Assembly (NCBI GenBank): GCA_002159075.1
Contig: LZRT01000070.1
Coordinates: forward strand, 9,007 to 73,006
Length of the DNA: 64,000 nt
Direction of reading: 5' to 3'
DNA from: Bacillus thermozeamaize
Lineage (GTDB): Bacteria > Bacillota > Bacilli > ZCTH02-B2
In this document: positions 1 to 64,000 of the stretch, in pieces
How positions within the stretch are numbered: the first letter of the stretch is position 1
Layout of the letters: each line of letters opens with the position of its first letter
Program-made: the position numbers and the translations under genes
Notes under the pieces: model-generated
The model's input: only the letters and a program-made list of their open reading frames with translations
Told to the model about the DNA's origin: nothing
Database searches by the model: none

Positions 1-582
1 CGGCGTTGGCCGAATCTGGCCCGCCAACAACGCCGGCATCGTATCCATCAGCAGGCGGGCACCCAGCTCCTTCAGCCGGTCATGCAAAGAGCCTACGGTG
101 TCCTGAGGGTGAATCGGTACCGCATGCTGGGCGATGATGTCTCCTGCGTCCAGCTCCTCAACCATGTACATGAGCGTGATCCCCGTTTCCCGTTCGCCAT
201 TGATAATCGCCCAGTGAATCGGGGCGCCGCCCCGGTATTTGGGCAGCAACGAGGCATGAACATTGATGCAGCCATAGCGCGGCGCATGTAAAATGGGGGT
301 CGGAAGCAATTGCCCGTATGCCGCCGTGACGATGAGATCCGGCTGCATGTCGAGGATCGACTGGCAAGCCTCCTCCCCTCTGATTCTTTCCGGTTGCAAG
401 ACGGGTAGACCATACCGCACCGCTGCCTGCTTGACCGGCGGTGGCGTCAATGCCTTCTTGCGACCTTTCGGCCTGTCCGGCTGCGTGACGACCCCAATCA
501 CTTCATAGGGAGAATGCACCAGCGCCTCGAGCACGGGCACCGCAAAGTCTGGTGTTCCCATAAATAAAACACGTACCGACAT
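1..582 (-). CDS. fmt: Methionyl-tRNA formyltransferase (partial; 3' end runs off window start)
   Basis: Reverse complement of 541-582 reads an RBS then ATG TCG GTA CGT GTT TTA TTT ATG GGA ACA CCA GAC TTT GCG = [14 protein letters not shown], the canonical Fmt N-terminus. The start overlaps the def stop (ATGA). The ORF track shows no stop before position 1. Confidence 0.9.
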
Positions 583-1049
583 CAATCAGGCTCCTTCTCA
601 GACTGGTAGAAAACGGAGGTCAGATCGGTAAACAAGATCCCGTTGAGATGGTCAATTTCGTGTTGCAGGGCGCGCGCCAAATAACCCTCGCCCTCGACCA
701 CAATCGGTTCTCCATGGCGGTTCAAAGCCTCGACAGTACACCGCATGGCCCGTTTCACTTCACCCACGAGCCCGGGAATGCTCAGGCAACCTTCAGGGCC
801 AATCTGTTCGCCTTCGCGTGAGGTGATCACCGGATTGATCAGCTCAATCAACCCTTCGCCCACATCAATAACCACGACCCTTTTCAAAACGCCTACCTGG
901 ACCGCCGCAAGCCCTACGCCACCCGCATCGTACATCGTCTCCGCCATATCATCCAGGAGCTTGTGGATGTTCGGCGTAATCCGTCGAACCTCTTGACTGA
1001 CCTGGCGCAAGATCGGATCCGGCTCCTTGACAATGACCCGTACAGCCAT
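582..1049 (-). CDS. def: Peptide deformylase
   Basis: Track ORF 582..1148. The true start is the internal [14 protein letters not shown], preceded by GGAGGGG. Conserved Def motifs are present: [15 protein letters not shown] and QHEIDHLNG. Confidence 0.93.
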
Positions 1050-1078
1050 TTGCTCCCCTCCTTTCCGCTTGTGTTCAT

Positions 1079-3535
1079 CTAACCCAGCATACGCGGTTCC
1101 ATGTCGATGTGCCAGCTGACCTGTTCCTTCTTCAGCCGGGGCTCCCAATGGGTCAGCGCCGCTCGCAAGACCGTACGGACAATGGTTTCATTTGTATATT
1201 TTATCATGCTCTGAAATCGATATCTATTTTTTAGTCTCGCGATCGGTGAAGCAACCGGCCCCAAGATGTGGGCATGATCCTTTAGCTCCCCGTTGAGCCA
1301 GTGTGTCACCTGCGTCGCCCAGGACAAGGCAACGGCGGCCGTTTCATGCGCGAAGACCAGCTGCGCCAGGCGGCAGTATGGCGGATAGCCGGACTGCTTG
1401 CGCAGCAGCATTTCCCTCTGGTAAAACCGGACATAGTCATGCGTGGCAGCCGCCTGGATGCTTTCGTGTTCCGGGTTGAAACTCTGGATCACCACTTCTC
1501 CCGGCCTCTCGTGACGGCCGGCACGGCCGCTCACCTGTGTCAACAGTTGAAACGTCCGCTCACTGGCGCGAAAGTCGGGCAGAAAAAGCAGTGAATCGGC
1601 AAGGATCACGCCTACCAGTGTGACATTTGGAAAATCCAATCCCTTGGTGATCATCTGCGTCCCCAGCAGGACATCCGCTTCGTGTCTTTGAAAAAGATCA
1701 AGCAGGCGCTGGTGGGCCCCTTTTTGAGCGGTCGTATCCGCATCCATTCGCAACACGCGAACCTGGGGAAAGAGGCGGTTCAGCTCCTCCTCCACCCGCT
1801 GGGTACCAACACCCAAATGGCGGATGTGCTGGCTTCCGCACTCCGGACAGGCAGACGGTTCCAACGCTGTAAACCCGCAATAATGGCAGCGCAGGTGGTT
1901 GCCTACTCGGTGGTACGTCAAGGTGATATCGCAGTGGGGACAGGTGATCGCCGTCCCGCATACGCGACACATCACAAAATGGGCAAAGCCACGACGGTGT
2001 TGGAAGAGAATCACCTGCTCCTTGCGGGCAAACCGTTCCAGCATTTTTTCATAAAGAAGACGGCTGAACAGGCTGCGGTTTCCCTCTTGCAACTCCTTCC
2101 GCAAATCGACGAGGTGGACGCGAGGATAGGGACGGCCGTGAACCCGGTGTCTCATGCTCAGCAGCGTAAAGCCTCCCTGCAGGGCTGCTGTATAGGCTTC
2201 GAGGGAGGGCGTGGCACTGCCAAAGACGACGGCCGCCCGATGGTACCGGGCGCGTCGCAAGGCGACATCCCGCGCATGGTAGCGGGGGGCCTCCTCCTGC
2301 TTGTAGGTTCCTTCATGCTCTTCGTCCACGATGATGAGCCCTATGTTTTCAAAGGGAGAAAAAATGGCCGAACGGGCTCCAACAACGACACCGGCACGGC
2401 CTTCCTGAATTCTTCGCCATTCATCAAAACGTTCCCCTTGTGACAAGCCGCTGTGAAATACCGCCACTTCCTCGCCGAATCGCCGACGAAACCGGTCCAC
2501 CATCTGAGGGGTGAGGGAAATTTCCGGCACAAGGACGATTGCTGCACGTCCCAGATGCCGGCAATGGGCAATCGCCTGCAGATAAACTTCCGTCTTGCCG
2601 CTTCCGGTTACGCCATGCAGCAAAAAGGCCTGGTACTCCCGCTTTGATATTGCCGCCAAAATCGGATTCAACACGGATTGTTGTTCTTCGGTCAACGGTT
2701 TGGGGACGTCCCGTTCTGGCGGCCGACCAGAAAAAGGATGCCGTGGCACCTCTTTTTCCACCCGCGCCAATACTCCCTGACGAATGAGCGATTGAATCGT
2801 CGAGGAGGAAGCCTGAACCCGTTTCAGCAGGTCAGATTGCAGCCATTCCTCGTCCGGATGGCGGCGAAATTGCTCGAGGATCTCCCGTTGCTTGACCGCC
2901 TGGCGGGGAAGCTGTTGCAAGAAAACGTCCAGCTTCCCCGGATCGATGTTCAGGCGGATGAAGGCCGCCTTCTTGCCCCGGACATCCCTTTTCAGGACAG
3001 GGCGGACCACAAGCCGCCCCTCACGTCTCCATTGGTTCAGGATGCGTTTGTACGCCGGAAATGCTTGCAACAGATCTTTCCAGGCAATGGCGGGATGATC
3101 CTTTACATAGGACAAAATCTCCTGTTCCTCGTCCGTCTTCAGCCATCCGTCATCCTTAATCTCCACTTCGGTGGTATACCTGCCACGAACGCCGGCAGGA
3201 ATCATCACCTTAAGAGCGGTCATCCATGAACACAGGGTTTTCTGGCTGAGCCAGTGCGCCAGATTGACCAGCTCTGCGGTCAAAGGCGGTGGCACCACTT
3301 CTTCAATCTCACGGAGCACGATGTCCTCTTGCGCCTGTTCCGTCCCCCGTTTGGCTGCCAGCGGTTCATCCTTCACGTCGATGACAATGCCATCCACTCG
3401 GCGTGAACCGAACGGCACCACCACGCGTGAACCGATTCGGACCTCAGCGGCCCATTCTTCCGGGACCAAATAGGTGTAACTCTGATCACCGGCCTGCCCG
3501 GGAACATCCACCACAACCTGCACCCGCAGTCTCAT
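1079..3535 (-). CDS. priA: Primosomal protein N' (replication restart helicase PriA)
   Basis: 818 aa. Has a Walker A motif (GVTGSGKT), a DEEH box and a Cys-rich zinc-binding region (CxxC x4). The ATG overlaps the coaBC stop (ATGA). Confidence 0.95.
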
Positions 3536-4740
3536 CGCGTCTCCTTCTCAAGCACATGTTTCAAAATGAGATCCAGAAGCCGGTCCGCCACTTCCCGCTT
3601 GCTCATCTTTGGCCAAGTATGAAAAAAGCCGTTCCTCCCGTATACCTCCACTCGATTGGCGTCCGTATCAAAGCCGATATCCCCCTGGGAAACGTCGTTG
3701 GCGACGATAAAGTCGGCCCCTTTCCGTTCCAGCTTGTCCAACGCATAACGGCTCACCTGTTCCGTCTCAGCCGCAAAACCGACGATGCACTGGTCCGGTC
3801 GCCTGCGTTTGCAAATCTCAGCCAGAATATCAGGAGTACGCCGCAGCTGTACCTGGATCTGGTCAGACACCTTTTTGATCTTTTGCTCCGCGACCTGGAC
3901 CGGCGCATAATCAGCCACGGCAGCCGACTTGAAGACGACATCCGCATCGGGCAAAAGGGATAGAACCGTCTCATACATTTGGTCTGCCGTCTCCACAGCA
4001 AACACCTCGACACCGGCAGGAGGCAACAGACGGGTCGGCCCGGTGACCAAAAGAACGCGCGCCCCCCGTTTTTGCGCCGCTTCGGCAATGGCATAGCCCA
4101 TCTTTCCGGATGAACGATTGCTAAAAAAACGAACCGGATCCAACGGTTCGCGTGTGGGGCCTGCTGTGACGAGAACGGTACGTCCGGACCAATCCCGTTT
4201 TTTCGCAAGCATCGACTGAATTTTCGCCACAATATCCGCCGGCTCCGCCAACTTGCCCTGGCCTTCATAACCGCAAGCCAGCAACCCCTCGACCGGGTCG
4301 ATGAATTCAACGCCGCGCGCCTTCAGGCGCGCAATATTTTCCTGAACGGTCCAATGCTGGTACATATGGACATTCATCGCCGGCGCGACCAGAATCGGCG
4401 CCCGTGTCGCCAGCGCCGTCGTGGTCAGCATGTCATCGGCAATGCCATGGGCCATTTTGGCAATCAGGTTTGCCGTCGCCGGCGCAATCACCATCAGATC
4501 GGCGTGATCGGCAACATCAATATGCGAAACCACAGATGGATCTTGTTCCTCGAAAACATCCACAAACACATGGTGGCGCGATAAGGTTTGAAAGGTCAAC
4601 GGAGTGATGAACCGGGTAGCCCCTGCGGTCATGATCACCTGGACCTTTGCGCCCAGTTTGTTCAAGCGGCTGCATAAATCCGCCGCCTTGTAAGCGGCAA
4701 TCCCACCTGTCACGCCCAGGACAATGCGCTTTCCTTCCAT
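3532..4740 (-). CDS. coaBC: Bifunctional phosphopantothenoylcysteine decarboxylase/phosphopantothenate-cysteine ligase
   Basis: Flavoprotein N-domain (RIVLGVTGGIAAYK) plus a CoaB C-domain. The start was set at MEGKRIV, 6 nt after GAGGAGG; an ATG 3 nt upstream is also possible. Confidence 0.92.
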   Translation of the reverse strand: MEGKRIVLGVTGGIAAYKAADLCSRLNKLGAKVQVIMTAGATRFITPLTFQTLSRHHVFVDVFEEQDPSVVSHIDVADHADLMVIAPATANLIAKMAHGIADDMLTTTALATRAPILVAPAMNVHMYQHWTVQENIARLKARGVEFIDPVEGLLACGYEGQGKLAEPADIVAKIQSMLAKKRDWSGRTVLVTAGPTREPLDPVRFFSNRSSGKMGYAIAEAAQKRGARVLLVTGPTRLLPPAGVEVFAVETADQMYETVLSLLPDADVVFKSAAVADYAPVQVAEQKIKKVSDQIQVQLRRTPDILAEICKRRRPDQCIVGFAAETEQVSRYALDKLERKGADFIVANDVSQGDIGFDTDANRVEVYGRNGFFHTWPKMSKREVADRLLDLILKHVLEKETR

Positions 4741-4775
4741 CATTCCCCTCCTCACGCACGGCGGCGGAAGAGCTT

Positions 4776-5000
4776 TCAGGATTCCTTCTCCTCCTGCTCT
4801 TCATCCTGTTTTTCCTGGAGGACAATCTTGCCGGCGACGATTTCTTCCAATGCCATTCCTACCTCTTTGTGCGACGAAGCCGAATCGATCGTCAGCGGTG
4901 AACCGTCCTTAATCTGTCTCGCCCTTTTTGCGGCTGCTGTGACAAGCAAATACTTGCTTCCAACCGCTTCGATCATCTTGTCCACTTCGGGAAACAGCAT
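4776..5000 (-). CDS. rpoZ: DNA-directed RNA polymerase subunit omega
   Basis: 74 aa. The sequence LLVTAAAKRARQI matches RpoZ. GGAGGAGG lies upstream, and the ATG overlaps the gmk stop. Confidence 0.9.
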   Translation of the reverse strand: MLFPEVDKMIEAVGSKYLLVTAAAKRARQIKDGSPLTIDSASSHKEVGMALEEIVAGKIVLQEKQDEEQEEKES

Positions 5001-5626
5001 CAGCGAAACTCAACCTCCTCCAACTGTTTGGCAAACCGATCCCAGATCCGTTTCGTCCTCAGGTGTTCAGCCGCGATAATCGCCCGGATCTTGTCCGCCG
5101 CTTTCTCAACCACGTCGTTTACCACCGCGTAATCATAATGATGCAACATCTTCAACTCTTCCCTGGCCACGCCCAAGCGGCGGAGAATATCCTCCTCGTC
5201 TTCCGTCCCCCGATGTTCGATCCGTTCCTTCAACGCGTTCAAACTGGGGGGCAGGAGAAAAATAAAAATGCCTTCGGGGAACTTTTCCTTCACCTGAAGC
5301 GCTCCCTGAACTTCGATTTCCAATATGACGTCCTTGCCCTGGGCAAGAGTTTGTTCAACAAATTCCCTTGGCGTGCCGTAATAATGATCGGCGTATCTGG
5401 CCCATTCCAGCAGCTGTCCCTGTTCAATCATCCGCTGAAATTCTTCCTGGGTCCTGAAAAAATAGTTCACCCCGTCCTTTTCCCCGGCGCGAGGCTTGCG
5501 TGTCGTTACCGATACGGAATACACCAGCTCAGGCATCAAGCTGCGCAAGGCGGAACAGACGGTTCCCTTTCCCACACCGGAAGGCCCGGATAATACAATA
5601 AGCAATCCCTGCTGATGGTCTGCCAT
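5000..5626 (-). CDS. gmk: Guanylate kinase
   Basis: P-loop GPSGVGKGT. The start is at [14 protein letters not shown], preceded by GGAGGA and a 6-nt spacer. Confidence 0.93.
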
Positions 5627-5627
5627 C

Positions 5628-5897
5628 TCAATCCTCCGGATCAACCGCAGGATCCTCTTTGGTGTTCAACCGATTCGCAACCGTTTCCGGTTGCACCGCT
5701 GAGAGGATCACGTGGTCACTGTCCATCACAATCACAGCCCTGGTTCGCCTTCCGTAGGTGGCGTCGATCAGACGGCTGTTGGCCCGCGCTTCGGTGATGA
5801 TCCGCTTGATCGGCGCTGATTCGGGGCTGACAATCGAAATGATGCGGTTAGCCGACACAATATTGCCAAATCCGATATTGATCAGTTTGATAGACAT
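5628..5897 (-). CDS. remA: Extracellular matrix/biofilm regulator RemA (DUF370)
   Basis: [34 protein letters not shown]...[26 protein letters not shown] is near-identical to B. subtilis RemA/YlzA. The ORF-track N-terminal extension lacks an RBS. Confidence 0.9.
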
Positions 5898-5961
5898 CAG
5901 ATTGAGCCTGCCCTCCCATCCTAAGTTTGAAAAGCTTGCAGGTACATGACGACCGCAAAAG

Positions 5962-6822
5962 TTACTCCACATTTTGAATTTGTTCCCGCATCTTGTCAAT
6001 CTCGCTTTTCGTCGTGAGAATGTGCTGATTGAGGGTAGGATCGGGCACTTTCGCCGAAATGGTATGGATTTCCCTGCTCATTTCCTGCAACAGGAAATCC
6101 AGCTTTTTCCCGACCGGCCCCGGCTCTTCGACGATCCGGGCAAATTGCTGACAATGGCTGCGCAAACGTGTCAGCTCTTCATCAATATTCGCCTTCTCCG
6201 CAAAGATCAGCAGCTCCGTGTACAATTTTTCTTCCGCTATCTTCTCCACCCCGAGCGCTTCCAGCCGCTGCAGCAGACGACCGCGGTAGATCTCCAGCAT
6301 CTGTTCCGCGTGTCGCTGCATCTCTTCCACCTGTTCAAGGACCAGCCGGTTGCGCCGCCGGAGGTCTTCCTGTATGACTTGACCTTCCCGCCGTCGCATC
6401 TGGTTCAGCTGCTGACATGCCAGGGCAGCGGCCTCCCTGAGCGGCTCACTCCAATCAAATTCATCATCGACTTGTGTGTGGAAGATTTCGGGAATTTCCA
6501 AAATCGTGCGGATGTCAACTTCCCCTGGCAATTGGAAGCGTTCCTTGAGCGTCCGCAACAGCCTTATCCAGTCCTCGACACGTTGCCAATTCAGCGTCTG
6601 CAAGGTTCCGTCCACAGGCTCCAGCTGCACATACAGGTCCACTTTTCCCCGGGACAGATGTGACTGGAGCTCTTTTCTGAGAAGCTCTTCATAGGATAAC
6701 CAGTTTTTTGGCAAGTGAACTGAAATTTCCCGATATCGGTGGTTGACAGACCGAATCTGCAACACAAGCCGTTGTCCATGAGCCGATACTTCAGCCCGCC
6801 CATAACCTGTCATGCTTTTCAT
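5962..6822 (-). CDS. yloC: YicC/YloC family stress-induced protein (endoribonuclease)
   Basis: N-terminus MKSMTGYGR. There is a coiled-coil middle region and a C-terminal DUF1732-like region. The position between remA and yloB matches B. subtilis. Confidence 0.85.
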
Positions 6823-6887
6823 GTTGGTTTCACTTCCATTCATTTATTCTAAACAATTTAGGTGATCTGAACAAGTATCACGACCTT

Positions 6888-9659
6888 TTAGCGCATCGGA
6901 TGGAGCGCCTGCGCCGGTTTGCCTGACAACAGGGCCGGAATGCCGGCGATGAACGTAGGAATGGCTGCGGCGAACAAAATCAAGGCCCATTCGCGCAAAT
7001 GAAGCGCCGTGGTGTGAAAAACCGGTTGCAGAACACCGACGTAGATGACAGCCAGCAGCATCAACACAGACATGATCACCGAAAGGACCAGCCAGCGGTT
7101 TTCAAATGGATTGCGATCAAAGACGGAACGCTCACACCGGCAGTCAAAAACGTGAATCAACTGGGCCATCACCAGCGTCGCAAAAGCCACCGTCTGAGCC
7201 CGTAACAGGTCGTCCGGGTTTTCTGCCAGCGTCAGCCAAAAACTGCCCACCGTGACCAGTCCGATCAAAAGCCCCCGGCTGATGATTTTCCATCCCATCC
7301 CGCGCGCAAAGACGCTTTCACGCGCATCCCGCGGCGGACGGTGCATCACATTCTCTTCGCTGGTGTCCACTCCCAGCGCCATGGCCGGCAACCCGTCCGT
7401 CACCAAGTTGACCCAGAGGATGTGAATGGGAAGCAGCGGCAAAGGCATCGCCAACAGCATCGCAATGAGCATGGTAAAAATTTCTCCCACATTGCTGGCC
7501 ATCATGTAACGGATAAATTTCCGGATGTTCTCATAAATGCCTCGTCCCTCTTCGACGGCAGCCACAATGGTCGCAAAGTTGTCATTGGCAAGGACGAGGG
7601 AGGCTGCTTCCTTGGTCACGTCGGTACCGGTTCTGCCCATCGCAATGCCAATGTCCGCCGCTTTAACAGCCGGTGCGTCATTGACCCCGTCCCCGGTCAT
7701 CGCCACCACTTCACCTTTGGCTTGCAAGGTCTTGACAATCCGCAGCTTGTGTTCCGGCGCAACACGTGCGTAAACGTATATCTGATCGATGTTTTCCGCC
7801 AGTTCCGATTGGCCCATCCGGGACAGCTGACTGCCGGTCAGCACCCGTCCCCCCGGCGGAAGGATCCCCAGTTGCCGGGCAATGGCCTCCGCCGTCGTCT
7901 GATGATCGCCGGTGATCATCACGGTCCGGATACCGGCCCGCCTGCAAAGGGCAATGGCCTGCTTGACCTCTGGGCGAGGCGGGTCGATCATGCCCATCAA
8001 CCCGAGAAAGACCAGACCTTGTTCGGCTTCCGCCTCATTTTGGGGAATTTCTCCCGGACGCAGGCGCCGGTATGCAAATCCCAAGTTTCGCAAAGCCATT
8101 TGCGCCAGCGATTCATTTGCTTGCATGACGTTCTTCCTAAAGGCGGGCGACAGGAGCTGCTCCTTCTCGCCGTATACAATCTGCGTGCAACGTTCCAACA
8201 GGACATCCGGCGCTCCCTTCACCAGCACCCAGCGGTTGCGGGATGTGTCCTCCACGACAACCGACATCATCTTTCTTGACGGATCAAACGGAAATTCCTT
8301 GATCCGCCGCCAGCGACCGCGCAGCTCAGCGGGGTTCAGGCCGGCCTTCAATCCGGCAAAAAGAACCGCTCCTTCAGTCGGATCGCCCTGCAGCAACCAG
8401 TCCCCTTCCGGGCCTGCAGCCGGAATCTTGTCAGGGTGCTTTTTCTTTCCAAAAATTCTTTTCCTGCCGTTTTCGATCAGTTGTGCATTGTTGCAAAGGC
8501 AGCCGATCTCCAAAAGCCACTGCAGTTCCCGGTGCCGTTGCGACGCAAGCGGCAGGCCTGCGGAGACAAAGGGACCTGATGAAGGTTCCTGTTCTCCTTT
8601 TACCTCAATCTTGCGCCCCGCAATCCAGATGTGGGTCACCGTCATCCGGTTTTGCGTCAGGGTTCCCGTTTTGTCGGAACAGACAACGGTCGCCGTCCCC
8701 AGCGTTTCCACCGCCGGCAACTTGCGAATGATGGCCTGCCGCTTGATCATCCGTTGCACGCCCAGTGCCAGGGACACCGTCACAATCGCCGGCAGGCCTT
8801 CCGGAATGGCCGCCACGGCGAGACTGACACCAGCAAGAAACATTTGATACAATTCTTGCCCATGCCAGATTCCAAGACCCACCACCAGACCGGTCAAAAG
8901 CAGGCAGGCGACAACCAACACCTGTCCCAAATGGGCCAGGCGGTGCTGCAACGGAGTAACCTCCTCGTCTTCAATGTGCATCAGATGGGCGATTTTCCCC
9001 ATTTCCGTCTGCATCCCGGTGGCTACCACAATGCCGATCCCTTTTCCCTGTACCACACTGGTACCCATATAGGCCATGTTTTGCCGATCGCCCAGAGACA
9101 AATCTTCATCCGGAAGCGGATCGGCGAATTTGGCGACCGGCAACGATTCCCCGGTCAACGCGGCTTCCTCGATGCGCAGTCCTTCGGCAACCGCCAACCG
9201 CAAATCGGCTGGAATCCGATCGCCGCTTTCCAAATAGACGATGTCGCCCGGCACCACTGTTTTAGCCGGTATCTTTTGCAATTGCCTGTCCCGCAAGACC
9301 CGGCACTCTGGCGCCGTCATCTGCTTGAGCGCCTGCAAGGAATTTTCCGCACGATACTCCTGAACAAAACCCAGGACGGCATTCAGCAGGACAATGGCCA
9401 CAATCGTCAATGCATCCGTATATTCACCAAGCCATCCTGACAACAATGTGGCGACCAGAAGGATGAACACCATAAAATCCTTGAACTGACTGAAAAACAA
9501 GAAAAGAGGATTGATCCGTTCTCCCCCTGCAAGGAGATTTTCGCCATATCGCGCCAATCTTTTCTCCGCTTCTTTCCATGTCAATCCGGCATTCACATCC
9601 GTCTCGTATTGGCGGAGCACATCTTCAACCGATTGTTGGTATGCTTTCTTTTCCTTCAT
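6888..9659 (-). CDS. yloB: Calcium-translocating P-type ATPase (PMCA/SERCA-type)
   Basis: 923 aa with about 10 TM segments. Contains the DKTGTLT phosphorylation motif, the [10 protein letters not shown] hinge and PEGL in TM4. Confidence 0.93.
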
Positions 9660-9788
9660 TGCGCTTCTGCTGCCCCCCTATCTGCTTGGCCGGCCCTTGC
9701 TCTGCTTTACTCTATTCAGGGCAACAGGAAAACATGCTATACTTGTCTGGTACGAAAATGGGAACATTTTGGGACAGGAGGGTGGGCA

Positions 9789-11504
9789 ATGGGTTTTGAC
9801 GGTTTTGTCATGCGAGCCATCGTCCATGAACTGCAGCCGCTCGTAGGCGGACGGGTGACGAAAATTTATCAGCCGAGCGAAACAGACGTGATCCTGCTCG
9901 TCCGCGCTCATGGCGAAAACCACCGTCTTTTCCTTTCGGCCAGCCATACCATTCCGCGCATCTATCAGGTTCAGGAACAACTGTCCAACCCGCCTGAGCC
10001 TCCCCTGTTTTGCATGGTGCTGCGCAAACACCTGGAAGGCGGATTGATCGCAGGTATCGGTCAAATGGGGTTGGATCGCGTATGCTGGCTGGACATCCGC
10101 AGCCGGAATGAACTCGGGGATTGGGGAATCAAACGGTTGGTGCTGGAAGTGATGGGAAAGCACAGCAACCTCATCCTGATCGATCTGGATTCCCAGCGGA
10201 TCCTGGAAGCGATTCACCACGTGCCCGCGGCATTAAGCCAATACCGGCAGGTGCTCCCCGGAAGGACCTATACTCCTCCACCCCCGCAGGAAAAAGCCGT
10301 CCCTTGGGAAATGGACCGGGAATCTTTTTTTGCGGCCATCGATTGGAACCGCGGCAAGCTGGAGAAACAGCTGGTGGAACGCTACTTCGGGATTGGCCCG
10401 ACGCTCGCCAGGGAAATCCTCCATCGGGCAGGCCTGCCAACCAGAGACAACGTTTGGCATGCCTTTTCCGAAATCATCAATCAATTGAAACAGCATCATT
10501 ACGAACCAACCGTGATCAACGGGGAAAAAGATGATTTCCATGTCATCCCCTTACACAGCCTGGATGGAAAGAAAAAAACCTGTCCGACCGTCAGCCAATG
10601 CCTGGAATCATTTTATAAAGAGCAAGCACAGAAGGAGAGAATCAGGCAGCAGGCCCATGACCTCAAAAACTGGCTTGAAAACGAGATGAAAAAAAACCTG
10701 AAAAAAATGGAGAAACTCCGGGCCACTTTGGAGGAAGCCAAGCAAGCAGAGGATTTTCGCCTGTTCGGGGAACTGGTGACGGCAAACCTCTACCGCATCC
10801 AGCCGGGTGATACGGAGCTCATCGCGGAAAACTTTTACGAAGAATCCATGCCGCAGATTCGTGTTCCACTGGACCCCGCCCTCTCGCCCAGCGAAAACGC
10901 ACAGGCCTATTTCAAAAAATACAACAAGGCCAAAAACAGCCTGCGGATGGCCCGACAGCAACTGGAGCTTGCAGAAGAGGAAAACCGCTATTTTGAGACG
11001 ATCCTGGCGCAATTGGCCTTGGCCAGCGACAGAGAACTGGAGGAAATCCGTGAAGAGCTGATCGAGCAAGGATATCTGCGCAGCCGCAAAACGGTCCGGA
11101 AAAAACGGAAGACCGAACCGCCGCGTCCGCAGCAGTTCCGGTCTTCCGAAGGGTTCGAAATTCTCGTCGGCAAAAACAACCGGCAGAATGATTACCTTAC
11201 CGGAAAACTGGCCAACCGCAACGACACCTGGCTGCACGCCAAGGACATTCCGGGCTCCCATGTGGTCATCCGCGGGCAACACTTCACCGAACAAACGTTG
11301 AAAGAGGCGGCCTTGCTTGCCGCCTGGTTCAGCAAGGCACAACGTTCCTCACAGGTCCCGGTAGACTATACCTTGATCCGGCACGTCCATAAACCGAGTG
11401 GGGCCAAACCGGGATTCGTGATTTACGAAAAACAGAAAACGATTTATGTGACGCCTACCGAGGAAGCGCTGGAACCCCTTTTGAAAACCCAACATCAGGC
11501 ATGA
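9789..11504 (+). CDS. rqcH: Ribosome quality-control protein RqcH (fibronectin-binding protein A family, NFACT domains)
   Basis: The start is at MGFDGFVMRA, preceded by GGAGGGTGGG. NFACT-N, coiled-coil and NFACT-R/DUF814 architecture are present. The track ORF starts 60 codons upstream with no RBS. Confidence 0.9.
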   Translation: MGFDGFVMRAIVHELQPLVGGRVTKIYQPSETDVILLVRAHGENHRLFLSASHTIPRIYQVQEQLSNPPEPPLFCMVLRKHLEGGLIAGIGQMGLDRVCWLDIRSRNELGDWGIKRLVLEVMGKHSNLILIDLDSQRILEAIHHVPAALSQYRQVLPGRTYTPPPPQEKAVPWEMDRESFFAAIDWNRGKLEKQLVERYFGIGPTLAREILHRAGLPTRDNVWHAFSEIINQLKQHHYEPTVINGEKDDFHVIPLHSLDGKKKTCPTVSQCLESFYKEQAQKERIRQQAHDLKNWLENEMKKNLKKMEKLRATLEEAKQAEDFRLFGELVTANLYRIQPGDTELIAENFYEESMPQIRVPLDPALSPSENAQAYFKKYNKAKNSLRMARQQLELAEEENRYFETILAQLALASDRELEEIREELIEQGYLRSRKTVRKKRKTEPPRPQQFRSSEGFEILVGKNNRQNDYLTGKLANRNDTWLHAKDIPGSHVVIRGQHFTEQTLKEAALLAAWFSKAQRSSQVPVDYTLIRHVHKPSGAKPGFVIYEKQKTIYVTPTEEALEPLLKTQHQA

Positions 11505-12400
11505 GCAAGGCTGTGGAGCAACTGTTGGATATCCTCGGGCAGAGGGCTCCGGAATGACATCGGATATCTCCCGGCCGGATGCTCAAACCTAAGCTCTGCG
11601 GCATGGAGCGCCTGCCGCTGAATCCATTCCGTATTTCCGCCATACAGCGCATCGCCAAATAAGGGGTGGCCCAGATGCGCCAGGTGAACGCGAATCTGGT
11701 GCGTACGGCCGGTCAACAGTTTCAAGCGGAGCAGCGTGGCATTCTGTAAAAGCCGCTCTACCTGGTAGGCGGTTCGCGCCGGCTTGCCCCTCGGGTCCAC
11801 CAGCCGGCGAACGCAACCAGGCTCGCGCCAGATCGGCGCCTCAATGACACCCTTTGGACTGCTGACTCTCCCTTCCACGACCGCCATGTACCCTTTTTTC
11901 AGCCGTCCACGACTCATCTGCAACGCCAGCTGTTGATGGGCAAATGCGTTCTTGGCGATGACCAAAAGCCCCGATGTGTCACGGTCGAGACGCTGGACAA
12001 GGTGAAATCCGGGCCTCTCTTTACGGCTTAGCCAATGGTGAACAATGCCGTTGGCCAGTGTTCCGGAAGGATGTCCTTTGGTCGGGTGAACCACAATCCC
12101 CGGTGGCTTGTCCACGACCATCAGCCAATCGTCTTCATACAAAATGTGGAGCGGGATCGGCTCGGGCAAAATGTGTTCCGGAAAAGCGGCAGGCACGGCC
12201 AGCTGGATCCGATCGCCCCTTAACACGCGCTCCGTCAAAAAAGCGGGCTCCCCGTTGCGCCAAATCATCTCATCCCGCTTTAATCGCCTGAGAAAACCAT
12301 TCGAAACCGGCCAACGCCTTCTGATCACCTCCCGGATCATCAACCCTTCTTCATCCGGCTCGACAAGCACTTGCAAAAGCTGCGTTAGCCCAGTCGACAC
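11495..12400 (-). CDS. RluA-family 23S rRNA pseudouridine synthase (RluD/RluC-like, S4 domain)
   Basis: S4-like N-terminus, an HRLDRDTSG catalytic motif, and the sequence GRTHQIRVHLAHLGHPL. It is convergent with rqcH, and the two 3' ends overlap by about 10 nt. Confidence 0.85.
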   Translation of the reverse strand: MSTGLTQLLQVLVEPDEEGLMIREVIRRRWPVSNGFLRRLKRDEMIWRNGEPAFLTERVLRGDRIQLAVPAAFPEHILPEPIPLHILYEDDWLMVVDKPPGIVVHPTKGHPSGTLANGIVHHWLSRKERPGFHLVQRLDRDTSGLLVIAKNAFAHQQLALQMSRGRLKKGYMAVVEGRVSSPKGVIEAPIWREPGCVRRLVDPRGKPARTAYQVERLLQNATLLRLKLLTGRTHQIRVHLAHLGHPLFGDALYGGNTEWIQRQALHAAELRFEHPAGRYPMSFRSPLPEDIQQLLHSLAHA

Positions 12401-12418
12401 AACATCACCCTAATTTCT

Positions 12419-13486
12419 TTAGAGTCGAATCTGAAATTGAAAAAATCCGGCTTTCCGAAACGCCTTGTAAACCACGACCAAGGCAGGGCCGACCAGCAGG
12501 CCCAAAACCCCCATAAATGAAAAACCAAGGACCATGCTGATCAGGATCGTCAGGGTACTCATGCCCAGACTGTCTCCCAGCACTTTCGGTTCAATAATCC
12601 GCCTCAGCAACGTGATCGCGACATACAGCACAATCAAGCCAATCCCAAAAAAAATCTGCTCCTTGACCAGAACCCAGATCGCCCAGGGAATGAGGATCAG
12701 CCCCGAGCCGAGAAAAGGCAAGAAATCCAAGACGGCGATCACAGCAGCGAGCGCCAATGCGTAAGGCACCCGCAACAATAACAACCCGATCAGCGTGAGG
12801 ACGAAAATAATAAAGCTGATCAAAACCTGTCCACGGATATATCCGATAAGTCCCTTATTCAACTCACTGATGATGATGTCCAGTTTTTCATGGGATTCCG
12901 GTGCAAACCAGCGGTAAAATTGCGCCTTGAGCTGAGGCAAGTGCAAACTGATCAGGACAAACGCCAAAATGGTCAGGAGACTGAGAATAATCATCCCGGG
13001 AACAGCCGAAGCAAAATTGACAAAGGCTGAGGCGGACCGCCCGACCAAACCGTTGGAATTCGTGAGCCACCCGGAAAGGCTTCTCGTAAAGTTTTCCTGA
13101 ACCGCGTTTAGGGTCTCTGGCGGGATGGCCTGAATCCAGCCGGAAATCCAGGTTTCCAGATCCGATATGTACTGGGGGGCCTTCTGATAAATTTCAACCA
13201 ATTCAACAAAAATACGCGCCACCACAAAATAAGTGACCGCACCCAGCAGCAGCGCCAGCCCGCCAATTGCGATCCAGGCCGCAACCACCCTGCTTTTGAC
13301 GCCCATTTTCTGAATCGCCTGGATCAGGGGCTCTATTAAGACAGCCAGCAAAAGTGCAATTAAAAACGGCAAAAAGTACGGAAAGAGAAAATAGCCTCCG
13401 ATCACCAGCGCAAGCCCCCATACCCATCGCGTCCAAGATGGGTTCCAGACACCATTCCCACTCAATCCCGTTTTCCCCCTAAACAA
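12419..13486 (-). CDS. AI-2E family transporter (UPF0118; YtvI-like sporulation membrane protein)
   Basis: 355 aa with about 8 TM helices and a typical AI-2E C-terminal core. It has its own TTGACT-17-TATAAA promoter upstream. Confidence 0.82.
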   Translation of the reverse strand: MFRGKTGLSGNGVWNPSWTRWVWGLALVIGGYFLFPYFLPFLIALLLAVLIEPLIQAIQKMGVKSRVVAAWIAIGGLALLLGAVTYFVVARIFVELVEIYQKAPQYISDLETWISGWIQAIPPETLNAVQENFTRSLSGWLTNSNGLVGRSASAFVNFASAVPGMIILSLLTILAFVLISLHLPQLKAQFYRWFAPESHEKLDIIISELNKGLIGYIRGQVLISFIIFVLTLIGLLLLRVPYALALAAVIAVLDFLPFLGSGLILIPWAIWVLVKEQIFFGIGLIVLYVAITLLRRIIEPKVLGDSLGMSTLTILISMVLGFSFMGVLGLLVGPALVVVYKAFRKAGFFQFQIRL

Positions 13487-13538
13487 GCAAAATCAGTGAT
13501 TACAGACAAGCTGCCCCGTTTGTCTCAGAGCTATTCTG

Positions 13539-13567
13539 TTTATATCGAAGGCGACGGGACAAGTCAA
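13539..13567 (-). promoter_or_regulatory. Promoter TTGACT-17-TATAAA for the AI-2E/YtvI-like gene, downstream of the pyrC terminator region
   Basis: The minus strand reads TTGACTtgtcccgtcgccttcgaTATAAA. A GC-rich hairpin (CGCC-uucgg-GGCG...) plus a U5 tract lies just upstream and is a likely pyrC terminator. Confidence 0.6.
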
Positions 13568-13651
13568 GAAAAATCATCCAGGCCGCCCCGAAGGCGAACG
13601 ACCCGCCATCCGGAGCAGCCCGTCTTGCGCGCGAGACGCATGGAGTGGTGC

Positions 13652-14932
13652 CTACACGGAACGATAGACGATCTCCCCGGCCAAAAGCGTCATTTTGACT
13701 TTTCCCTTCAGGCGCATGCCGGCAAATGGCGTGTTTCGGCTGGCCGAGAAAAATTTATCGGGATCCACCGTCCACTCTTCCTGCGGATCGATCACCGTCA
13801 AATCGGCCACCTCACCCTCCGCCAACCGCCCGCCCGGCAAGTTCATCACCTTAGCCGGATGCAGGCTCAGCTTGCGGACGGCCTCAAGCTGGCTCAGTTT
13901 TCCCGTGTGCACCAATTTCGTCCAAACCAAGCCGACCGCTGTCTCCAGGCCCAGCAGGCCGAACGGGGCTTCGGCCAGGGAAGCGGCCTTTTCGCGTTCG
14001 GTATGGGGCGCGTGATCGGTGGCGATGACGTCAATGGTTCCGTCTTGCAGGCCGGTGATGACCGCTTCCACGTCAGCCGCCGTGCGAAGAGGCGGATTGA
14101 CCTTGGCCAACGTCCCCCATTCCAGCACCGCCTCGTCGGTAAGGGTAAAATGGTGCGGCGCCGCTTCTGCGGTCACCCGGACTCCCCGTTGCTTGGCTTC
14201 CCGAATCAGCTGGACAGCCCGGGCTGTGCTGACATGCTGAATGTGAACCCGGGCGCCCGTATCTTCCGCAAAAAGAATGTCACGGGCGACGACCAAATCC
14301 TCCGCCAGTGAGGGAATGCCCGGATCCCCCAGCTGCCGGCTGACCTTGCCCCGATTGATGGCCCCAATTCCTGCGACCAGGCAATGTTCTTCACAGTGGC
14401 TGCTGATCGGAATATCCAGCTCCCGCGCCAGACGAAAAGCCTCGTAGAGGATGCGCGGATCCATCACGCTTTTGCCGTCCTCCGTAAACGTCACCGCTCC
14501 CGCCTCCTTCAGCGCGGGAAAATCGGTCATCCGCTCGCCTTTTAAACCATAAGTCATGCTGGCAGCCGGATAGACGCGTACGGCTGCTTTTTTTCGGCTC
14601 GTTTCCACAACGTAGCGGATTTGTTCAGGCGAATCCAGCACGGGTGAAGTATTCGGCATGCAGACCACCGCCGTAAATCCACCCGCCGCTGCCGCGCGGG
14701 TTCCCGTCTCAATGGTCTCTTTCTCCGGAAAGCCGGGATCGCGCAGGTGCACGTGAATATCGATCAGCCCGGGGGTCACCAGGCAGCCGCTCAGATCGAT
14801 CACGTCAACCCCTGAAATCTCCAGGTTTTTCTTGATTTGAGCCACCTTGCCGTCTGCAATCAACAGATCCAGCGTTTCCTCTGTTCCTGATGCCGGATCG
14901 ATCAACCGCCCGTTTTTCAACAACCGCTTCAT
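13652..14932 (-). CDS. pyrC: Dihydroorotase
   Basis: 426 aa with a metal-binding HVHLRDPG motif. It sits at the distal end of the pyr operon, immediately after pyrE. Confidence 0.93.
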   Translation of the reverse strand: MKRLLKNGRLIDPASGTEETLDLLIADGKVAQIKKNLEISGVDVIDLSGCLVTPGLIDIHVHLRDPGFPEKETIETGTRAAAAGGFTAVVCMPNTSPVLDSPEQIRYVVETSRKKAAVRVYPAASMTYGLKGERMTDFPALKEAGAVTFTEDGKSVMDPRILYEAFRLARELDIPISSHCEEHCLVAGIGAINRGKVSRQLGDPGIPSLAEDLVVARDILFAEDTGARVHIQHVSTARAVQLIREAKQRGVRVTAEAAPHHFTLTDEAVLEWGTLAKVNPPLRTAADVEAVITGLQDGTIDVIATDHAPHTEREKAASLAEAPFGLLGLETAVGLVWTKLVHTGKLSQLEAVRKLSLHPAKVMNLPGGRLAEGEVADLTVIDPQEEWTVDPDKFFSASRNTPFAGMRLKGKVKMTLLAGEIVYRSV

Positions 14933-14947
14933 TCCGTTGCCTCCTCG

Positions 14948-15553
14948 CTAGTGCTGCTTCCCCGGAGATTTTCGGCTGCCTGGCTTTTCGGCAGGCAGTC
15001 CGGTTCGGCACAATGGGCAATCTTCCGGTGTATAGGTCGCTACATTCAGACGGATAAACGGGCGAAAGGGAACGCCAAAATCCGCCCGGCCGCCGCTTCG
15101 ATCGACGATGGAAGCCACACCGACCAGCTCGCCGCCCGCCTGTTTGACGAGGTGAATCACCTCTTTCACCGAACCGCCCGTGGTGACCACATCCTCCACC
15201 ACCAGCACCCGCTCGCCAGGCTGAATCGCAAATCCCCTGCGCAACGTCATCACGCCCTCTTCCCGTTCCGCGTGAATATACCTGGCACCCAGTGCACGAG
15301 CCGTCTCATAAGCGACAACAATGCCGCCCAACGCCGGGCCGATCACCACATCCACCCGCTGATCCGCAAACGGCGCCGCCAGCGCCCGGCAGACCGGTTC
15401 GGCATACTGGGGATATTGCAACAGCAGCGCACACTGCAAATACTGGTCGCTGTGCAGCCCTGACGTCAACAAAAAGTGCCCTTTCCTCAGAACCCCGGTT
15501 TTTTCCAGGATGTTCATGCCTTCCTCGACAGAGATTGGTTGCACTGTACTCAC
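14948..15553 (-). CDS. pyrE: Orotate phosphoribosyltransferase
   Basis: PRPP-binding motif [13 protein letters not shown]. The first codon is GTG (the + strand reads ...tactcac), preceded by GGAGGTG and a 5-nt spacer. Confidence 0.9.
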
Positions 15554-15633
15554 CCGAACACCTCCAGGTCGATATCATGTTTTCCTTTGCAGTGCAGACT
15601 GGATTCATTTTATTCCTTCATTAAAGTTATTAC

Positions 15634-15692
15634 ATTTATTTCTCCATTTGGTTTCTTTCCCCATCTGGTGGTTTCCTTCCCCATCTGGTTCA
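15634..15692 (-). repeat. Imperfect ~20-nt tandem direct repeat (x2.5) in the 149-nt pyrF-pyrE spacer
   Basis: The + strand reads tttatttctccatttg / gtttctttccccatctggtg / gtttccttccccatctggtt. The mRNA sense is purine-rich: CCAGAUGGGGAAGGAAAC repeated. Confidence 0.7.
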
Positions 15693-15702
15693 CTTCGCAT
15701 CT

Positions 15703-16442
15703 TCACGTTTCATCCAGATTCTGGCGGGCCCTGTTCATCTCCGCAAGGATGACATCAAACACCCGGGCAGGATCGGCCGCACGGGTGATCGGCCGGCCAA
15801 TCACCAGGTAGTCGCTGCCGGCCTGGATCGCTTCACCTGGTGTCATGACCCGCCGTTGATCGTCCTGTGAACCAGCAGGCCGAATGCCTGGCGTCACGCA
15901 CAGCCATTCCCTGCCGCATGCCCGTTTTACCGGCCGCACCTCGCGGGCCGAGGCGACCACCCCGTCCATTCCTGCCTGCTGCGCCAGCCGGGCGTAACGC
16001 AATACAGCCTCATCGACGGATCCCGGGATCCCGATCTCCTCATTGAGCATCCGCTGATCGGTGCTGGTCAGCTGCGTGACGGCGATCAAAAGAGGTGCCT
16101 TCTGCCCGGGGGGCAATCCCCGTTCGACGCCTTCACGGGCACGCATCATCATCTCTCTGCCACCGGCGGCATGGACATTGATCATATCCACGCCAAACCG
16201 GGCCAGGACGGCGATGGCCCGGCCCACGGTATTGGGGATGTCATGCAGCTTCAAATCGAGGAAGATCCGGTATCCCCGGTTTTTCAGCGCCTCAAGCAAC
16301 GGGCTTCCCGCTGCATAAAACAATTCCATGCCCACCTTGACATACCGGACCTGAGGAACCCGCTCGAGAAAGGAGAACACCTCATCCGCGGTCGAAAAAT
16401 CCAGCGCCACGATCAATCGCTCCGCCATGCCGTGATTGCCCA

Positions 16443-16443
<1 letters not shown>
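15703..16443 (-). CDS. pyrF: Orotidine 5'-phosphate decarboxylase
   Basis: LIVALDF...DLKLHDIPNTV motifs are present. The start was set at MGNHG, where the ATG overlaps the pyrD stop (TGATG) and follows GGGGGAG. Confidence 0.9.
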
Positions 16444-18361
<1,918 letters not shown>

Positions 18362-21300
18362 TCAGGCACCGGTTCCTTACCCAACGGTTCCACCATCATC
18401 GCCATCCGTCCAATCACTGTCAGGAAAGCTTCCACCGTATCGAGGGAGGTCAGGCACGGCACCCCGTTTTCTACCGCCTCACGCCGGATTCGGAAACCGT
18501 CCCGCTTCGGTTCCTTGCCGCGGGTCAGGGTATTGATCACCAACTGCACCTCACCTCTGCGGATTTCATCAATGATATTCGGTGATCCTTCAGACAATTT
18601 GTTCACACGAGTGACGTGCAAGCCGTGCTTCGCCAGAAACTCCGCCGTTCCTCGGGTCGCGCTGATCTGAAAGCCCAGGCTGGCAAATCGGCGCAACAGC
18701 GGCAGCGCCTCCGGTTTGTCCTTGTCGGCGATGGTGGCCAATACGCGGCCTTCCTCGGGAATGCGCATTCCGGCCGCCAAAAGGCCTTTGTACAGCGCCT
18801 TGGCCAGATCGCTGTCGCGTCCCATCACCTCACCGGTCGATTTCATCTCCGGGCCCAGCGTGGGTTCCACTCGCCGCAACTTCGCAAAGGAGAAGACCGG
18901 AACCTTAACGGCCACTGTGTTCAATTCCGGAAGCAGCCCTGTGGGATATCCCAGATCGGAAAGCCGCTTGCCCAACATCAATTGCGTCGCCAGGCGGGCC
19001 ATGGGTACACCGGTCACCTTGCTCAAGAAGGGAACCGTCCGGGATGCCCGGGGATTGACTTCAATCACGTACACTTCGTCCTCCACCACGACAAACTGGA
19101 TGTTTAGCAATCCCTTGACCTGCAGCGCGCGGGCAATCCGAACGGTGTAGTCCACCAGCTTTTCCCTGGCCGCAGCAGAAATCCTCTGCAAGGGGTAGAC
19201 GGCAATCGAGTCCCCAGAATGGACCCCTGCCCGTTCAATGTGCTCTATCATCCCCGGGATCAGGATCTCCTCCCCGTCAGACAGGGCGTCCACCTCCACC
19301 TCTTTCCCCTGCATATACCGATCGATCAGCACCGGATGTTCCCGGCTGGCCCGAACCGCCTCCGCCATATAAGCGCGCAATTCCTCCTCGCTGTCCACGA
19401 TCTCCATGGCCCGTCCCCCCAGCACATAGGAAGGCCGCACCAAAACCGGGTATCCCAGCTCGCGGGCGACCGGAATCGCCTCCTCCACCGCGTAAACTGT
19501 CCGCCCGGGAGGTTGTGGAATGCCCAGCGAACGCAACAGTTGTTCAAATCGTTTGCGATCCTCGGCGGTATCGATACTGTCCAGTGAGGTGCCCAACACC
19601 CGGTAACCGGCCGCTTCCAGATCGGCCGCCAGGTTCAGGGCCGTCTGGCCGCCAAACTGCACCACCACGCCGACGGGCTGCTCTTTCTCAAGGATATGGA
19701 GCACGTCTTCGCGGTGCAGCGGCTCGAAGTAGAGGCGATCCGAATGGTCGAAGTCGGTGGACACGGTCTCCGGGTTGTTGTTGATCATCACCGCCTCCAG
19801 GCCGGCATCGCGGATGGCCTGCACCGCATGGACCGTGGCGTAGTCAAACTCAATGCCCTGGCCGATGCGGATTGGACCGGAGCCCAGCACCACGACCACC
19901 GGCCGATTGCCCTTTTTCCCTTCATCCTCCTGTTCGTAGGTGGAATAGTAATAGGGAGTTTGGGCAGGGAACTCCGCCGCACAGGTATCCACCATTTTGT
20001 ATACTGGCCTGATCCCCAACTCCTGGCGGAGCTTACGGATCTCCTGCTCCTCGGTCCCGCACAGGCGGGCCAAGCGGGCATCCGTAAAGCCCAGACGCTT
20101 GGCTTTCCACAAGATTTCCCGCTCCGGCACCTGTCTTTTTTCGCGCAATTCCTGTTCAAACCGGACCAAGCCGGCAATCTTTCTCAGGAAAAAGCTGTCA
20201 ATCGCAGTCCACTGGGCAACCTCTTCCACGCTCCGTCCCCGGTTGAATGCCTCAGCCAGCAGAAAGAGGCGTTCATCGTCCGGTTCTTGCAGGCGCCGGA
20301 TCAGCACCTCATCCTCCAGATCCGCATGCTCGTCAAGCAACAAGCCGTCCACGCCGATTTCCAAGGATCGGACAGCCTTTTGCAAGGACTCTTCGAAGCT
20401 GCGGCCAATGGCCATCACTTCTCCCGTCGCTTTCATCTGCGTCCCCAGCTTGCGGTTGGCCCGCGTAAATTTGTCAAAGGGCCAGCGCGGAATCTTGGTC
20501 ACTACATAATCCAGCGTCGGCTCAAAGAAGGCGTAGGTCTGGCCGGTCACCGGATTCTTCAGTTCATCCAGGGTGTAGCCGAGAGCGATTTTTGTCGCCA
20601 TCTTGGCGATCGGGTAGCCGGTCGCCTTGGAAGCCAGGGCACTGGAACGGCTCAGGCGCGGGTTCACCTCAATGACGGCGTACCGATCGCTGCCCGGCTC
20701 AAGCGCCACCTGGACATTGCATCCTCCTTCGATGCCCAAGGCCCGGACGATGGTGATGGCGACTTCCCGGAGCATCTGCACCTGATCGTCCGAAAGCGTC
20801 TGGCAGGGAGCCACCACAATGCTGTCTCCTGTGTGCACGCCGACCGGATCCACGTTTTCCATGTTGCAGATGGCCATACAATGATCGGCTGCGTCCCGGA
20901 TCACCTCGAACTCAATTTCCTTCCAGCCGCGGATGCTCTCTTCGATCAGGCACTGGCCAATCGGGCTCAGTTGCAGTCCGTTCTTCACAATCTCTTCCAA
21001 GGAAGCGCGATCCTCGGCAATCCCGCCGCCTGTTCCGCCCAGCGTGTAGGCCGGCCGGACCACCACTGGATAACCCACCTTTTCCGCAAAGTCAAGCGCC
21101 TCCTCCACCTTGTGCACCGTGACACTCTCCGGAATCGGCTGCTTCAGCTCCTGCATCAGTTGACGGAAGGCCTCTCGATCCTCCGCCTTTTGAATCGAAT
21201 CGATATCGGTCCCAAGCAGACGCACACCGTACTGCTGGAGGATCCCCTGCCGCTCCAGCTGCATCGCCAGGTTCAAAGCCGTCTGGCCGCCGAGGGTGGC

Positions 21301-21560
21301 CAAAAGACCGTCCGGACGCTCCTTGCGGATAATTCGCGTCACAAAGGGCAATGTCAGCGGCTCCACATAGATTTGGTCGGCAATGCCCGGATCCGTCATG
21401 ATGGTGGCCGGATTGCTGTTGACGAGAACCACTTCCACCCCTTCCTCTTTCAACGCCCGGCAGGCTTGCGTGCCCGCATAGTCAAACTCGGCCGCCTGTC
21501 CGATCACAATGGGGCCTGACCCGATCACCATCACTTTTTTCAAATCTGGATTTTTCGGCA

Positions 21561-22661
21561 TTACGCATTCCCTCCCCGATGGTTGGCCATCAACTGCACG
21601 AACTGCTCAAAGAGGAATAAGGTATCTGTGGGTCCGGGATGGGCATCGGGATGAAACTGTACTGAAAACGCCGGATAATCCCGATGTCTCAAACCTTCCA
21701 CCGAACCATCATGAAGCAGTCGGTAGGTCACCTCCAGCCTCGTCCCCTCCAGTGAAGATTCCAGCACATCATATCCGTGATGCTGCGCCGTAATCCACCC
21801 TTTTCCCGTCTGTACCTCTTGCACCGGATAGTTGGTTCCACGATGGCCCAACGGCATCTTGGCCACTTTAGCGCCACAGGCCAGCGCGAACAGCTGGTGT
21901 CCCAGCCCGACTGCAAAAAGCGGGTATTTCTTCACCAAAGCGGAAATGGTCGGCAACACCTGCGCCAGCGAATGCGGATCCCCTGGCCCGTTGGACAGAA
22001 ATACGCCATCCGGTGAATAGGCCGAAATCGCCAAAAAGTCCGTGTCGTAAGGAACCTGAATCACGTCACATCCGGAACGTAACAACAGCTCCCGAAAACT
22101 CCGCTTGACGCCAAAATCCATCAGCACAACCGTAGGCCGCCAGCCTGCCCGGGGCTTTTCCGTCTTCCACGTCAGCACCTCGCGGGATGATACCCGGTGC
22201 ACTTGATCCGTTGCCTGCGGTGCGGCAAGCAATGAACGAACGGCTTCCTCCGACAGGCTGTCCTGGCCACTGACCAAGACCCCCTTCATCATTCCGCGGT
22301 CACGAAGGTGTCTGGCCAGCTTGCGGGTATCCATCCCGTATAAACCGACAACGCCATGCGCGCGCAACCAGGCATCCAGGCTGAGCCGCTCTGCATCCTC
22401 CGCAATCCAGTCAGGCTCGCTGACAATGAGCGCACGCAGCGCAGGCGCGCGTCCCTCCATCTTCTGCCGGGAAAGACCGCCATTTCCGACGAGGGGATAG
22501 GTCATCAGCACGATTTGATCGCAGTATGTCGGATCGACGAGAATCTCCTCCAGACCTGACATGCTGGTCTGCAAAACCACTTCACCCACAACCTGTCCCG
22601 TTGCGCCAAACGCTTCTCCCTCAAAACACGTTCCATCTTCCAGGTGAAGTACCGCTTTCAT
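21561..22661 (-). CDS. carA: Carbamoyl-phosphate synthase small subunit (glutamine amidotransferase)
   Basis: The start is at [11 protein letters not shown], preceded by AGGAAGGA with an 8-9 nt spacer. A GATase catalytic-site sequence GVCLGHQ-like ([12 protein letters not shown]) is present. The track ORF is extended 37 codons upstream. Confidence 0.92.
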
Positions 22662-22743
22662 CCGCCACATCCTTCCTAAACGCTTTAGAATAGCATGCGA
22701 TTGCCTTTCAGTTACCATTCCACATCCATTGCGCCATTCCGGG

Positions 22744-23664
22744 CTAAACGCCAGCTGCCTCATGGCAGACATTGGTAGACAAACCGCGCTTGATGACGAA
22801 TTCCAACACCGCCATCCGGACCGCTACACCATTTCGTACCTGTTCAAAAATCCTGGATTGTGGATGATCCACCACTTCACCGTCAATTTCCACCCCGCGG
22901 TTGACCGGCGAGGGATGCATGATGATCGCATGCGGCTTCAGACGGCTTGCCCGTTCCACCGTCAACCCGTAAGCCTCACGGTACGCGCTGTAATCCGGAA
23001 GCTCAGCCTCCGACATCCGTTCTTTCTGTACCCGGAGCATCATCACCACGTCGGCTTGCAACGCCCGCTCCATCGAAACCAGCCGCACACCCGCGGGCAA
23101 CCTCTCGGGCATCCAGGCTGACGGCCCGGCCAGCATGATCTCCATCCCCAGTTGAGGCAACAGGTTGAGATGGGAACCGGCCACGCGACTGTGAAGCACA
23201 TCACCAATCAGGGCAACCTGGATGCCGTTCAGTCTGCCAAACGCCCGCTGGATCGTCAGAAGATCCAACAGACATTGCGTTGGATGCTCGCTGGTACCCT
23301 CTCCTGCATTGATGAGCGGAACCTGAACCACTTCCGACAGGCGACGCATGATCCCATTTTCGGCATGCCGGATGACCATGGCATCGACGCCCATCGCCTC
23401 CAGGGTGCGCACCGTATCCTCCAGGCTCTCCCCTTTTTCCAGGCTGGAGGTCGCAGGTTGAAAGTTCAGCGTCTCCCCACCCAGCCGTTTGACCGCCATC
23501 TCAAAGGAGAAACGGGTCCGTGTGCTCGGCTCAAAAAACAGATTGGCCACCACCGTCTGCGCCAGTGACTGACCGACAGGATGTTCCAGACGATACGCAG
23601 CGCGCTCAAGAATGGCTTCCACCTCATCCTTCGTCAGCTCGGACACCGAAATCAAGCGTTTCAT
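22744..23664 (-). CDS. pyrB: Aspartate carbamoyltransferase catalytic subunit
   Basis: STRTR carbamoyl-phosphate binding motif and HPxQ/HPSP motifs. The RBS is GAGGAGGG. Confidence 0.94.
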   Translation of the reverse strand: MKRLISVSELTKDEVEAILERAAYRLEHPVGQSLAQTVVANLFFEPSTRTRFSFEMAVKRLGGETLNFQPATSSLEKGESLEDTVRTLEAMGVDAMVIRHAENGIMRRLSEVVQVPLINAGEGTSEHPTQCLLDLLTIQRAFGRLNGIQVALIGDVLHSRVAGSHLNLLPQLGMEIMLAGPSAWMPERLPAGVRLVSMERALQADVVMMLRVQKERMSEAELPDYSAYREAYGLTVERASRLKPHAIIMHPSPVNRGVEIDGEVVDHPQSRIFEQVRNGVAVRMAVLEFVIKRGLSTNVCHEAAGV

Positions 23665-23850
23665 AAACGTTCCCTCCTCAAATCATTGACCCGTCTCCTC
23701 TTTTTTCCACAAAAAAGCTCTTTACCAACCGGTAAAGAGCTCGTCAAACGCACGCGCACAGGCACACCAGCACCTGGGCAACAGGGCTTGCACACTCCTT
23801 GCCGGCCTCACGGGACCTGCTTAAAGGAACGGTCTCTCCCCAGGCAATAT
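23665..23850 (-). promoter_or_regulatory. pyrR-pyrB intercistronic attenuator 2 (PyrR box + intrinsic terminator)
   Basis: RNA GGUCCCGUGAGGCCGGCAAGGAG (+ 23795-23817) matches the PyrR box. It is followed by a perfect hairpin AGCUCUUUACC-GGUU-GGUAAAGAGCU plus UUUUUUGUGG (+ 23707-23743), and then the pyrB RBS. Confidence 0.82.
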
Positions 23851-24636
<786 letters not shown>

Positions 24637-24637
24637 C

Positions 24638-24666
24638 ATTATCGCATCCGGAGTGGCTGAAGTCAA
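24638..24666 (-). promoter_or_regulatory. sigmaA-type promoter of the pyr operon (TTGACT-17-GATAAT)
   Basis: In the minus orientation: TTGACTtcagccactccggatgcgATAAT. It lies directly upstream of the PyrR-binding leader. Confidence 0.7.
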
Positions 24667-24716
24667 TGATGAATGGACCGCTTTTTTGCGGCAACCCGAC
24701 ATCCGCCGGGAATTGG

Positions 24717-25157
24717 TTATGGATCATCGTCTCCCCGGTGGGGTTGATAAGCGATCTCTTTTACCGTGGAATCACAATGCGGGCAGTAGTACGTGATCGT
24801 CACCTCGCTGCCGCACTCCTGGTGCACAAGCTTTTGATACTTTGGTTCAAAAAAGTGATTTCCCCAAATGGCCAGGGCGTTGATCACATGCTGAAGGGCA
24901 CGTCCTTGTTCCGTCAACCGATACTCATAACGGGGAGGGTGCTGGGAATACAGAACGGAACGAACAATACCGGCTGATTCCAACGTCTGCAACCTTTCGG
25001 ACAAAATGTTGGGCGCAATCCCTTTGAGCGACTCCCTGATTTCGTTAAACCTTGAAAGGCCCGCCAATAAATCGCGAATGATCAACAACGTCCATCGATC
25101 GCCCACCAAATCCAGCGTACGTGCGATGTTGCAAGCAAGATTGTACGTTTTTTGCAT
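24717..25157 (-). CDS. HxlR-family winged-helix transcriptional regulator with Cys-rich C-terminal extension
   Basis: The N-terminal ~105 aa fit the HxlR/DUF24 wHTH pattern (C..RTLDLVGDRWTLLIIRDL...NILSERLQ). The extra ~40 aa tail is HQEC-x10-CPHC. It is divergent from the MBL hydrolase. Confidence 0.8.
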   Translation of the reverse strand: MQKTYNLACNIARTLDLVGDRWTLLIIRDLLAGLSRFNEIRESLKGIAPNILSERLQTLESAGIVRSVLYSQHPPRYEYRLTEQGRALQHVINALAIWGNHFFEPKYQKLVHQECGSEVTITYYCPHCDSTVKEIAYQPHRGDDDP

Positions 25158-25205
25158 AAAGACCTCCTTTCCATACGCAGTTTGCTTTTAAACAACAATA
25201 TAGCA

Positions 25206-25221
25206 ATCAACATCCGTTGAT
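25206..25221. promoter_or_regulatory. Perfect inverted repeat ATCAAC-N4-GTTGAT in the AT-rich HxlR/MBL divergent intergenic region (candidate HxlR operator)
   Basis: atcaacatccgttgat sits between the divergent starts of the HxlR-like gene (-) and the MBL hydrolase gene (+). Confidence 0.4.
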
Positions 25222-25369
25222 ACAAATGGGTTTGTTGAACGAAAGATAAGTATAAATAAACAACTTACTTGCTATTTTATACTTTATCGTTTATGATGGG
25301 GATTGGGTCTAGAATGTATGAAAGAAAGCAAATATTTCAAACCAAGATGAGCTGGGAGGAGAAAGACGC

Positions 25370-26137
25370 ATGATCATGCAAAAGTTGACATGGGCGGGTG
25401 TGGCGATCTCCTGTGAAGGAACCACGATTTTAATCGATCCGATAGGCAATACAAGCGATCATCCAGAAAAACCGCTTGCAGCCAGGATGGGCAAGCCTCG
25501 TGAAACAATATTTCCTTTGACTCATATTACGAATGTTTCGTCTATTTTTGTCACCCATCTTCACCCCGATCACTTTGACCCGGATGCCATCAGCGCGGTC
25601 TTTGGTTCAGACATCCCGGTCCATGTGCCGGAGGAATCGGTCGAATCAGCCCGAAAAACCGGCCTGCGAAACGTTGTCGGCCTGTCGGCGGGCGAAAAGG
25701 TAAACGTTGGAACCTTGCGCGTAACGGCTGCCCCCTCTGTGGACGGATTTGGCGCTCCTCAGGTTGCCTGGATCGTGTCCGGCGGCGGACGGAATGTGAT
25801 TCACTGCGGCGACACGCTATGGCACGGATACTGGTGGCGGATTGCGCGGCAACACGGCCCCATTGAAGCCGCTTTTTTGCCGGTCAACGGAGCTGTGCTT
25901 CACATTCCCGGTTTGCCTGAACAGAGCAGCTTGCCGGCCTGCATGACCCCGGAAGAGGCGGTGGAGGCAGCTCGTCTTTTAGGTGCCGGCCGGCTCGTCC
26001 CGATCCACTATCACACCTTCCACCACCCTCCGTTTTATATAGAAACGCCAAACCTCATCGAACGGTTAACCAAGAGGGCCCAGGAACGCGCCGTTCATGT
26101 AGCGTTGTTGGAACCTGGAGAGAAGCTGGAAGTATAG
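25370..26137 (+). CDS. MBL-fold metallo-hydrolase
   Basis: HLHPDH metal-binding motif with downstream His/Asp ligands. The RBS is GGGAGGAG. The start could be 2 codons downstream (MQKL). Confidence 0.8.
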   Translation: MIMQKLTWAGVAISCEGTTILIDPIGNTSDHPEKPLAARMGKPRETIFPLTHITNVSSIFVTHLHPDHFDPDAISAVFGSDIPVHVPEESVESARKTGLRNVVGLSAGEKVNVGTLRVTAAPSVDGFGAPQVAWIVSGGGRNVIHCGDTLWHGYWWRIARQHGPIEAAFLPVNGAVLHIPGLPEQSSLPACMTPEEAVEAARLLGAGRLVPIHYHTFHHPPFYIETPNLIERLTKRAQERAVHVALLEPGEKLEV

Positions 26138-26152
26138 GTGATTCAAGGATGT

Positions 26153-27088
26153 TCATTCCCTCTGCCCGGACGACAAAGCATCCAGCAGCGCCTGCATGTC
26201 CGCCGGCAACGGGGCCTCAAAGACCAGCTGCTCTTCCGTGCGGGGATGAATAAAACCCAAAACGGCCGCGTGCAGCGCCTGACCGTTGATGGCCAGGGTG
26301 CGGCGCGGCCCGTACTTGGGATCACCAACCAGCGGGTGGCCGATGTACTTCATGTGCACCCTGATCTGATGGGTCCTCCCCGTCTCCAGCCGCAGGCGAA
26401 GCAATGTATAGGCGCCAAAGCGCCTTTCAACGACAAAATGGGTGATCGCTGGCTTGCCGCCCTTGGCCACCACCGCCATCCTTTGACGGTTGGCTGGATC
26501 CCGCCCGATCGGCGCATCCACTGTCCCACGATCAACCGACATGTTCCCGTGAACCAAGGCCACGTATTCCCGCTGGACGGTGTGTTCGGCCAATTGGCGT
26601 GCCAGCGATTCGTGCGCCTGGTCGTGTTTGGCCACAACCAGCAGGCCGGAAGTGTCCTTGTCGATCCGATGTACGATCCCCGGGCGCAAGACGCCATTGA
26701 TCCCGGACAAGTCACGGCAATGGTGGAGCAACGCATTGACCAGCGTTCCTGAAAAATGGCCCGGCGCCGGGTGCACCACCATACCCCGTGGCTTGTTCAC
26801 AACCAGGAGGTCCCCATCTTCGTAAACGATATCCAGGGGAATCGGTTCCGGGGCGATCTGCAACCGAATGAGCGGCGGGACGACCAGCTCCACCTCGTCT
26901 TCCGCAGTCAGACGGTAACTGGCCTTGACGGATACACCATTGACCGTCACATGTCCGGCCTTGATCCACTGCTGGATTTGTGAGCGGGAGACATCGGACA
27001 ATTGCCGGGACAAAAACTTGTCGACCCGCTCTCCCATATCCTCCGCATCGATCTCCCACAGATACCTCTCCAGTCCCCGACCGCTCAT
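26153..27088 (-). CDS. rluD: 23S rRNA pseudouridine(1911/1915/1917) synthase RluD (YlyB)
   Basis: S4 domain plus an HRIDKDTSG catalytic motif. It sits immediately downstream of lspA, as in B. subtilis ylyB. The ATG overlaps the lspA stop (ATGA). Confidence 0.9.
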   Translation of the reverse strand: MSGRGLERYLWEIDAEDMGERVDKFLSRQLSDVSRSQIQQWIKAGHVTVNGVSVKASYRLTAEDEVELVVPPLIRLQIAPEPIPLDIVYEDGDLLVVNKPRGMVVHPAPGHFSGTLVNALLHHCRDLSGINGVLRPGIVHRIDKDTSGLLVVAKHDQAHESLARQLAEHTVQREYVALVHGNMSVDRGTVDAPIGRDPANRQRMAVVAKGGKPAITHFVVERRFGAYTLLRLRLETGRTHQIRVHMKYIGHPLVGDPKYGPRRTLAINGQALHAAVLGFIHPRTEEQLVFEAPLPADMQALLDALSSGQRE

Positions 27089-27591
27089 TCGGTGTCACCT
27101 TTTACGCCTGCAGGGTCTCCTTTGGACGCGGCATCTTCTTCGGAAACAGGGGAACGGGTGCGCAACATGGAAATGGCAAGCAGAATCCCGCCGATCACGA
27201 CGGCCGAATCGGCAACGTTAAAAATCGGATAATGGTATGTAAAGATCCTCACATCGACAAAATCCACCACTTCGCCAAATCTCACCCGGTCGATAAAGTT
27301 GCCAATCGCCCCTCCCAGGATCAAGCTGAGCGACAAGGCAAGCACCCGCTCTTGACGCACTTTTTTCAAGGCATAAAGGATAACTCCCACCACCACGATC
27401 GTCATGGCAATAAAGAACCATTTTTGTCCCTGCAGAATCCCGAAGGCCGCTCCGGCATTGCGGTGGGAGGTCAGATACAGCCAGTTGTCGACCAGGGGGA
27501 TCGACTCCCCCAAATCCATTTTCTCCCTGACCAGCCATTTGCTCCACTGGTCGAACAGCAAAATCACCAAAGCCACGAGATAATATTTCAT
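27085..27591 (-). CDS. lspA: Lipoprotein signal peptidase II
   Basis: 168 aa with 4 TM segments and conserved NxGAAFG and FNVAD motifs. Confidence 0.92.
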   Translation of the reverse strand: MKYYLVALVILLFDQWSKWLVREKMDLGESIPLVDNWLYLTSHRNAGAAFGILQGQKWFFIAMTIVVVGVILYALKKVRQERVLALSLSLILGGAIGNFIDRVRFGEVVDFVDVRIFTYHYPIFNVADSAVVIGGILLAISMLRTRSPVSEEDAASKGDPAGVKGDTE

Positions 27592-27624
27592 TCCCTTCCC
27601 CCTTCATTTCGCACACCATCCGTA

Positions 27625-27666
27625 GGGCTTATAAAGCGGCAAACGAGGCGGATGTACCGCCTCGTT
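27625..27666 (-). terminator. Intrinsic terminator downstream of ileS
   Basis: 10-bp stem AACGAGGCGG/CCGCCUCGUU with loop AUGUA. A modest U tract (UUUGCCGCUUUAU) follows on the minus transcript. Confidence 0.6.
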
Positions 27667-27698
27667 ATGCGACCACACTGGTGAACCGCCATCATCGG

Positions 27699-30476
27699 TT
27701 AAACGACATCACTGTAGTACTTCTCCACGGCCTCCGCGCAGCGCCGGCAAAGCGCCCGGTGAACAGGATGGGTTCCCACTTCCGGCGTAATCGTCCAACA
27801 GCGTTCGCACTTCTCGCCGTCCGCATGCTTCACCGCAACCAGCAAGGGAACGGTCTGATGGGCCCGGATCTCCGCACCTGGCGGATGAAGCGTGACGTGA
27901 GAAACGATAAACAGCTTCTCCAGGTTTTGGAAATGGCTTAACAACTGATGCGTTTCCTCATCCGGATAGAGATCCACAGAGGCAGCCAGAGACGTGCCAA
28001 TCACCTTCTCCTTCCGCGCATCTTCGAGCGCCTTCAGGACCACATCCCGAAGCTCCATGAATTGTTGCCAACGCTGGACAACTTCCTGTCCCAAAGTAAT
28101 GCGGTTTTCCCGCGGCATATCCGTCAACTGGACGCTGATCGCCTCTGTCCCGGGAGCATGCCGCCAGACCTCTTCCGCCGTATGGGGAAGAATCGGCGCA
28201 ACCAGCCGCACCAGGGAGTGGAGAACCTCGAATAGAACCGTCTGAACGGCTCGCCGCTCAGGCGCATCCGTACCCTGGGTGTAGAGCACATCCTTTGAAA
28301 TGTCAAAATAAAACTGACTCAGATCAACGGTACAAAAGTTGTTGATCGTGTGATAGACAAGGTGAAATTCGTATGCTTCGTACGCCTGGAAGGTCCGCTT
28401 TTCCACTTCCTGGAGCCGGTGCAGCATGTATTGTTCCAGCTCCGGAAGATCTGTCAAAGGCACGCGATGGGCCTGCGGGTCAAAATCATAGAGGTTCCCG
28501 AGCAAAAAGCGGAACGTGTTGCGGATTTTGCGGTACACTTCTGCAATCTGCTTGAGAATGTTGTCTGAAATCCGCACATCGCCCGTATAATCCACCGACG
28601 CCACCCACAAACGCAGGATATCCGCCCCCAGCTGTTCCATTACCTTCTGGGGAACGATGACGTTGCCCAAGGACTTGGACATTTTCCGCCCCTCGCCATC
28701 CAGCGTAAACCCGTGGCTGAGCACCTGCCGATAAGGGGCCTGCCCCGTCGTGGCCACCGACGTCGAAATGGAAGAATTAAACCATCCCCGATATTGATCT
28801 GATCCTTCCAAATACATATCCGCCGGCCACGCCAGTTCCTCCCGTTTTTTCAGCACCGCGGCATGGCTTGAGCCGGAGTCAAACCAGACATCCATGATGT
28901 CGGTTTCTTTGGTAAACGAACTTCCGGAACAGGACGGACACGCAAAACCAGGGGGGATGAGTTCCTCGGCTGAGCGGGCAAACCAGGCGGAAGATCCCTC
29001 CCGCTCAAACAACTGGGCGATGTGCTCAATCGTCGCATCATCGATGATGATCTCCCCGCAATCGGCGCAATAAAAAATCGGAATCGGCACACCCCAGACG
29101 CGCTGACGGGAAATACACCAGTCACGCCGATCGTGGATCATGTTATACAGACGCTGTTCACCCCAGCGGGGCGTAAATCGGACATTCCTGATCTCCTCCA
29201 GCATCTGCTCGCGAAACCCGTCAATGGAGGCAAACCACTGCTCCGTGGCCCGGAAGATCACCGGCTTTTTCGTCCGCCAGTCATGCGGATACTGGTGCGT
29301 AATGAAATCCAGCTTCAAAAGCATGCCTTCTGCTTCCAGCTTGGCCGTAATCGCCTTGTTCCCTTCTTCGTAAAACATTCCCGCAAACCCCGGCGCATCT
29401 TCGGTGAAATAGCCCTTGTCATCGACGGGCGACAAGACGCCCAACCCGTATTTTTGACCGACGTAAAAGTCATCCTCCCCGTGCCCGGGTGCGGTATGAA
29501 CGCAACCTGTGCCTGCATCCAGCGTCACATGTTCCCCGAGGATGACCAGGGAATCCCGCTGGTAATCGGCAAATGGATGCCGGCAAACCACGCCTTCCAG
29601 CTGCTTGCCGGGAAATTTCCTTTTCACTTCCACCTGTTCCCAGCCGATCGCCGCCTGAACCTGCGATAACAAGCCTTCGGCGATCACATACTGCTCTTCG
29701 CCCGCCTGCACGAGAACGTAGGTAAAATCCGGGTGAACCGCCACGGCCAGGTTGGCCGGCAGCGTCCATGGCGTGGTCGTCCAGATGACGACAAAGGTGC
29801 GTTCAGTCGGCAAAAGGCCTTTTCCATCCTTGACCGGAAATTTGACATAAATCGAAGGGGAGCGTTTGTCGTAGTACTCGATTTCCGCCTCTGCCAGCGC
29901 GGTTTCTGACGAAGGAGACCAATAAACCGGCTTGAGCCCCTTGTAGATATACCCTTTCTTGGCCATCTGGCCAAAAAGGCGGATCTGCTCCGCCTCATAA
30001 GCAGGGTCCAACGTCAGATACGGATTTTTCCAGTCGCCGCGCACGCCCAGGCGCTTGAATTGCTCCCGTTGGCGCTCCACATACGACAAGGCGTATTCCT
30101 TGCATTTTTCACGAAACTCCAGGACATCCATTTTGTGCCGGTCGAGCTTCTGGCTTTTGATGATTGCCTGCTCAATGGGCAGGCCATGGGTATCCCAGCC
30201 GGGCACGTACGGTGCGTCAAATCCGCTCATCGTCTTGAAGCGGACAATGATGTCTTTCAAGATTTTGTTCATGGCATGACCGATGTGGATATCTCCGTTG
30301 GCATAGGGAGGACCGTCATGAAGGATGAATTTGGGCTTTCCCTTTTGCCTCTCCTGTACCTTGCGGTAGATGTCTACCTCTTCCCACCATGCCTGAATTT
30401 CCGGTTCCCGTTTCGGGAGATTTCCACGCATGGGAAAGTCGGTCTGCGGCAAGTTAATCGTCTTGCTGTAATCCAT
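27699..30476 (-). CDS. ileS: Isoleucine--tRNA ligase
   Basis: Contains HIGH ([12 protein letters not shown]) and KMSKS motifs and a C-terminal Zn-binding CxxC...CxxC. The start is at [18 protein letters not shown], after AAAGAGGG. The track ORF is extended 28 codons upstream. Confidence 0.95.
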
Positions 30477-30546
30477 GCTGAACCCTCTTTTCCATAGATC
30501 CGGCTCTATATATCGGGTGTTCAAGCCATCCCGACAACTTCTATAC

Positions 30547-30575
30547 ATTATATCCATCATTTACAAGACGGTCAA
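30547..30575 (-). promoter_or_regulatory. ileS sigmaA promoter TTGACC-17-TATAAT; ~70-nt leader without T-box
   Basis: The minus strand reads TTGACCgtcttgtaaatgatggaTATAAT, starting 16 nt after the divIVA stop. Confidence 0.75.
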
Positions 30576-30590
30576 AAAAATACCTGTCCG

Positions 30591-31082
30591 TCAAGCATTT
30601 TCTCGCATTTTAACGTCCTCATCCTCATCGAAGATATCCCACTCTTCGCTCTCCAGCATCTCCAGTTGCGCTTCCAACAAGGTCCGGAACCGGGTGCGGT
30701 AAACGGTCAAACGTTTTTTCAATTCATCAATTTCCGAGGCGACAGAACGGGATTTCATGAGGGCCTCGTTGATGATTCGATCCGCATTTTTCTCCGCTTC
30801 GCGGATGATCAACTGAGACTCTTTGCGGGCATTGCCCTTTAGCTCCTCGGCAGCCTCCTGCGCCACCACAATCGATTTATGTAAGGTTTCTTCAAGGTTG
30901 GCATAATGTTCCAGTTTTTCCCTGAGTTCGGCATTCTCTTCTTCCAGGCGTTTCTTCTCACGGATGACGGCTTCGTAATCCTTAATAATCTGATCGAGAA
31001 ACTCGTTCACTTCATCTTCATCGTATCCGCGAAAACTTCTGCTGAACTCTTTGTTGTGTATATCCAATGGGGTTAACGGCAT
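30591..31082 (-). CDS. divIVA: Cell-division/septum-site protein DivIVA
   Basis: MPLTPLDIHNKEFSRSFRGYDEDEVNEFLDQI is the canonical DivIVA N-terminus, followed by a coiled coil. Confidence 0.93.
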   Translation of the reverse strand: MPLTPLDIHNKEFSRSFRGYDEDEVNEFLDQIIKDYEAVIREKKRLEEENAELREKLEHYANLEETLHKSIVVAQEAAEELKGNARKESQLIIREAEKNADRIINEALMKSRSVASEIDELKKRLTVYRTRFRTLLEAQLEMLESEEWDIFDEDEDVKMRENA

Positions 31083-31231
31083 GTTCGCACCTCCACTTTA
31101 AACTGCAACGCTTTTGGTTGGCGTCGCCTCAAATCTGAAACGCGCTCGTATTGTGGAAATGATTATGAGTTTATATTCGACAAATTCCTTGTCTTTCCTT
31201 CCTCATCTTGCAAGATTGCCTGAACAACGTC

Positions 31232-32044
31232 TCAGACGGTTTTTCCCACGACCAAGCGCAAGCGTCCGCGTCTGTTCTCTCCGGCGATGGACAGCAGCGT
31301 GAAACGGCCGTATCTGCGGACGGAAACCAGATCCCCTGCTTGCAACGTCGCGGATGCCTCCGCTTCCACTTTCCAGTTCACCTTGACTTCCTTTTCACGG
31401 ACAAGCTGTGCGGCTTTGGCCCTGGAAATACGGCAAACCTCGGAAACAAAGGCATCCAACCGGAGTGAAGGAAGGGTGATGGTCAGCTCTTCCATTTGCA
31501 CCTTGGGGGGCAATAAGTCGGTCCAAGGAACCTTATCCGCCCGGATCGGATGATTGCCCACCTTCAGCCAATGCATGAGAACGTAATCGGTCACCTCTTC
31601 TGCCATGATCACCTGCGCGCCCTTTTGATCTCCACGGCAGACGATCCACAAATCGCCGAACTTCTCCCGTTTCAAGCCCAGATTCAGGAGGGACCCTAAA
31701 AAGTGGCGGTGAGACACGGCACCGGCATGCCGAAGGGGCAACCTGGCTTCAACCAACACCATGCCAAAGTCTTCTTCGGTCAGCTCGCCAAGCGGCCATG
31801 GCGCGAGAATGGCCCTTTTTCGTTCCGCATGCTCATGCCCCCCGCTGAAAAACACCTCCACTCCTCTGGCGCGAGCCAGGGATTCCAGGATGTACACTTG
31901 TCTTGGGTCGAGGAACGGAGTGCATACCTGCCGATTTTTCTCCACAGCGTTCAACCAGTCTTCCACACGCGCCAAAAAGGGACGTTCTTCCGGCAAAAAG
32001 TGAACATAACGCTTGTCAACCCGGTCCATCAAATCCAGCATCAC
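31232..32044 (-). CDS. ylmH: YlmH-like RNA-binding protein (S4 domain)
   Basis: 270 aa with a C-terminal S4 domain. Its position between ylmG and divIVA is conserved. Confidence 0.85.
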   Translation of the reverse strand: MMLDLMDRVDKRYVHFLPEERPFLARVEDWLNAVEKNRQVCTPFLDPRQVYILESLARARGVEVFFSGGHEHAERKRAILAPWPLGELTEEDFGMVLVEARLPLRHAGAVSHRHFLGSLLNLGLKREKFGDLWIVCRGDQKGAQVIMAEEVTDYVLMHWLKVGNHPIRADKVPWTDLLPPKVQMEELTITLPSLRLDAFVSEVCRISRAKAAQLVREKEVKVNWKVEAEASATLQAGDLVSVRRYGRFTLLSIAGENRRGRLRLVVGKTV

Positions 32045-32075
32045 TCCGTTTTCCGGCCTGCACTGCGTTGCGTGG

Positions 32076-32339
32076 TTAAAAAATCACCCTCAAGACGGCA
32101 AAAAGCCCCTGCTGAATAAACTGCAATGCGATGAGCGCCACAATCGGCGAGATATCAATAAAACCAATCGGCGGAATGAACCGTCGAAAAATCGAGAGGT
32201 ATGGTTCAACCAGCCGCCCGATGGCCACGCCGACGCTGCTCTCCCGCAGTCCCGGAATCCACGAACTCAAAACATAAAAAAAGATCAGCCAAAAGTAAAC
32301 CTGAAAGGCAATGTTGATAATGGGAACCAGAACACTCAT
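32076..32339 (-). CDS. ylmG: YggT/YlmG family membrane protein
   Basis: 87 aa with 2 TM segments. The YggT pattern is conserved in the division cluster. Confidence 0.85.
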   Translation of the reverse strand: MSVLVPIINIAFQVYFWLIFFYVLSSWIPGLRESSVGVAIGRLVEPYLSIFRRFIPPIGFIDISPIVALIALQFIQQGLFAVLRVIF

Positions 32340-32369
32340 CTCTTCACCTCTTTAGTTGCCTTCTATCTC

Positions 32370-32771
32370 TTATGTATCCTGCGTCAGCAGATCGGTAATG
32401 CTTCCCTCCATCTCGACGTTGTCCGGGGTACACATGAAAATGTCCGCTCCCACCTTCTGGATTTGCCCACTGAGCGCGTAAACCGTGCCGCTCAAAAAGT
32501 CGACAATCCGCCGCGCCTGTTCCTTGCGCATCCGTTGCAAGTTGACGACAACCGGACGGCGATTTCTCAGATGATCTGCAATTACCTGCGCTTCTTCGTA
32601 GGATTGGGGTTCGCAGAGGATCACCCGAACGGTCGGCTGGGAGTGAATGCTGACCACTTTCTGCTGCCTTTTGTTCGGCAGGACAACCTGTTCTTCTGCA
32701 ACCTCCTCGTAAACCTCTTCCACTTCATCCTGCAAGCCGAAAAAATGCATGATCCTCGTCAACATGCCCAT
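32370..32771 (-). CDS. sepF: Cell division protein SepF
   Basis: 133 aa. The C-terminal SepF domain reads VVVNLQRM...[24 protein letters not shown]. Confidence 0.9.
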
Positions 32772-32775
32772 CAGA

Positions 32776-33483
32776 TCACCCTCCCCCCATCGGTTGGTAC
32801 AGGATTCTCCCCAATCTTACAAACGTCGCGCCTTCTTCTACCGCCACTTCAAAATCCCCCGACATCCCCATGGACAGGTGCTCCGCCGGGACATTGGCAA
32901 TTTGCATTTCCCGAACCTGGTCGCGAATTTCCCGCAGCCGGCGAAAAACAGGCCTTGCCTCTTCCGGATTTTCCACGATTGGCGCCATCGTCATCAACCC
33001 TACGACCCGAATATACTTCATATTTCCTATTTTTTCAACAAAATTCAGGACCTCCTGCGGATCCAAGCCGTATTTGGAAGCTTCTCCGGATACGTTGACT
33101 TGCACGAAGCAGGATACGGGCACTCCCGTGCTCGCCGCACGCTTGTCCAACTCCTGGGCCAAAGAAATCCTGTCCAGAGAATGGATGTATTGAAAACGGC
33201 CGATGACATCCCGCACCTTGTTGGTCTGCAGATGGCCGACAAAATGCCACGTGCCCTGATCGCCCAGCTGCTGCCATTTCGGCAGGGCCGACTGGACCCG
33301 GTTCTCCCCCACATGCTCTACATTCAGCTGAAACAGCCGGCGCATCTCATCCAAACCGAGGTACTTGGTCACGGCCACCAGTTTCACCTCCTGCGGCGAG
33401 CGGCCACTGCGCAGGCAGGCGGCTTCGATTCGCTCCAACACCCGTTCCAGGTTGCTTCTCACCATACTCTCCCATGCGTTCAT
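32776..33483 (-). CDS. ylmE: YggS/YlmE family PLP homeostasis protein
   Basis: Alanine-racemase N-terminal fold with lysine motif AVTKY. The RBS is AGGAGGAG, 5 nt before the ATG at 33483. Confidence 0.88.
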
Positions 33484-34298
33484 CTCGGCTCCTCCTCTCT
33501 CCTTCCGATCCAGGCCATCATCCGGCCCGCATGCTGTCGTTCCTTGCGATACGAATAAAAGAGTTCAGGATGACACGCCGTGCAGTAACGGGAGAGCCAG
33601 ATGTTTTCTTCCCTGACACCGGCCATCAGCAACAACAGACGATTTACCGCCTTGAGATCCAGCAGCCACCTTTCTCCGGCCTGCGGCATGCTTACCTGAT
33701 CCAGGCAGTGAGGCAGAAGCTTGGCCACGGCATCCATGACAGGCTGATCCACCTGATAGCAACACTTGCCTATCGACGGTCCGATGGCCACCCAAACCTC
33801 TTGCGGGGAGATGTTCCAGTGCGCTTGCAAATGATGGAGCATGCTTGCGGCCATATTTTTCGTCGTGCCGCGCCAGCCGGCATGCGCCAGGGCGAGCACT
33901 CCCCGCTCCGGCACACAAAAATAAAGCGGGACACAGTCTGCAAAAAGGAGAGCCAACACGGTATTCGCTGATTCCGTACTCAGTCCGTCGGCACCGGCAA
34001 TCGCTTCCTGCAGATTTTTGCGGCCACTCCCCCGCAGATCGGCATCTATCCTGACGACATGGGCGTGATGAACCTGTTCGGCAAACGTCCACCCGGAAAA
34101 AGGCAATCCCAGCCGTTCTGCCGCTTGTCGCCTGCGCCGGACGACCTGATCCGGCTCTTCTGCCCCCTGGAAGGACATATTCCCCCATCTCCGCGTAGTA
34201 AAACCGGCAGATAAACCAGGAATTTGTTCCTCCCAGTCGGCAAGGCGCAAAAGCCCTGCCTCAGCCAGAATAAACGGTTCCACAGCGTCCATCACCAT
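33480..34298 (-). CDS. pgeF: Peptidoglycan editing factor PgeF (YlmD, DUF152 laccase-domain family)
   Basis: 272 aa. The DUF152 residues His, Cys and His are conserved (ADCVPL...HAGWRG). It is syntenic with ylmE. Confidence 0.85.
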   Translation of the reverse strand: MVMDAVEPFILAEAGLLRLADWEEQIPGLSAGFTTRRWGNMSFQGAEEPDQVVRRRRQAAERLGLPFSGWTFAEQVHHAHVVRIDADLRGSGRKNLQEAIAGADGLSTESANTVLALLFADCVPLYFCVPERGVLALAHAGWRGTTKNMAASMLHHLQAHWNISPQEVWVAIGPSIGKCCYQVDQPVMDAVAKLLPHCLDQVSMPQAGERWLLDLKAVNRLLLLMAGVREENIWLSRYCTACHPELFYSYRKERQHAGRMMAWIGRREEEPR

Positions 34299-34360
34299 CC
34301 TGTCCCGTCAGGATCTCCGGTTTGACCACGAAAACCCTTTTCTACAGATTATACCTTTTT

Positions 34361-34648
34361 CTACTGTACACTGCCACGTGACGCTCCTGGTGCCGCGTGG
34401 CCGGAATCTCCGTCAATCCGCACGAGCACACAGTCGATGCCGATTTTGACAATATTCCCCCAGGGAATCACGGTTTCCTTTCCGTTCCCGAACACGCCAA
34501 AAAATTTTCCTTCTCCGGGCAGGACCACCGCAGTGATCCGGCCATGTCCCGTATCGATCTCCACATCAGAAATATACCCCAATCGTTTGCCGTCATGGAT
34601 ATTGATGACGATTCTGGATTGCAGATCGGAAATTTTCACCCGTTTCAC
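34361..34648 (-). CDS. ylmC: YlmC/YmxH family sporulation protein (PRC-barrel)
   Basis: 95 aa. The PRC-barrel pattern reads I.DGKRLGYISDVEID..GRITAVVLPG. Confidence 0.82.
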   Translation of the reverse strand: MKRVKISDLQSRIVINIHDGKRLGYISDVEIDTGHGRITAVVLPGEGKFFGVFGNGKETVIPWGNIVKIGIDCVLVRIDGDSGHAAPGASRGSVQ

Positions 34649-34721
34649 CCGCCTTCTTGCGTCCCCATCTTACTCCTTTCTAAGTTTATGTATATGTTTG
34701 CGGAGGGGTTTATGTATCTAA

Positions 34722-34752
34722 ATAAAAAAGGAGCTCTCCAAACGGAGCTCCT
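34722..34752 (-). terminator. Intrinsic terminator after sigG
   Basis: On the minus RNA: GGAGCUC-cguuugga-GAGCUCC followed by UUUUUUAUUU. The hairpin overlaps the sigG stop codon. Confidence 0.8.
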
Positions 34753-35530
34753 AGCTTTTCACATCTTTTTGCATTTGCTGAATCGCCGCCTTTTCCAAGC
34801 GCGAAACCTGTGCTTGCGAGATGCCGATTTCTTCTGCCACCTCAACCTGGGTTTTCCCTTCAAAAAAACGCATGGAGAGAATCAACTTTTCCCGTTCATT
34901 CAACTTTTTCATCGCCTCTTTCAGGGCGAGCTCCTCAATCCAATGCGAGTCCTTTTGCCGCTCATCGCTGATTTGATCCATGACGTAGATCGGATCCCCG
35001 GCATCATGGTAAATCGGCTCAAACAGAGAGACGGGATCCTGGATGGCATCCAGCGCAAACACCACATCCTCTTTGGGCAATCCCAGTTTCTCGGAGATCT
35101 CGATGACGGTCGGCTCGCGCGAGTGCTGATTGGTCAGCTCATCCCTGACCTGCAGCGCCTTGTAGGCAATATCCCGCAAAGACCGGGATACCCGGATCGG
35201 GTTATTGTCACGGAGATAACGGCGGATCTCGCCGATGATCATCGGAACGGCATAGGTTGAAAACTTGACATTCTGTCCCAAATCAAAATTGTCAATGGCC
35301 TTCATCAAACCGATACATCCTACTTGAAACAGATCATCCACATATTCGCCCCGGTTGTTAAACCGCTGAATGACACTGAGCACCAGACGGAGATTGCCGT
35401 TGACCAGTTTTTGCCGGGCAGAGCGATCGCCATCCTGATACTGTTTGAATAACAAACGCATTTCCTCGTTGGTCAGTACAGGAAGTTTGGAAGTGTCTAC
35501 ACCGCAGATTTCCACCTTGTTCCTGGCCAA
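34751..35530 (-). CDS. sigG: RNA polymerase sporulation sigma factor SigG
   Basis: ARNKVEICGVDTSKLPVLTNEEM matches sigmaG. Regions 2 and 4 are present. The initiation codon is TTG, after GAGGAGGGAG. Confidence 0.93.
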   Translation of the reverse strand: MARNKVEICGVDTSKLPVLTNEEMRLLFKQYQDGDRSARQKLVNGNLRLVLSVIQRFNNRGEYVDDLFQVGCIGLMKAIDNFDLGQNVKFSTYAVPMIIGEIRRYLRDNNPIRVSRSLRDIAYKALQVRDELTNQHSREPTVIEISEKLGLPKEDVVFALDAIQDPVSLFEPIYHDAGDPIYVMDQISDERQKDSHWIEELALKEAMKKLNEREKLILSMRFFEGKTQVEVAEEIGISQAQVSRLEKAAIQQMQKDVKS

Positions 35531-35606
35531 ACTTCTCCCTCCTCAAGCCGGAGAGGCTCGTCAGCTTGTCGATGTACATTATCTCCTGAGGAGGGAAAAA
35601 TATTCT

Positions 35607-36332
35607 TCACATCATCTTGCTGAATTCCTTTCGCAATCGATTGATGATTCGCTTTTCCAGACGGGAAATATAGGATTGCGAGATGCCCAAGAGCTCAGCC
35701 ACGTCCTTCTGTGTGCGTTCCTCGCCGCCATCCAGGCCGAATCGGAGTTCCATAATCATCCTTTCACGCTCCGAGAGTTTATCCAGAGCCTTATGTAGCA
35801 GTGCCCGATCGATCTCTTCATCCAAATTCCGGTAAATCATGTCACTGTCCGTGCCCAAGACATCTGACAACAACAGCTCGTTTCCATCCCAGTCGACATT
35901 CAAAGGTTCGTCGAATGATACTTCCGAGCGCGTCTTGTTGTTTCGGCGCAAATACATCAAAATCTCGTTTTCAATGCACCGCGAGGCATAGGTGGCCAGC
36001 TTGATCTTTTTTTCCGGATCAAAGGTGTTCACCGCCTTGATCAGGCCAATCGTACCGATCGAGATCAAATCTTCAATGTTGACACGCGTATTTTCAAACT
36101 TGCGGGCAATGTATACGACCAGCCGCAAGTTTCGTTCGATCAGCATCGCACGGACAGCCGGATCCCCTGCCGGCAACTTCTTCAACAACACCTGTTCCTC
36201 TTCCTTGGTCAAAGGAGGAGGCAACGCCTCGCTGCCGCCGATGTAGTAAACCTCTTCCGATTTTAACCCCAGCCGAAAAAGGATGCGGTACCACCAAAGA
36301 CGGATCTGCAGACGCCATCTGATGAGCAACAC
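35607..36332 (-). CDS. sigE: RNA polymerase sporulation sigma factor SigE (pro-sigmaE)
   Basis: Pro-sequence ...[27 protein letters not shown], then sigma70 regions 2-4. Confidence 0.93.
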
Positions 36333-36344
36333 TAGTCGACCTCC

Positions 36345-37259
36345 TCAGCTCGCTTGATATTGCAAAAGGGATGGATGAACAATGGCCTGGTAGGCACCAT
36401 CTGAAGACAATGGGGTTGACGTCAGACCGATCAGCACCTTTTTCGTTTCGCACACTTTTTCTGATGTCCACAGAGAAAGCCGATCCGGTCGCAAGGCGAT
36501 TAACCATGACTGTTGCTGTCCAATCGTCCGGTAAGGAATGAGGCGCAGCCGACTGGCCCAGAGATCATCCAAGCCGTCCAATTCCGGCAGGAAGTGGGGC
36601 TGGTTTGATTCTTCAACCAAGCGCCGGATTTGCTGCGGCAGAAACGGAAAAACGGATATCTCGGCCATCATGACCGGTATGCGGCTGAGCGGGTCATAAA
36701 GTTGGTTTCCAGTGTCGACAAGTCCGATGCAGTGAAAGAATTGCCCAGATATTGCTCCTTCCACTCGGATCAGATGGTCCCATTTCAGTTTTTGGTTTTG
36801 CAATGAACGATAGGCAGACTTGGCAAAAACCCACGACAGAGGATATCCCGCTGCCAGAACGAACACGACACTTAATTGGGTCATATCCATCGTCCGCAGA
36901 ACGTGAAAATGGTAAAGCACATCCACCTGCGACTGCAACAGCCAATAAAACGCGAAAACGCCACCGCCGACGGCAAAGGCGGTCATGTAAAATGTGGAAA
37001 CCAGTCGCAAAAATTCCCGCCAGTCACCAAATCCGAAAGCGATCATCAGCATGATGCATGAAAACAGGATCTTGGTGATAAACGTATACAAGAAACCAAA
37101 TGCCAGGAAAAAGAAAAAGAGAACATACAAACCGCCTAAAAAGGCCGCCAGCCATAAACGCCACTTTCGTACCGGTCTGTGCCTCCAGGTGCTGGTCAAC
37201 GACAGAAGCAGATAGTCCATCAACACATTTTGGACAAACAGCAGATCGAGGTAAACCAT
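36345..37259 (-). CDS. spoIIGA: Sigma-E processing aspartic peptidase SpoIIGA
   Basis: 304 aa with an N-terminal 5-TM domain and a C-terminal protease domain with a DTG motif (GLVDTGN). Confidence 0.9.
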   Translation of the reverse strand: MVYLDLLFVQNVLMDYLLLSLTSTWRHRPVRKWRLWLAAFLGGLYVLFFFFLAFGFLYTFITKILFSCIMLMIAFGFGDWREFLRLVSTFYMTAFAVGGGVFAFYWLLQSQVDVLYHFHVLRTMDMTQLSVVFVLAAGYPLSWVFAKSAYRSLQNQKLKWDHLIRVEGAISGQFFHCIGLVDTGNQLYDPLSRIPVMMAEISVFPFLPQQIRRLVEESNQPHFLPELDGLDDLWASRLRLIPYRTIGQQQSWLIALRPDRLSLWTSEKVCETKKVLIGLTSTPLSSDGAYQAIVHPSLLQYQAS

Positions 37260-37367
37260 AGACGAGCCCCCAACACCATGAGTAAGGCCAGTATAAGCTA
37301 TCTATATTTTAAAGTCTGTCTGATCTTGACAGTCTGAGGGCACTTTTTTTGACGGATTTTTGTGCAT

Positions 37368-37400
37368 AAAAAAAATCCCGCGCCCTCATCCTGGCGCGGG
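37368..37400 (-). terminator. Intrinsic terminator after ftsZ
   Basis: On the minus RNA: CCCGCGCC-aggaugag-GGCGCGGG followed by UUUUUUUU, 13 nt past the ftsZ stop. Confidence 0.9.
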
Positions 37401-37412
37401 ACCTTATGTTTC

Positions 37413-38489
37413 TTAACGACGGTTCCGATTGCGCAAAAAGGTGGGAATGTCAAGATTGTCGTTCGAATGAAAGGGACGAAGATCCAACTTGACATCCTCT
37501 TTTTCCAGTTTGCTGCTCGGCCGCTTGGGTTCCTGACGGTGTTCAAATCCAGTCGCAATCACGGTGACATAAATCTCGTCTTCCAGATCTTCCTTGATCA
37601 CAGCACCGAAGATCATGTTCACATCCTGGTCTGCCGCGGATGCGACAATGTCGGCAGCTTCGTTCACCTCATAAAGGCTGAGGTTTGCGCCTCCAGTGAT
37701 GTTCATCAATACCCCTCGCGCTCCGTCGATCGAAGTTTCCAAGAGGGGGCTGCAGATGGCTTTTTTTGCTGCCTCCGTCGCCCGGTTCTCTCCCGAGGAA
37801 ACACCGATCCCCATCAGGGCCGACCCCCGTTCCGTCATGATGGTCTTGACATCTGCAAAATCCAGATTGATCAGCCCCGGAACGGCAATCAGATCGGAAA
37901 TTCCCTGAACGCCCTGGCGGAGCACATTGTCCGCCTCCCGGAACGCCTGCAGCATTGGCGTGTTCTTATCCACAATCTCCAGCAGGCGGTCATTGGGAAT
38001 CACGATCAGGGTATCCACTTTTTCCTTGAGCATGGCGATGCCGTTCTCCGCCTGCATGGCCCGACGCCGTCCTTCAAAACTAAAGGGACGCGTGACGACA
38101 CCAACCGTCAGGGCTCCAAGGGACTTGGCCACTTCCGCGATGACGGGAGCTGCACCGGTTCCAGTGCCGCCACCCATGCCGGCCGTGACAAAAACCATGT
38201 CAGCCCCTTTCAGAATGTTTTCCAGCATCTCTCGGCTCTCTTCGGCCGCCTTTTTGCCTATTTCCGGGTTGGCGCCTGCCCCAAGACCCCGGGTCAGCTT
38301 TTCTCCGATTTGAATTTTATGTTCTGCCTTGGAAAGGTTGAGTGCCTGCGCATCCGTATTTACCGTAATAAATTCGACCCCTTTCACCCCGGCCTCGATC
38401 ATCCGGTTGACGGCATTGCTCCCGCCGCCGCCGACGCCAATGACTTTTATCTGGGCCAGCGATTGGAAATCCATCTCAAACTCCAGCAT
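37413..38489 (-). CDS. ftsZ: Cell division GTPase FtsZ
   Basis: [23 protein letters not shown] contains the tubulin signature GGGTGTG. The RBS is AAAGGAGAGGGAGG. The track ORF is extended 22 codons into ftsA. Confidence 0.96.
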
Positions 38490-38541
38490 CTTTGCGCCTC
38501 CCTCTCCTTTGTCGTAATCCCTCTCATTTGTCGCATAAAGA

Positions 38542-39786
38542 TCAGATAAATTCACTCAGCCAATTCTTTACTCTTTCAAAGGGCGACCCCTTTCGAGCCC
38601 CCTTCTTCTTGCTGTTCGGTTTGGTCTTGCTCTCCACAGGAACGACCCCGGAAGTCCGGTAATGACGTTTTGCCACGTAAAGGATCATCCCGGCTCCATT
38701 CACGTATGCCGGATCCCGGAGGCCAACAAATTGCGGCTGGGCAATCCGCACCGTATTTTTTAAGACAGCTTCCGCCACTTCCCGTAATCCCGGAAGCGAT
38801 ACCACACCCCCGATCAGGACATAGCCGCCTGCCGGCTCCTTTTCCGTGAGCCGTTGAACCTCCTGCCGAATCAGGTAAAAAATTTCTTCAACACGCGGTT
38901 CGATGATATGGGCCAGGTCGGTTTGATTGAATTCTTCTTCGGATTGGCTGCCGATGCGCGGAACTTGGAACACCTCCGCATCGCTGGCGGCAGCGATCAG
39001 GGCATGTCCATGCGTCAGTTTGATGCGTTCGGCAACCTCCGTCTGCGTGCGCAGTCCGATGGCGATATCGTTGGTAATATACTCCCCGCCGATGGGCAGC
39101 ACACTGGTCCTGGTCAAACCGCCGTTTTCGAAAACGGCAATATCCGTTGAGCCAGCGCCCAAATCCAGCAGAATCACGCCCAGCTTTTTTTCATCCGCAG
39201 AAAGTGCAATCTCTGCTGCGGCCAACGGCATCAACACATATCCGCCGACCTGCAGCCCGGCACGTTCGATACAGCGATGGAGATTATGTAACCAGGTTTT
39301 GGAACCCGTGATGATCGTGGCTTCCACTTCCAGACGAACGCCGATCATGCCCCGTGGATCGCGAATATCCCGCAGACCATCGACGATAAATTCATTAGGC
39401 ACGATGTCAATAATTTCCCGATCCGGCGGCAATGCAATCACCCTGGAAGCTTGCAGGACCCGCTCAATGTCCGCTTCGCCGATTTCCCGGTCTTCGTTCG
39501 AGACGGCAACCACGCCATGGCCGGGAAGCAATTCGATGTGATTGCCGGAAATGCCGACATACACCTCATGGATTCGCAGATCCACCATCTGTTCCGCCTG
39601 CGCCACGGCCTGCTTAATGGATTCAACCGTCTGGTCAATATCTACAATGGCCCCTTTTTTGATCCCATTTGCTTCGGCCGAACCGACACCGATCACCTGC
39701 ACTGTATTTGAATGGTACTCGCCGATCATGACACGTATCTTGGATGTACCGATATCCAGCGAGATAATATAATCCAAGCTGTTCAA
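38542..39786 (-). CDS. ftsA: Cell division protein FtsA
   Basis: 414 aa with an actin-like ATPase fold ([16 protein letters not shown]). Confidence 0.94.
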
Positions 39787-39900
39787 ACAGTGGCACCTCC
39801 CTAAAGTCTACCAACCGCCACCCAAAGGTGCGGGAGAAAAACTCCTTCCAGATCTATTTCAACAACACGCGGTGATTTCCTTTTTTTCCAAAACGTTTTT

Positions 39901-40275
39901 TCATACTATTTTTTTCCTGTCTTTTTCATGGGGCCGCCAATCAGACAAACGGTTGAGCAAGATCCGGCGGATCATCGCAAGATTGTTAAACAGGCGAACG
40001 CCAAAGACAAAGATCGCCGCCAAATACAAATCGATCCCAAGCCGTTCGCCCAAAAACGCCAAGCCGGCCGCCAGCAGCGTGTTAGAGAAAAAGCCGCTGG
40101 CAAACACGCGGACATCAAACGTGCCCTCCAGGTTGGCCCGCATCCCCCCAAAAACCGTATCCAAAGCGGCAAGCACCGCCACCGCCAGATAGTGGCTCCA
40201 TGCGGGCGGAATGTGAATATCTGAGCTCAAGCCGAGCAAAATGCCAATCAGCAACCCAGCAAGGGGTAACCACAT
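39901..40275 (-). CDS. sbp: Small basic protein Sbp (DUF1290)
   Basis: 124 aa membrane protein located between ylxX and ftsA, as in B. subtilis. Confidence 0.8.
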   Translation of the reverse strand: MWLPLAGLLIGILLGLSSDIHIPPAWSHYLAVAVLAALDTVFGGMRANLEGTFDVRVFASGFFSNTLLAAGLAFLGERLGIDLYLAAIFVFGVRLFNNLAMIRRILLNRLSDWRPHEKDRKKIV

Positions 40276-40282
40276 GGTTTAA

Positions 40283-41020
40283 TCACTCACTCTCTTTCAA
40301 TCGTTTCATGTATTGAATATTCTGCTTTTCCTGGTAGGGAGGGACAATCACCCTCTCTTTTTTCTCAGGGGTGATTTCCAGCCCGATTTCTCTGAAAACA
40401 TTGGGAATATCTGACACCTGGAGTGCGGCGAGCAAGGTATCTGCATCGCCGATGATGCGAATCTCAAAAGGGAGAGCGACCGGATGGGTATTGACCTGGA
40501 TGCTGTTTCCTACTTTCCGGATGGTGGAGTAGACGAGAAGGCGATAGTCATTAATGGAAATGGCTTTGGCCCCATTGCCATACAGTTCGTCAACCAACGC
40601 CCGGACATCATTGTCCAGCAGTTTCTGATACACTTCCTGCCTCGCTTGCGAAGCGTTGATTTCCCGCCGATACTGGGGCACATCGATGAGGAGAATCAGG
40701 CCAGGACCCTCCATCGTCGTCAAACCGGCCTGGCGCCGGGCTTCTTCCATCTCCCGATACATCACATCACTGATCTCTTCTTCATCATTGCTTGCTCGTT
40801 CATACTGGTTTTTCAACATTTGATATTTAAAGATTTCATTGCGCAACTCCTGGTGTTTCCTGCGCTCATCCTGTATCTGGTTCCGCAATGTGAGGATCAT
40901 GTCCCTGGATTCACCAGTTCCCGGCTCAGCATGGCTTTGAAATTGAATGGCCAGCATCATCCCGGCGATGACCGTGATCAAAAAGATCAACCAATTCGCA
41001 AGCCGCTGATTGGATTTCAT
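40283..41020 (-). CDS. ylxX: DUF881 domain division-cluster protein (YlxX-like)
   Basis: N-terminal TM segment, coiled coil and a C-terminal DUF881 region (GPGLILLIDVP...YGNGAKAISINDYRL). Confidence 0.8.
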   Translation of the reverse strand: MKSNQRLANWLIFLITVIAGMMLAIQFQSHAEPGTGESRDMILTLRNQIQDERRKHQELRNEIFKYQMLKNQYERASNDEEEISDVMYREMEEARRQAGLTTMEGPGLILLIDVPQYRREINASQARQEVYQKLLDNDVRALVDELYGNGAKAISINDYRLLVYSTIRKVGNSIQVNTHPVALPFEIRIIGDADTLLAALQVSDIPNVFREIGLEITPEKKERVIVPPYQEKQNIQYMKRLKESE

Positions 41021-41041
41021 GTTGCGATGCTCCTTTTTTCC

Positions 41042-41866
41042 CTATTCTGGGGCGTTCGTTGAAGGAAGTTCACGTTCAGAAGTGGCCTTTTTGAGCAGGT
41101 TGGGGGTGACCCGCTCTTCGTTGATCATCGCCGGAAGCTCCAGCTTGTCGGACTTTTTCATATTCACCTCAATGTTCCAGGTTCTCAGGACATCAAGGAT
41201 GCCTCCCGGAAGATTCATCGCCTTCTCCAGCACATCGGACGGGCCGATCGCCTCAATCCGAAACGGCGGCGCCATCTGCTTCCCGTTGACATAAATGACA
41301 GGCCCGATGCACCGCAAAGAAGATACGGGGCCGAGCCGTTGTCCGTTGATCGCGACCGCTTCTGCCCCTGCCAGAAACAGATCATTGACGACGGCACGCA
41401 GATCCTCGACATGGACCAGGTAATTGTCCTTTTCTTCCGGGGCCGCCTCTTTTGCTATGGGACTGTCATTCAGGACAATCACCAGACCGGGTCCTGTCAC
41501 CGGGACCAACGCCGCCATCATCCGCATCTTTTCCAACTCGTCATAAAGCAGCTGAATGTTTCCTTTATGTGTGGAAAGATTTTCTTCCATCTTGGCCGTC
41601 TCCGCCTGCAGGAGAGCAAGCTGCTCTTCCATCTTGCGATTCTCATCACGGATGGCCAAAAGCTCCTCCTGAAGCTGCATTTCCGTCTCATTGTCGTATC
41701 GGTGCTCTCCCTGCCGCGCCTGTTGTTTTTCGGAAAGCGTCACCTGGTTATATTGAAAAGCCAAAAGCACCCCAAGCAGCAAAAAAACAAACGTCAGGAG
41801 AACCTGCCCCTTTTTACTGCTGATCTTTTCTTGGGTTGTGCTCCTTTCCCCTTTCTGCATTTCCAT
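41042..41866 (-). CDS. ylxW: DUF881 domain division-cluster protein (YlxW-like)
   Basis: A paralog of the DUF881 protein above (GPGLVIVLNDSP...LAGAEAVAINGQRL). The start is ambiguous: MRLRMEMQKG has several ATGs. I chose MEMQ. Confidence 0.72.
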   Translation of the reverse strand: MEMQKGERSTTQEKISSKKGQVLLTFVFLLLGVLLAFQYNQVTLSEKQQARQGEHRYDNETEMQLQEELLAIRDENRKMEEQLALLQAETAKMEENLSTHKGNIQLLYDELEKMRMMAALVPVTGPGLVIVLNDSPIAKEAAPEEKDNYLVHVEDLRAVVNDLFLAGAEAVAINGQRLGPVSSLRCIGPVIYVNGKQMAPPFRIEAIGPSDVLEKAMNLPGGILDVLRTWNIEVNMKKSDKLELPAMINEERVTPNLLKKATSERELPSTNAPE

Positions 41867-42608
41867 CCGCAATCTCATCCTTTCCAGATAGTTGATACCA
41901 GGCCGCTCCATCGAGGTGCAGGACACCGTCCTTCAACTGTTGCTGCCGCAGGTATCTGGCAATTTGCGGATACAAAGGAAGTTGCTTTCCCAGTTCAGAA
42001 AGAGTTGTATGTACCTCAAATCCGTCTTTCATGTTCAAGATGACCTGTTCCGTCTCGCTTTTATCGGGATGGGGCTGAATGGAATGAATCTGGGCCAGGA
42101 TGGATGGAGGCAATTTTTTTAACTCTGTGATCAGTTTGGGCAGAAGTTGGGCATTTTTCCAATCGCGGATAAATGGCTTGTCTTTGAAACTTTCCTGCCA
42201 GGTACGATGCTGAAGAACGGCCCCGTTTTCAAGGACCACCAAGGGCCCCTCGGGCGTCTCCCAGTTTCCAATCCGTTGCCATTCCTTGATTTGGATGCGC
42301 ACCGCATTGGGAAACTTGTACGTCAGCTCAACATGAGCCACTTCCGGCAAGGACTTGATTTGTTTTTCGATCTGTCGCTTGTGCAGCAAGGTTATCGTCG
42401 AGGCTTGGTAAAGGCCGCTGGCTTCAACCACTTCTTCCGCTTTCAGCAGTTGGTTGCCGACCACCTCAACGGCCTGTATCCGGGAGATCGGCGATTGGAA
42501 GTAAAGAATGCACAACAGGAGAATAAAAAAAAGAATGATGAACAGGATCATCCCTCGATTAGATGTCATTCGGGGTCGCTTCGGCCGATAGGGCAACAAT
42601 TCATTCAT
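41814..42608 (-). CDS. divIB: Cell division protein DivIB/FtsQ
   Basis: N-terminal TM segment, a POTRA domain and a beta domain. The position between murA/murB and ylxW is conserved. Confidence 0.88.
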   Translation of the reverse strand: MNELLPYRPKRPRMTSNRGMILFIILFFILLLCILYFQSPISRIQAVEVVGNQLLKAEEVVEASGLYQASTITLLHKRQIEKQIKSLPEVAHVELTYKFPNAVRIQIKEWQRIGNWETPEGPLVVLENGAVLQHRTWQESFKDKPFIRDWKNAQLLPKLITELKKLPPSILAQIHSIQPHPDKSETEQVILNMKDGFEVHTTLSELGKQLPLYPQIARYLRQQQLKDGVLHLDGAAWYQLSGKDEIADGNAERGKEHNPRKDQQ

Positions 42609-42738
42609 GATCGTTCTTTTAAACTCCTTGAATTATCCTTGTACTCCGTTTCAATGCCAGAGAAACCATAAAAGCACGACACCACAATACGCAAAGAAGC
42701 GATGTACATCTATTTTATTATACACCGCTTCTTTTCTT

Positions 42739-43995
42739 TCAATCTACCGTTTTTCGCGAAATCTTTGCTCCCAACGGCTGCAGCATCTCTTCTATCCGTT
42801 CATAACCACGGTCAATGTGATGAATCTGTTGTACCCTGGTGACTCCTTCAGCCACCAGTCCTGCCAGAACCAATGCGGCTCCGGCCCGCAAATCGGAGGC
42901 TTCCACCACCGCTCCGGTCAGTTGTTTGACGCCGCGTATGAAAGCTGTGTTCAAGTCCACATAGATCGAGGCGCCCATCCGGTTCAGTTCGTTGACATGC
43001 CGAAAACGGGCGTCAAATACCGTTTCCTTGAGAATGCTGACGCCGTCGGCGATGCTTAGAAAGGCCATCATTTGTGCCTGCATGTCGGTCGGGAAACCGG
43101 GAAACGGAGAGGTGGTGACTTTCTTGATCGCCTTCGGTCTTCCAGCCCCTTTGACGTATAACGCGTCATTCCCCTCTCTGACCTGGCACCCGGCCTGCTG
43201 CAGCAGCTCGATCAGAATCCGCACGTGATCAGGGATGACATTTTCCAGAACCACTTCTCCACAGGTCATGGCGCCAGCCACCATCAACGTGCCGGCAACG
43301 ATCCGATCCGGCATCACCGTGTATTCAGCCGTTCTAAGCTTTTTGACCCCCTGTATGAAGATGGTATCCGTCCCTGCCCCCCTGATCCTGGCCCCCATCG
43401 CATTGAGAAAATTTTGCAAGTCCACGATCTCAGGCTCTTTGGCGGCATGGTGGATCACCGTTTCACCTTCTGCCAGCGCCGCAGCCATCATCAGGTTTTC
43501 CGTGGCGCCCACGCTCGGATAATCCAGGTAAATGGTTGTGCCATACAGGCGCGGCGCACGGCAAACCAGACGGCCGTTTTGCTGCCTGATTTCAGCTCCC
43601 ATCCTTTCCAAACCGTCCAAATGCAGGTCAATGCGGCGTTCCCCAATGGCACATCCTCCAGGCCGGGAAACGGTCACCTCGCCAAACCGCGCCAAGAGCG
43701 GTCCCATGAGAAAAATCGAGGAACGCATTTGGCTCATCAGGGATTCCGGCACGACCGATGAGGAGAGCGAGCGCGTATCCAGAATGACGTGCCTGCCTTC
43801 CTGTTTGTTACGGATACCCAAAGATTCCAAAATCTGCAACATCGTGGCGATATCTGTCAACTGAGGAAAATCATGCAGAACGTATTCGCCACTGGCCAAT
43901 ACAGAGGCTGCCAGAATCGGCAATGCTGCGTTTTTTGCGCCGTGAACGCGCACCGAACCGCTGAGAGGTGTTCCCCCGTGAATGACAAACTCCAA
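42739..43995 (-). CDS. murA: UDP-N-acetylglucosamine 1-carboxyvinyltransferase
   Basis: EPT family with an active-site Cys in GCAIG. The start is probably TTG (EFVIHGG...) after GGGGGTGAG. The track ORF is extended 30 codons upstream. Confidence 0.88.
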
Positions 43996-44012
43996 TGTCT
44001 CACCCCCGCTCC

Positions 44013-44912
44013 TCAATCCTCCCCCGCGATCTGCACCTCCGTCTTCAAGCGAACCCCAAATTGTTCGTACACCACTTCCTGGCAATAAGCAATCAACGAA
44101 AGTACATCCTTTGCGGTGGCGTTTCCTGTATTTACGATAAAGTTGGCGTGAACATTGGAAATCTTGGCCCCACCCATGGTCGCCCCTTTGAGGCCAGCCG
44201 CCTCAATCAAGCGGGCAGCATAATCCCCTTCCGGGTTGCGGAAAACACTGCCTGCGCACGGCATGTTCAATGGTTGGGTGGCAAGCCGTTTCTGACGGTA
44301 TTTCCGCATCTTTTCCATGATGACGGTGCGATCAAGGGGCTGAAGGTGGAAGATGGCTTCACTGACAATACCCCGTTCCTTTTGCAGGCGGGATGTGCGA
44401 TAGGCAAACCCCATCTCTTCCCGGGTATAACGCACTTGGCCATCCTCGTACAGCACTGTAACTGCCTCCAACACCCGCGATACATCTGACCCGTGAGCGC
44501 CGGCATTCATAAAGACAGCCCCACCCACACTGCCAGGTATCCCACCGGCAAACTCCAAACCGCTCAGGCCTTTCTGTGCCGAAAGGACGGACAGCCGGAC
44601 CAGGGAGCATCCCCCTTCCGCAATCACCCGATGGCCCTCAAACCGGATCTTGTTGAGCTGGTCAAGAGAGACAACAACCCCTCGAATCCCTCCATCACGA
44701 ACCAGCAAGTTGGAACCCCGGCCAATCACAAACCAGGGGACAGCCGCCTCGCGAATATACTTCATGGCCTCGGCCAGCTTTGCCTGACTGGTTGGGACGA
44801 CGTAAATGTCTGCTGGACCGCCCACCTTCCAGGTCGTATGGTTGGCCATCGGTTCCTTTTCCAACACGAGGCCTATCTCCGCTTTTTTCAGTTGCATCGC
44901 CAATTCGTGCAT
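44013..44912 (-). CDS. murB: UDP-N-acetylenolpyruvoylglucosamine reductase
   Basis: FAD-binding PCMH domain with a MurB C-terminal domain. Confidence 0.92.
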   Translation of the reverse strand: MHELAMQLKKAEIGLVLEKEPMANHTTWKVGGPADIYVVPTSQAKLAEAMKYIREAAVPWFVIGRGSNLLVRDGGIRGVVVSLDQLNKIRFEGHRVIAEGGCSLVRLSVLSAQKGLSGLEFAGGIPGSVGGAVFMNAGAHGSDVSRVLEAVTVLYEDGQVRYTREEMGFAYRTSRLQKERGIVSEAIFHLQPLDRTVIMEKMRKYRQKRLATQPLNMPCAGSVFRNPEGDYAARLIEAAGLKGATMGGAKISNVHANFIVNTGNATAKDVLSLIAYCQEVVYEQFGVRLKTEVQIAGED

Positions 44913-45028
44913 GGAACACTTACCTCCTGCCGGTGGTTATTATAGGAGTGCAACGGACAGGTCACACACAAGGTCAGAGGCATCGTGCTGAGTTATAGTA
45001 TGCGGGAGCGGAAATCTGTGACACCTGC

Positions 45029-46147
45029 CTACCGCCGGGCGATCTCGATCAGGGTACGGCAGAGCTTTTGACAAGCATCGGGATGTCCCAGTTTTTTCGC
45101 CGAACGCCCCATCGCCTGAAGGCGTTCCGGGTGATGAAGCAATCCGGCCAGTTCCTCAAAGAGCAGCTGGGCAGATAGGTCCTTTTCCCGGATCATGACA
45201 GAGGCGCCAGAGTCCGTCAGCCAGCGTGCATTTTTCTCCTGGTGATTGTTGGTCACATAGGGCGAGGGAATGAGGATCGACGGCAGCCCCAACGCCGTAA
45301 TCTCGGACAGCATCGTGGCACCGGCGCGGCTGACAACCAAAATCGCGGCCGCCAGCACTTCAGGCATATTGTCGAGAAACGGAAGGATGGTCAGTTTCTT
45401 GCGGACAGAAGGGTTCAGGGACAATTGCTGCTCCGCCTGCCGGCGAATGGTCTCATAATGCACTTCCCCTGTCACATACACAAAATGAACGTCGGGCAAG
45501 GCGGCCAGTTGCGGAATCATGGCCAAAAAAGTCTCATTGATCGCTTTGGCCCCACGGCTGCCGCCGACCACCAGAACCAGTCTGGTTCCGGGGGGCAGTG
45601 ATAAAGAAGCCCATCCTTTCCGGGGATCAGCTTGCACCACCTCAGAGGCTCGTGGATTCCCGGTCAATAAGAGGTTGGCCGACTTGCGAAAATGTCGCTC
45701 CGTTTCGGCAAAACTGAGCGCAATGAGATCGGCATACCGCGACAAAAAGCGGTTGGTCAAGCCTGGTACCACATTTTGTTCATGAATGGCGATCGGGATC
45801 TTCAACCGGTGGGCTGCGTACAAGACCGGGCCAGCCACATATCCACCTGTTCCGAGTACCACATCAGGACGGAACGAACGCAAAAGACGCTTCGCATCAC
45901 GCACACCCCGCACGAAGCGCTGGATGGTTTGCAGATTATATAGACTGAGTGAACGTTTGAACCCTTGAACATCAATTGTTTCGAAGGGCAAGCCCGCCTT
46001 TTTGACAATGGCGTTCTCCAAGCCCTTTTCCGTTCCGATGTACAGGATTTGATTCTCGGGAGATTGCCGCAGCCATTCTTGCGCCACTGCCAGGGCAGGG
46101 TAGACATGTCCACCCGTCCCGCCCCCGGATAAGACCAGCTTCATCAC
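45029..46147 (-). CDS. murG: Undecaprenyldiphospho-muramoylpentapeptide beta-N-acetylglucosaminyltransferase
   Basis: Begins GGTGGHVYPALA and has a GT28 fold. Confidence 0.93.
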   Translation of the reverse strand: MMKLVLSGGGTGGHVYPALAVAQEWLRQSPENQILYIGTEKGLENAIVKKAGLPFETIDVQGFKRSLSLYNLQTIQRFVRGVRDAKRLLRSFRPDVVLGTGGYVAGPVLYAAHRLKIPIAIHEQNVVPGLTNRFLSRYADLIALSFAETERHFRKSANLLLTGNPRASEVVQADPRKGWASLSLPPGTRLVLVVGGSRGAKAINETFLAMIPQLAALPDVHFVYVTGEVHYETIRRQAEQQLSLNPSVRKKLTILPFLDNMPEVLAAAILVVSRAGATMLSEITALGLPSILIPSPYVTNNHQEKNARWLTDSGASVMIREKDLSAQLLFEELAGLLHHPERLQAMGRSAKKLGHPDACQKLCRTLIEIARR

Positions 46148-46214
46148 AACATCACACCTTTACCCTTCCACCCGGCAAGCGATTTTTCTCTGAACAGCCG
46201 CGTTAAAAAAGCCA

Positions 46215-47330
46215 TTACTTGCGGATTGGAAAAGGCTGCGCATGCCGGGAAATATTCAAGAGAAGTCCGACCGCCGTCAACACAATCGTCAAGGAAGAAC
46301 CGCCGTAACTCAAGAATGGCAGTGTAATTCCGGTCACAGGAAAAAGACCGGTCACGACGCCGATGTTGATCACCACCTGAATCATGATCATCGAAATGAT
46401 CCCAATCGCCACCAAGCTCCCGAAAAAATCGGGCGCATACATCGCCACGCGAATCCCCCGCCAGGCTAAAACGGCAAACAACAGGAGAACCAGCGCTCCG
46501 CCAATAAAACCGAGTTCTTCGGCCAGGATGGAGAAAATGAAATCGGTTTGCGGCTCTGGCAGATAGCCAAATTTTTGAATGCTCTTCCCCAGACCCAGTC
46601 CCATCAGTCCGCCTGGGCCAATCGCATAAAGCGATTGAAGCAGCTGATAGCCTGAACCGAGCGGATCCTGCCACGGGTCCAGAAAGGCGATGATCCGTTG
46701 CATGCGATATGGCGCCGCAGCAATTAAGGCGATAAAGGCAGCAACGCCCAAAACCGCCAGTCCGCCAAGATGCGCGAGCCGGCTTCCGGCAGCAAACAGG
46801 ATCACCACGGTTGTCCCCATCAAGACCGTCCCCGTGCCCAGATCGGGCTGCATCATCACCAAAGCAAAAGCCAATCCCGACAAGAGCAATGCGGGAACCA
46901 TGCCGCGAAAAAAACTGGGAATCCATTCCGGTCTATCCGACAACATCTTGGCCAGGAACAGGATCAGGCCCAGCTTGACAAACTCCGCCGGCTGAATGCT
47001 AAAGGCTCCCACCCCCAGCCAGCTTCGCGCTCCTCCGCGAACCAGGCCAACCCCAGGAACCAAAACCACAAGAAGCAGCAAGAAACAAATCAACAAAAGC
47101 CAGCCGGCCCAGCGCTTCCAGACCCAGTAATCGATGTTCATCATCGTATACATGGCCGCGACCCCTAAAATCGCAAACAATAATTGTCGCTTGACGTAAT
47201 AAAAAGAGTCGCCAAACTGGTATTCCGACAAGATGGCGCTGGAACTGTACACCATGATCACGCCGATAGCCAGAAGGCCCAATACGCTGGCCATTAACAA
47301 AAAATCAGGTGCTTTTTTGCGGCCTGCCAT
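46215..47330 (-). CDS. spoVE: SEDS-family peptidoglycan glycosyltransferase SpoVE/FtsW
   Basis: 10 TM segments. It aligns along its full length with B. subtilis SpoVE, and its position between murD and murG is conserved. The start is at MAGRKKAPDFLL. Confidence 0.9.
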   Translation of the reverse strand: MAGRKKAPDFLLMASVLGLLAIGVIMVYSSSAILSEYQFGDSFYYVKRQLLFAILGVAAMYTMMNIDYWVWKRWAGWLLLICFLLLLVVLVPGVGLVRGGARSWLGVGAFSIQPAEFVKLGLILFLAKMLSDRPEWIPSFFRGMVPALLLSGLAFALVMMQPDLGTGTVLMGTTVVILFAAGSRLAHLGGLAVLGVAAFIALIAAAPYRMQRIIAFLDPWQDPLGSGYQLLQSLYAIGPGGLMGLGLGKSIQKFGYLPEPQTDFIFSILAEELGFIGGALVLLLFAVLAWRGIRVAMYAPDFFGSLVAIGIISMIMIQVVINIGVVTGLFPVTGITLPFLSYGGSSLTIVLTAVGLLLNISRHAQPFPIRK

Positions 47331-47374
47331 GATCCCCACCCCGCTTTCACAGACATGTCCCGCCTGGGAAACTA

Positions 47375-48754
47375 CTAGAGCTTATGCACGGCTTGTTTGA
47401 AGATATTCCCGCGTTCTTCAAAGGAACGGTACATATCCCAACTTGCGCATGCCGGTGAAAGCAGCACCACGTCGCCCGGAGGGGTGATCACGGCTGCCAA
47501 ATCGACCGCTTCCTCAACACTGCCAACCGTTGAACAAAGACTGACACCTGCCCGCCGGCACATCTCAATGATCCGCTCCGAGGTTTCTCCATAAGCGATG
47601 ACCCTTTTGACATGTTTTTGCACAATCGGGATCATCTCATCAAAGGAATGGCCGCGATCCAATCCGCCTGCAATCCAGGTAATCCCTTCCTTGAAAGAAC
47701 GCAAAGCGGTGATGGCCGCGGTGGTATTGGTCGCCTTTGAATCGTTGTAATAGGCGACACCGTTCACCTTCCGGACAAATTCCAACCGGTGTTCAACGCC
47801 TGTAAAGGTGCTTGCGACGCGTCGAACAGCCTCAACCGGCAGCCCGTAAGCCACAGCGGCACAAGAGGCGGCCAGCAGATTTTCGAGGTTATGATCCCCT
47901 TTCAGCGCCACGTCACTCCGGGAAAACAGGCGCCTGCGTTGTCCGTCGGGCGGCTGCCAATAAACCTCCCCGTCTTCCAAATACACGCCGGGTGAGACCG
48001 CAGATCGGATGCTGAACCACCAAATTTGGGCGCCAATTTCCGGCGCCAGACGAACACTGACCTCCTGATCGGCGTTCAATACAGCCACATCATCCGCCCT
48101 TTGATTGGCAAACAACTTCAACTTGGCACGCGTGTATTCTTCCAGCGTCCCGTGATAATCCAAGTGAGCGGGATAAATATTGGTCAAAACAGCGACATCA
48201 GGCCGAAAATCCAGCGTCCCCAGCAATTGGAAACTGCTCAGTTCCACCACCAGCGTCTCGTCTGGCCGGGAATGAAACGCAACTTCGGACATCACCATCC
48301 CGATATTTCCCACAACATGAGCCTTTCGTTCCGCTTGACGAAACATCTCGCCAATCAACGAAGTGGTTGTGGTTTTCCCGTTCGAACCGGTGATGCCGAT
48401 CATCGGCGAAACCGTCCACTGCCATCCCAGCTCTACTTCGGTGATGACAGGAATCTGATACTTTATCGCCTGCTGGATTGGAAGAATCCGGTACGGGATG
48501 CCCGGATTTTTGACCACCAAATCGACGCCCGGATCGATCAAATCGTCAGGATGGCCGCCCCACCGACAAACGATTCCCCGCTCTTCCAACTTCCGCTTGG
48601 CTTCCGGCGGAATTTGCCAGGCCTCTTGCCGGTCATTCACCGTCACTTGTGCGCCCAGTTCCCAAAGCAGGCAGGCGGCGGCCAGTCCGCTTTTGGCCAG
48701 TCCAATGACAACCACCCTTTTGCCGCGAAACCAGCTTCGACCATAACGCCGCAT
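47375..48754 (-). CDS. murD: UDP-N-acetylmuramoylalanine--D-glutamate ligase
   Basis: Mur ligase P-loop [12 protein letters not shown]. Confidence 0.93.
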   Translation of the reverse strand: MRRYGRSWFRGKRVVVIGLAKSGLAAACLLWELGAQVTVNDRQEAWQIPPEAKRKLEERGIVCRWGGHPDDLIDPGVDLVVKNPGIPYRILPIQQAIKYQIPVITEVELGWQWTVSPMIGITGSNGKTTTTSLIGEMFRQAERKAHVVGNIGMVMSEVAFHSRPDETLVVELSSFQLLGTLDFRPDVAVLTNIYPAHLDYHGTLEEYTRAKLKLFANQRADDVAVLNADQEVSVRLAPEIGAQIWWFSIRSAVSPGVYLEDGEVYWQPPDGQRRRLFSRSDVALKGDHNLENLLAASCAAVAYGLPVEAVRRVASTFTGVEHRLEFVRKVNGVAYYNDSKATNTTAAITALRSFKEGITWIAGGLDRGHSFDEMIPIVQKHVKRVIAYGETSERIIEMCRRAGVSLCSTVGSVEEAVDLAAVITPPGDVVLLSPACASWDMYRSFEERGNIFKQAVHKL

Positions 48755-49717
48755 CTATACCAACACTCCCAGATAAAGGCCAACTCCTGCAAAGACAAAA
48801 CTGATCAACCAGAAAGTGACCACCACCCGCCACTCCGACCATCCGGATAATTCAAAGTGGTGATGGATCGGGCTCATCTTGAACACCCGCTTTTTGCGCG
48901 TCTTGTATGAAATCACCTGGATGATGACGGATAAGGCCTCAATCACAAACACCCCGCCGATGACGATCAACAGCAACTCCGTCTTCGTCATGATCGCAAT
49001 GGCTGCCAAGGCGCCACCAATGGCCAGCGAACCTGTATCCCCCATAAAGACTTTGGCGGGATGGGCGTTAAACACGAGGAAGCCCAAAACCGCACCCATC
49101 ATCGCACAACTGAACAAGGCGATCTCCGGCTTCATGTAGACCCAGGCAATGATCCCATAGGTGGCAAAAGCGATGCCAGCCGTACCTGCCAGCAACCCGT
49201 CCAATCCATCGGTCAGGTTGACCGCATTGGTCGTCGCAAGGTTAATCAGGACCAGCAGCAGAAAGTAGGACCAGCCCAGATTGATTTCCCACTGCGTGCC
49301 GGGGACAGAAACGGTAAACGGATGATCCATCCTTTGCAGCAGCAAATACATGGATAAAGCCAGAAGCAACTGCAAAAAAAGTTTTTGCGTTGCGGTCAGG
49401 CCCAAATTACGCTTCATCACTACCTTGATAAAATCGTCCAAAAAACCTATCAGTCCGTAACCCAGCATGGATAACAATAACAGGCTGAGTGTGGGCGTAA
49501 AATCGGCAAAGAGAAACGTGGCCAGTACCGCCGGCAGCATGATCATCAGCCCGCCCATGGTCGGCGTGCCTGCTTTTTTCTGATGCCCCTTTGGCCCGTC
49601 TTCCCGTATGTATTGGCCAAATTTCAGCCGCCGCAGGAGCGGGATCATCAAGGGCGAAAGGAAAACTGCCAGCATGAATGCCGCAAAGACGGTCAAAATT
49701 AAGGGTCTAATTTCCAT
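48755..49717 (-). CDS. mraY: Phospho-N-acetylmuramoyl-pentapeptide-transferase
   Basis: The start is at MEIRPLIL, after GAGGGGA and overlapping the murF stop (TGATG). Conserved DD, NxxNxxDGxDGL and HHH motifs are present. Confidence 0.93.
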
Positions 49718-51108
49718 CAGGTATCCCCTCGCAACATGTCGATGATCTTCTCCATGCGCATCCCGCGTGAGGCCTTTACCAAAAGCAGCGTTCCCGGCTT
49801 CGCCCATTTCCTTAACGCCTGAACGGCCGCGCCTAGATCAGCAAATTGAAAAACCCGCGAACCAGGGAACCCCAGCCGAAGCGCTTCATCAGCTATCCAG
49901 CGGGCACGGGAGCCGTACACCACGAGGGCATCCAACCAATCGGGCGACAAATGCTCAGCCAGTTGGCGGTGAAGCCGCTCTTCCTGCTCACCCAATTCCA
50001 GAATGTCCCCGAGCAAAGCCACCTTGGCGGAACAACCATCCAATTCCCGCAACAGTTCAAGCGCTGCCCGCATGGATGTTGGACTGGCGTTGTAGGCGTC
50101 CATCAGGATATGCATGCCATTGGGCCCTTCCTGCACCTCCATGCGCATCCCGCTCAGTTCGGCGGACGACAGCCCCTGCGCGATGGCCTCTTCGGCAAGG
50201 CCCAATTGCAAACCGCAGAGCACCGCCGCCAATGCATTCATGATCATATGGCGCCCGATCACCGGTACCGTCAGCATCTTCCGCGTACGGTTCGTGGTAA
50301 AGCGCGTTTGCCGAAGGCCTTCCCGTTCGATAAACAGGGGGTAAAGGTCGTTGTCGGAGCGAAAACCGAAACGAAGGATGGAACCAGGGTACGGAATCTT
50401 GTCCAATAGCGGTTCATCGCCATTGACGAGCAACACGCCGGCCGCATCCATCCCCTCGATGATCTCCATTTTGGCCGCTGCAATCCCCTCGCGTGAACCG
50501 AGATACTGCAGGTGCGCATCGCCAATATTGGTAATAATACCGATGTCGGGCCGGGCCAGACGGGAAAGCAGGGCGATTTCCCCAGGATGGTTCATTCCCA
50601 TTTCCACGACGGCCACTTCTGTCTCTTCCTGCAACTCCAACAGCGTCATCGGCAGCCCGATGTGATTGTTCAGGTTTCCCTTTGTCTTGTGCACTTTGTA
50701 GCCTTGCGAAAGGACGGCAGAAACGAGGTCTTTGGTCGTCGTCTTGCCATTGCTTCCCGTCACGGCGACCACTTTGACGGCCAGCTCCCGCCGGTAACAT
50801 GCTGCCATCCGTTGCAGCGCAGTCAAGGGATCATCCACCAAGATCAGCGGCAGGGCGGTCCCCGGCGTCAGTTCCGGCGGAAGCGGCCGATCTTTGGGGT
50901 ACAAGCAGGCAACCGCTCCCTTGGCCAAAGCCTCCGGCACAAATTGGCAGCCGTCAAAGCGTTCGCCCTGCAATGGGACAAACAAGTTTCCCGGAACAAC
51001 CTGACGGCTGTCTGTCGCCACGCCGTTACACATCCTCGACAAATCCTCACTGCTTCCCAGCCAAGATCCGTCCACCATCTTGAGAACATGCTGTATCTGC
51101 CGTTTCAT
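49717..51108 (-). CDS. murF: UDP-N-acetylmuramoyl-tripeptide--D-alanyl-D-alanine ligase
   Basis: Mur ligase P-loop [11 protein letters not shown]. It overlaps the murE stop (ATGA). Confidence 0.92.
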
Positions 51109-52589
51109 AACATCTCTCCCGACTTGCTTCGCTCACGAAGCGCCTCTCTGGCCACTTCCCGATCATCAAAAGGCAGCATCTGCTGGCCGATGATCTGGTA
51201 TGTTTCATGACCCTTCCCTGCAATCAGGACGGTATCGCCAGGCCTGGCTCGCCGGATGGCTTCAAAAATCGCTTCCCGGCGATCCGCCACCCGGAGCCAA
51301 CGCTGAGGTTCTTCCTGCACGCCGGCCTCCATCTCATCCAAGATGTTCTCAGGATCTTCGGAGCGGGGATTATCTGAAGTAAAAATGGCCAAATCGCTGT
51401 AGTCAACCGCCACACGGGCCATTTGCGGGCGTTTGCCGCGATCGCGATCGCCGCCACATCCGACGACACATAGCACGCGCCCCTTGGCAAAGCCGCGAAT
51501 CGCCTTCAGCACGTTCTCCAGGCTGTCCGGCGTATGGGCATAATCGACGATCACATGCACATCCTGACCCTCTTCAATCCGTTCAAAACGCCCCGGGACG
51601 CCAGGCATCTGCTCAAGGCTGTCCCGGATTTGATGGAGCTCCAATCCTTCCAGCATCGCTGCCGCAAGAGCGGCCAAGGCATTGTACACATTAAAGAGCC
51701 CCACCATCTTCAGGTGCAGCCGAACGCTTCCCCGGTAGGTATTTACATCCACGGTCGTCCCTTCGGGGCGCAAATCGATTCCCACCGCTTGGACATCGGA
51801 CTCATGGTGGATGCCGTAGGTAATGACCGGATGGGCCGTCACGCGGGCCAACCGAAGAGCGGACGGATCATCGGCATTCAGCACAGCATACTGGCGCATC
51901 TTCCCATAACTGTTTCCAAGGCCGGAAAACAATAGTGATTTGGCAAACCAATACTGTTCCATGCTCTCATGAAAATCCAGATGATCCTGGGTCAGATTGG
52001 TAAATACGGCCGTACGAAAAAGGCTTCCCCGAACACGCCCCAATTCCAGCGCATGCGATGAGACCTCCATGATCACATACTCCGTCCCCAAATCGGCCAT
52101 TTGACGGAACATGGACTGCAATTCCAGCACATCCGGGGTCGTGTTGCGAGACGGAAGCCACTGCTCACCCACCTTATGCCGGATCGTGCCGACAAGACCG
52201 GTTTTGTAGCCGGCATCGGCAAAAATTTTCTCTAAAAGATAGGTAATCGTCGTCTTTCCGTTGGTGCCCGTCACTCCGATCAACTTCATCTCTTGCGTCG
52301 GAAGGCCAAAAAAATGGCTGGCCACGATGGCCATCGCACGCCGGGCATCTCGGACGCGGACTTGGGGAACGGCGATTGGCAGAAACCGCTCTACGAGCAG
52401 GGCCACTGCACCTCGCTCAACGGCTTGAGCAGCAAAATCGTGGCCATCCACGGTATACCCGGGCAAGCAGATGAACAAATCTCCCGGGACCACCTTCCGC
52501 GAATCGGCTTGGATTCCGGAAAAGGTCGTCGTCGCCTGGCCACGGATGTCTGCTGTCACCAGCAGTTCCTGTACATCTGAAAGCTGCAT
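51105..52589 (-). CDS. murE: UDP-N-acetylmuramoyl-L-alanyl-D-glutamate--2,6-diaminopimelate ligase
   Basis: Contains GVTGTNGKTT and a DNPR motif that indicates meso-DAP specificity. Confidence 0.93.
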   Translation of the reverse strand: MQLSDVQELLVTADIRGQATTTFSGIQADSRKVVPGDLFICLPGYTVDGHDFAAQAVERGAVALLVERFLPIAVPQVRVRDARRAMAIVASHFFGLPTQEMKLIGVTGTNGKTTITYLLEKIFADAGYKTGLVGTIRHKVGEQWLPSRNTTPDVLELQSMFRQMADLGTEYVIMEVSSHALELGRVRGSLFRTAVFTNLTQDHLDFHESMEQYWFAKSLLFSGLGNSYGKMRQYAVLNADDPSALRLARVTAHPVITYGIHHESDVQAVGIDLRPEGTTVDVNTYRGSVRLHLKMVGLFNVYNALAALAAAMLEGLELHQIRDSLEQMPGVPGRFERIEEGQDVHVIVDYAHTPDSLENVLKAIRGFAKGRVLCVVGCGGDRDRGKRPQMARVAVDYSDLAIFTSDNPRSEDPENILDEMEAGVQEEPQRWLRVADRREAIFEAIRRARPGDTVLIAGKGHETYQIIGQQMLPFDDREVAREALRERSKSGEML

Positions 52590-52610
52590 GAGCGATGCCC
52601 CCTTATCCTC

Positions 52611-52642
52611 ATTATAAACCTCCCGGCCCTCTTTCTAATCAA
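52611..52642 (-). promoter_or_regulatory. Candidate murE promoter (-10 TTATAAT; -35 TTAGAA at 16 nt or TTGATT at 20 nt)
   Basis: The minus strand reads TTGATTagaaagagggccgggaggtTTATAAT, then the RBS AAGGGGG before the murE ATG. Confidence 0.45.
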
Positions 52643-52674
52643 CATATCGAGAAAGATTCACTTTATACCAAATA

Positions 52675-52718
52675 TAAAATCATCAAGAAAGAATCCCACA
52701 AGCCAACGGCATTGTGGG
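52675..52718 (-). terminator. Intrinsic terminator after spoVD (upstream of murE)
   Basis: On the minus RNA: CCCACAA-ugccguuggc-UUGUGGG followed by AUUCUUUCUUGAUGAUUUUAUAUUU. Confidence 0.7.
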
Positions 52719-52755
52719 AAGCAACCGTTCCTCCTCCATTGTAGACCGATGGCGC

Positions 52756-54687
52756 TCATTTGTCATCTCTCTTTCCGTCTCCCAAGTAGACCCGTATCGT
52801 CGCATACGGAGCCACTTTCACCCCTGCCTTTGGCGCCTGATTGATGACGGTATCCCCTTCTCCGTAGGTCTCCAAACGAAAGCCAAATTGACTCAATTGC
52901 AACTCCTGGACACTAGCCCCGATCAAATCAGGCACCTCGACCAACGGCTGCTCATTTGGACGCCGTTCTTTCCGAATCTGCTCCTTCCGCGGCTGGACGC
53001 GCAGGTAATGCAGGCTGTCTTCCAAGATGTTTCGCACGATCGGAGCCGCCACCACACCCCCAAACTGGATCCCCTTCGGATTGTCTACTGCGACATAGAC
53101 GACAATTTGCGGATCATCCGCCGGGGCAAAACCCATAAAGGAGACAATGTGATTGTTTTGCAAGTACTGTCCCCCGGCTCCCACCTTTTGTGCCGTCCCT
53201 GTTTTCCCGCCTACCCGGTAGCCGTCAATAAAGGCATTGCTCCCTGTTCCTTTGGCGACGACACTCTCCAGTGCCATCCGCACTTTTTCGGATGTTTCCG
53301 GAGAGATCACCTGCCGGATGAATTCTGGTTCAAAACGCTGAATGACTTCGCCCGTTTCCGGATCTTGGATTTGTTTGGCGATATGGGGTTTCATCAGCCG
53401 ACCTCCGTTGATGGCAGCCGCGACGGCGCTGACTTGCTGGATAGGCGTCACGGAAACCCCTTGGCCGAAAGAGGTCGTGGCCAGCTCGACCGGACCGACG
53501 CGTTCCAGCGGAAAGAGGATGCCTGAGGCTTCTCCGTTTAAATCAATCCCTGTCTTGCTGCCAAAACCAAAATCACGGATGTATTTGAAAAGCAGATCTT
53601 TTCCGAGCCGCTGGCCGATTTCAATGAATCCGGGGTTACAAGAGTTTTCCACCACTTCCAGAAACGATTGATGGCCATGTCCTCCCGCCTTCCAGCACCG
53701 GATTCTCACGCCAGCCACAACCGCATAGCCGGGATCGAAAAAGGATTCGTCAAGATTCAACTTGTGCTCCTCAAGGGCGGCCGCCAGCGTGATGATTTTG
53801 AATGTGGAGCCTGGCTCATACGCCATCCAGATGGGCAGCACGCGGTTGTACACCTCTTGCGGGTATCGCTGGAACTCGCCAGGATGATAATGGGGCCGGC
53901 TGGCCATTCCCAGGATCTCACCGGTATTAGGATTCATGGCAATGGCCAGGGCATGATCGGCGTCATACTGCAGCATGGCTTGATCCAATTCCCGTTCGAT
54001 AAAGGATTGAATCGACTGATCCAGCGTGAGAATGAGATCGTACCCGTCTTTTGGCGGATGGTATCCCTCATCCTGATCGGGAATTTCACGTCCACGGGCA
54101 TCCGCTAAAAACGAAATGCTCCCCTTTGTTCCCCGCAACAACTCATCATATGCATACTCCAGGCCCGCCAAGCCTTGATTGTCGACACCAGTGAAGCCCA
54201 ACACATGGGAGGCGAACGTGCCATGCGGGTAGTATCGCTTGCTGTCTTCGGCGATGACGATGCCGGGAAGTTTCAACGCCCTCACTTGCTGCGCCTTTTC
54301 CGGACTGATGCGCCTGCCTTCCGGGACGATTCGCACCATCAACTGCCGCTTCGTCAGCAGCTGATAAAGACGCTCTTCCTCCATTCCCAGCACTTCTCCC
54401 AGGGCGGCCGCCACCTTTTTCGGTTCCTTGATTTGTGCAGGAATCGCCAGCACGGAGGGGGCGCTCACGTTATCGGCCAGCACCTCCCCATTGCGATCCA
54501 AAATCCGTCCCCGCATCGGCTCAAAGGGGATTTCCCGGTTCCATAACTGATGCGCCTTTTCCGTCAACCATTCCCCTCGAATCAATTGGACATAAGCCAG
54601 TCGTCCGATTAACACGGAAAACAGGAGCAACGCCGCAACGAGGCAGATGAACAGGCGCCGGCTGATCAAGGATTGCGAGATTCGCAT
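52756..54687 (-). CDS. spoVD: Class B penicillin-binding protein SpoVD (transpeptidase + one C-terminal PASTA)
   Basis: Contains STFK, SCN and KTGT motifs and a single C-terminal PASTA domain. The start is at MRISQSLI. Confidence 0.88.
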   Translation of the reverse strand: MRISQSLISRRLFICLVAALLLFSVLIGRLAYVQLIRGEWLTEKAHQLWNREIPFEPMRGRILDRNGEVLADNVSAPSVLAIPAQIKEPKKVAAALGEVLGMEEERLYQLLTKRQLMVRIVPEGRRISPEKAQQVRALKLPGIVIAEDSKRYYPHGTFASHVLGFTGVDNQGLAGLEYAYDELLRGTKGSISFLADARGREIPDQDEGYHPPKDGYDLILTLDQSIQSFIERELDQAMLQYDADHALAIAMNPNTGEILGMASRPHYHPGEFQRYPQEVYNRVLPIWMAYEPGSTFKIITLAAALEEHKLNLDESFFDPGYAVVAGVRIRCWKAGGHGHQSFLEVVENSCNPGFIEIGQRLGKDLLFKYIRDFGFGSKTGIDLNGEASGILFPLERVGPVELATTSFGQGVSVTPIQQVSAVAAAINGGRLMKPHIAKQIQDPETGEVIQRFEPEFIRQVISPETSEKVRMALESVVAKGTGSNAFIDGYRVGGKTGTAQKVGAGGQYLQNNHIVSFMGFAPADDPQIVVYVAVDNPKGIQFGGVVAAPIVRNILEDSLHYLRVQPRKEQIRKERRPNEQPLVEVPDLIGASVQELQLSQFGFRLETYGEGDTVINQAPKAGVKVAPYATIRVYLGDGKRDDK

Positions 54688-54744
54688 CGGACTCCCCCCT
54701 TGTACACTACTGTATTCGCCGGTGTACAAGGTTAGAACGATGCA

Positions 54745-56463
54745 TCACTCCGTCGGAACGCGCAGATAATGCAACGTATTGCGCATAATGTCCTGGAAGA
54801 CCGGCGCAGCCACCGTTCCCCCGTAATGTCCCTCCTGCGGCGCATCCAGCGCCACATAAACCAGCACTTTCGGTTGATCGGCAGGCGCAAAACCGATAAA
54901 CGAGGCAATATACTCGCCCTTGATCAGCCGTCCCGTTTTTTCGTCGAATTTCTGCGCCGTACCCGTTTTCCCTGCCACCCGGTACCCTTCCAGGTAAGCA
55001 GCCTGCCCGCTGCCCTCGGAAACGACCGTCTCGAGAATTTCGCGGACCTGACGCGAGGTTTCCTCGCTGATCACCTGTTTTCCTTCCGACTTGGGTCCCT
55101 CATACACAACAGTGCCATCCTTCTTTTTCACCTGCTTGACAATCGTCATGGGCAGGACCTTGCCGCCATTGGCAACCGCCCCTACAGCGGCAACCTGCTG
55201 GATCGGCGTAACGGAAACCGCCTGGCCAAAGGAAATGGCGGCCACATCACGAGGCGCAATTTGCTCCGAGATCGGCGGCACTCGGCCGATCACCTCGCCG
55301 GGCAATTCAATGCCGGTCTTTTTTGTAAAACCAAACTGTTGAATGTAACGAATCAGCCGTTCCTTGCCGAGCCGTTCAACCCCCAGCTTGGCAAACAACA
55401 CATTGCTGGATTTTTGCACGCCCTCCAAAAACGTGATCGTCCCCCAGCCGCGACCAGCGTTGTGGTCCCGAACCGGAATCCTCGAGCCTGGCACCCTGTA
55501 AGTGCCGGACAGATACTTTTCCCCTGGCCGGAAAAGACCTTCCTCAATGGCTGCCGCCAGCGTGATAATCTTAAACGTGGAACCGGGCTCAAAGGGGTAG
55601 CTGACCGCATAGTTGCTATAGTTTTCGATCTTCCAGTACTGATTCGGATCGAAGCCGGGGCGAACGGACATGGCCAATATCTCCCCGCTGTTCGGGTCGG
55701 ACACAATCGCGACCATCCGTTTCGGCCGATACTCTCTTTGCGCGCGGTCCAGCGCCTGCTCGACAAAACTCTGGATTGTCCGATCGATGGTCAAATAGAC
55801 ATCCGCGCCATCCTCCGCCGGTATGTATTCCAGTTCGCCATTCGGCAGAGGAATCCCCCGGGCATCCTTGACAAAACGGTTTTTCCCTTCTTTGCCCCGA
55901 AGCCATTCATCCATCGACAGCTCCAAGCCCATTTTCGCCTTTCCTTCCAAATCCACATAGCCGAGAAGGTGGGCAGCCAGTTCTTTATTGGGATAAAACC
56001 GCCTGGTCTCCTCCATCAGATGGATCCCTTTTAATTCCAACGCCTCAATCGCTTTTGCTTTCTCGGCGTCCACTTTCCACCCGCCTTGGCGAAGTTCCAC
56101 CTGATACGCATCTTTGTTCAGCTGCTTGTACAGGATATCCGTGGAAGTATCCAGTACCGGCGATAAGGCCTTGGCAACCTCTTTGGGATCCTCAATGTGA
56201 TTCGGATCTTTCTTGGACAAGGTAGCAACAACCGTATAAGCAGGCGCGTCGTAGGCAAGCGCTTCGCCATGGCGATCATAAATTTTCCCTCGCACGGGCC
56301 GGATGACTTCGTTGCGGTTCCAGACGAGGGTTGCCTTCTCCTGCAACCAGGCGGCGTCCACGGCTTGAAGCCAAAAAATCCGGATCAGCAACCCAGCGAA
56401 CAACAGGCTGAATATCAGCCCCAGCAAAAGGGTACGCAGGCCGATCCGTTGCATGCGATTCAT
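54745..56463 (-). CDS. pbpB: Class B penicillin-binding protein 2B (division transpeptidase, no PASTA)
   Basis: Contains STFK, SSN and KTGT motifs. The protein ends right after the transpeptidase domain. Confidence 0.88.
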   Translation of the reverse strand: MNRMQRIGLRTLLLGLIFSLLFAGLLIRIFWLQAVDAAWLQEKATLVWNRNEVIRPVRGKIYDRHGEALAYDAPAYTVVATLSKKDPNHIEDPKEVAKALSPVLDTSTDILYKQLNKDAYQVELRQGGWKVDAEKAKAIEALELKGIHLMEETRRFYPNKELAAHLLGYVDLEGKAKMGLELSMDEWLRGKEGKNRFVKDARGIPLPNGELEYIPAEDGADVYLTIDRTIQSFVEQALDRAQREYRPKRMVAIVSDPNSGEILAMSVRPGFDPNQYWKIENYSNYAVSYPFEPGSTFKIITLAAAIEEGLFRPGEKYLSGTYRVPGSRIPVRDHNAGRGWGTITFLEGVQKSSNVLFAKLGVERLGKERLIRYIQQFGFTKKTGIELPGEVIGRVPPISEQIAPRDVAAISFGQAVSVTPIQQVAAVGAVANGGKVLPMTIVKQVKKKDGTVVYEGPKSEGKQVISEETSRQVREILETVVSEGSGQAAYLEGYRVAGKTGTAQKFDEKTGRLIKGEYIASFIGFAPADQPKVLVYVALDAPQEGHYGGTVAAPVFQDIMRNTLHYLRVPTE

Positions 56464-56479
56464 TCGTCTGCACTCTCTT

Positions 56480-56827
56480 TCACTCTTTGGATAAAATGAT
56501 CAGACGCTTTTCATCGACAGACATTCCCATTTGTTCAGCCTTGCCGATAATTTTCTCGGGCGTGCTGTTTTTCGCCAGCTCCATTTGCAATTGGAGAACC
56601 TGTTCTTTTTCCTGTTGGATCTGTTTCCGCAAATCCTGCACCTGATAATTGACGGACGCCAAAACGGTGTATTGGGTGATCAAATATGCGGCAACACCAA
56701 TGCAAAGGCTCAAACAAGCGAGATAAAACAACTTTTCGCCGATGGAAAGCCCCGTCCGCACGACCCGGGTCCGTTTGACAACCTTTTTCCGTGGCACTGG
56801 TCGTACGGCCAAATTCCCTCTCGTCAT
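56480..56827 (-). CDS. ftsL: Cell division protein FtsL
   Basis: Single TM segment plus a leucine-zipper-like coiled coil. The track start at 56839 is GTG with no RBS; the ATG at MTRG follows GGGTGGAG. Confidence 0.8.
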   Translation of the reverse strand: MTRGNLAVRPVPRKKVVKRTRVVRTGLSIGEKLFYLACLSLCIGVAAYLITQYTVLASVNYQVQDLRKQIQQEKEQVLQLQMELAKNSTPEKIIGKAEQMGMSVDEKRLIILSKE

Positions 56828-56849
56828 CCCTGTCTCCACCCTTTATTTT

Positions 56850-57779
56850 TTAAATTTTTTCTGCCACTCGCAATTTCGCGGAACGTGCTCGCGGGTTGTG
56901 ACGGACTTCATCTTCCGTCGGCTGAACCGGCCTCCGGGTAACCAGGCGTACGCGCGGTTGCCGCCCGCACTTGCATACGGGAAAAGAGGGAGGGCAGATA
57001 CACCCTTTTGCCCATTCCGAAAACTGCTGTTTGCAAATGCGATCTTCCAGGGAATGGAAGGTGATCACAGCAATCCGTCCGCCTGGCCGCAACCGATCCA
57101 ACGTTTGTGTCAACGCCTCAGAAAAGGCCCTCAGTTCGTCATTGACCGCAATCCGGATCGCCTGAAAGGTACGGCGAGCAGGATGCGGACCCGTTCGCCT
57201 GGCCGCTGCCGGGATCGCCTCCTTGACCAGCTCGGCCAGTTCGCCGGTCGTCTCAATCGGTCCCTTCTCCCGCTGGCTGACAATGCGCCGGGCGATTTGC
57301 CGCGCAAAACGCTCCTCCCCATATCGTGATATGATCTCCCGCAGCCGTGACTCAGGCCAATCGTTTACCACTTCAAAGGCCGTCAGTTGCTGCCGGCGAT
57401 CCATGCGCATATCCAGACGTTCATCGTGATGATAGCTGAAGCCTCGCTCAGAGGTGTCCACCTGCATGGAAGAAAGACCCAAGTCAAATAAAAAGCCGTC
57501 CACCTGGCCAATCCCCATCTTGTCCAACACGTACCCGAGATCCCTGAAGTTGCTCTTGACCAGGTTGATTCGGTTCATATATGGGGATAAACGCCGGCTG
57601 GCGATTCGTATCGCTTCTTCATCCTGATCCAGCGCGATCAATCTGCCCGTTCCCTGCAGGCGCTTCACAATCGCTTCGCTGTGTCCTCCGGCACCCAGTG
57701 TGCAATCGACATAAATTCCTTCCGGAGATGTCACCAATCTGTCTACCGCTTCATGCAGCAACACTGACACATGTTCCAA
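56850..57779 (-). CDS. rsmH: 16S rRNA (cytosine1402-N4)-methyltransferase RsmH (MraW)
   Basis: Contains YVDCTLGAGGHS and the region around DLGLSSMQ. The start is tentative: TTG (EHVSVLLHE) after mraZ stop TAG. The track ORF upstream overlaps mraZ. Confidence 0.86.
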   Translation of the reverse strand: MEHVSVLLHEAVDRLVTSPEGIYVDCTLGAGGHSEAIVKRLQGTGRLIALDQDEEAIRIASRRLSPYMNRINLVKSNFRDLGYVLDKMGIGQVDGFLFDLGLSSMQVDTSERGFSYHHDERLDMRMDRRQQLTAFEVVNDWPESRLREIISRYGEERFARQIARRIVSQREKGPIETTGELAELVKEAIPAAARRTGPHPARRTFQAIRIAVNDELRAFSEALTQTLDRLRPGGRIAVITFHSLEDRICKQQFSEWAKGCICPPSFPVCKCGRQPRVRLVTRRPVQPTEDEVRHNPRARSAKLRVAEKI

Positions 57780-57804
57780 TTCCTGCACGACCACCTTTTC
57801 ATGA

Positions 57805-58233
57805 CTAGAAATGAAGCTCCAGCTTTTCAGCAATCTCACTGAAGCTGCCCGCTGATTGCTGAAAATAGCTTTCCCAAACAGGTTGGCTCCATATTTCCAC
57901 ACGCGTGGAAACACCGATGATCGCGCAGTCTTTTTCAAGCTGCGCATACTCGCGCAGGGTTGGCGGCAGGTTCACTCGCCCCTGTTTGTCGAGCTCGCAT
58001 TCCATCGCGCCTGAAAAGAAAAACCGCGTGAAAGCGCGCACATCTGCACTTGTGAAGGAGAGGCTTTTCAACTTGCTTTCAATTTGCTGCCATTCATGGG
58101 GTGGGAAAACAAACAGACAGCGATCCAGTCCGCGGGTGATGACAAAGGTTTCGCCCAACTCTTCGCGAAATTTCGCAGGAATAATCAACCTGCCCTTCGC
58201 ATCAATGCTGTGATAATACTCGCCCATCAACAC
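57805..58233 (-). CDS. mraZ: Transcriptional regulator MraZ
   Basis: [24 protein letters not shown] contains duplicated SpoVT/AbrB-like DxxGR motifs. Confidence 0.93.
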
Positions 58234-58312
58234 ACCCGCTCACCCACTTTCCCACCACAAGGCCCCACTATCCACCACTTTCCTCCACTTGGTTCTACAT
58301 ATTCGCTACGCA

Positions 58313-58350
58313 CAAAAAAAATCCTGCCTCGATGAGCAGGATCTTTTTTA
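58313..58350 (-). terminator. Intrinsic terminator after ahcY, upstream of mraZ (A-tract/hairpin/T-tract, potentially bidirectional)
   Basis: The + strand reads aaaaaaaATCCTGCctcgatgaGCAGGATcttttttac. The minus RNA reads GAUCCUGC-ucaucgag-GCAGGAUUUUUUUU. Confidence 0.85.
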
Positions 58351-58353
58351 CAG

Positions 58354-59619
58354 TTATGGTTCCTGACGCCAACTGGACAAATACGCTTGCTGTTCTTCCG
58401 ACAACCGATCGATCTGAATGCCCAGGCTCTCCAGTTTTAAATAGGCCACTTGCCGATCAATTTCCTTCGGAACAGGCAGGACTTTGGGAGCCGTGACATC
58501 GATTGCCGTGCCTCTTCCTTCCTTCAGCCATAGCAGCGACAAGGCCTGAAGCGCAAAGGACATATCCATGATTTCAGCAGGGTGCCCGTCCCCCGCCGCA
58601 AGGTTGACCAAACGCCCTTCCGCCAGCAAATACAATTTGCGGCCATCCGCCATCTGATATTCGTCAATCTGGTGCCGGACACGCCGCTTGCGAATCGCCA
58701 GCGCTTCCAGCGCCCGGATATCCACTTCCACGTCAAAATGGCCGGCATTGGCCAGGATGGCTCCGTCTTTCATTGACTGAAAATGTTCCGTGGTCACAAC
58801 CTTGGCATTGCCCGTCACGGTGACCAGAAAATCGGCCCGTTTCACCGCCTGTTCCATCGGCATCACATGGAATCCATCCATGTGCGCCTCAATCGCCTTG
58901 ACGGGATCCACTTCTGTGACAATGACATTGGCTCCCAATCCCTTGGCGCGCATCGCCACGCCTTTTCCGCACCAGCCATAGCCGGCCACCACCACCGTTT
59001 TTCCGGCGACCACCAGATTCGTGGTGCGGTTGATGCCGTCCCATACCGACTGTCCCGTGCCGTAACGGTTATCGAAGAGCGATTTGCACAGGGCATCATT
59101 GACAGCGACCATCGGAAAACGCAGCCGCCCTTCCTTCTCCAGCGCCTTTAACCGGAGGACGCCGGTCGTCGTTTCTTCGCATCCGCCACGGACCGTCGCG
59201 GGAAAATCATCTGGCCGCTCGTGGAGCAGGCCAACCAGATCCCCCCCATCATCAATCAGGAATTCCGGACCGAATCGGAGCGTCATTTCCTGGTATTCCA
59301 GGAATTCTTCAGGCGTCGGATGATACGTGGCAAATACCGTGATTCCCCCTTCTGCCAGTGCCGCCGCCACATCATCCTGAGTGGATAGCGGGTTGCTCCC
59401 CGAAATGGCCACTTCCGCTCCGCCGGCCTGGATCACTTTGGCCAGATAGGCGGTTTTCGCTTCCAGATGAAGACAGATCCCCACTTTCACGCCGCGAAAC
59501 GGTTTCTCCCGTTCAAATCGTTCCCGCAGCCGCTCCAGTACCGGCATATGGGATGCAGCCCAATCGATTTTCAGTTGCCCCTCTTTTGCCAGTTTCCGGT
59601 CCCGAACCACACTTTCCAT
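58354..59619 (-). CDS. ahcY: Adenosylhomocysteinase (S-adenosyl-L-homocysteine hydrolase)
   Basis: The start is at MESVVRD, after AAAGAGGTG. NAD-binding GYGWCGKG is present. About 421 aa, the short bacterial/archaeal type. The track ORF is extended 60 codons upstream. Confidence 0.9.
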   Translation of the reverse strand: MESVVRDRKLAKEGQLKIDWAASHMPVLERLRERFEREKPFRGVKVGICLHLEAKTAYLAKVIQAGGAEVAISGSNPLSTQDDVAAALAEGGITVFATYHPTPEEFLEYQEMTLRFGPEFLIDDGGDLVGLLHERPDDFPATVRGGCEETTTGVLRLKALEKEGRLRFPMVAVNDALCKSLFDNRYGTGQSVWDGINRTTNLVVAGKTVVVAGYGWCGKGVAMRAKGLGANVIVTEVDPVKAIEAHMDGFHVMPMEQAVKRADFLVTVTGNAKVVTTEHFQSMKDGAILANAGHFDVEVDIRALEALAIRKRRVRHQIDEYQMADGRKLYLLAEGRLVNLAAGDGHPAEIMDMSFALQALSLLWLKEGRGTAIDVTAPKVLPVPKEIDRQVAYLKLESLGIQIDRLSEEQQAYLSSWRQEP

Positions 59620-59675
59620 CGCGCGCACCTCTTTTCGTTGAACAACAGTACCTTTCACATTTGACCGCCGATCGG

Positions 59676-60053
59676 TCACAACAGCAAAAAGATGCCTATC
59701 ACAAACAAAAACACATAAAGCGCACTGAGCAGCAAAAAACCGATTCGCCAGACGCCGCGAAGCCACTTTCGGAAATGGAACCGCCCACGAATCCACCACT
59801 GCGCAAATGCAAGGCTAATCCCCAATAAGATGAACAGGCTCAAGACGAGAACCCAACCAGAACCACCGGTTACATTGTACCACAGGACAGAGACCGCAGA
59901 GAGGAGAAACAGCGTTGTCACATCCAATGCCCTCAAACGGGCAAGAGGGCGGTTTTTCGTCACGATGTAGATCAACCCATATGTAAAAAGATAGCCGACT
60001 GGCGGCATGGCGGCCAATATCGCATACAATTTGCGGAACATTTCCCACATCAC
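59676..60053 (-). CDS. Hypothetical membrane protein (YllA/DUF3397-like, 3-4 TM)
   Basis: 125 aa hydrophobic protein. It occupies the position of B. subtilis yllA, upstream of mraZ. Confidence 0.6.
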   Translation of the reverse strand: MMWEMFRKLYAILAAMPPVGYLFTYGLIYIVTKNRPLARLRALDVTTLFLLSAVSVLWYNVTGGSGWVLVLSLFILLGISLAFAQWWIRGRFHFRKWLRGVWRIGFLLLSALYVFLFVIGIFLLL

Positions 60054-60071
60054 CGGCGGCCTCCCCTTCCC

Positions 60072-61067
60072 CTAATCGTCAAATTGCCTGATATGGGTAT
60101 TTTCCAAAGCCTTCAGCAGCCAATACAACACGCGATTGGCGGGAGCATCTAATCCCTTTTCTTCAGCCAGGTCAAGGAGCAATCCGTTCAACGCTTCAAT
60201 TTCCGTCTGCTTTTTCTTCATTAAATCCTGCAGCATGGAAGAAGTATTGCCGGAGGTTTTCTCGCATACGTCCAATACTTTCTCTACCAAATTGGCGTCC
60301 AGTTCCAATCCATGCGCACGCGCCACCTCCAACGCTTCCTGAACAACCGCGCTGACCAGCTGGCGCAGCTCTGCCGAAGCGGGAATCGCCCCGTTTTGAA
60401 CCGACAAAATCCCGGTGATGGGATTCACCGCGCAATTGATCACCCATTTTTCCCACATCCGCAGGCGTATGTCAGCGGTGGTTTCCACATGCATGCCGCT
60501 GTCCTGCAATAAAACAGCCAACTGTTTCAGCTGCTCCTGCCCCACGGCATCCGTCGGCAGGCTGCTGGTTGGACTGCCCATCGGATGGCCACCGCTTCCT
60601 TGATGAGCGAAGGGATCTCCCAACCATGTCGTTCCTGTGCCGGTATGACGGACCAACCAGTCCTCTTCACGCTTTGCGCCCTCTGTCGTAACAGCCACGT
60701 ACACCGGTATTCCGGGAAAAGCGGCAGCCATTTTTTCCGCATGCCTAAGTCCGTTTTGAAACAAGAGAAAACGACAGGGTTGATGCCGCTTTTTTTGTAA
60801 ATGCCGGATCAGCGAGGGGAGATGGGTTTGCTTGACAAAAACCAGACCCCAATCTGCCGTTCCATCCCATTCTTCCATCGTCTGCGCGGTGCAGCAGGTG
60901 GTGGTTTTCCGTCCGTCTCGCTCGATGACGGTCAACCCCCGCTCCTGCAGGGCATGAGCCTGTTCCCCGCGTTGCGTAACGGCCAATCCCTTCACCATTC
61001 CGCTTGACAAAAAGCGTGATGCATACAACATGCCGATACTGCCCATCCCGATAAAAGCAAGCTCCAC
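60072..61067 (-). CDS. panE: 2-dehydropantoate 2-reductase
   Basis: Rossmann motif FIGMGSIGM and an ApbA C-terminal domain. It starts at GTG (VELAFIGMG), after AAAGGGAGAG and a 7-nt spacer. Confidence 0.82.
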   Translation of the reverse strand: MELAFIGMGSIGMLYASRFLSSGMVKGLAVTQRGEQAHALQERGLTVIERDGRKTTTCCTAQTMEEWDGTADWGLVFVKQTHLPSLIRHLQKKRHQPCRFLLFQNGLRHAEKMAAAFPGIPVYVAVTTEGAKREEDWLVRHTGTGTTWLGDPFAHQGSGGHPMGSPTSSLPTDAVGQEQLKQLAVLLQDSGMHVETTADIRLRMWEKWVINCAVNPITGILSVQNGAIPASAELRQLVSAVVQEALEVARAHGLELDANLVEKVLDVCEKTSGNTSSMLQDLMKKKQTEIEALNGLLLDLAEEKGLDAPANRVLYWLLKALENTHIRQFDD

Positions 61068-61181
61068 AGAGAAATCTCTCCCTTTTTTTCTACATTCGAC
61101 ATTATCATACACGTTCCTGCACGGTTTACCAATATTCCCCACTTCTTTGCTCTAAAAACTAAAAAGGTCATTTCTTCTCAG

Positions 61182-61215
61182 AAAAAAAAGCCTTGTCTCC
61201 CGACAAGACTTTGCC
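61182..61215 (-). terminator. Intrinsic terminator after the rsfA/gerR-like gene
   Basis: On the minus RNA: AGUCUUGUC-ggga-GACAAGGCU followed by UUUUUUUU. Confidence 0.8.
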
Positions 61216-61218
61216 AGC

Positions 61219-61800
61219 TTAGGTTTTCATCCGTTCCAGGTTGCCGTTGCTCTCCATCACAAACGTAACCGCTCCATTGTAAGGTTCTTCCAAAAGGTTC
61301 AATTCCCGGGCCCGCTTCATGATCTCGCCCAGCTTCTGAACATCTTCCGTTGCCTCTTTCAGTTCTCGCATCTCCTCCATCAATTGCTGATACTCCCGTT
61401 TTAGCGTTTCGTGCTCTTTCTTCAACGTTTCATAGCATTCTTTCAACACTTCATATTCCTTTTCCAAGTTCTGATGGAAAACCATCTTTTCATGCAATCC
61501 TTGCAAATACCGGATGACATCGGACAACCCGATTTCTTCTGCAGGCTGCACGGTTTTTTTCGGGCCATTCCCCGACAAATCCCGTTTTCGCTGTGACTTG
61601 GCCAACTGAATGGCAACCTGGTACTTTTTTCTCAGATAACTGTTCCACCGAAAACCACATGCGGCGGCTGTCCGCCCGATTCTCCGGGCCACTTCTTCAA
61701 ACGCGGCCAATTGCGTGCTCCCTTCCCGGATATGGCGAAGGGTGATCTCTGCCAGCAACAAATCTTCATCAGCCGTCCAACCATCCTGTCTCCTTGTCAT
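61219..61800 (-). CDS. RsfA-family sporulation transcriptional regulator (GerR/YlbO-like, Myb/SANT domain)
   Basis: [53 protein letters not shown] is the RsfA-family signature, followed by a C-terminal coiled coil. The RBS is AAAGGTGGGGGA. Confidence 0.85.
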
Positions 61801-61990
61801 CCTATCCCCCACCTTTTCGCCTATCACATTTGACAAACGCGACCTTTCGCAAATCTGAACGGTTCTAAAAGCGACATGTCGATCCTATCTATTCTATATG
61901 TAATAGCAGCTGCCATGTTCACACAGACGCGGCCAACACCAATCCGTATTTTATTTTTGCCAGATGATAGCATGACAAAACTTTCGGCAT

Positions 61991-62020
61991 AAAAAAAGAC
62001 GGGCTCTCATCCAGAGCCCA
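61991..62020 (-). terminator. Intrinsic terminator after the spx/mgsR-like gene
   Basis: On the minus RNA: GGGCUCU-ggaug-AGAGCCC followed by GUCUUUUUUUAU. Confidence 0.8.
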
Positions 62021-62042
62021 TCGAATCATCCGGGAACACGCA

Positions 62043-62399
62043 TCAGGCAAGAAAGCGTTCCAGCGCCTCCTTGTCGTATCCGATGACCAAATGCTCACCA
62101 TCGGTCAAAATGGGACGCCGCAACAGACGCGGCTCGTTTTGAATCATGTGCAGCAATTCGCTCAGTTTCAAATCCCGGTAGTCAACCTGCATTTCCTTGA
62201 ATTTCTGGCTTCTCGTGGCAAGGATATCATCGACGCCATTTTGCGTCATGCGGACAATATCGGTTAACTCTTCTATCGTAGGCGGATTTTTAAAAATGTG
62301 ATGTTCTTCGTAGGGAATGCCTTTATGTGTCAACCATGCCTTCGTTTTGCGGCAGGATGTGCAACTTGGGTAAGTGTAAAATCGCCATTTTTTCCGCAT
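62043..62399 (-). CDS. Spx/MgsR-family redox-sensing transcriptional regulator (ArsC fold)
   Basis: N-terminal CxxC (YTYPSCTSCRK) and conserved LLRRPI. It has a TTGACA-18-TATACT promoter upstream and an intrinsic terminator downstream. Confidence 0.88.
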   Translation of the reverse strand: MRKKWRFYTYPSCTSCRKTKAWLTHKGIPYEEHHIFKNPPTIEELTDIVRMTQNGVDDILATRSQKFKEMQVDYRDLKLSELLHMIQNEPRLLRRPILTDGEHLVIGYDKEALERFLA

Positions 62400-62440
62400 A
62401 GGTCTCCCCCCAACCGCTTTCTCTTTACTTTCTATAGTAA

Positions 62441-62470
62441 AGTATATTACTTATTTAAATACCATGTCAA
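62441..62470 (-). promoter_or_regulatory. Promoter of the spx/mgsR-like gene (TTGACA-18-TATACT), with a 7-bp inverted repeat at the predicted transcription start
   Basis: The minus strand reads TTGACAtggtatttaaataagtaaTATACTTTACTatagaaAGTAAAG. Confidence 0.6.
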
Positions 62471-62537
62471 CCGCCCACCATCTGTTTTCGAAACATTTTT
62501 GTTGGGGAATAGACGGCAAACCCACAGGGAATAATGG

Positions 62538-62566
62538 TTTACAACCTTATCCACGTAGCTTATAAT
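62538..62566 (+). promoter_or_regulatory. Promoter TTTACA-17-TATAAT for the small membrane protein gene
   Basis: The + strand reads TTTACAaccttatccacgtagctTATAAT, about 55 nt upstream of the ATG at 62624. Confidence 0.7.
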
Positions 62567-62623
62567 GGTATCGACGCGCAAGACGAGAATATGCAACCAT
62601 CGAATGTGACAGGAGGAGCAACC

Positions 62624-62866
62624 ATGGCAAGAATGTTCCGGGTCCTTGGCTTTCTGTGTGGCCTTATCTCGATGCTGGCATTCGCAGGCGGTGAAGAACT
62701 GGTCGCTTTGTCGATCATCTTCGGGATTAAGACCATCCTCTTTTTCGTATTGAGCTACATGAAGCTGACGGAAAGAACGTACATGTACATATTCGGCGCA
62801 TATATGTTTTTGGCATTCGTGGGTCTGAACTATTGGATGTTTTTTCAAATGCCGCTTAGCGAGTAA
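62624..62866 (+). CDS. Small membrane protein (2 TM; possibly YqgY/DUF2626-like)
   Basis: 80 aa (MARMFRVLGF...). AGGAGGAG lies 7 nt before the ATG, and a TTTACA-17-TATAAT promoter lies at 62538-62566, which makes the track N-terminal extension impossible. A strong terminator follows the gene. Confidence 0.65.
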   Translation: MARMFRVLGFLCGLISMLAFAGGEELVALSIIFGIKTILFFVLSYMKLTERTYMYIFGAYMFLAFVGLNYWMFFQMPLSE

Positions 62867-62869
62867 ACA

Positions 62870-62900
62870 GGGAGCCCCTTGCGGGCTCCCTTCTCTATTT
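62870..62900 (+). terminator. Intrinsic terminator after the small membrane protein gene
   Basis: GGGAGCCC-cttgc-GGGCTCCC followed by ttctctattt. Confidence 0.8.
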
Positions 62901-62911
62901 GCCTCCATCTC

Positions 62912-64000
62912 TTATATGTTAAAAGATACCTGGCGGCTCAAACCTCGGAAGACACGAGGAACGAAGACGTTTTTTCCTTGCAAAAGAACGCAAAATCGCT
63001 CGCCCATGCCCGTCTCATCGAGGAGCAATTGACGGATCGCCCGATTCTTTCGCGCCTCGGCACTGAAAGGATCGTCTGCTCCCTCCACAAGCTCCTCCAG
63101 AATGCCGAGCCGAAGCAAAAACTTTCGCTGTGATTCAAACAGGAGAGGTTCAAGGCAGGCCTTTTTCCCCATTTCAATCAAAAGCGAAAAATTCACATCA
63201 GCCGTCAGATCCTGTTCCCCCGGATACAAGTAAGGATTGGTCATGATCTGATGCATGCGATAACCTCGGAGCGTGCCCTTGGGCATGGCCGCGGATGCGG
63301 CACCGTCAGCGAGATAACCGTAATCCACGGTCAACAGATATCCCTTCTCCAGAACGCTGGCCAATTGGTTGATCCACTCCACAGCCGCCAGCGAGAGTTC
63401 GACGCGTCCCCCTTCCTCCGCAGCGATCGCCAGCTCCTCCAGCAACTCCAGCAACCTTTGGTTACGGCATGGCCTCCGCTCTTCCTCAAAGCACAACGTG
63501 TTTTCATTCCAGGTCACCCCGACTTCTTCCCATTTCCCGTCATGCCTCTCCAGAATGTGCACCGGCAAGGCATCAAAAAACTCATTGGAAAGGATGACGC
63601 CTGTCACCCCCTGGAGCTGCTCCAGGCTGTCCAGGTAAACGATCCGTTCCTTGTGGGAAATGAGATGTTGAAATTGCAGCTGGCGGTGAAAGGGGCTTTT
63701 CTCCAGCAAGAAGTAGGTCAGTTTCCGGTAAACGGATGGGTAACGCTGGAAAGCGTTTAAAATCTGGCAGGCCAGACGCCCATCTCCCCCGCCCAGTTCC
63801 AAAATGACCCACTCCTCAGCCGATAACGACTCCAGCAGCCCAAACAATCCTTCCGCCAAAACCGCTCCGAACACTGTCCCGACGGAACTGCTCGTATAAT
63901 AATCCCCGCACTTGCCTATCTTTTTCTTCGGGCGCATGTAATACCCCCACTGCGGATGATACAGCGACGCTTCCATCCATTCCGAAAAGGGGAGCCATCG
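62912..64000 (-). CDS. MidA/DUF185-family SAM-dependent methyltransferase (partial; N-terminus beyond window end)
   Basis: The ORF stays open to the window edge. In-frame upstream residues RWLPFSEW precede MEASLYHPQWGYY and fit the DUF185 N-terminal consensus. A GxGxG motif (ELGGGDG) is present. Confidence 0.8.
   Translation of the reverse strand, partial: RWLPFSEWMEASLYHPQWGYYMRPKKKIGKCGDYYTSSSVGTVFGAVLAEGLFGLLESLSAEEWVILELGGGDGRLACQILNAFQRYPSVYRKLTYFLLEKSPFHRQLQFQHLISHKERIVYLDSLEQLQGVTGVILSNEFFDALPVHILERHDGKWEEVGVTWNENTLCFEEERRPCRNQRLLELLEELAIAAEEGGRVELSLAAVEWINQLASVLEKGYLLTVDYGYLADGAASAAMPKGTLRGYRMHQIMTNPYLYPGEQDLTADVNFSLLIEMGKKACLEPLLFESQRKFLLRLGILEELVEGADDPFSAEARKNRAIRQLLLDETGMGERFCVLLQGKNVFVPRVFRGLSRQVSFNI

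Follow-up and report, generated by a model that had tools for sequence, protein, structure and literature searches.

Between rluD (26153-27088) and pyrR (23851-24477) lie two back-to-back genes that form a real, conserved unit: one encodes a regulator of the HxlR/DUF24 family (24717-25157, minus strand; 146 aa, a long form with a C-terminal tail) and the other an MBL-fold di-metal hydrolase (25370-26137, plus strand; 255 aa). Positions are those of the window, the whole 64-kb stretch of DNA that was analysed, and both assignments draw on the ORFs, Pfam, AF2 models and Foldseek. Conservation extends to the operator motif and to its placement with respect to the predicted promoter, and likewise to the regulator's cysteines and the hydrolase's metal ligands. 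We give an even chance to the reading that the pair is a self-contained two-gene stress module, in which a thiol-switch repressor would control the di-metal hydrolase.

Genomic context and age of the insertion

The divergent placement of the two genes between rluD and pyrR, and the AT-rich spacer that separates them, were pointed out in a preliminary description of this DNA, with which the ORFs, the Pfam assignments and the GC values agree. The divergent intergenic control region spans 212 nt (25158-25369) and has a GC content of 0.344 against 0.547 for the window; nowhere else is the window richer in AT, and only 0.09 % of all its 212-nt segments are equally AT-rich. The two genes themselves are only mildly off-composition, with GC3 values of 0.58-0.59 vs 0.63-0.73 in the flanking genes.

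In the close relatives “Bacillaceae bacterium G1” and Calditerricola satsumensis, rluD directly adjoins pyrR, and against this intact and ancestral junction the module stands out as an insertion. At its pyr-side border stands a promoter of the pyr operon predicted by consensus scan (TTGACT, 17 nt, GATAAT; 24638-24666, minus strand), which is kept in G1, Calditerricola and the lineages L091 and L173, as is the pyr leader. This PyrR-binding leader with attenuator (24535-24624, minus strand) lies outside the module; it contains a terminator-like site at 24561-24545 and reaches 36.1 bits (E 0.0045) with Rfam RF00515, below the gathering score of 54. At the gathering threshold, Rfam gave no match over 18-32 kb of the window, and at the E-value threshold it returned just this sub-threshold element and a spurious plastid match across the operator.

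L091 and L173 carry the pair at the identical site, with a divergence that resembles that of flanking and housekeeping genes. By the identity of the flanking proteins RluD, PyrB and LspA, the window is an outgroup to L091, L173 and G1, so the common ancestor of this clade appears to have had the arrangement already, and G1 has probably lost it. On these comparisons the insertion reads as old, not recent. The earlier picture of an acquired module dropped into a housekeeping locus stands as to the insertion, with the correction that this is not recent; the ancestral arrangement that had been named as its alternative is found in L091 and L173, and the pair is missing from the site in G1 and Calditerricola. 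No integrase or transposase genes occur in or beside the pair, nor does it have the marks of a mobile element or genomic island. A search of the borders for terminal repeats or a target-site duplication gave a sole 11-nt repeat of 91 % (24702-24712 / 26199-26209), which is compatible with chance.

Conservation of the gene pair

The co-occurrence check, proposed earlier together with the idea that the pair is a module, came out in its favour. Regulator and MBL genes are adjacent in 10 independent loci, namely the window, L091/L093, L173, Effusibacillus lacus, E. dendaii, Aneurinibacillus tyrosinisolvens, Neobacillus sp. D3-1R, Bacillus sp. FJAT-29814, Fredinandcohnia humi and GCA_017639815, and about 18 matches in the two homologue lists agree in the length of their longest contig. 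Contexts and orientations vary; in E. dendaii, for example, the pair sits between rbgA and rnhB.

It is scarcely credible that the two genes are unrelated chance neighbours, although each is also found alone. In the genome-collection scan with the regulator alignment, the matches listed, tailed HxlR genes all at ≤54 % identity, had no MBL neighbour. In the metagenome scan with the MBL alignment, most relatives at ≤53 % identity had no HxlR neighbour; their neighbours comprised ABATE/zf-CGNR genes by Pfam, and LysR-, AraC-, TetR- and SDR-type genes read by eye, and offered no clue to a substrate. Adjacency in 10 loci with unrelated surroundings contradicts chance neighbourhood, as does the shared operator, which accompanies the MBL gene even in loci with a non-divergent pair (L176, L087).

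The MBL-fold hydrolase

The hydrolase is a member of the MBL superfamily, as had been proposed from its HLHPDH motif. It matches Pfam Lactamase_B_2 (PF12706; 72.9 bits vs a cut-off of 27, E 3e-20) and Lactamase_B_3 (PF13483; 43 vs 24), and none of the HxHxDH, His, Asp, His ligands is missing. The motif itself occupies residues 63-68 (25556-25573, plus strand), and the ligands H63, H65, D67, H68, H145, D148 and H213 do not vary among 24 homologues.

The AF2 model (pLDDT 93) finds its nearest folds in the branch of UlaG, UPF0173 (TM_1162, Igni18), NAPE-PLD and SaxA, with Foldseek TM-scores of 0.70-0.80 to UlaG, TM1162, NAPE-PLD and SaxA; the nearest PDB sequences are TM_1162 and NAPE-PLD. Sequence identity to this branch is 17-25 %, and the invariant motifs DGxGxPQVAW and GDTLWHGYWW are the hydrolase's own. 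The glyoxalase-II- or lactonase-like activity suggested earlier was not borne out, since the scores lie under the curated cut-offs for glyoxalase II (GloB, TIGR03413; 21.2 vs 200.8), for the L-ascorbate-6-phosphate lactonase UlaG (NF008688; 19.3 vs 306), which resembles the protein in fold alone (about 20 % identity), and for the UPF0173 metal-dependent hydrolases (NF001911; 45 vs 144). Among curated named MBL families, the protein falls below every cut-off.

The regulator and its N-terminal cysteine

Regulators of the HxlR/DUF24 family serve as models of thiol switches that respond to quinones, aldehydes and hypochlorite. The regulator belongs to this family by its profile, its winged-helix fold and its N-terminal Cys. 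It matches Pfam HxlR (PF01638) with 93.4 bits against a cut-off of 20.8 (E 8e-27), and the winged helix-turn-helix domain at residues 17-105 (24843-25109, minus strand), delimited by the Pfam envelope, shows its helices and wing in the AF2 model (pLDDT 91). Foldseek retrieved PA1607 and PA1374, and gave a probability of 1.0 to HypR, YodB, YtcD, HxlR and QsrR. Scores for the named members RrpA (NCBIfam NF047367; 84.7 vs 175) and RrpB (NF047364; 48.9 vs 185) lie below their cut-offs.

Cys9 (codon 25131-25133, minus strand), already singled out in the preliminary description, occupies the position of the family's reactive N-terminal Cys in the homologue alignment. Situated where helix 1 starts, it is shared by 82 of the 83 homologues and coincides in the alignment with the conserved Cys that immediately precedes the first helix of PA1374 and PA1607. 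HxlR reportedly uses a Lys two residues after its Cys (Zhu et al. 2021); Cys9 has no such Lys, which counts against the thiol-switch reading. The role of the N-terminal Cys has been described for HypR, YodB and CatR (PMC3351151).

A conserved cysteine tail

A tailed regulator with an MBL partner is an ordinary kind of module, and its distinctive part is the Cys tail, which probably binds zinc. The tail carries the motif H112-x2-C115-x9-C125-P-x-C128 (24774-24824, minus strand), a putative Cys3His pair of zinc knuckles defined from the homologue alignment. Here it reads H112-Q-E-C115-x9-C125-P-H-C128, so that the arrangement given earlier as HQEC-x10-CPHC is present with a gap of nine residues instead of ten. 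C125 and C128 are found in 83/83 homologues, C115 in 82/83, and H or D at position 112 in 75/83. The pattern H/D-x2-C-x9-C-x2-C is conserved across phyla, and the tailed HxlR branch comprises at least 1,487 database clusters. With its two conserved, x2-spaced ligand pairs, the sequence has a zinc-ribbon-like pattern. It had been feared that the tail might be common in orthologs without conservation of its cysteines; it is common, and the cysteines are conserved.

In the AF2 model the tail reaches a pLDDT of 92-96, and its fold matches PA1607 and PA1374 (Foldseek, 140 columns). Those proteins have Glu and Ser at the positions of H112 and C115, which does away with the first knuckle of the Cys3His site at the least. 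Since these solved relatives fold the tail without the cysteines, zinc is not needed for the fold in them. Knuckle pairs of the type H-x2-C...C-x2-C are typically structural zinc sites, and the most likely role of the tail is to bind zinc for structure, which would stabilise a small beta-hairpin domain on the winged-helix core. No solved structure has a Cys3His/Asp tail site, and a literature search on HxlR with MBL, zinc, CXXC or PA1607 found nothing relevant, the tail site being undiscussed in the papers found.

A different role, which we consider rather unlikely, would make the tail the sensor: the Cys3His/Asp site would take up Zn, Ni, Cd or Cu as a regulatory metal, or act as a zinc-thiolate redox switch that lets go of its zinc when oxidised, and would control DNA binding in place of Cys9. 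The tail ligands are conserved as strongly as Cys9, the regulated enzyme is itself metal-dependent, and the same fold in PA1607 and PA1374, whose tails lack the cysteines of at least the first knuckle, suggests that the cysteines add more than folding here. Partner genes give a further hint: in four genera of Bacilli a distant tailed HxlR gene is accompanied by an SCO4226-like “nickel responsive” protein, and in two loci a Cys-rich DUF1272 gene follows the MBL gene, so the tail could be a metal sensor and not a structural site. Against this, HtrA-like proteases and MFS pumps, which are also found as partners of distant tailed HxlR genes, have no specific tie to metals, 8/83 homologues carry N, A, V, L or G at position 112, Cys9 is retained as in the thiol-sensing relatives, and knuckle pairs are, as said, usually structural.

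A wider claim, to which we lend limited credence, is that the tail defines a hitherto unrecognised sensory branch of HxlR proteins in Bacillota, Actinomycetota, Methylomirabilota and others. The redox or metal switch of this branch would be a zinc-thiolate site, perhaps working together with Cys9 of the other subunit, and a related operator would be kept across phyla with differing partners (MBL hydrolase, SCO4226-like proteins, HtrA-like proteases, MFS pumps).

Probable operator and predicted promoters in the spacer

A single 26-nt motif was found in 10/10 pair loci, and the dyad TWAGTW-N9-WACTWA within it is likely the operator of the regulator, judging by its distribution. In the window, the best PWM site is a predicted distal operator with the full dyad (25244-25269, plus strand; 28.6 bits; core TAAGTA-N9-AACTTA at 25247-25267), and that core is the single match to TWAGTW-N9-WACTWA in 64 kb, vs 0.11 expected. 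Across 181 loci the dyad was confined to pair spacers and to the regions that precede tailed HxlR genes. PWM scores of ≥15 bits were obtained upstream of 11/80 distant tailed HxlR genes vs 1/306 control windows, and the related motif is also seen upstream of such genes without an MBL partner.

A second, degenerate copy is predicted proximally (25263-25288, minus strand; 17.4 bits), as part of an inverted repeat with 16-nt arms (25248-25263 / 25269-25284). This copy runs across the -35 hexamer and the spacer of a sigma-A-type promoter that the consensus scan predicts for the MBL gene (TTGCTA, 17 nt, TATGAT; 25269-25297, plus strand). At 8/10 loci the site begins 6-8 nt before the predicted -35, covers it together with the spacer, and reaches 3-4 nt before the -10, which ends 9-11 nt past the site; the proximal copy of the window has the same geometry as the main site of the 8 other loci. 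In these loci the putative operator overlaps the predicted core promoter of the target gene. In A. tyrosinisolvens the site is 192 nt from the MBL start codon, closer to a DJ-1/PfpI gene, which speaks against the repressor reading. No promoter for the regulator gene was found with a consistent placement relative to the operator.

The overlap of the dyad with the -35 hexamer and spacer points to repression of the hydrolase gene. The strongest dyad of the window, however, adjoins the upstream edge of the -35 (about -60 to -35), a position that also suits an activator, and the predicted -35 hexamers are weak (TTGTTT, TTGCAA, TTGCTA). The regulator might thus resemble HxlR and HypR of Bacillus subtilis, DUF24 activators that share its family and the position of its N-terminal Cys, and its modified form would bind upstream of the -35 and recruit RNA polymerase to the MBL promoter. 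HxlR and HypR have their binding sites beside an enzyme operon, divergent or adjacent, and activate from upstream (PMC3351151). We consider such activation unlikely: where those activators act from sites upstream of the -35, the site here lies mostly on the -35 and spacer, a protein bound to the main dyad in the 8/10 loci would block the polymerase, and the window too has its proximal copy at the blocking position. HxlR and HypR also lack the tail, and the HypR box GTATCAA-AA-TTGATAC is unlike the motif found here.

The palindrome ATCAAC-N4-GTTGAT highlighted in the preliminary description is indeed present in the spacer (25206-25221). One perfect inverted repeat with 6-nt arms and a loop of 0-10 nt was observed vs 0.81 expected per 212 nt, and 47 % of shuffles contain at least one. 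It was rejected as the operator, being at chance level and not conserved. That it is nevertheless a binding site of the regulator, serving for example autoregulation of the hxlR-like gene, is very unlikely. It does fall between the -35 and -10 of a weak candidate promoter that reads towards hxlR (TTGTAT-17-TATATT), and its half-sites resemble those of the HypR box (PMC3351151). Their spacing, however, is 6 nt vs 2 nt in that box, the palindrome is missing in L091, L173 and every other pair locus, and another motif is conserved family-wide.

Proposed mechanism and known systems

Under the repressor reading, a dimer of the long-form HxlR/DUF24 winged-helix protein would bind the dyad TWAGTW-N9-WACTWA, often present in two copies 18-19 bp apart, and, as this dyad lies over the -35 hexamer and spacer of the divergently oriented MBL promoter, would repress the hydrolase gene. 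A thiol-reactive signal, electrophile or oxidant, would modify Cys9 as in YodB, CatR and QsrR, possibly through a disulfide between Cys9 and a tail Cys of the partner subunit. The modified regulator would then leave the DNA, allowing the hydrolase to be expressed. Throughout, the tail would hold its structural zinc and steady the beta-hairpin domain packed on the winged-helix core, and the two-metal centre of the hydrolase would cleave an ester, lactone, thioester or related bond in some compound.

The regulator shares its Pfam family, fold and N-terminal Cys with the thiol-switch repressors YodB and CatR of Bacillus subtilis and QsrR of Staphylococcus aureus, and a dyad operator over the promoter of a detoxification-type enzyme gene is a further likeness. 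Those repressors, however, measure about 110-115 aa and end without a Cys3His tail, they control azoreductases, nitroreductases and dioxygenases instead of an MBL hydrolase, and their operator sequence is unlike that found here. The best full-length matches in both sequence and structure, tail included, are the long-form HxlR proteins PA1607 (PDB 2f2e) and PA1374 (PDB 4gcv) of Pseudomonas aeruginosa (TM-score 0.72-0.80 over 138-142 columns, about 36 % identity), which keep the N-terminal Cys but lack at least the first knuckle of the regulator's Cys3His site.

Implications

The pair illustrates that a small regulator-enzyme cassette can settle in conserved housekeeping junctions without mobility genes, which is a lesson for annotation. 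The geometry of operator and predicted promoter makes the question of regulation directly testable, and a defined inducer would help to find the substrate of a widespread MBL subfamily. To the HxlR/DUF24 family, the tailed branch adds three conserved Cys and a His/Asp in a small tail. Were this tail a zinc-thiolate or metal sensor, it would constitute a new input mode for the family, and the module would place a metal-dependent hydrolase under the control of metal or oxidative status.

Gene content and composition of the locus

Bacillus thermozeamaize is the name given to a genome out of a thermophilic compost consortium (PMC5395642). RluD of the window is identical to a protein annotated in NCBI as ‘MAG: Bacillus thermozeamaize’, and contigs identical to the window were found in metagenomes only. 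In the window, the gene for an RluD-type pseudouridine synthase (26153-27088) is separated from pyrR (23851-24477; then pyrB, carA and carB) by a gene for a 146-aa HxlR-family regulator on the minus strand (24717-25157; Pfam PF01638, E 8e-27, residues 17-105) and a divergent plus-strand gene for a 255-aa MBL-fold hydrolase (25370-26137; Pfam Lactamase_B_2 and Lactamase_B_3). Open reading frames and Pfam matches confirm the divergent pair proposed in the preliminary description, and its AT-rich shared spacer is confirmed as well, with a GC content of 0.344 over 212 nt compared with 0.547 window-wide, the lowest of any 212-nt stretch across the 64 kb. GC3 is 0.58-0.59 in both genes, somewhat lower than the 0.63-0.73 of the flanking genes. 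The HLHPDH motif of the hydrolase and Cys C9 of the regulator were both found, and the Cys-rich C-terminal tail of the regulator reads H112-QE-C115-x9-C125-PH-C128, with a gap of nine residues and not the ten first described.

The hydrolase gene and rluD are convergent, with stop codons 15 nt apart (26135-26155) and no terminator-like site found between them in the window; in the comparison loci L091 (3721-3724) and L173 (1227-1230) the two genes overlap by 4 nt. Once the hydrolase gene is induced, transcription could read through convergently into rluD or run antisense to it. The region 24535-24666, immediately downstream of the regulator gene, holds the pyr promoter (TTGACT, 17 nt, GATAAT, with TG) and a PyrR-binding leader whose terminator-like hairpin lies at 24561-24545; with the Rfam PyrR model this leader scores 36 bits, under the gathering score of 54. 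No terminator was found in the window between the regulator gene and this promoter. The pyr operon of the window (21561-24477) is laid out as pyrR-pyrB-carA-carB, without pyrP or pyrC in between, a layout common to ‘Bacillaceae bacterium G1’ (G1) and L091 (loci compared: L178, L091 and L180); both genes are present in the B. subtilis operon and are carried by that of Calditerricola. The carA frame as called mechanically (21561-22772, 403 aa) runs into the end of pyrB; because gene calls on contigs identical to the window give 366 aa, its true start probably lies about 37 codons further downstream.

Insertion and distribution of the pair

The gene order of G1, ylmH-divIVA-ileS-lspA-rluD-pyrR-pyrB-carA-carB, is that of the window, but rluD is followed directly by pyrR, as it is in Calditerricola satsumensis. 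Because this junction is uninterrupted in both, and each of the five sequences compared keeps the pyr promoter and PyrR leader immediately at the border, the comparison places the insertion point between the end of rluD and the pyr promoter. RluD of the window is 74-76% identical to that of L091, L173 and G1, which are 82-88% identical among themselves, and PyrB and LspA repeat this pattern (window, L091 and G1 compared); judged by these flanking proteins, the window falls outside a tighter group of L091, L173 and G1. Regulator identity is 72-77%, a divergence about equal to that of the flanking genes, and hydrolase identity is 62-64%, a somewhat greater one. A single insertion in the common ancestor, with G1 losing the pair later, would be the most economical reading. 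Of the acquired module first envisaged, the two-gene unit and its insertion hold, but the flanking-gene-like divergence indicates an ancient event, not a recent one. No integrase, transposase or convincing border repeat was found at the pair. An 11-nt near-repeat, TCCGCCGGGAA / TCCGCCGGCAA, at 24702-24712 and 26199-26209, near both insertion borders and with its second copy within rluD, is probably due to chance. Only the L091 lineage has, between the regulator gene and pyrR, a 930-aa frame (L091, 5591-8383) that matches no Pfam family.

The homologue lists of regulator and hydrolase contained about 18 pairs of matches agreeing in the size of the longest contig, and direct look-up verified adjacency in 10 independent loci, so that the pair does co-occur elsewhere. 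At the rluD/pyrR site these are the window, L091/L093 and L173; the others are Effusibacillus lacus, Neobacillus sp. D3-1R, Bacillus sp. FJAT-29814, assembly GCA_017639815, Aneurinibacillus tyrosinisolvens (genes convergent), Fredinandcohnia humi (MBL, DUF1272 and HxlR genes in this order on a single strand) and E. dendaii AP023366 (L089, 5115-6432), where the pair is flanked by an rbgA(ylqF)-like GTPase gene and rnhB. In B. subtilis the rbgA/rnhB junction, too, is normally unbroken; counting rluD/pyrR, there have thus been at least two entries of the cassette into conserved housekeeping junctions. Among the matches listed, HxlR-MBL pairing is limited to the closest clade: no MBL gene lies within 6 kb of regulators at ≤54% identity, and for most MBL relatives at ≤53% identity no HxlR gene is adjacent.

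Genes near the pair agree only loosely with an electrophile-stress theme, and include DJ-1/PfpI and aldo-keto reductase genes (A. tyrosinisolvens), a flavodoxin-like FMN reductase (E. lacus), a glyoxalase-fold gene (Neobacillus) and DinB (GCA_017639815). In Bacillus sp. FJAT-29814 and F. humi (L175, 3808-3999; L176, 4664-4855) the gene next after the MBL gene encodes a 63-aa DUF1272 protein (PF06906), which has no counterpart in the window. Genes for ABATE/zf-CGNR ‘stress-induced regulators’ often adjoin MBL relatives without an HxlR partner (L097, L098, L104, L127), and in L177 (2619-3176) such a gene is found 1 kb away from the pair.

Predicted operator and promoter geometry

A motif search of MBL-upstream regions recovered a single 26-nt site in 10/10 loci (consensus TACTAAGTATAAAAAAACAACTAACT), a dyad TnAGT-N11-ACTnA with an A-rich centre. 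In F. humi and A. tyrosinisolvens, whose pairs are not divergent, the motif is kept upstream of the MBL gene and missing upstream of the regulator gene. The strict pattern TWAGTW-N9-WACTWA matches once in the window (25247-25267; expectation 0.11 even allowing one mismatch), and its matches among 181 loci all fall in pair spacers or directly upstream of HxlR genes with the long, tailed form. Of 80 distant tailed HxlR genes, 11 have a matrix score of ≥15 bits upstream, compared with 1 of 306 control windows, and a related motif, TAGTAACTTGCAAATTACTACTAACT, is common to actinobacterial loci. Because matches track pair spacers and tailed HxlR upstream regions, the motif travels with the regulator subfamily, as expected of an operator. 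The palindrome ATCAAC-N4-GTTGAT highlighted earlier does exist (25206-25221); one perfect 6-nt inverted repeat per 212 nt compares with 0.81 expected, and 47% of shuffles contain at least one, so it was rejected as an operator.

In 8/10 loci the site starts 6-8 nt before the predicted -35, whose TTG lies within a half-site, and the predicted -10 ends 9-11 nt past the site; the promoters being predictions, a repressor occluding the core promoter would be placed in this way. That the regulator works in activator mode is accordingly a reading we regard as improbable. The window departs from the common pattern: its full dyad (25244-25269, 28.6 bits) abuts the -35 of the predicted MBL promoter (TTGCTA at 25269, 17 nt, TATGAT ending at 25297), and a weaker copy (25263-25288, 17.4 bits) takes the standard promoter-overlapping position. 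Both copies jointly form a 16-nt-arm inverted repeat, detected independently, and tandem copies 18-19 bp apart are likewise found in L091/L092, L175 and L176. The tandem occurrence suggests that two regulator dimers may bind the predicted operator.

Regulator, hydrolase and proposed function

Across 83 homologues of 139-197 aa from several phyla, C125 and C128 are conserved in 83/83, C115 and C9 in 82/83 each; position 112 is His in 62 and Asp in 13, and position 117 is His in 60 and Ser in the window. By this alignment, the tail is not confined to the window's regulator. The AF2 model, confident along its whole length (pLDDT 91, tail 92-96), predicts a short hairpin around the CPHC knuckle. 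The best full-length structural matches are PA1607 (2f2e) and PA1374 (4gcv), whereas the short HxlR proteins HypR, YodB, HxlR and QsrR match over the winged-helix core only. Because PA1607 and PA1374 carry Glu and Ser at the positions equivalent to 112 and 115, the tail fold is already known and the Cys3His site is without a solved example.

Pairs of the H-x2-C...C-x2-C type typically mark structural zinc sites. It is rather unlikely that the tail serves as a metal or redox sensor, but metal sensing is kept in view by the partners that distant tailed regulators face: ‘nickel responsive’ genes of the SCO4226-like kind in four Bacilli genera, represented by Oceanobacillus, Paenibacillus sabuli, Ureibacillus and Jeotgalibacillus (L005, L007, L008, L011, ~5300-5870), HtrA-like trypsin-PDZ protease genes in 17 actinobacterial loci and MFS pump genes in eight Streptomyces loci (both within L024-L081), all divergent and with operator-like dyads in the spacers. 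Cys9 occupies the reactive-cysteine position of the HxlR family, whose role has been described in HypR, YodB and CatR (PMC3351151).

In the hydrolase, the full ligand set of a two-metal centre (H63, H65, D67, H68, H145, D148, H213) is invariant in 24 homologues, as are two motifs of the subfamily, DGxGxPQVAW and GDTLWHGYWW. By sequence, its closest PDB entries are TM_1162 (UPF0173) and NAPE-PLD; by fold, its closest neighbours, none above 25% identity, are UlaG, Vibrio 3bv6, TM_1162, NAPE-PLD, SaxA (an isothiocyanate hydrolase) and Igni18. The protein scores below the curated cut-offs of GloB, UlaG and UPF0173. Since the ligands are invariant, the relatives distant and these cut-offs failed, it is an intact MBL hydrolase without an assigned enzyme class. 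The suggestion of a lactonase or glyoxalase II found no specific support, the GloB and UlaG cut-offs having failed.

The best model, to which we give roughly an even chance, casts the regulator as a thiol-switch repressor of the YodB/QsrR kind, whose tail would be a structural zinc site and which would control an uncharacterised di-metal hydrolase. The unmodified regulator would sit on the dyad and occlude the MBL core promoter, keeping the hydrolase gene repressed; the thiol switch would govern this repression, and the tail would hold structural zinc.
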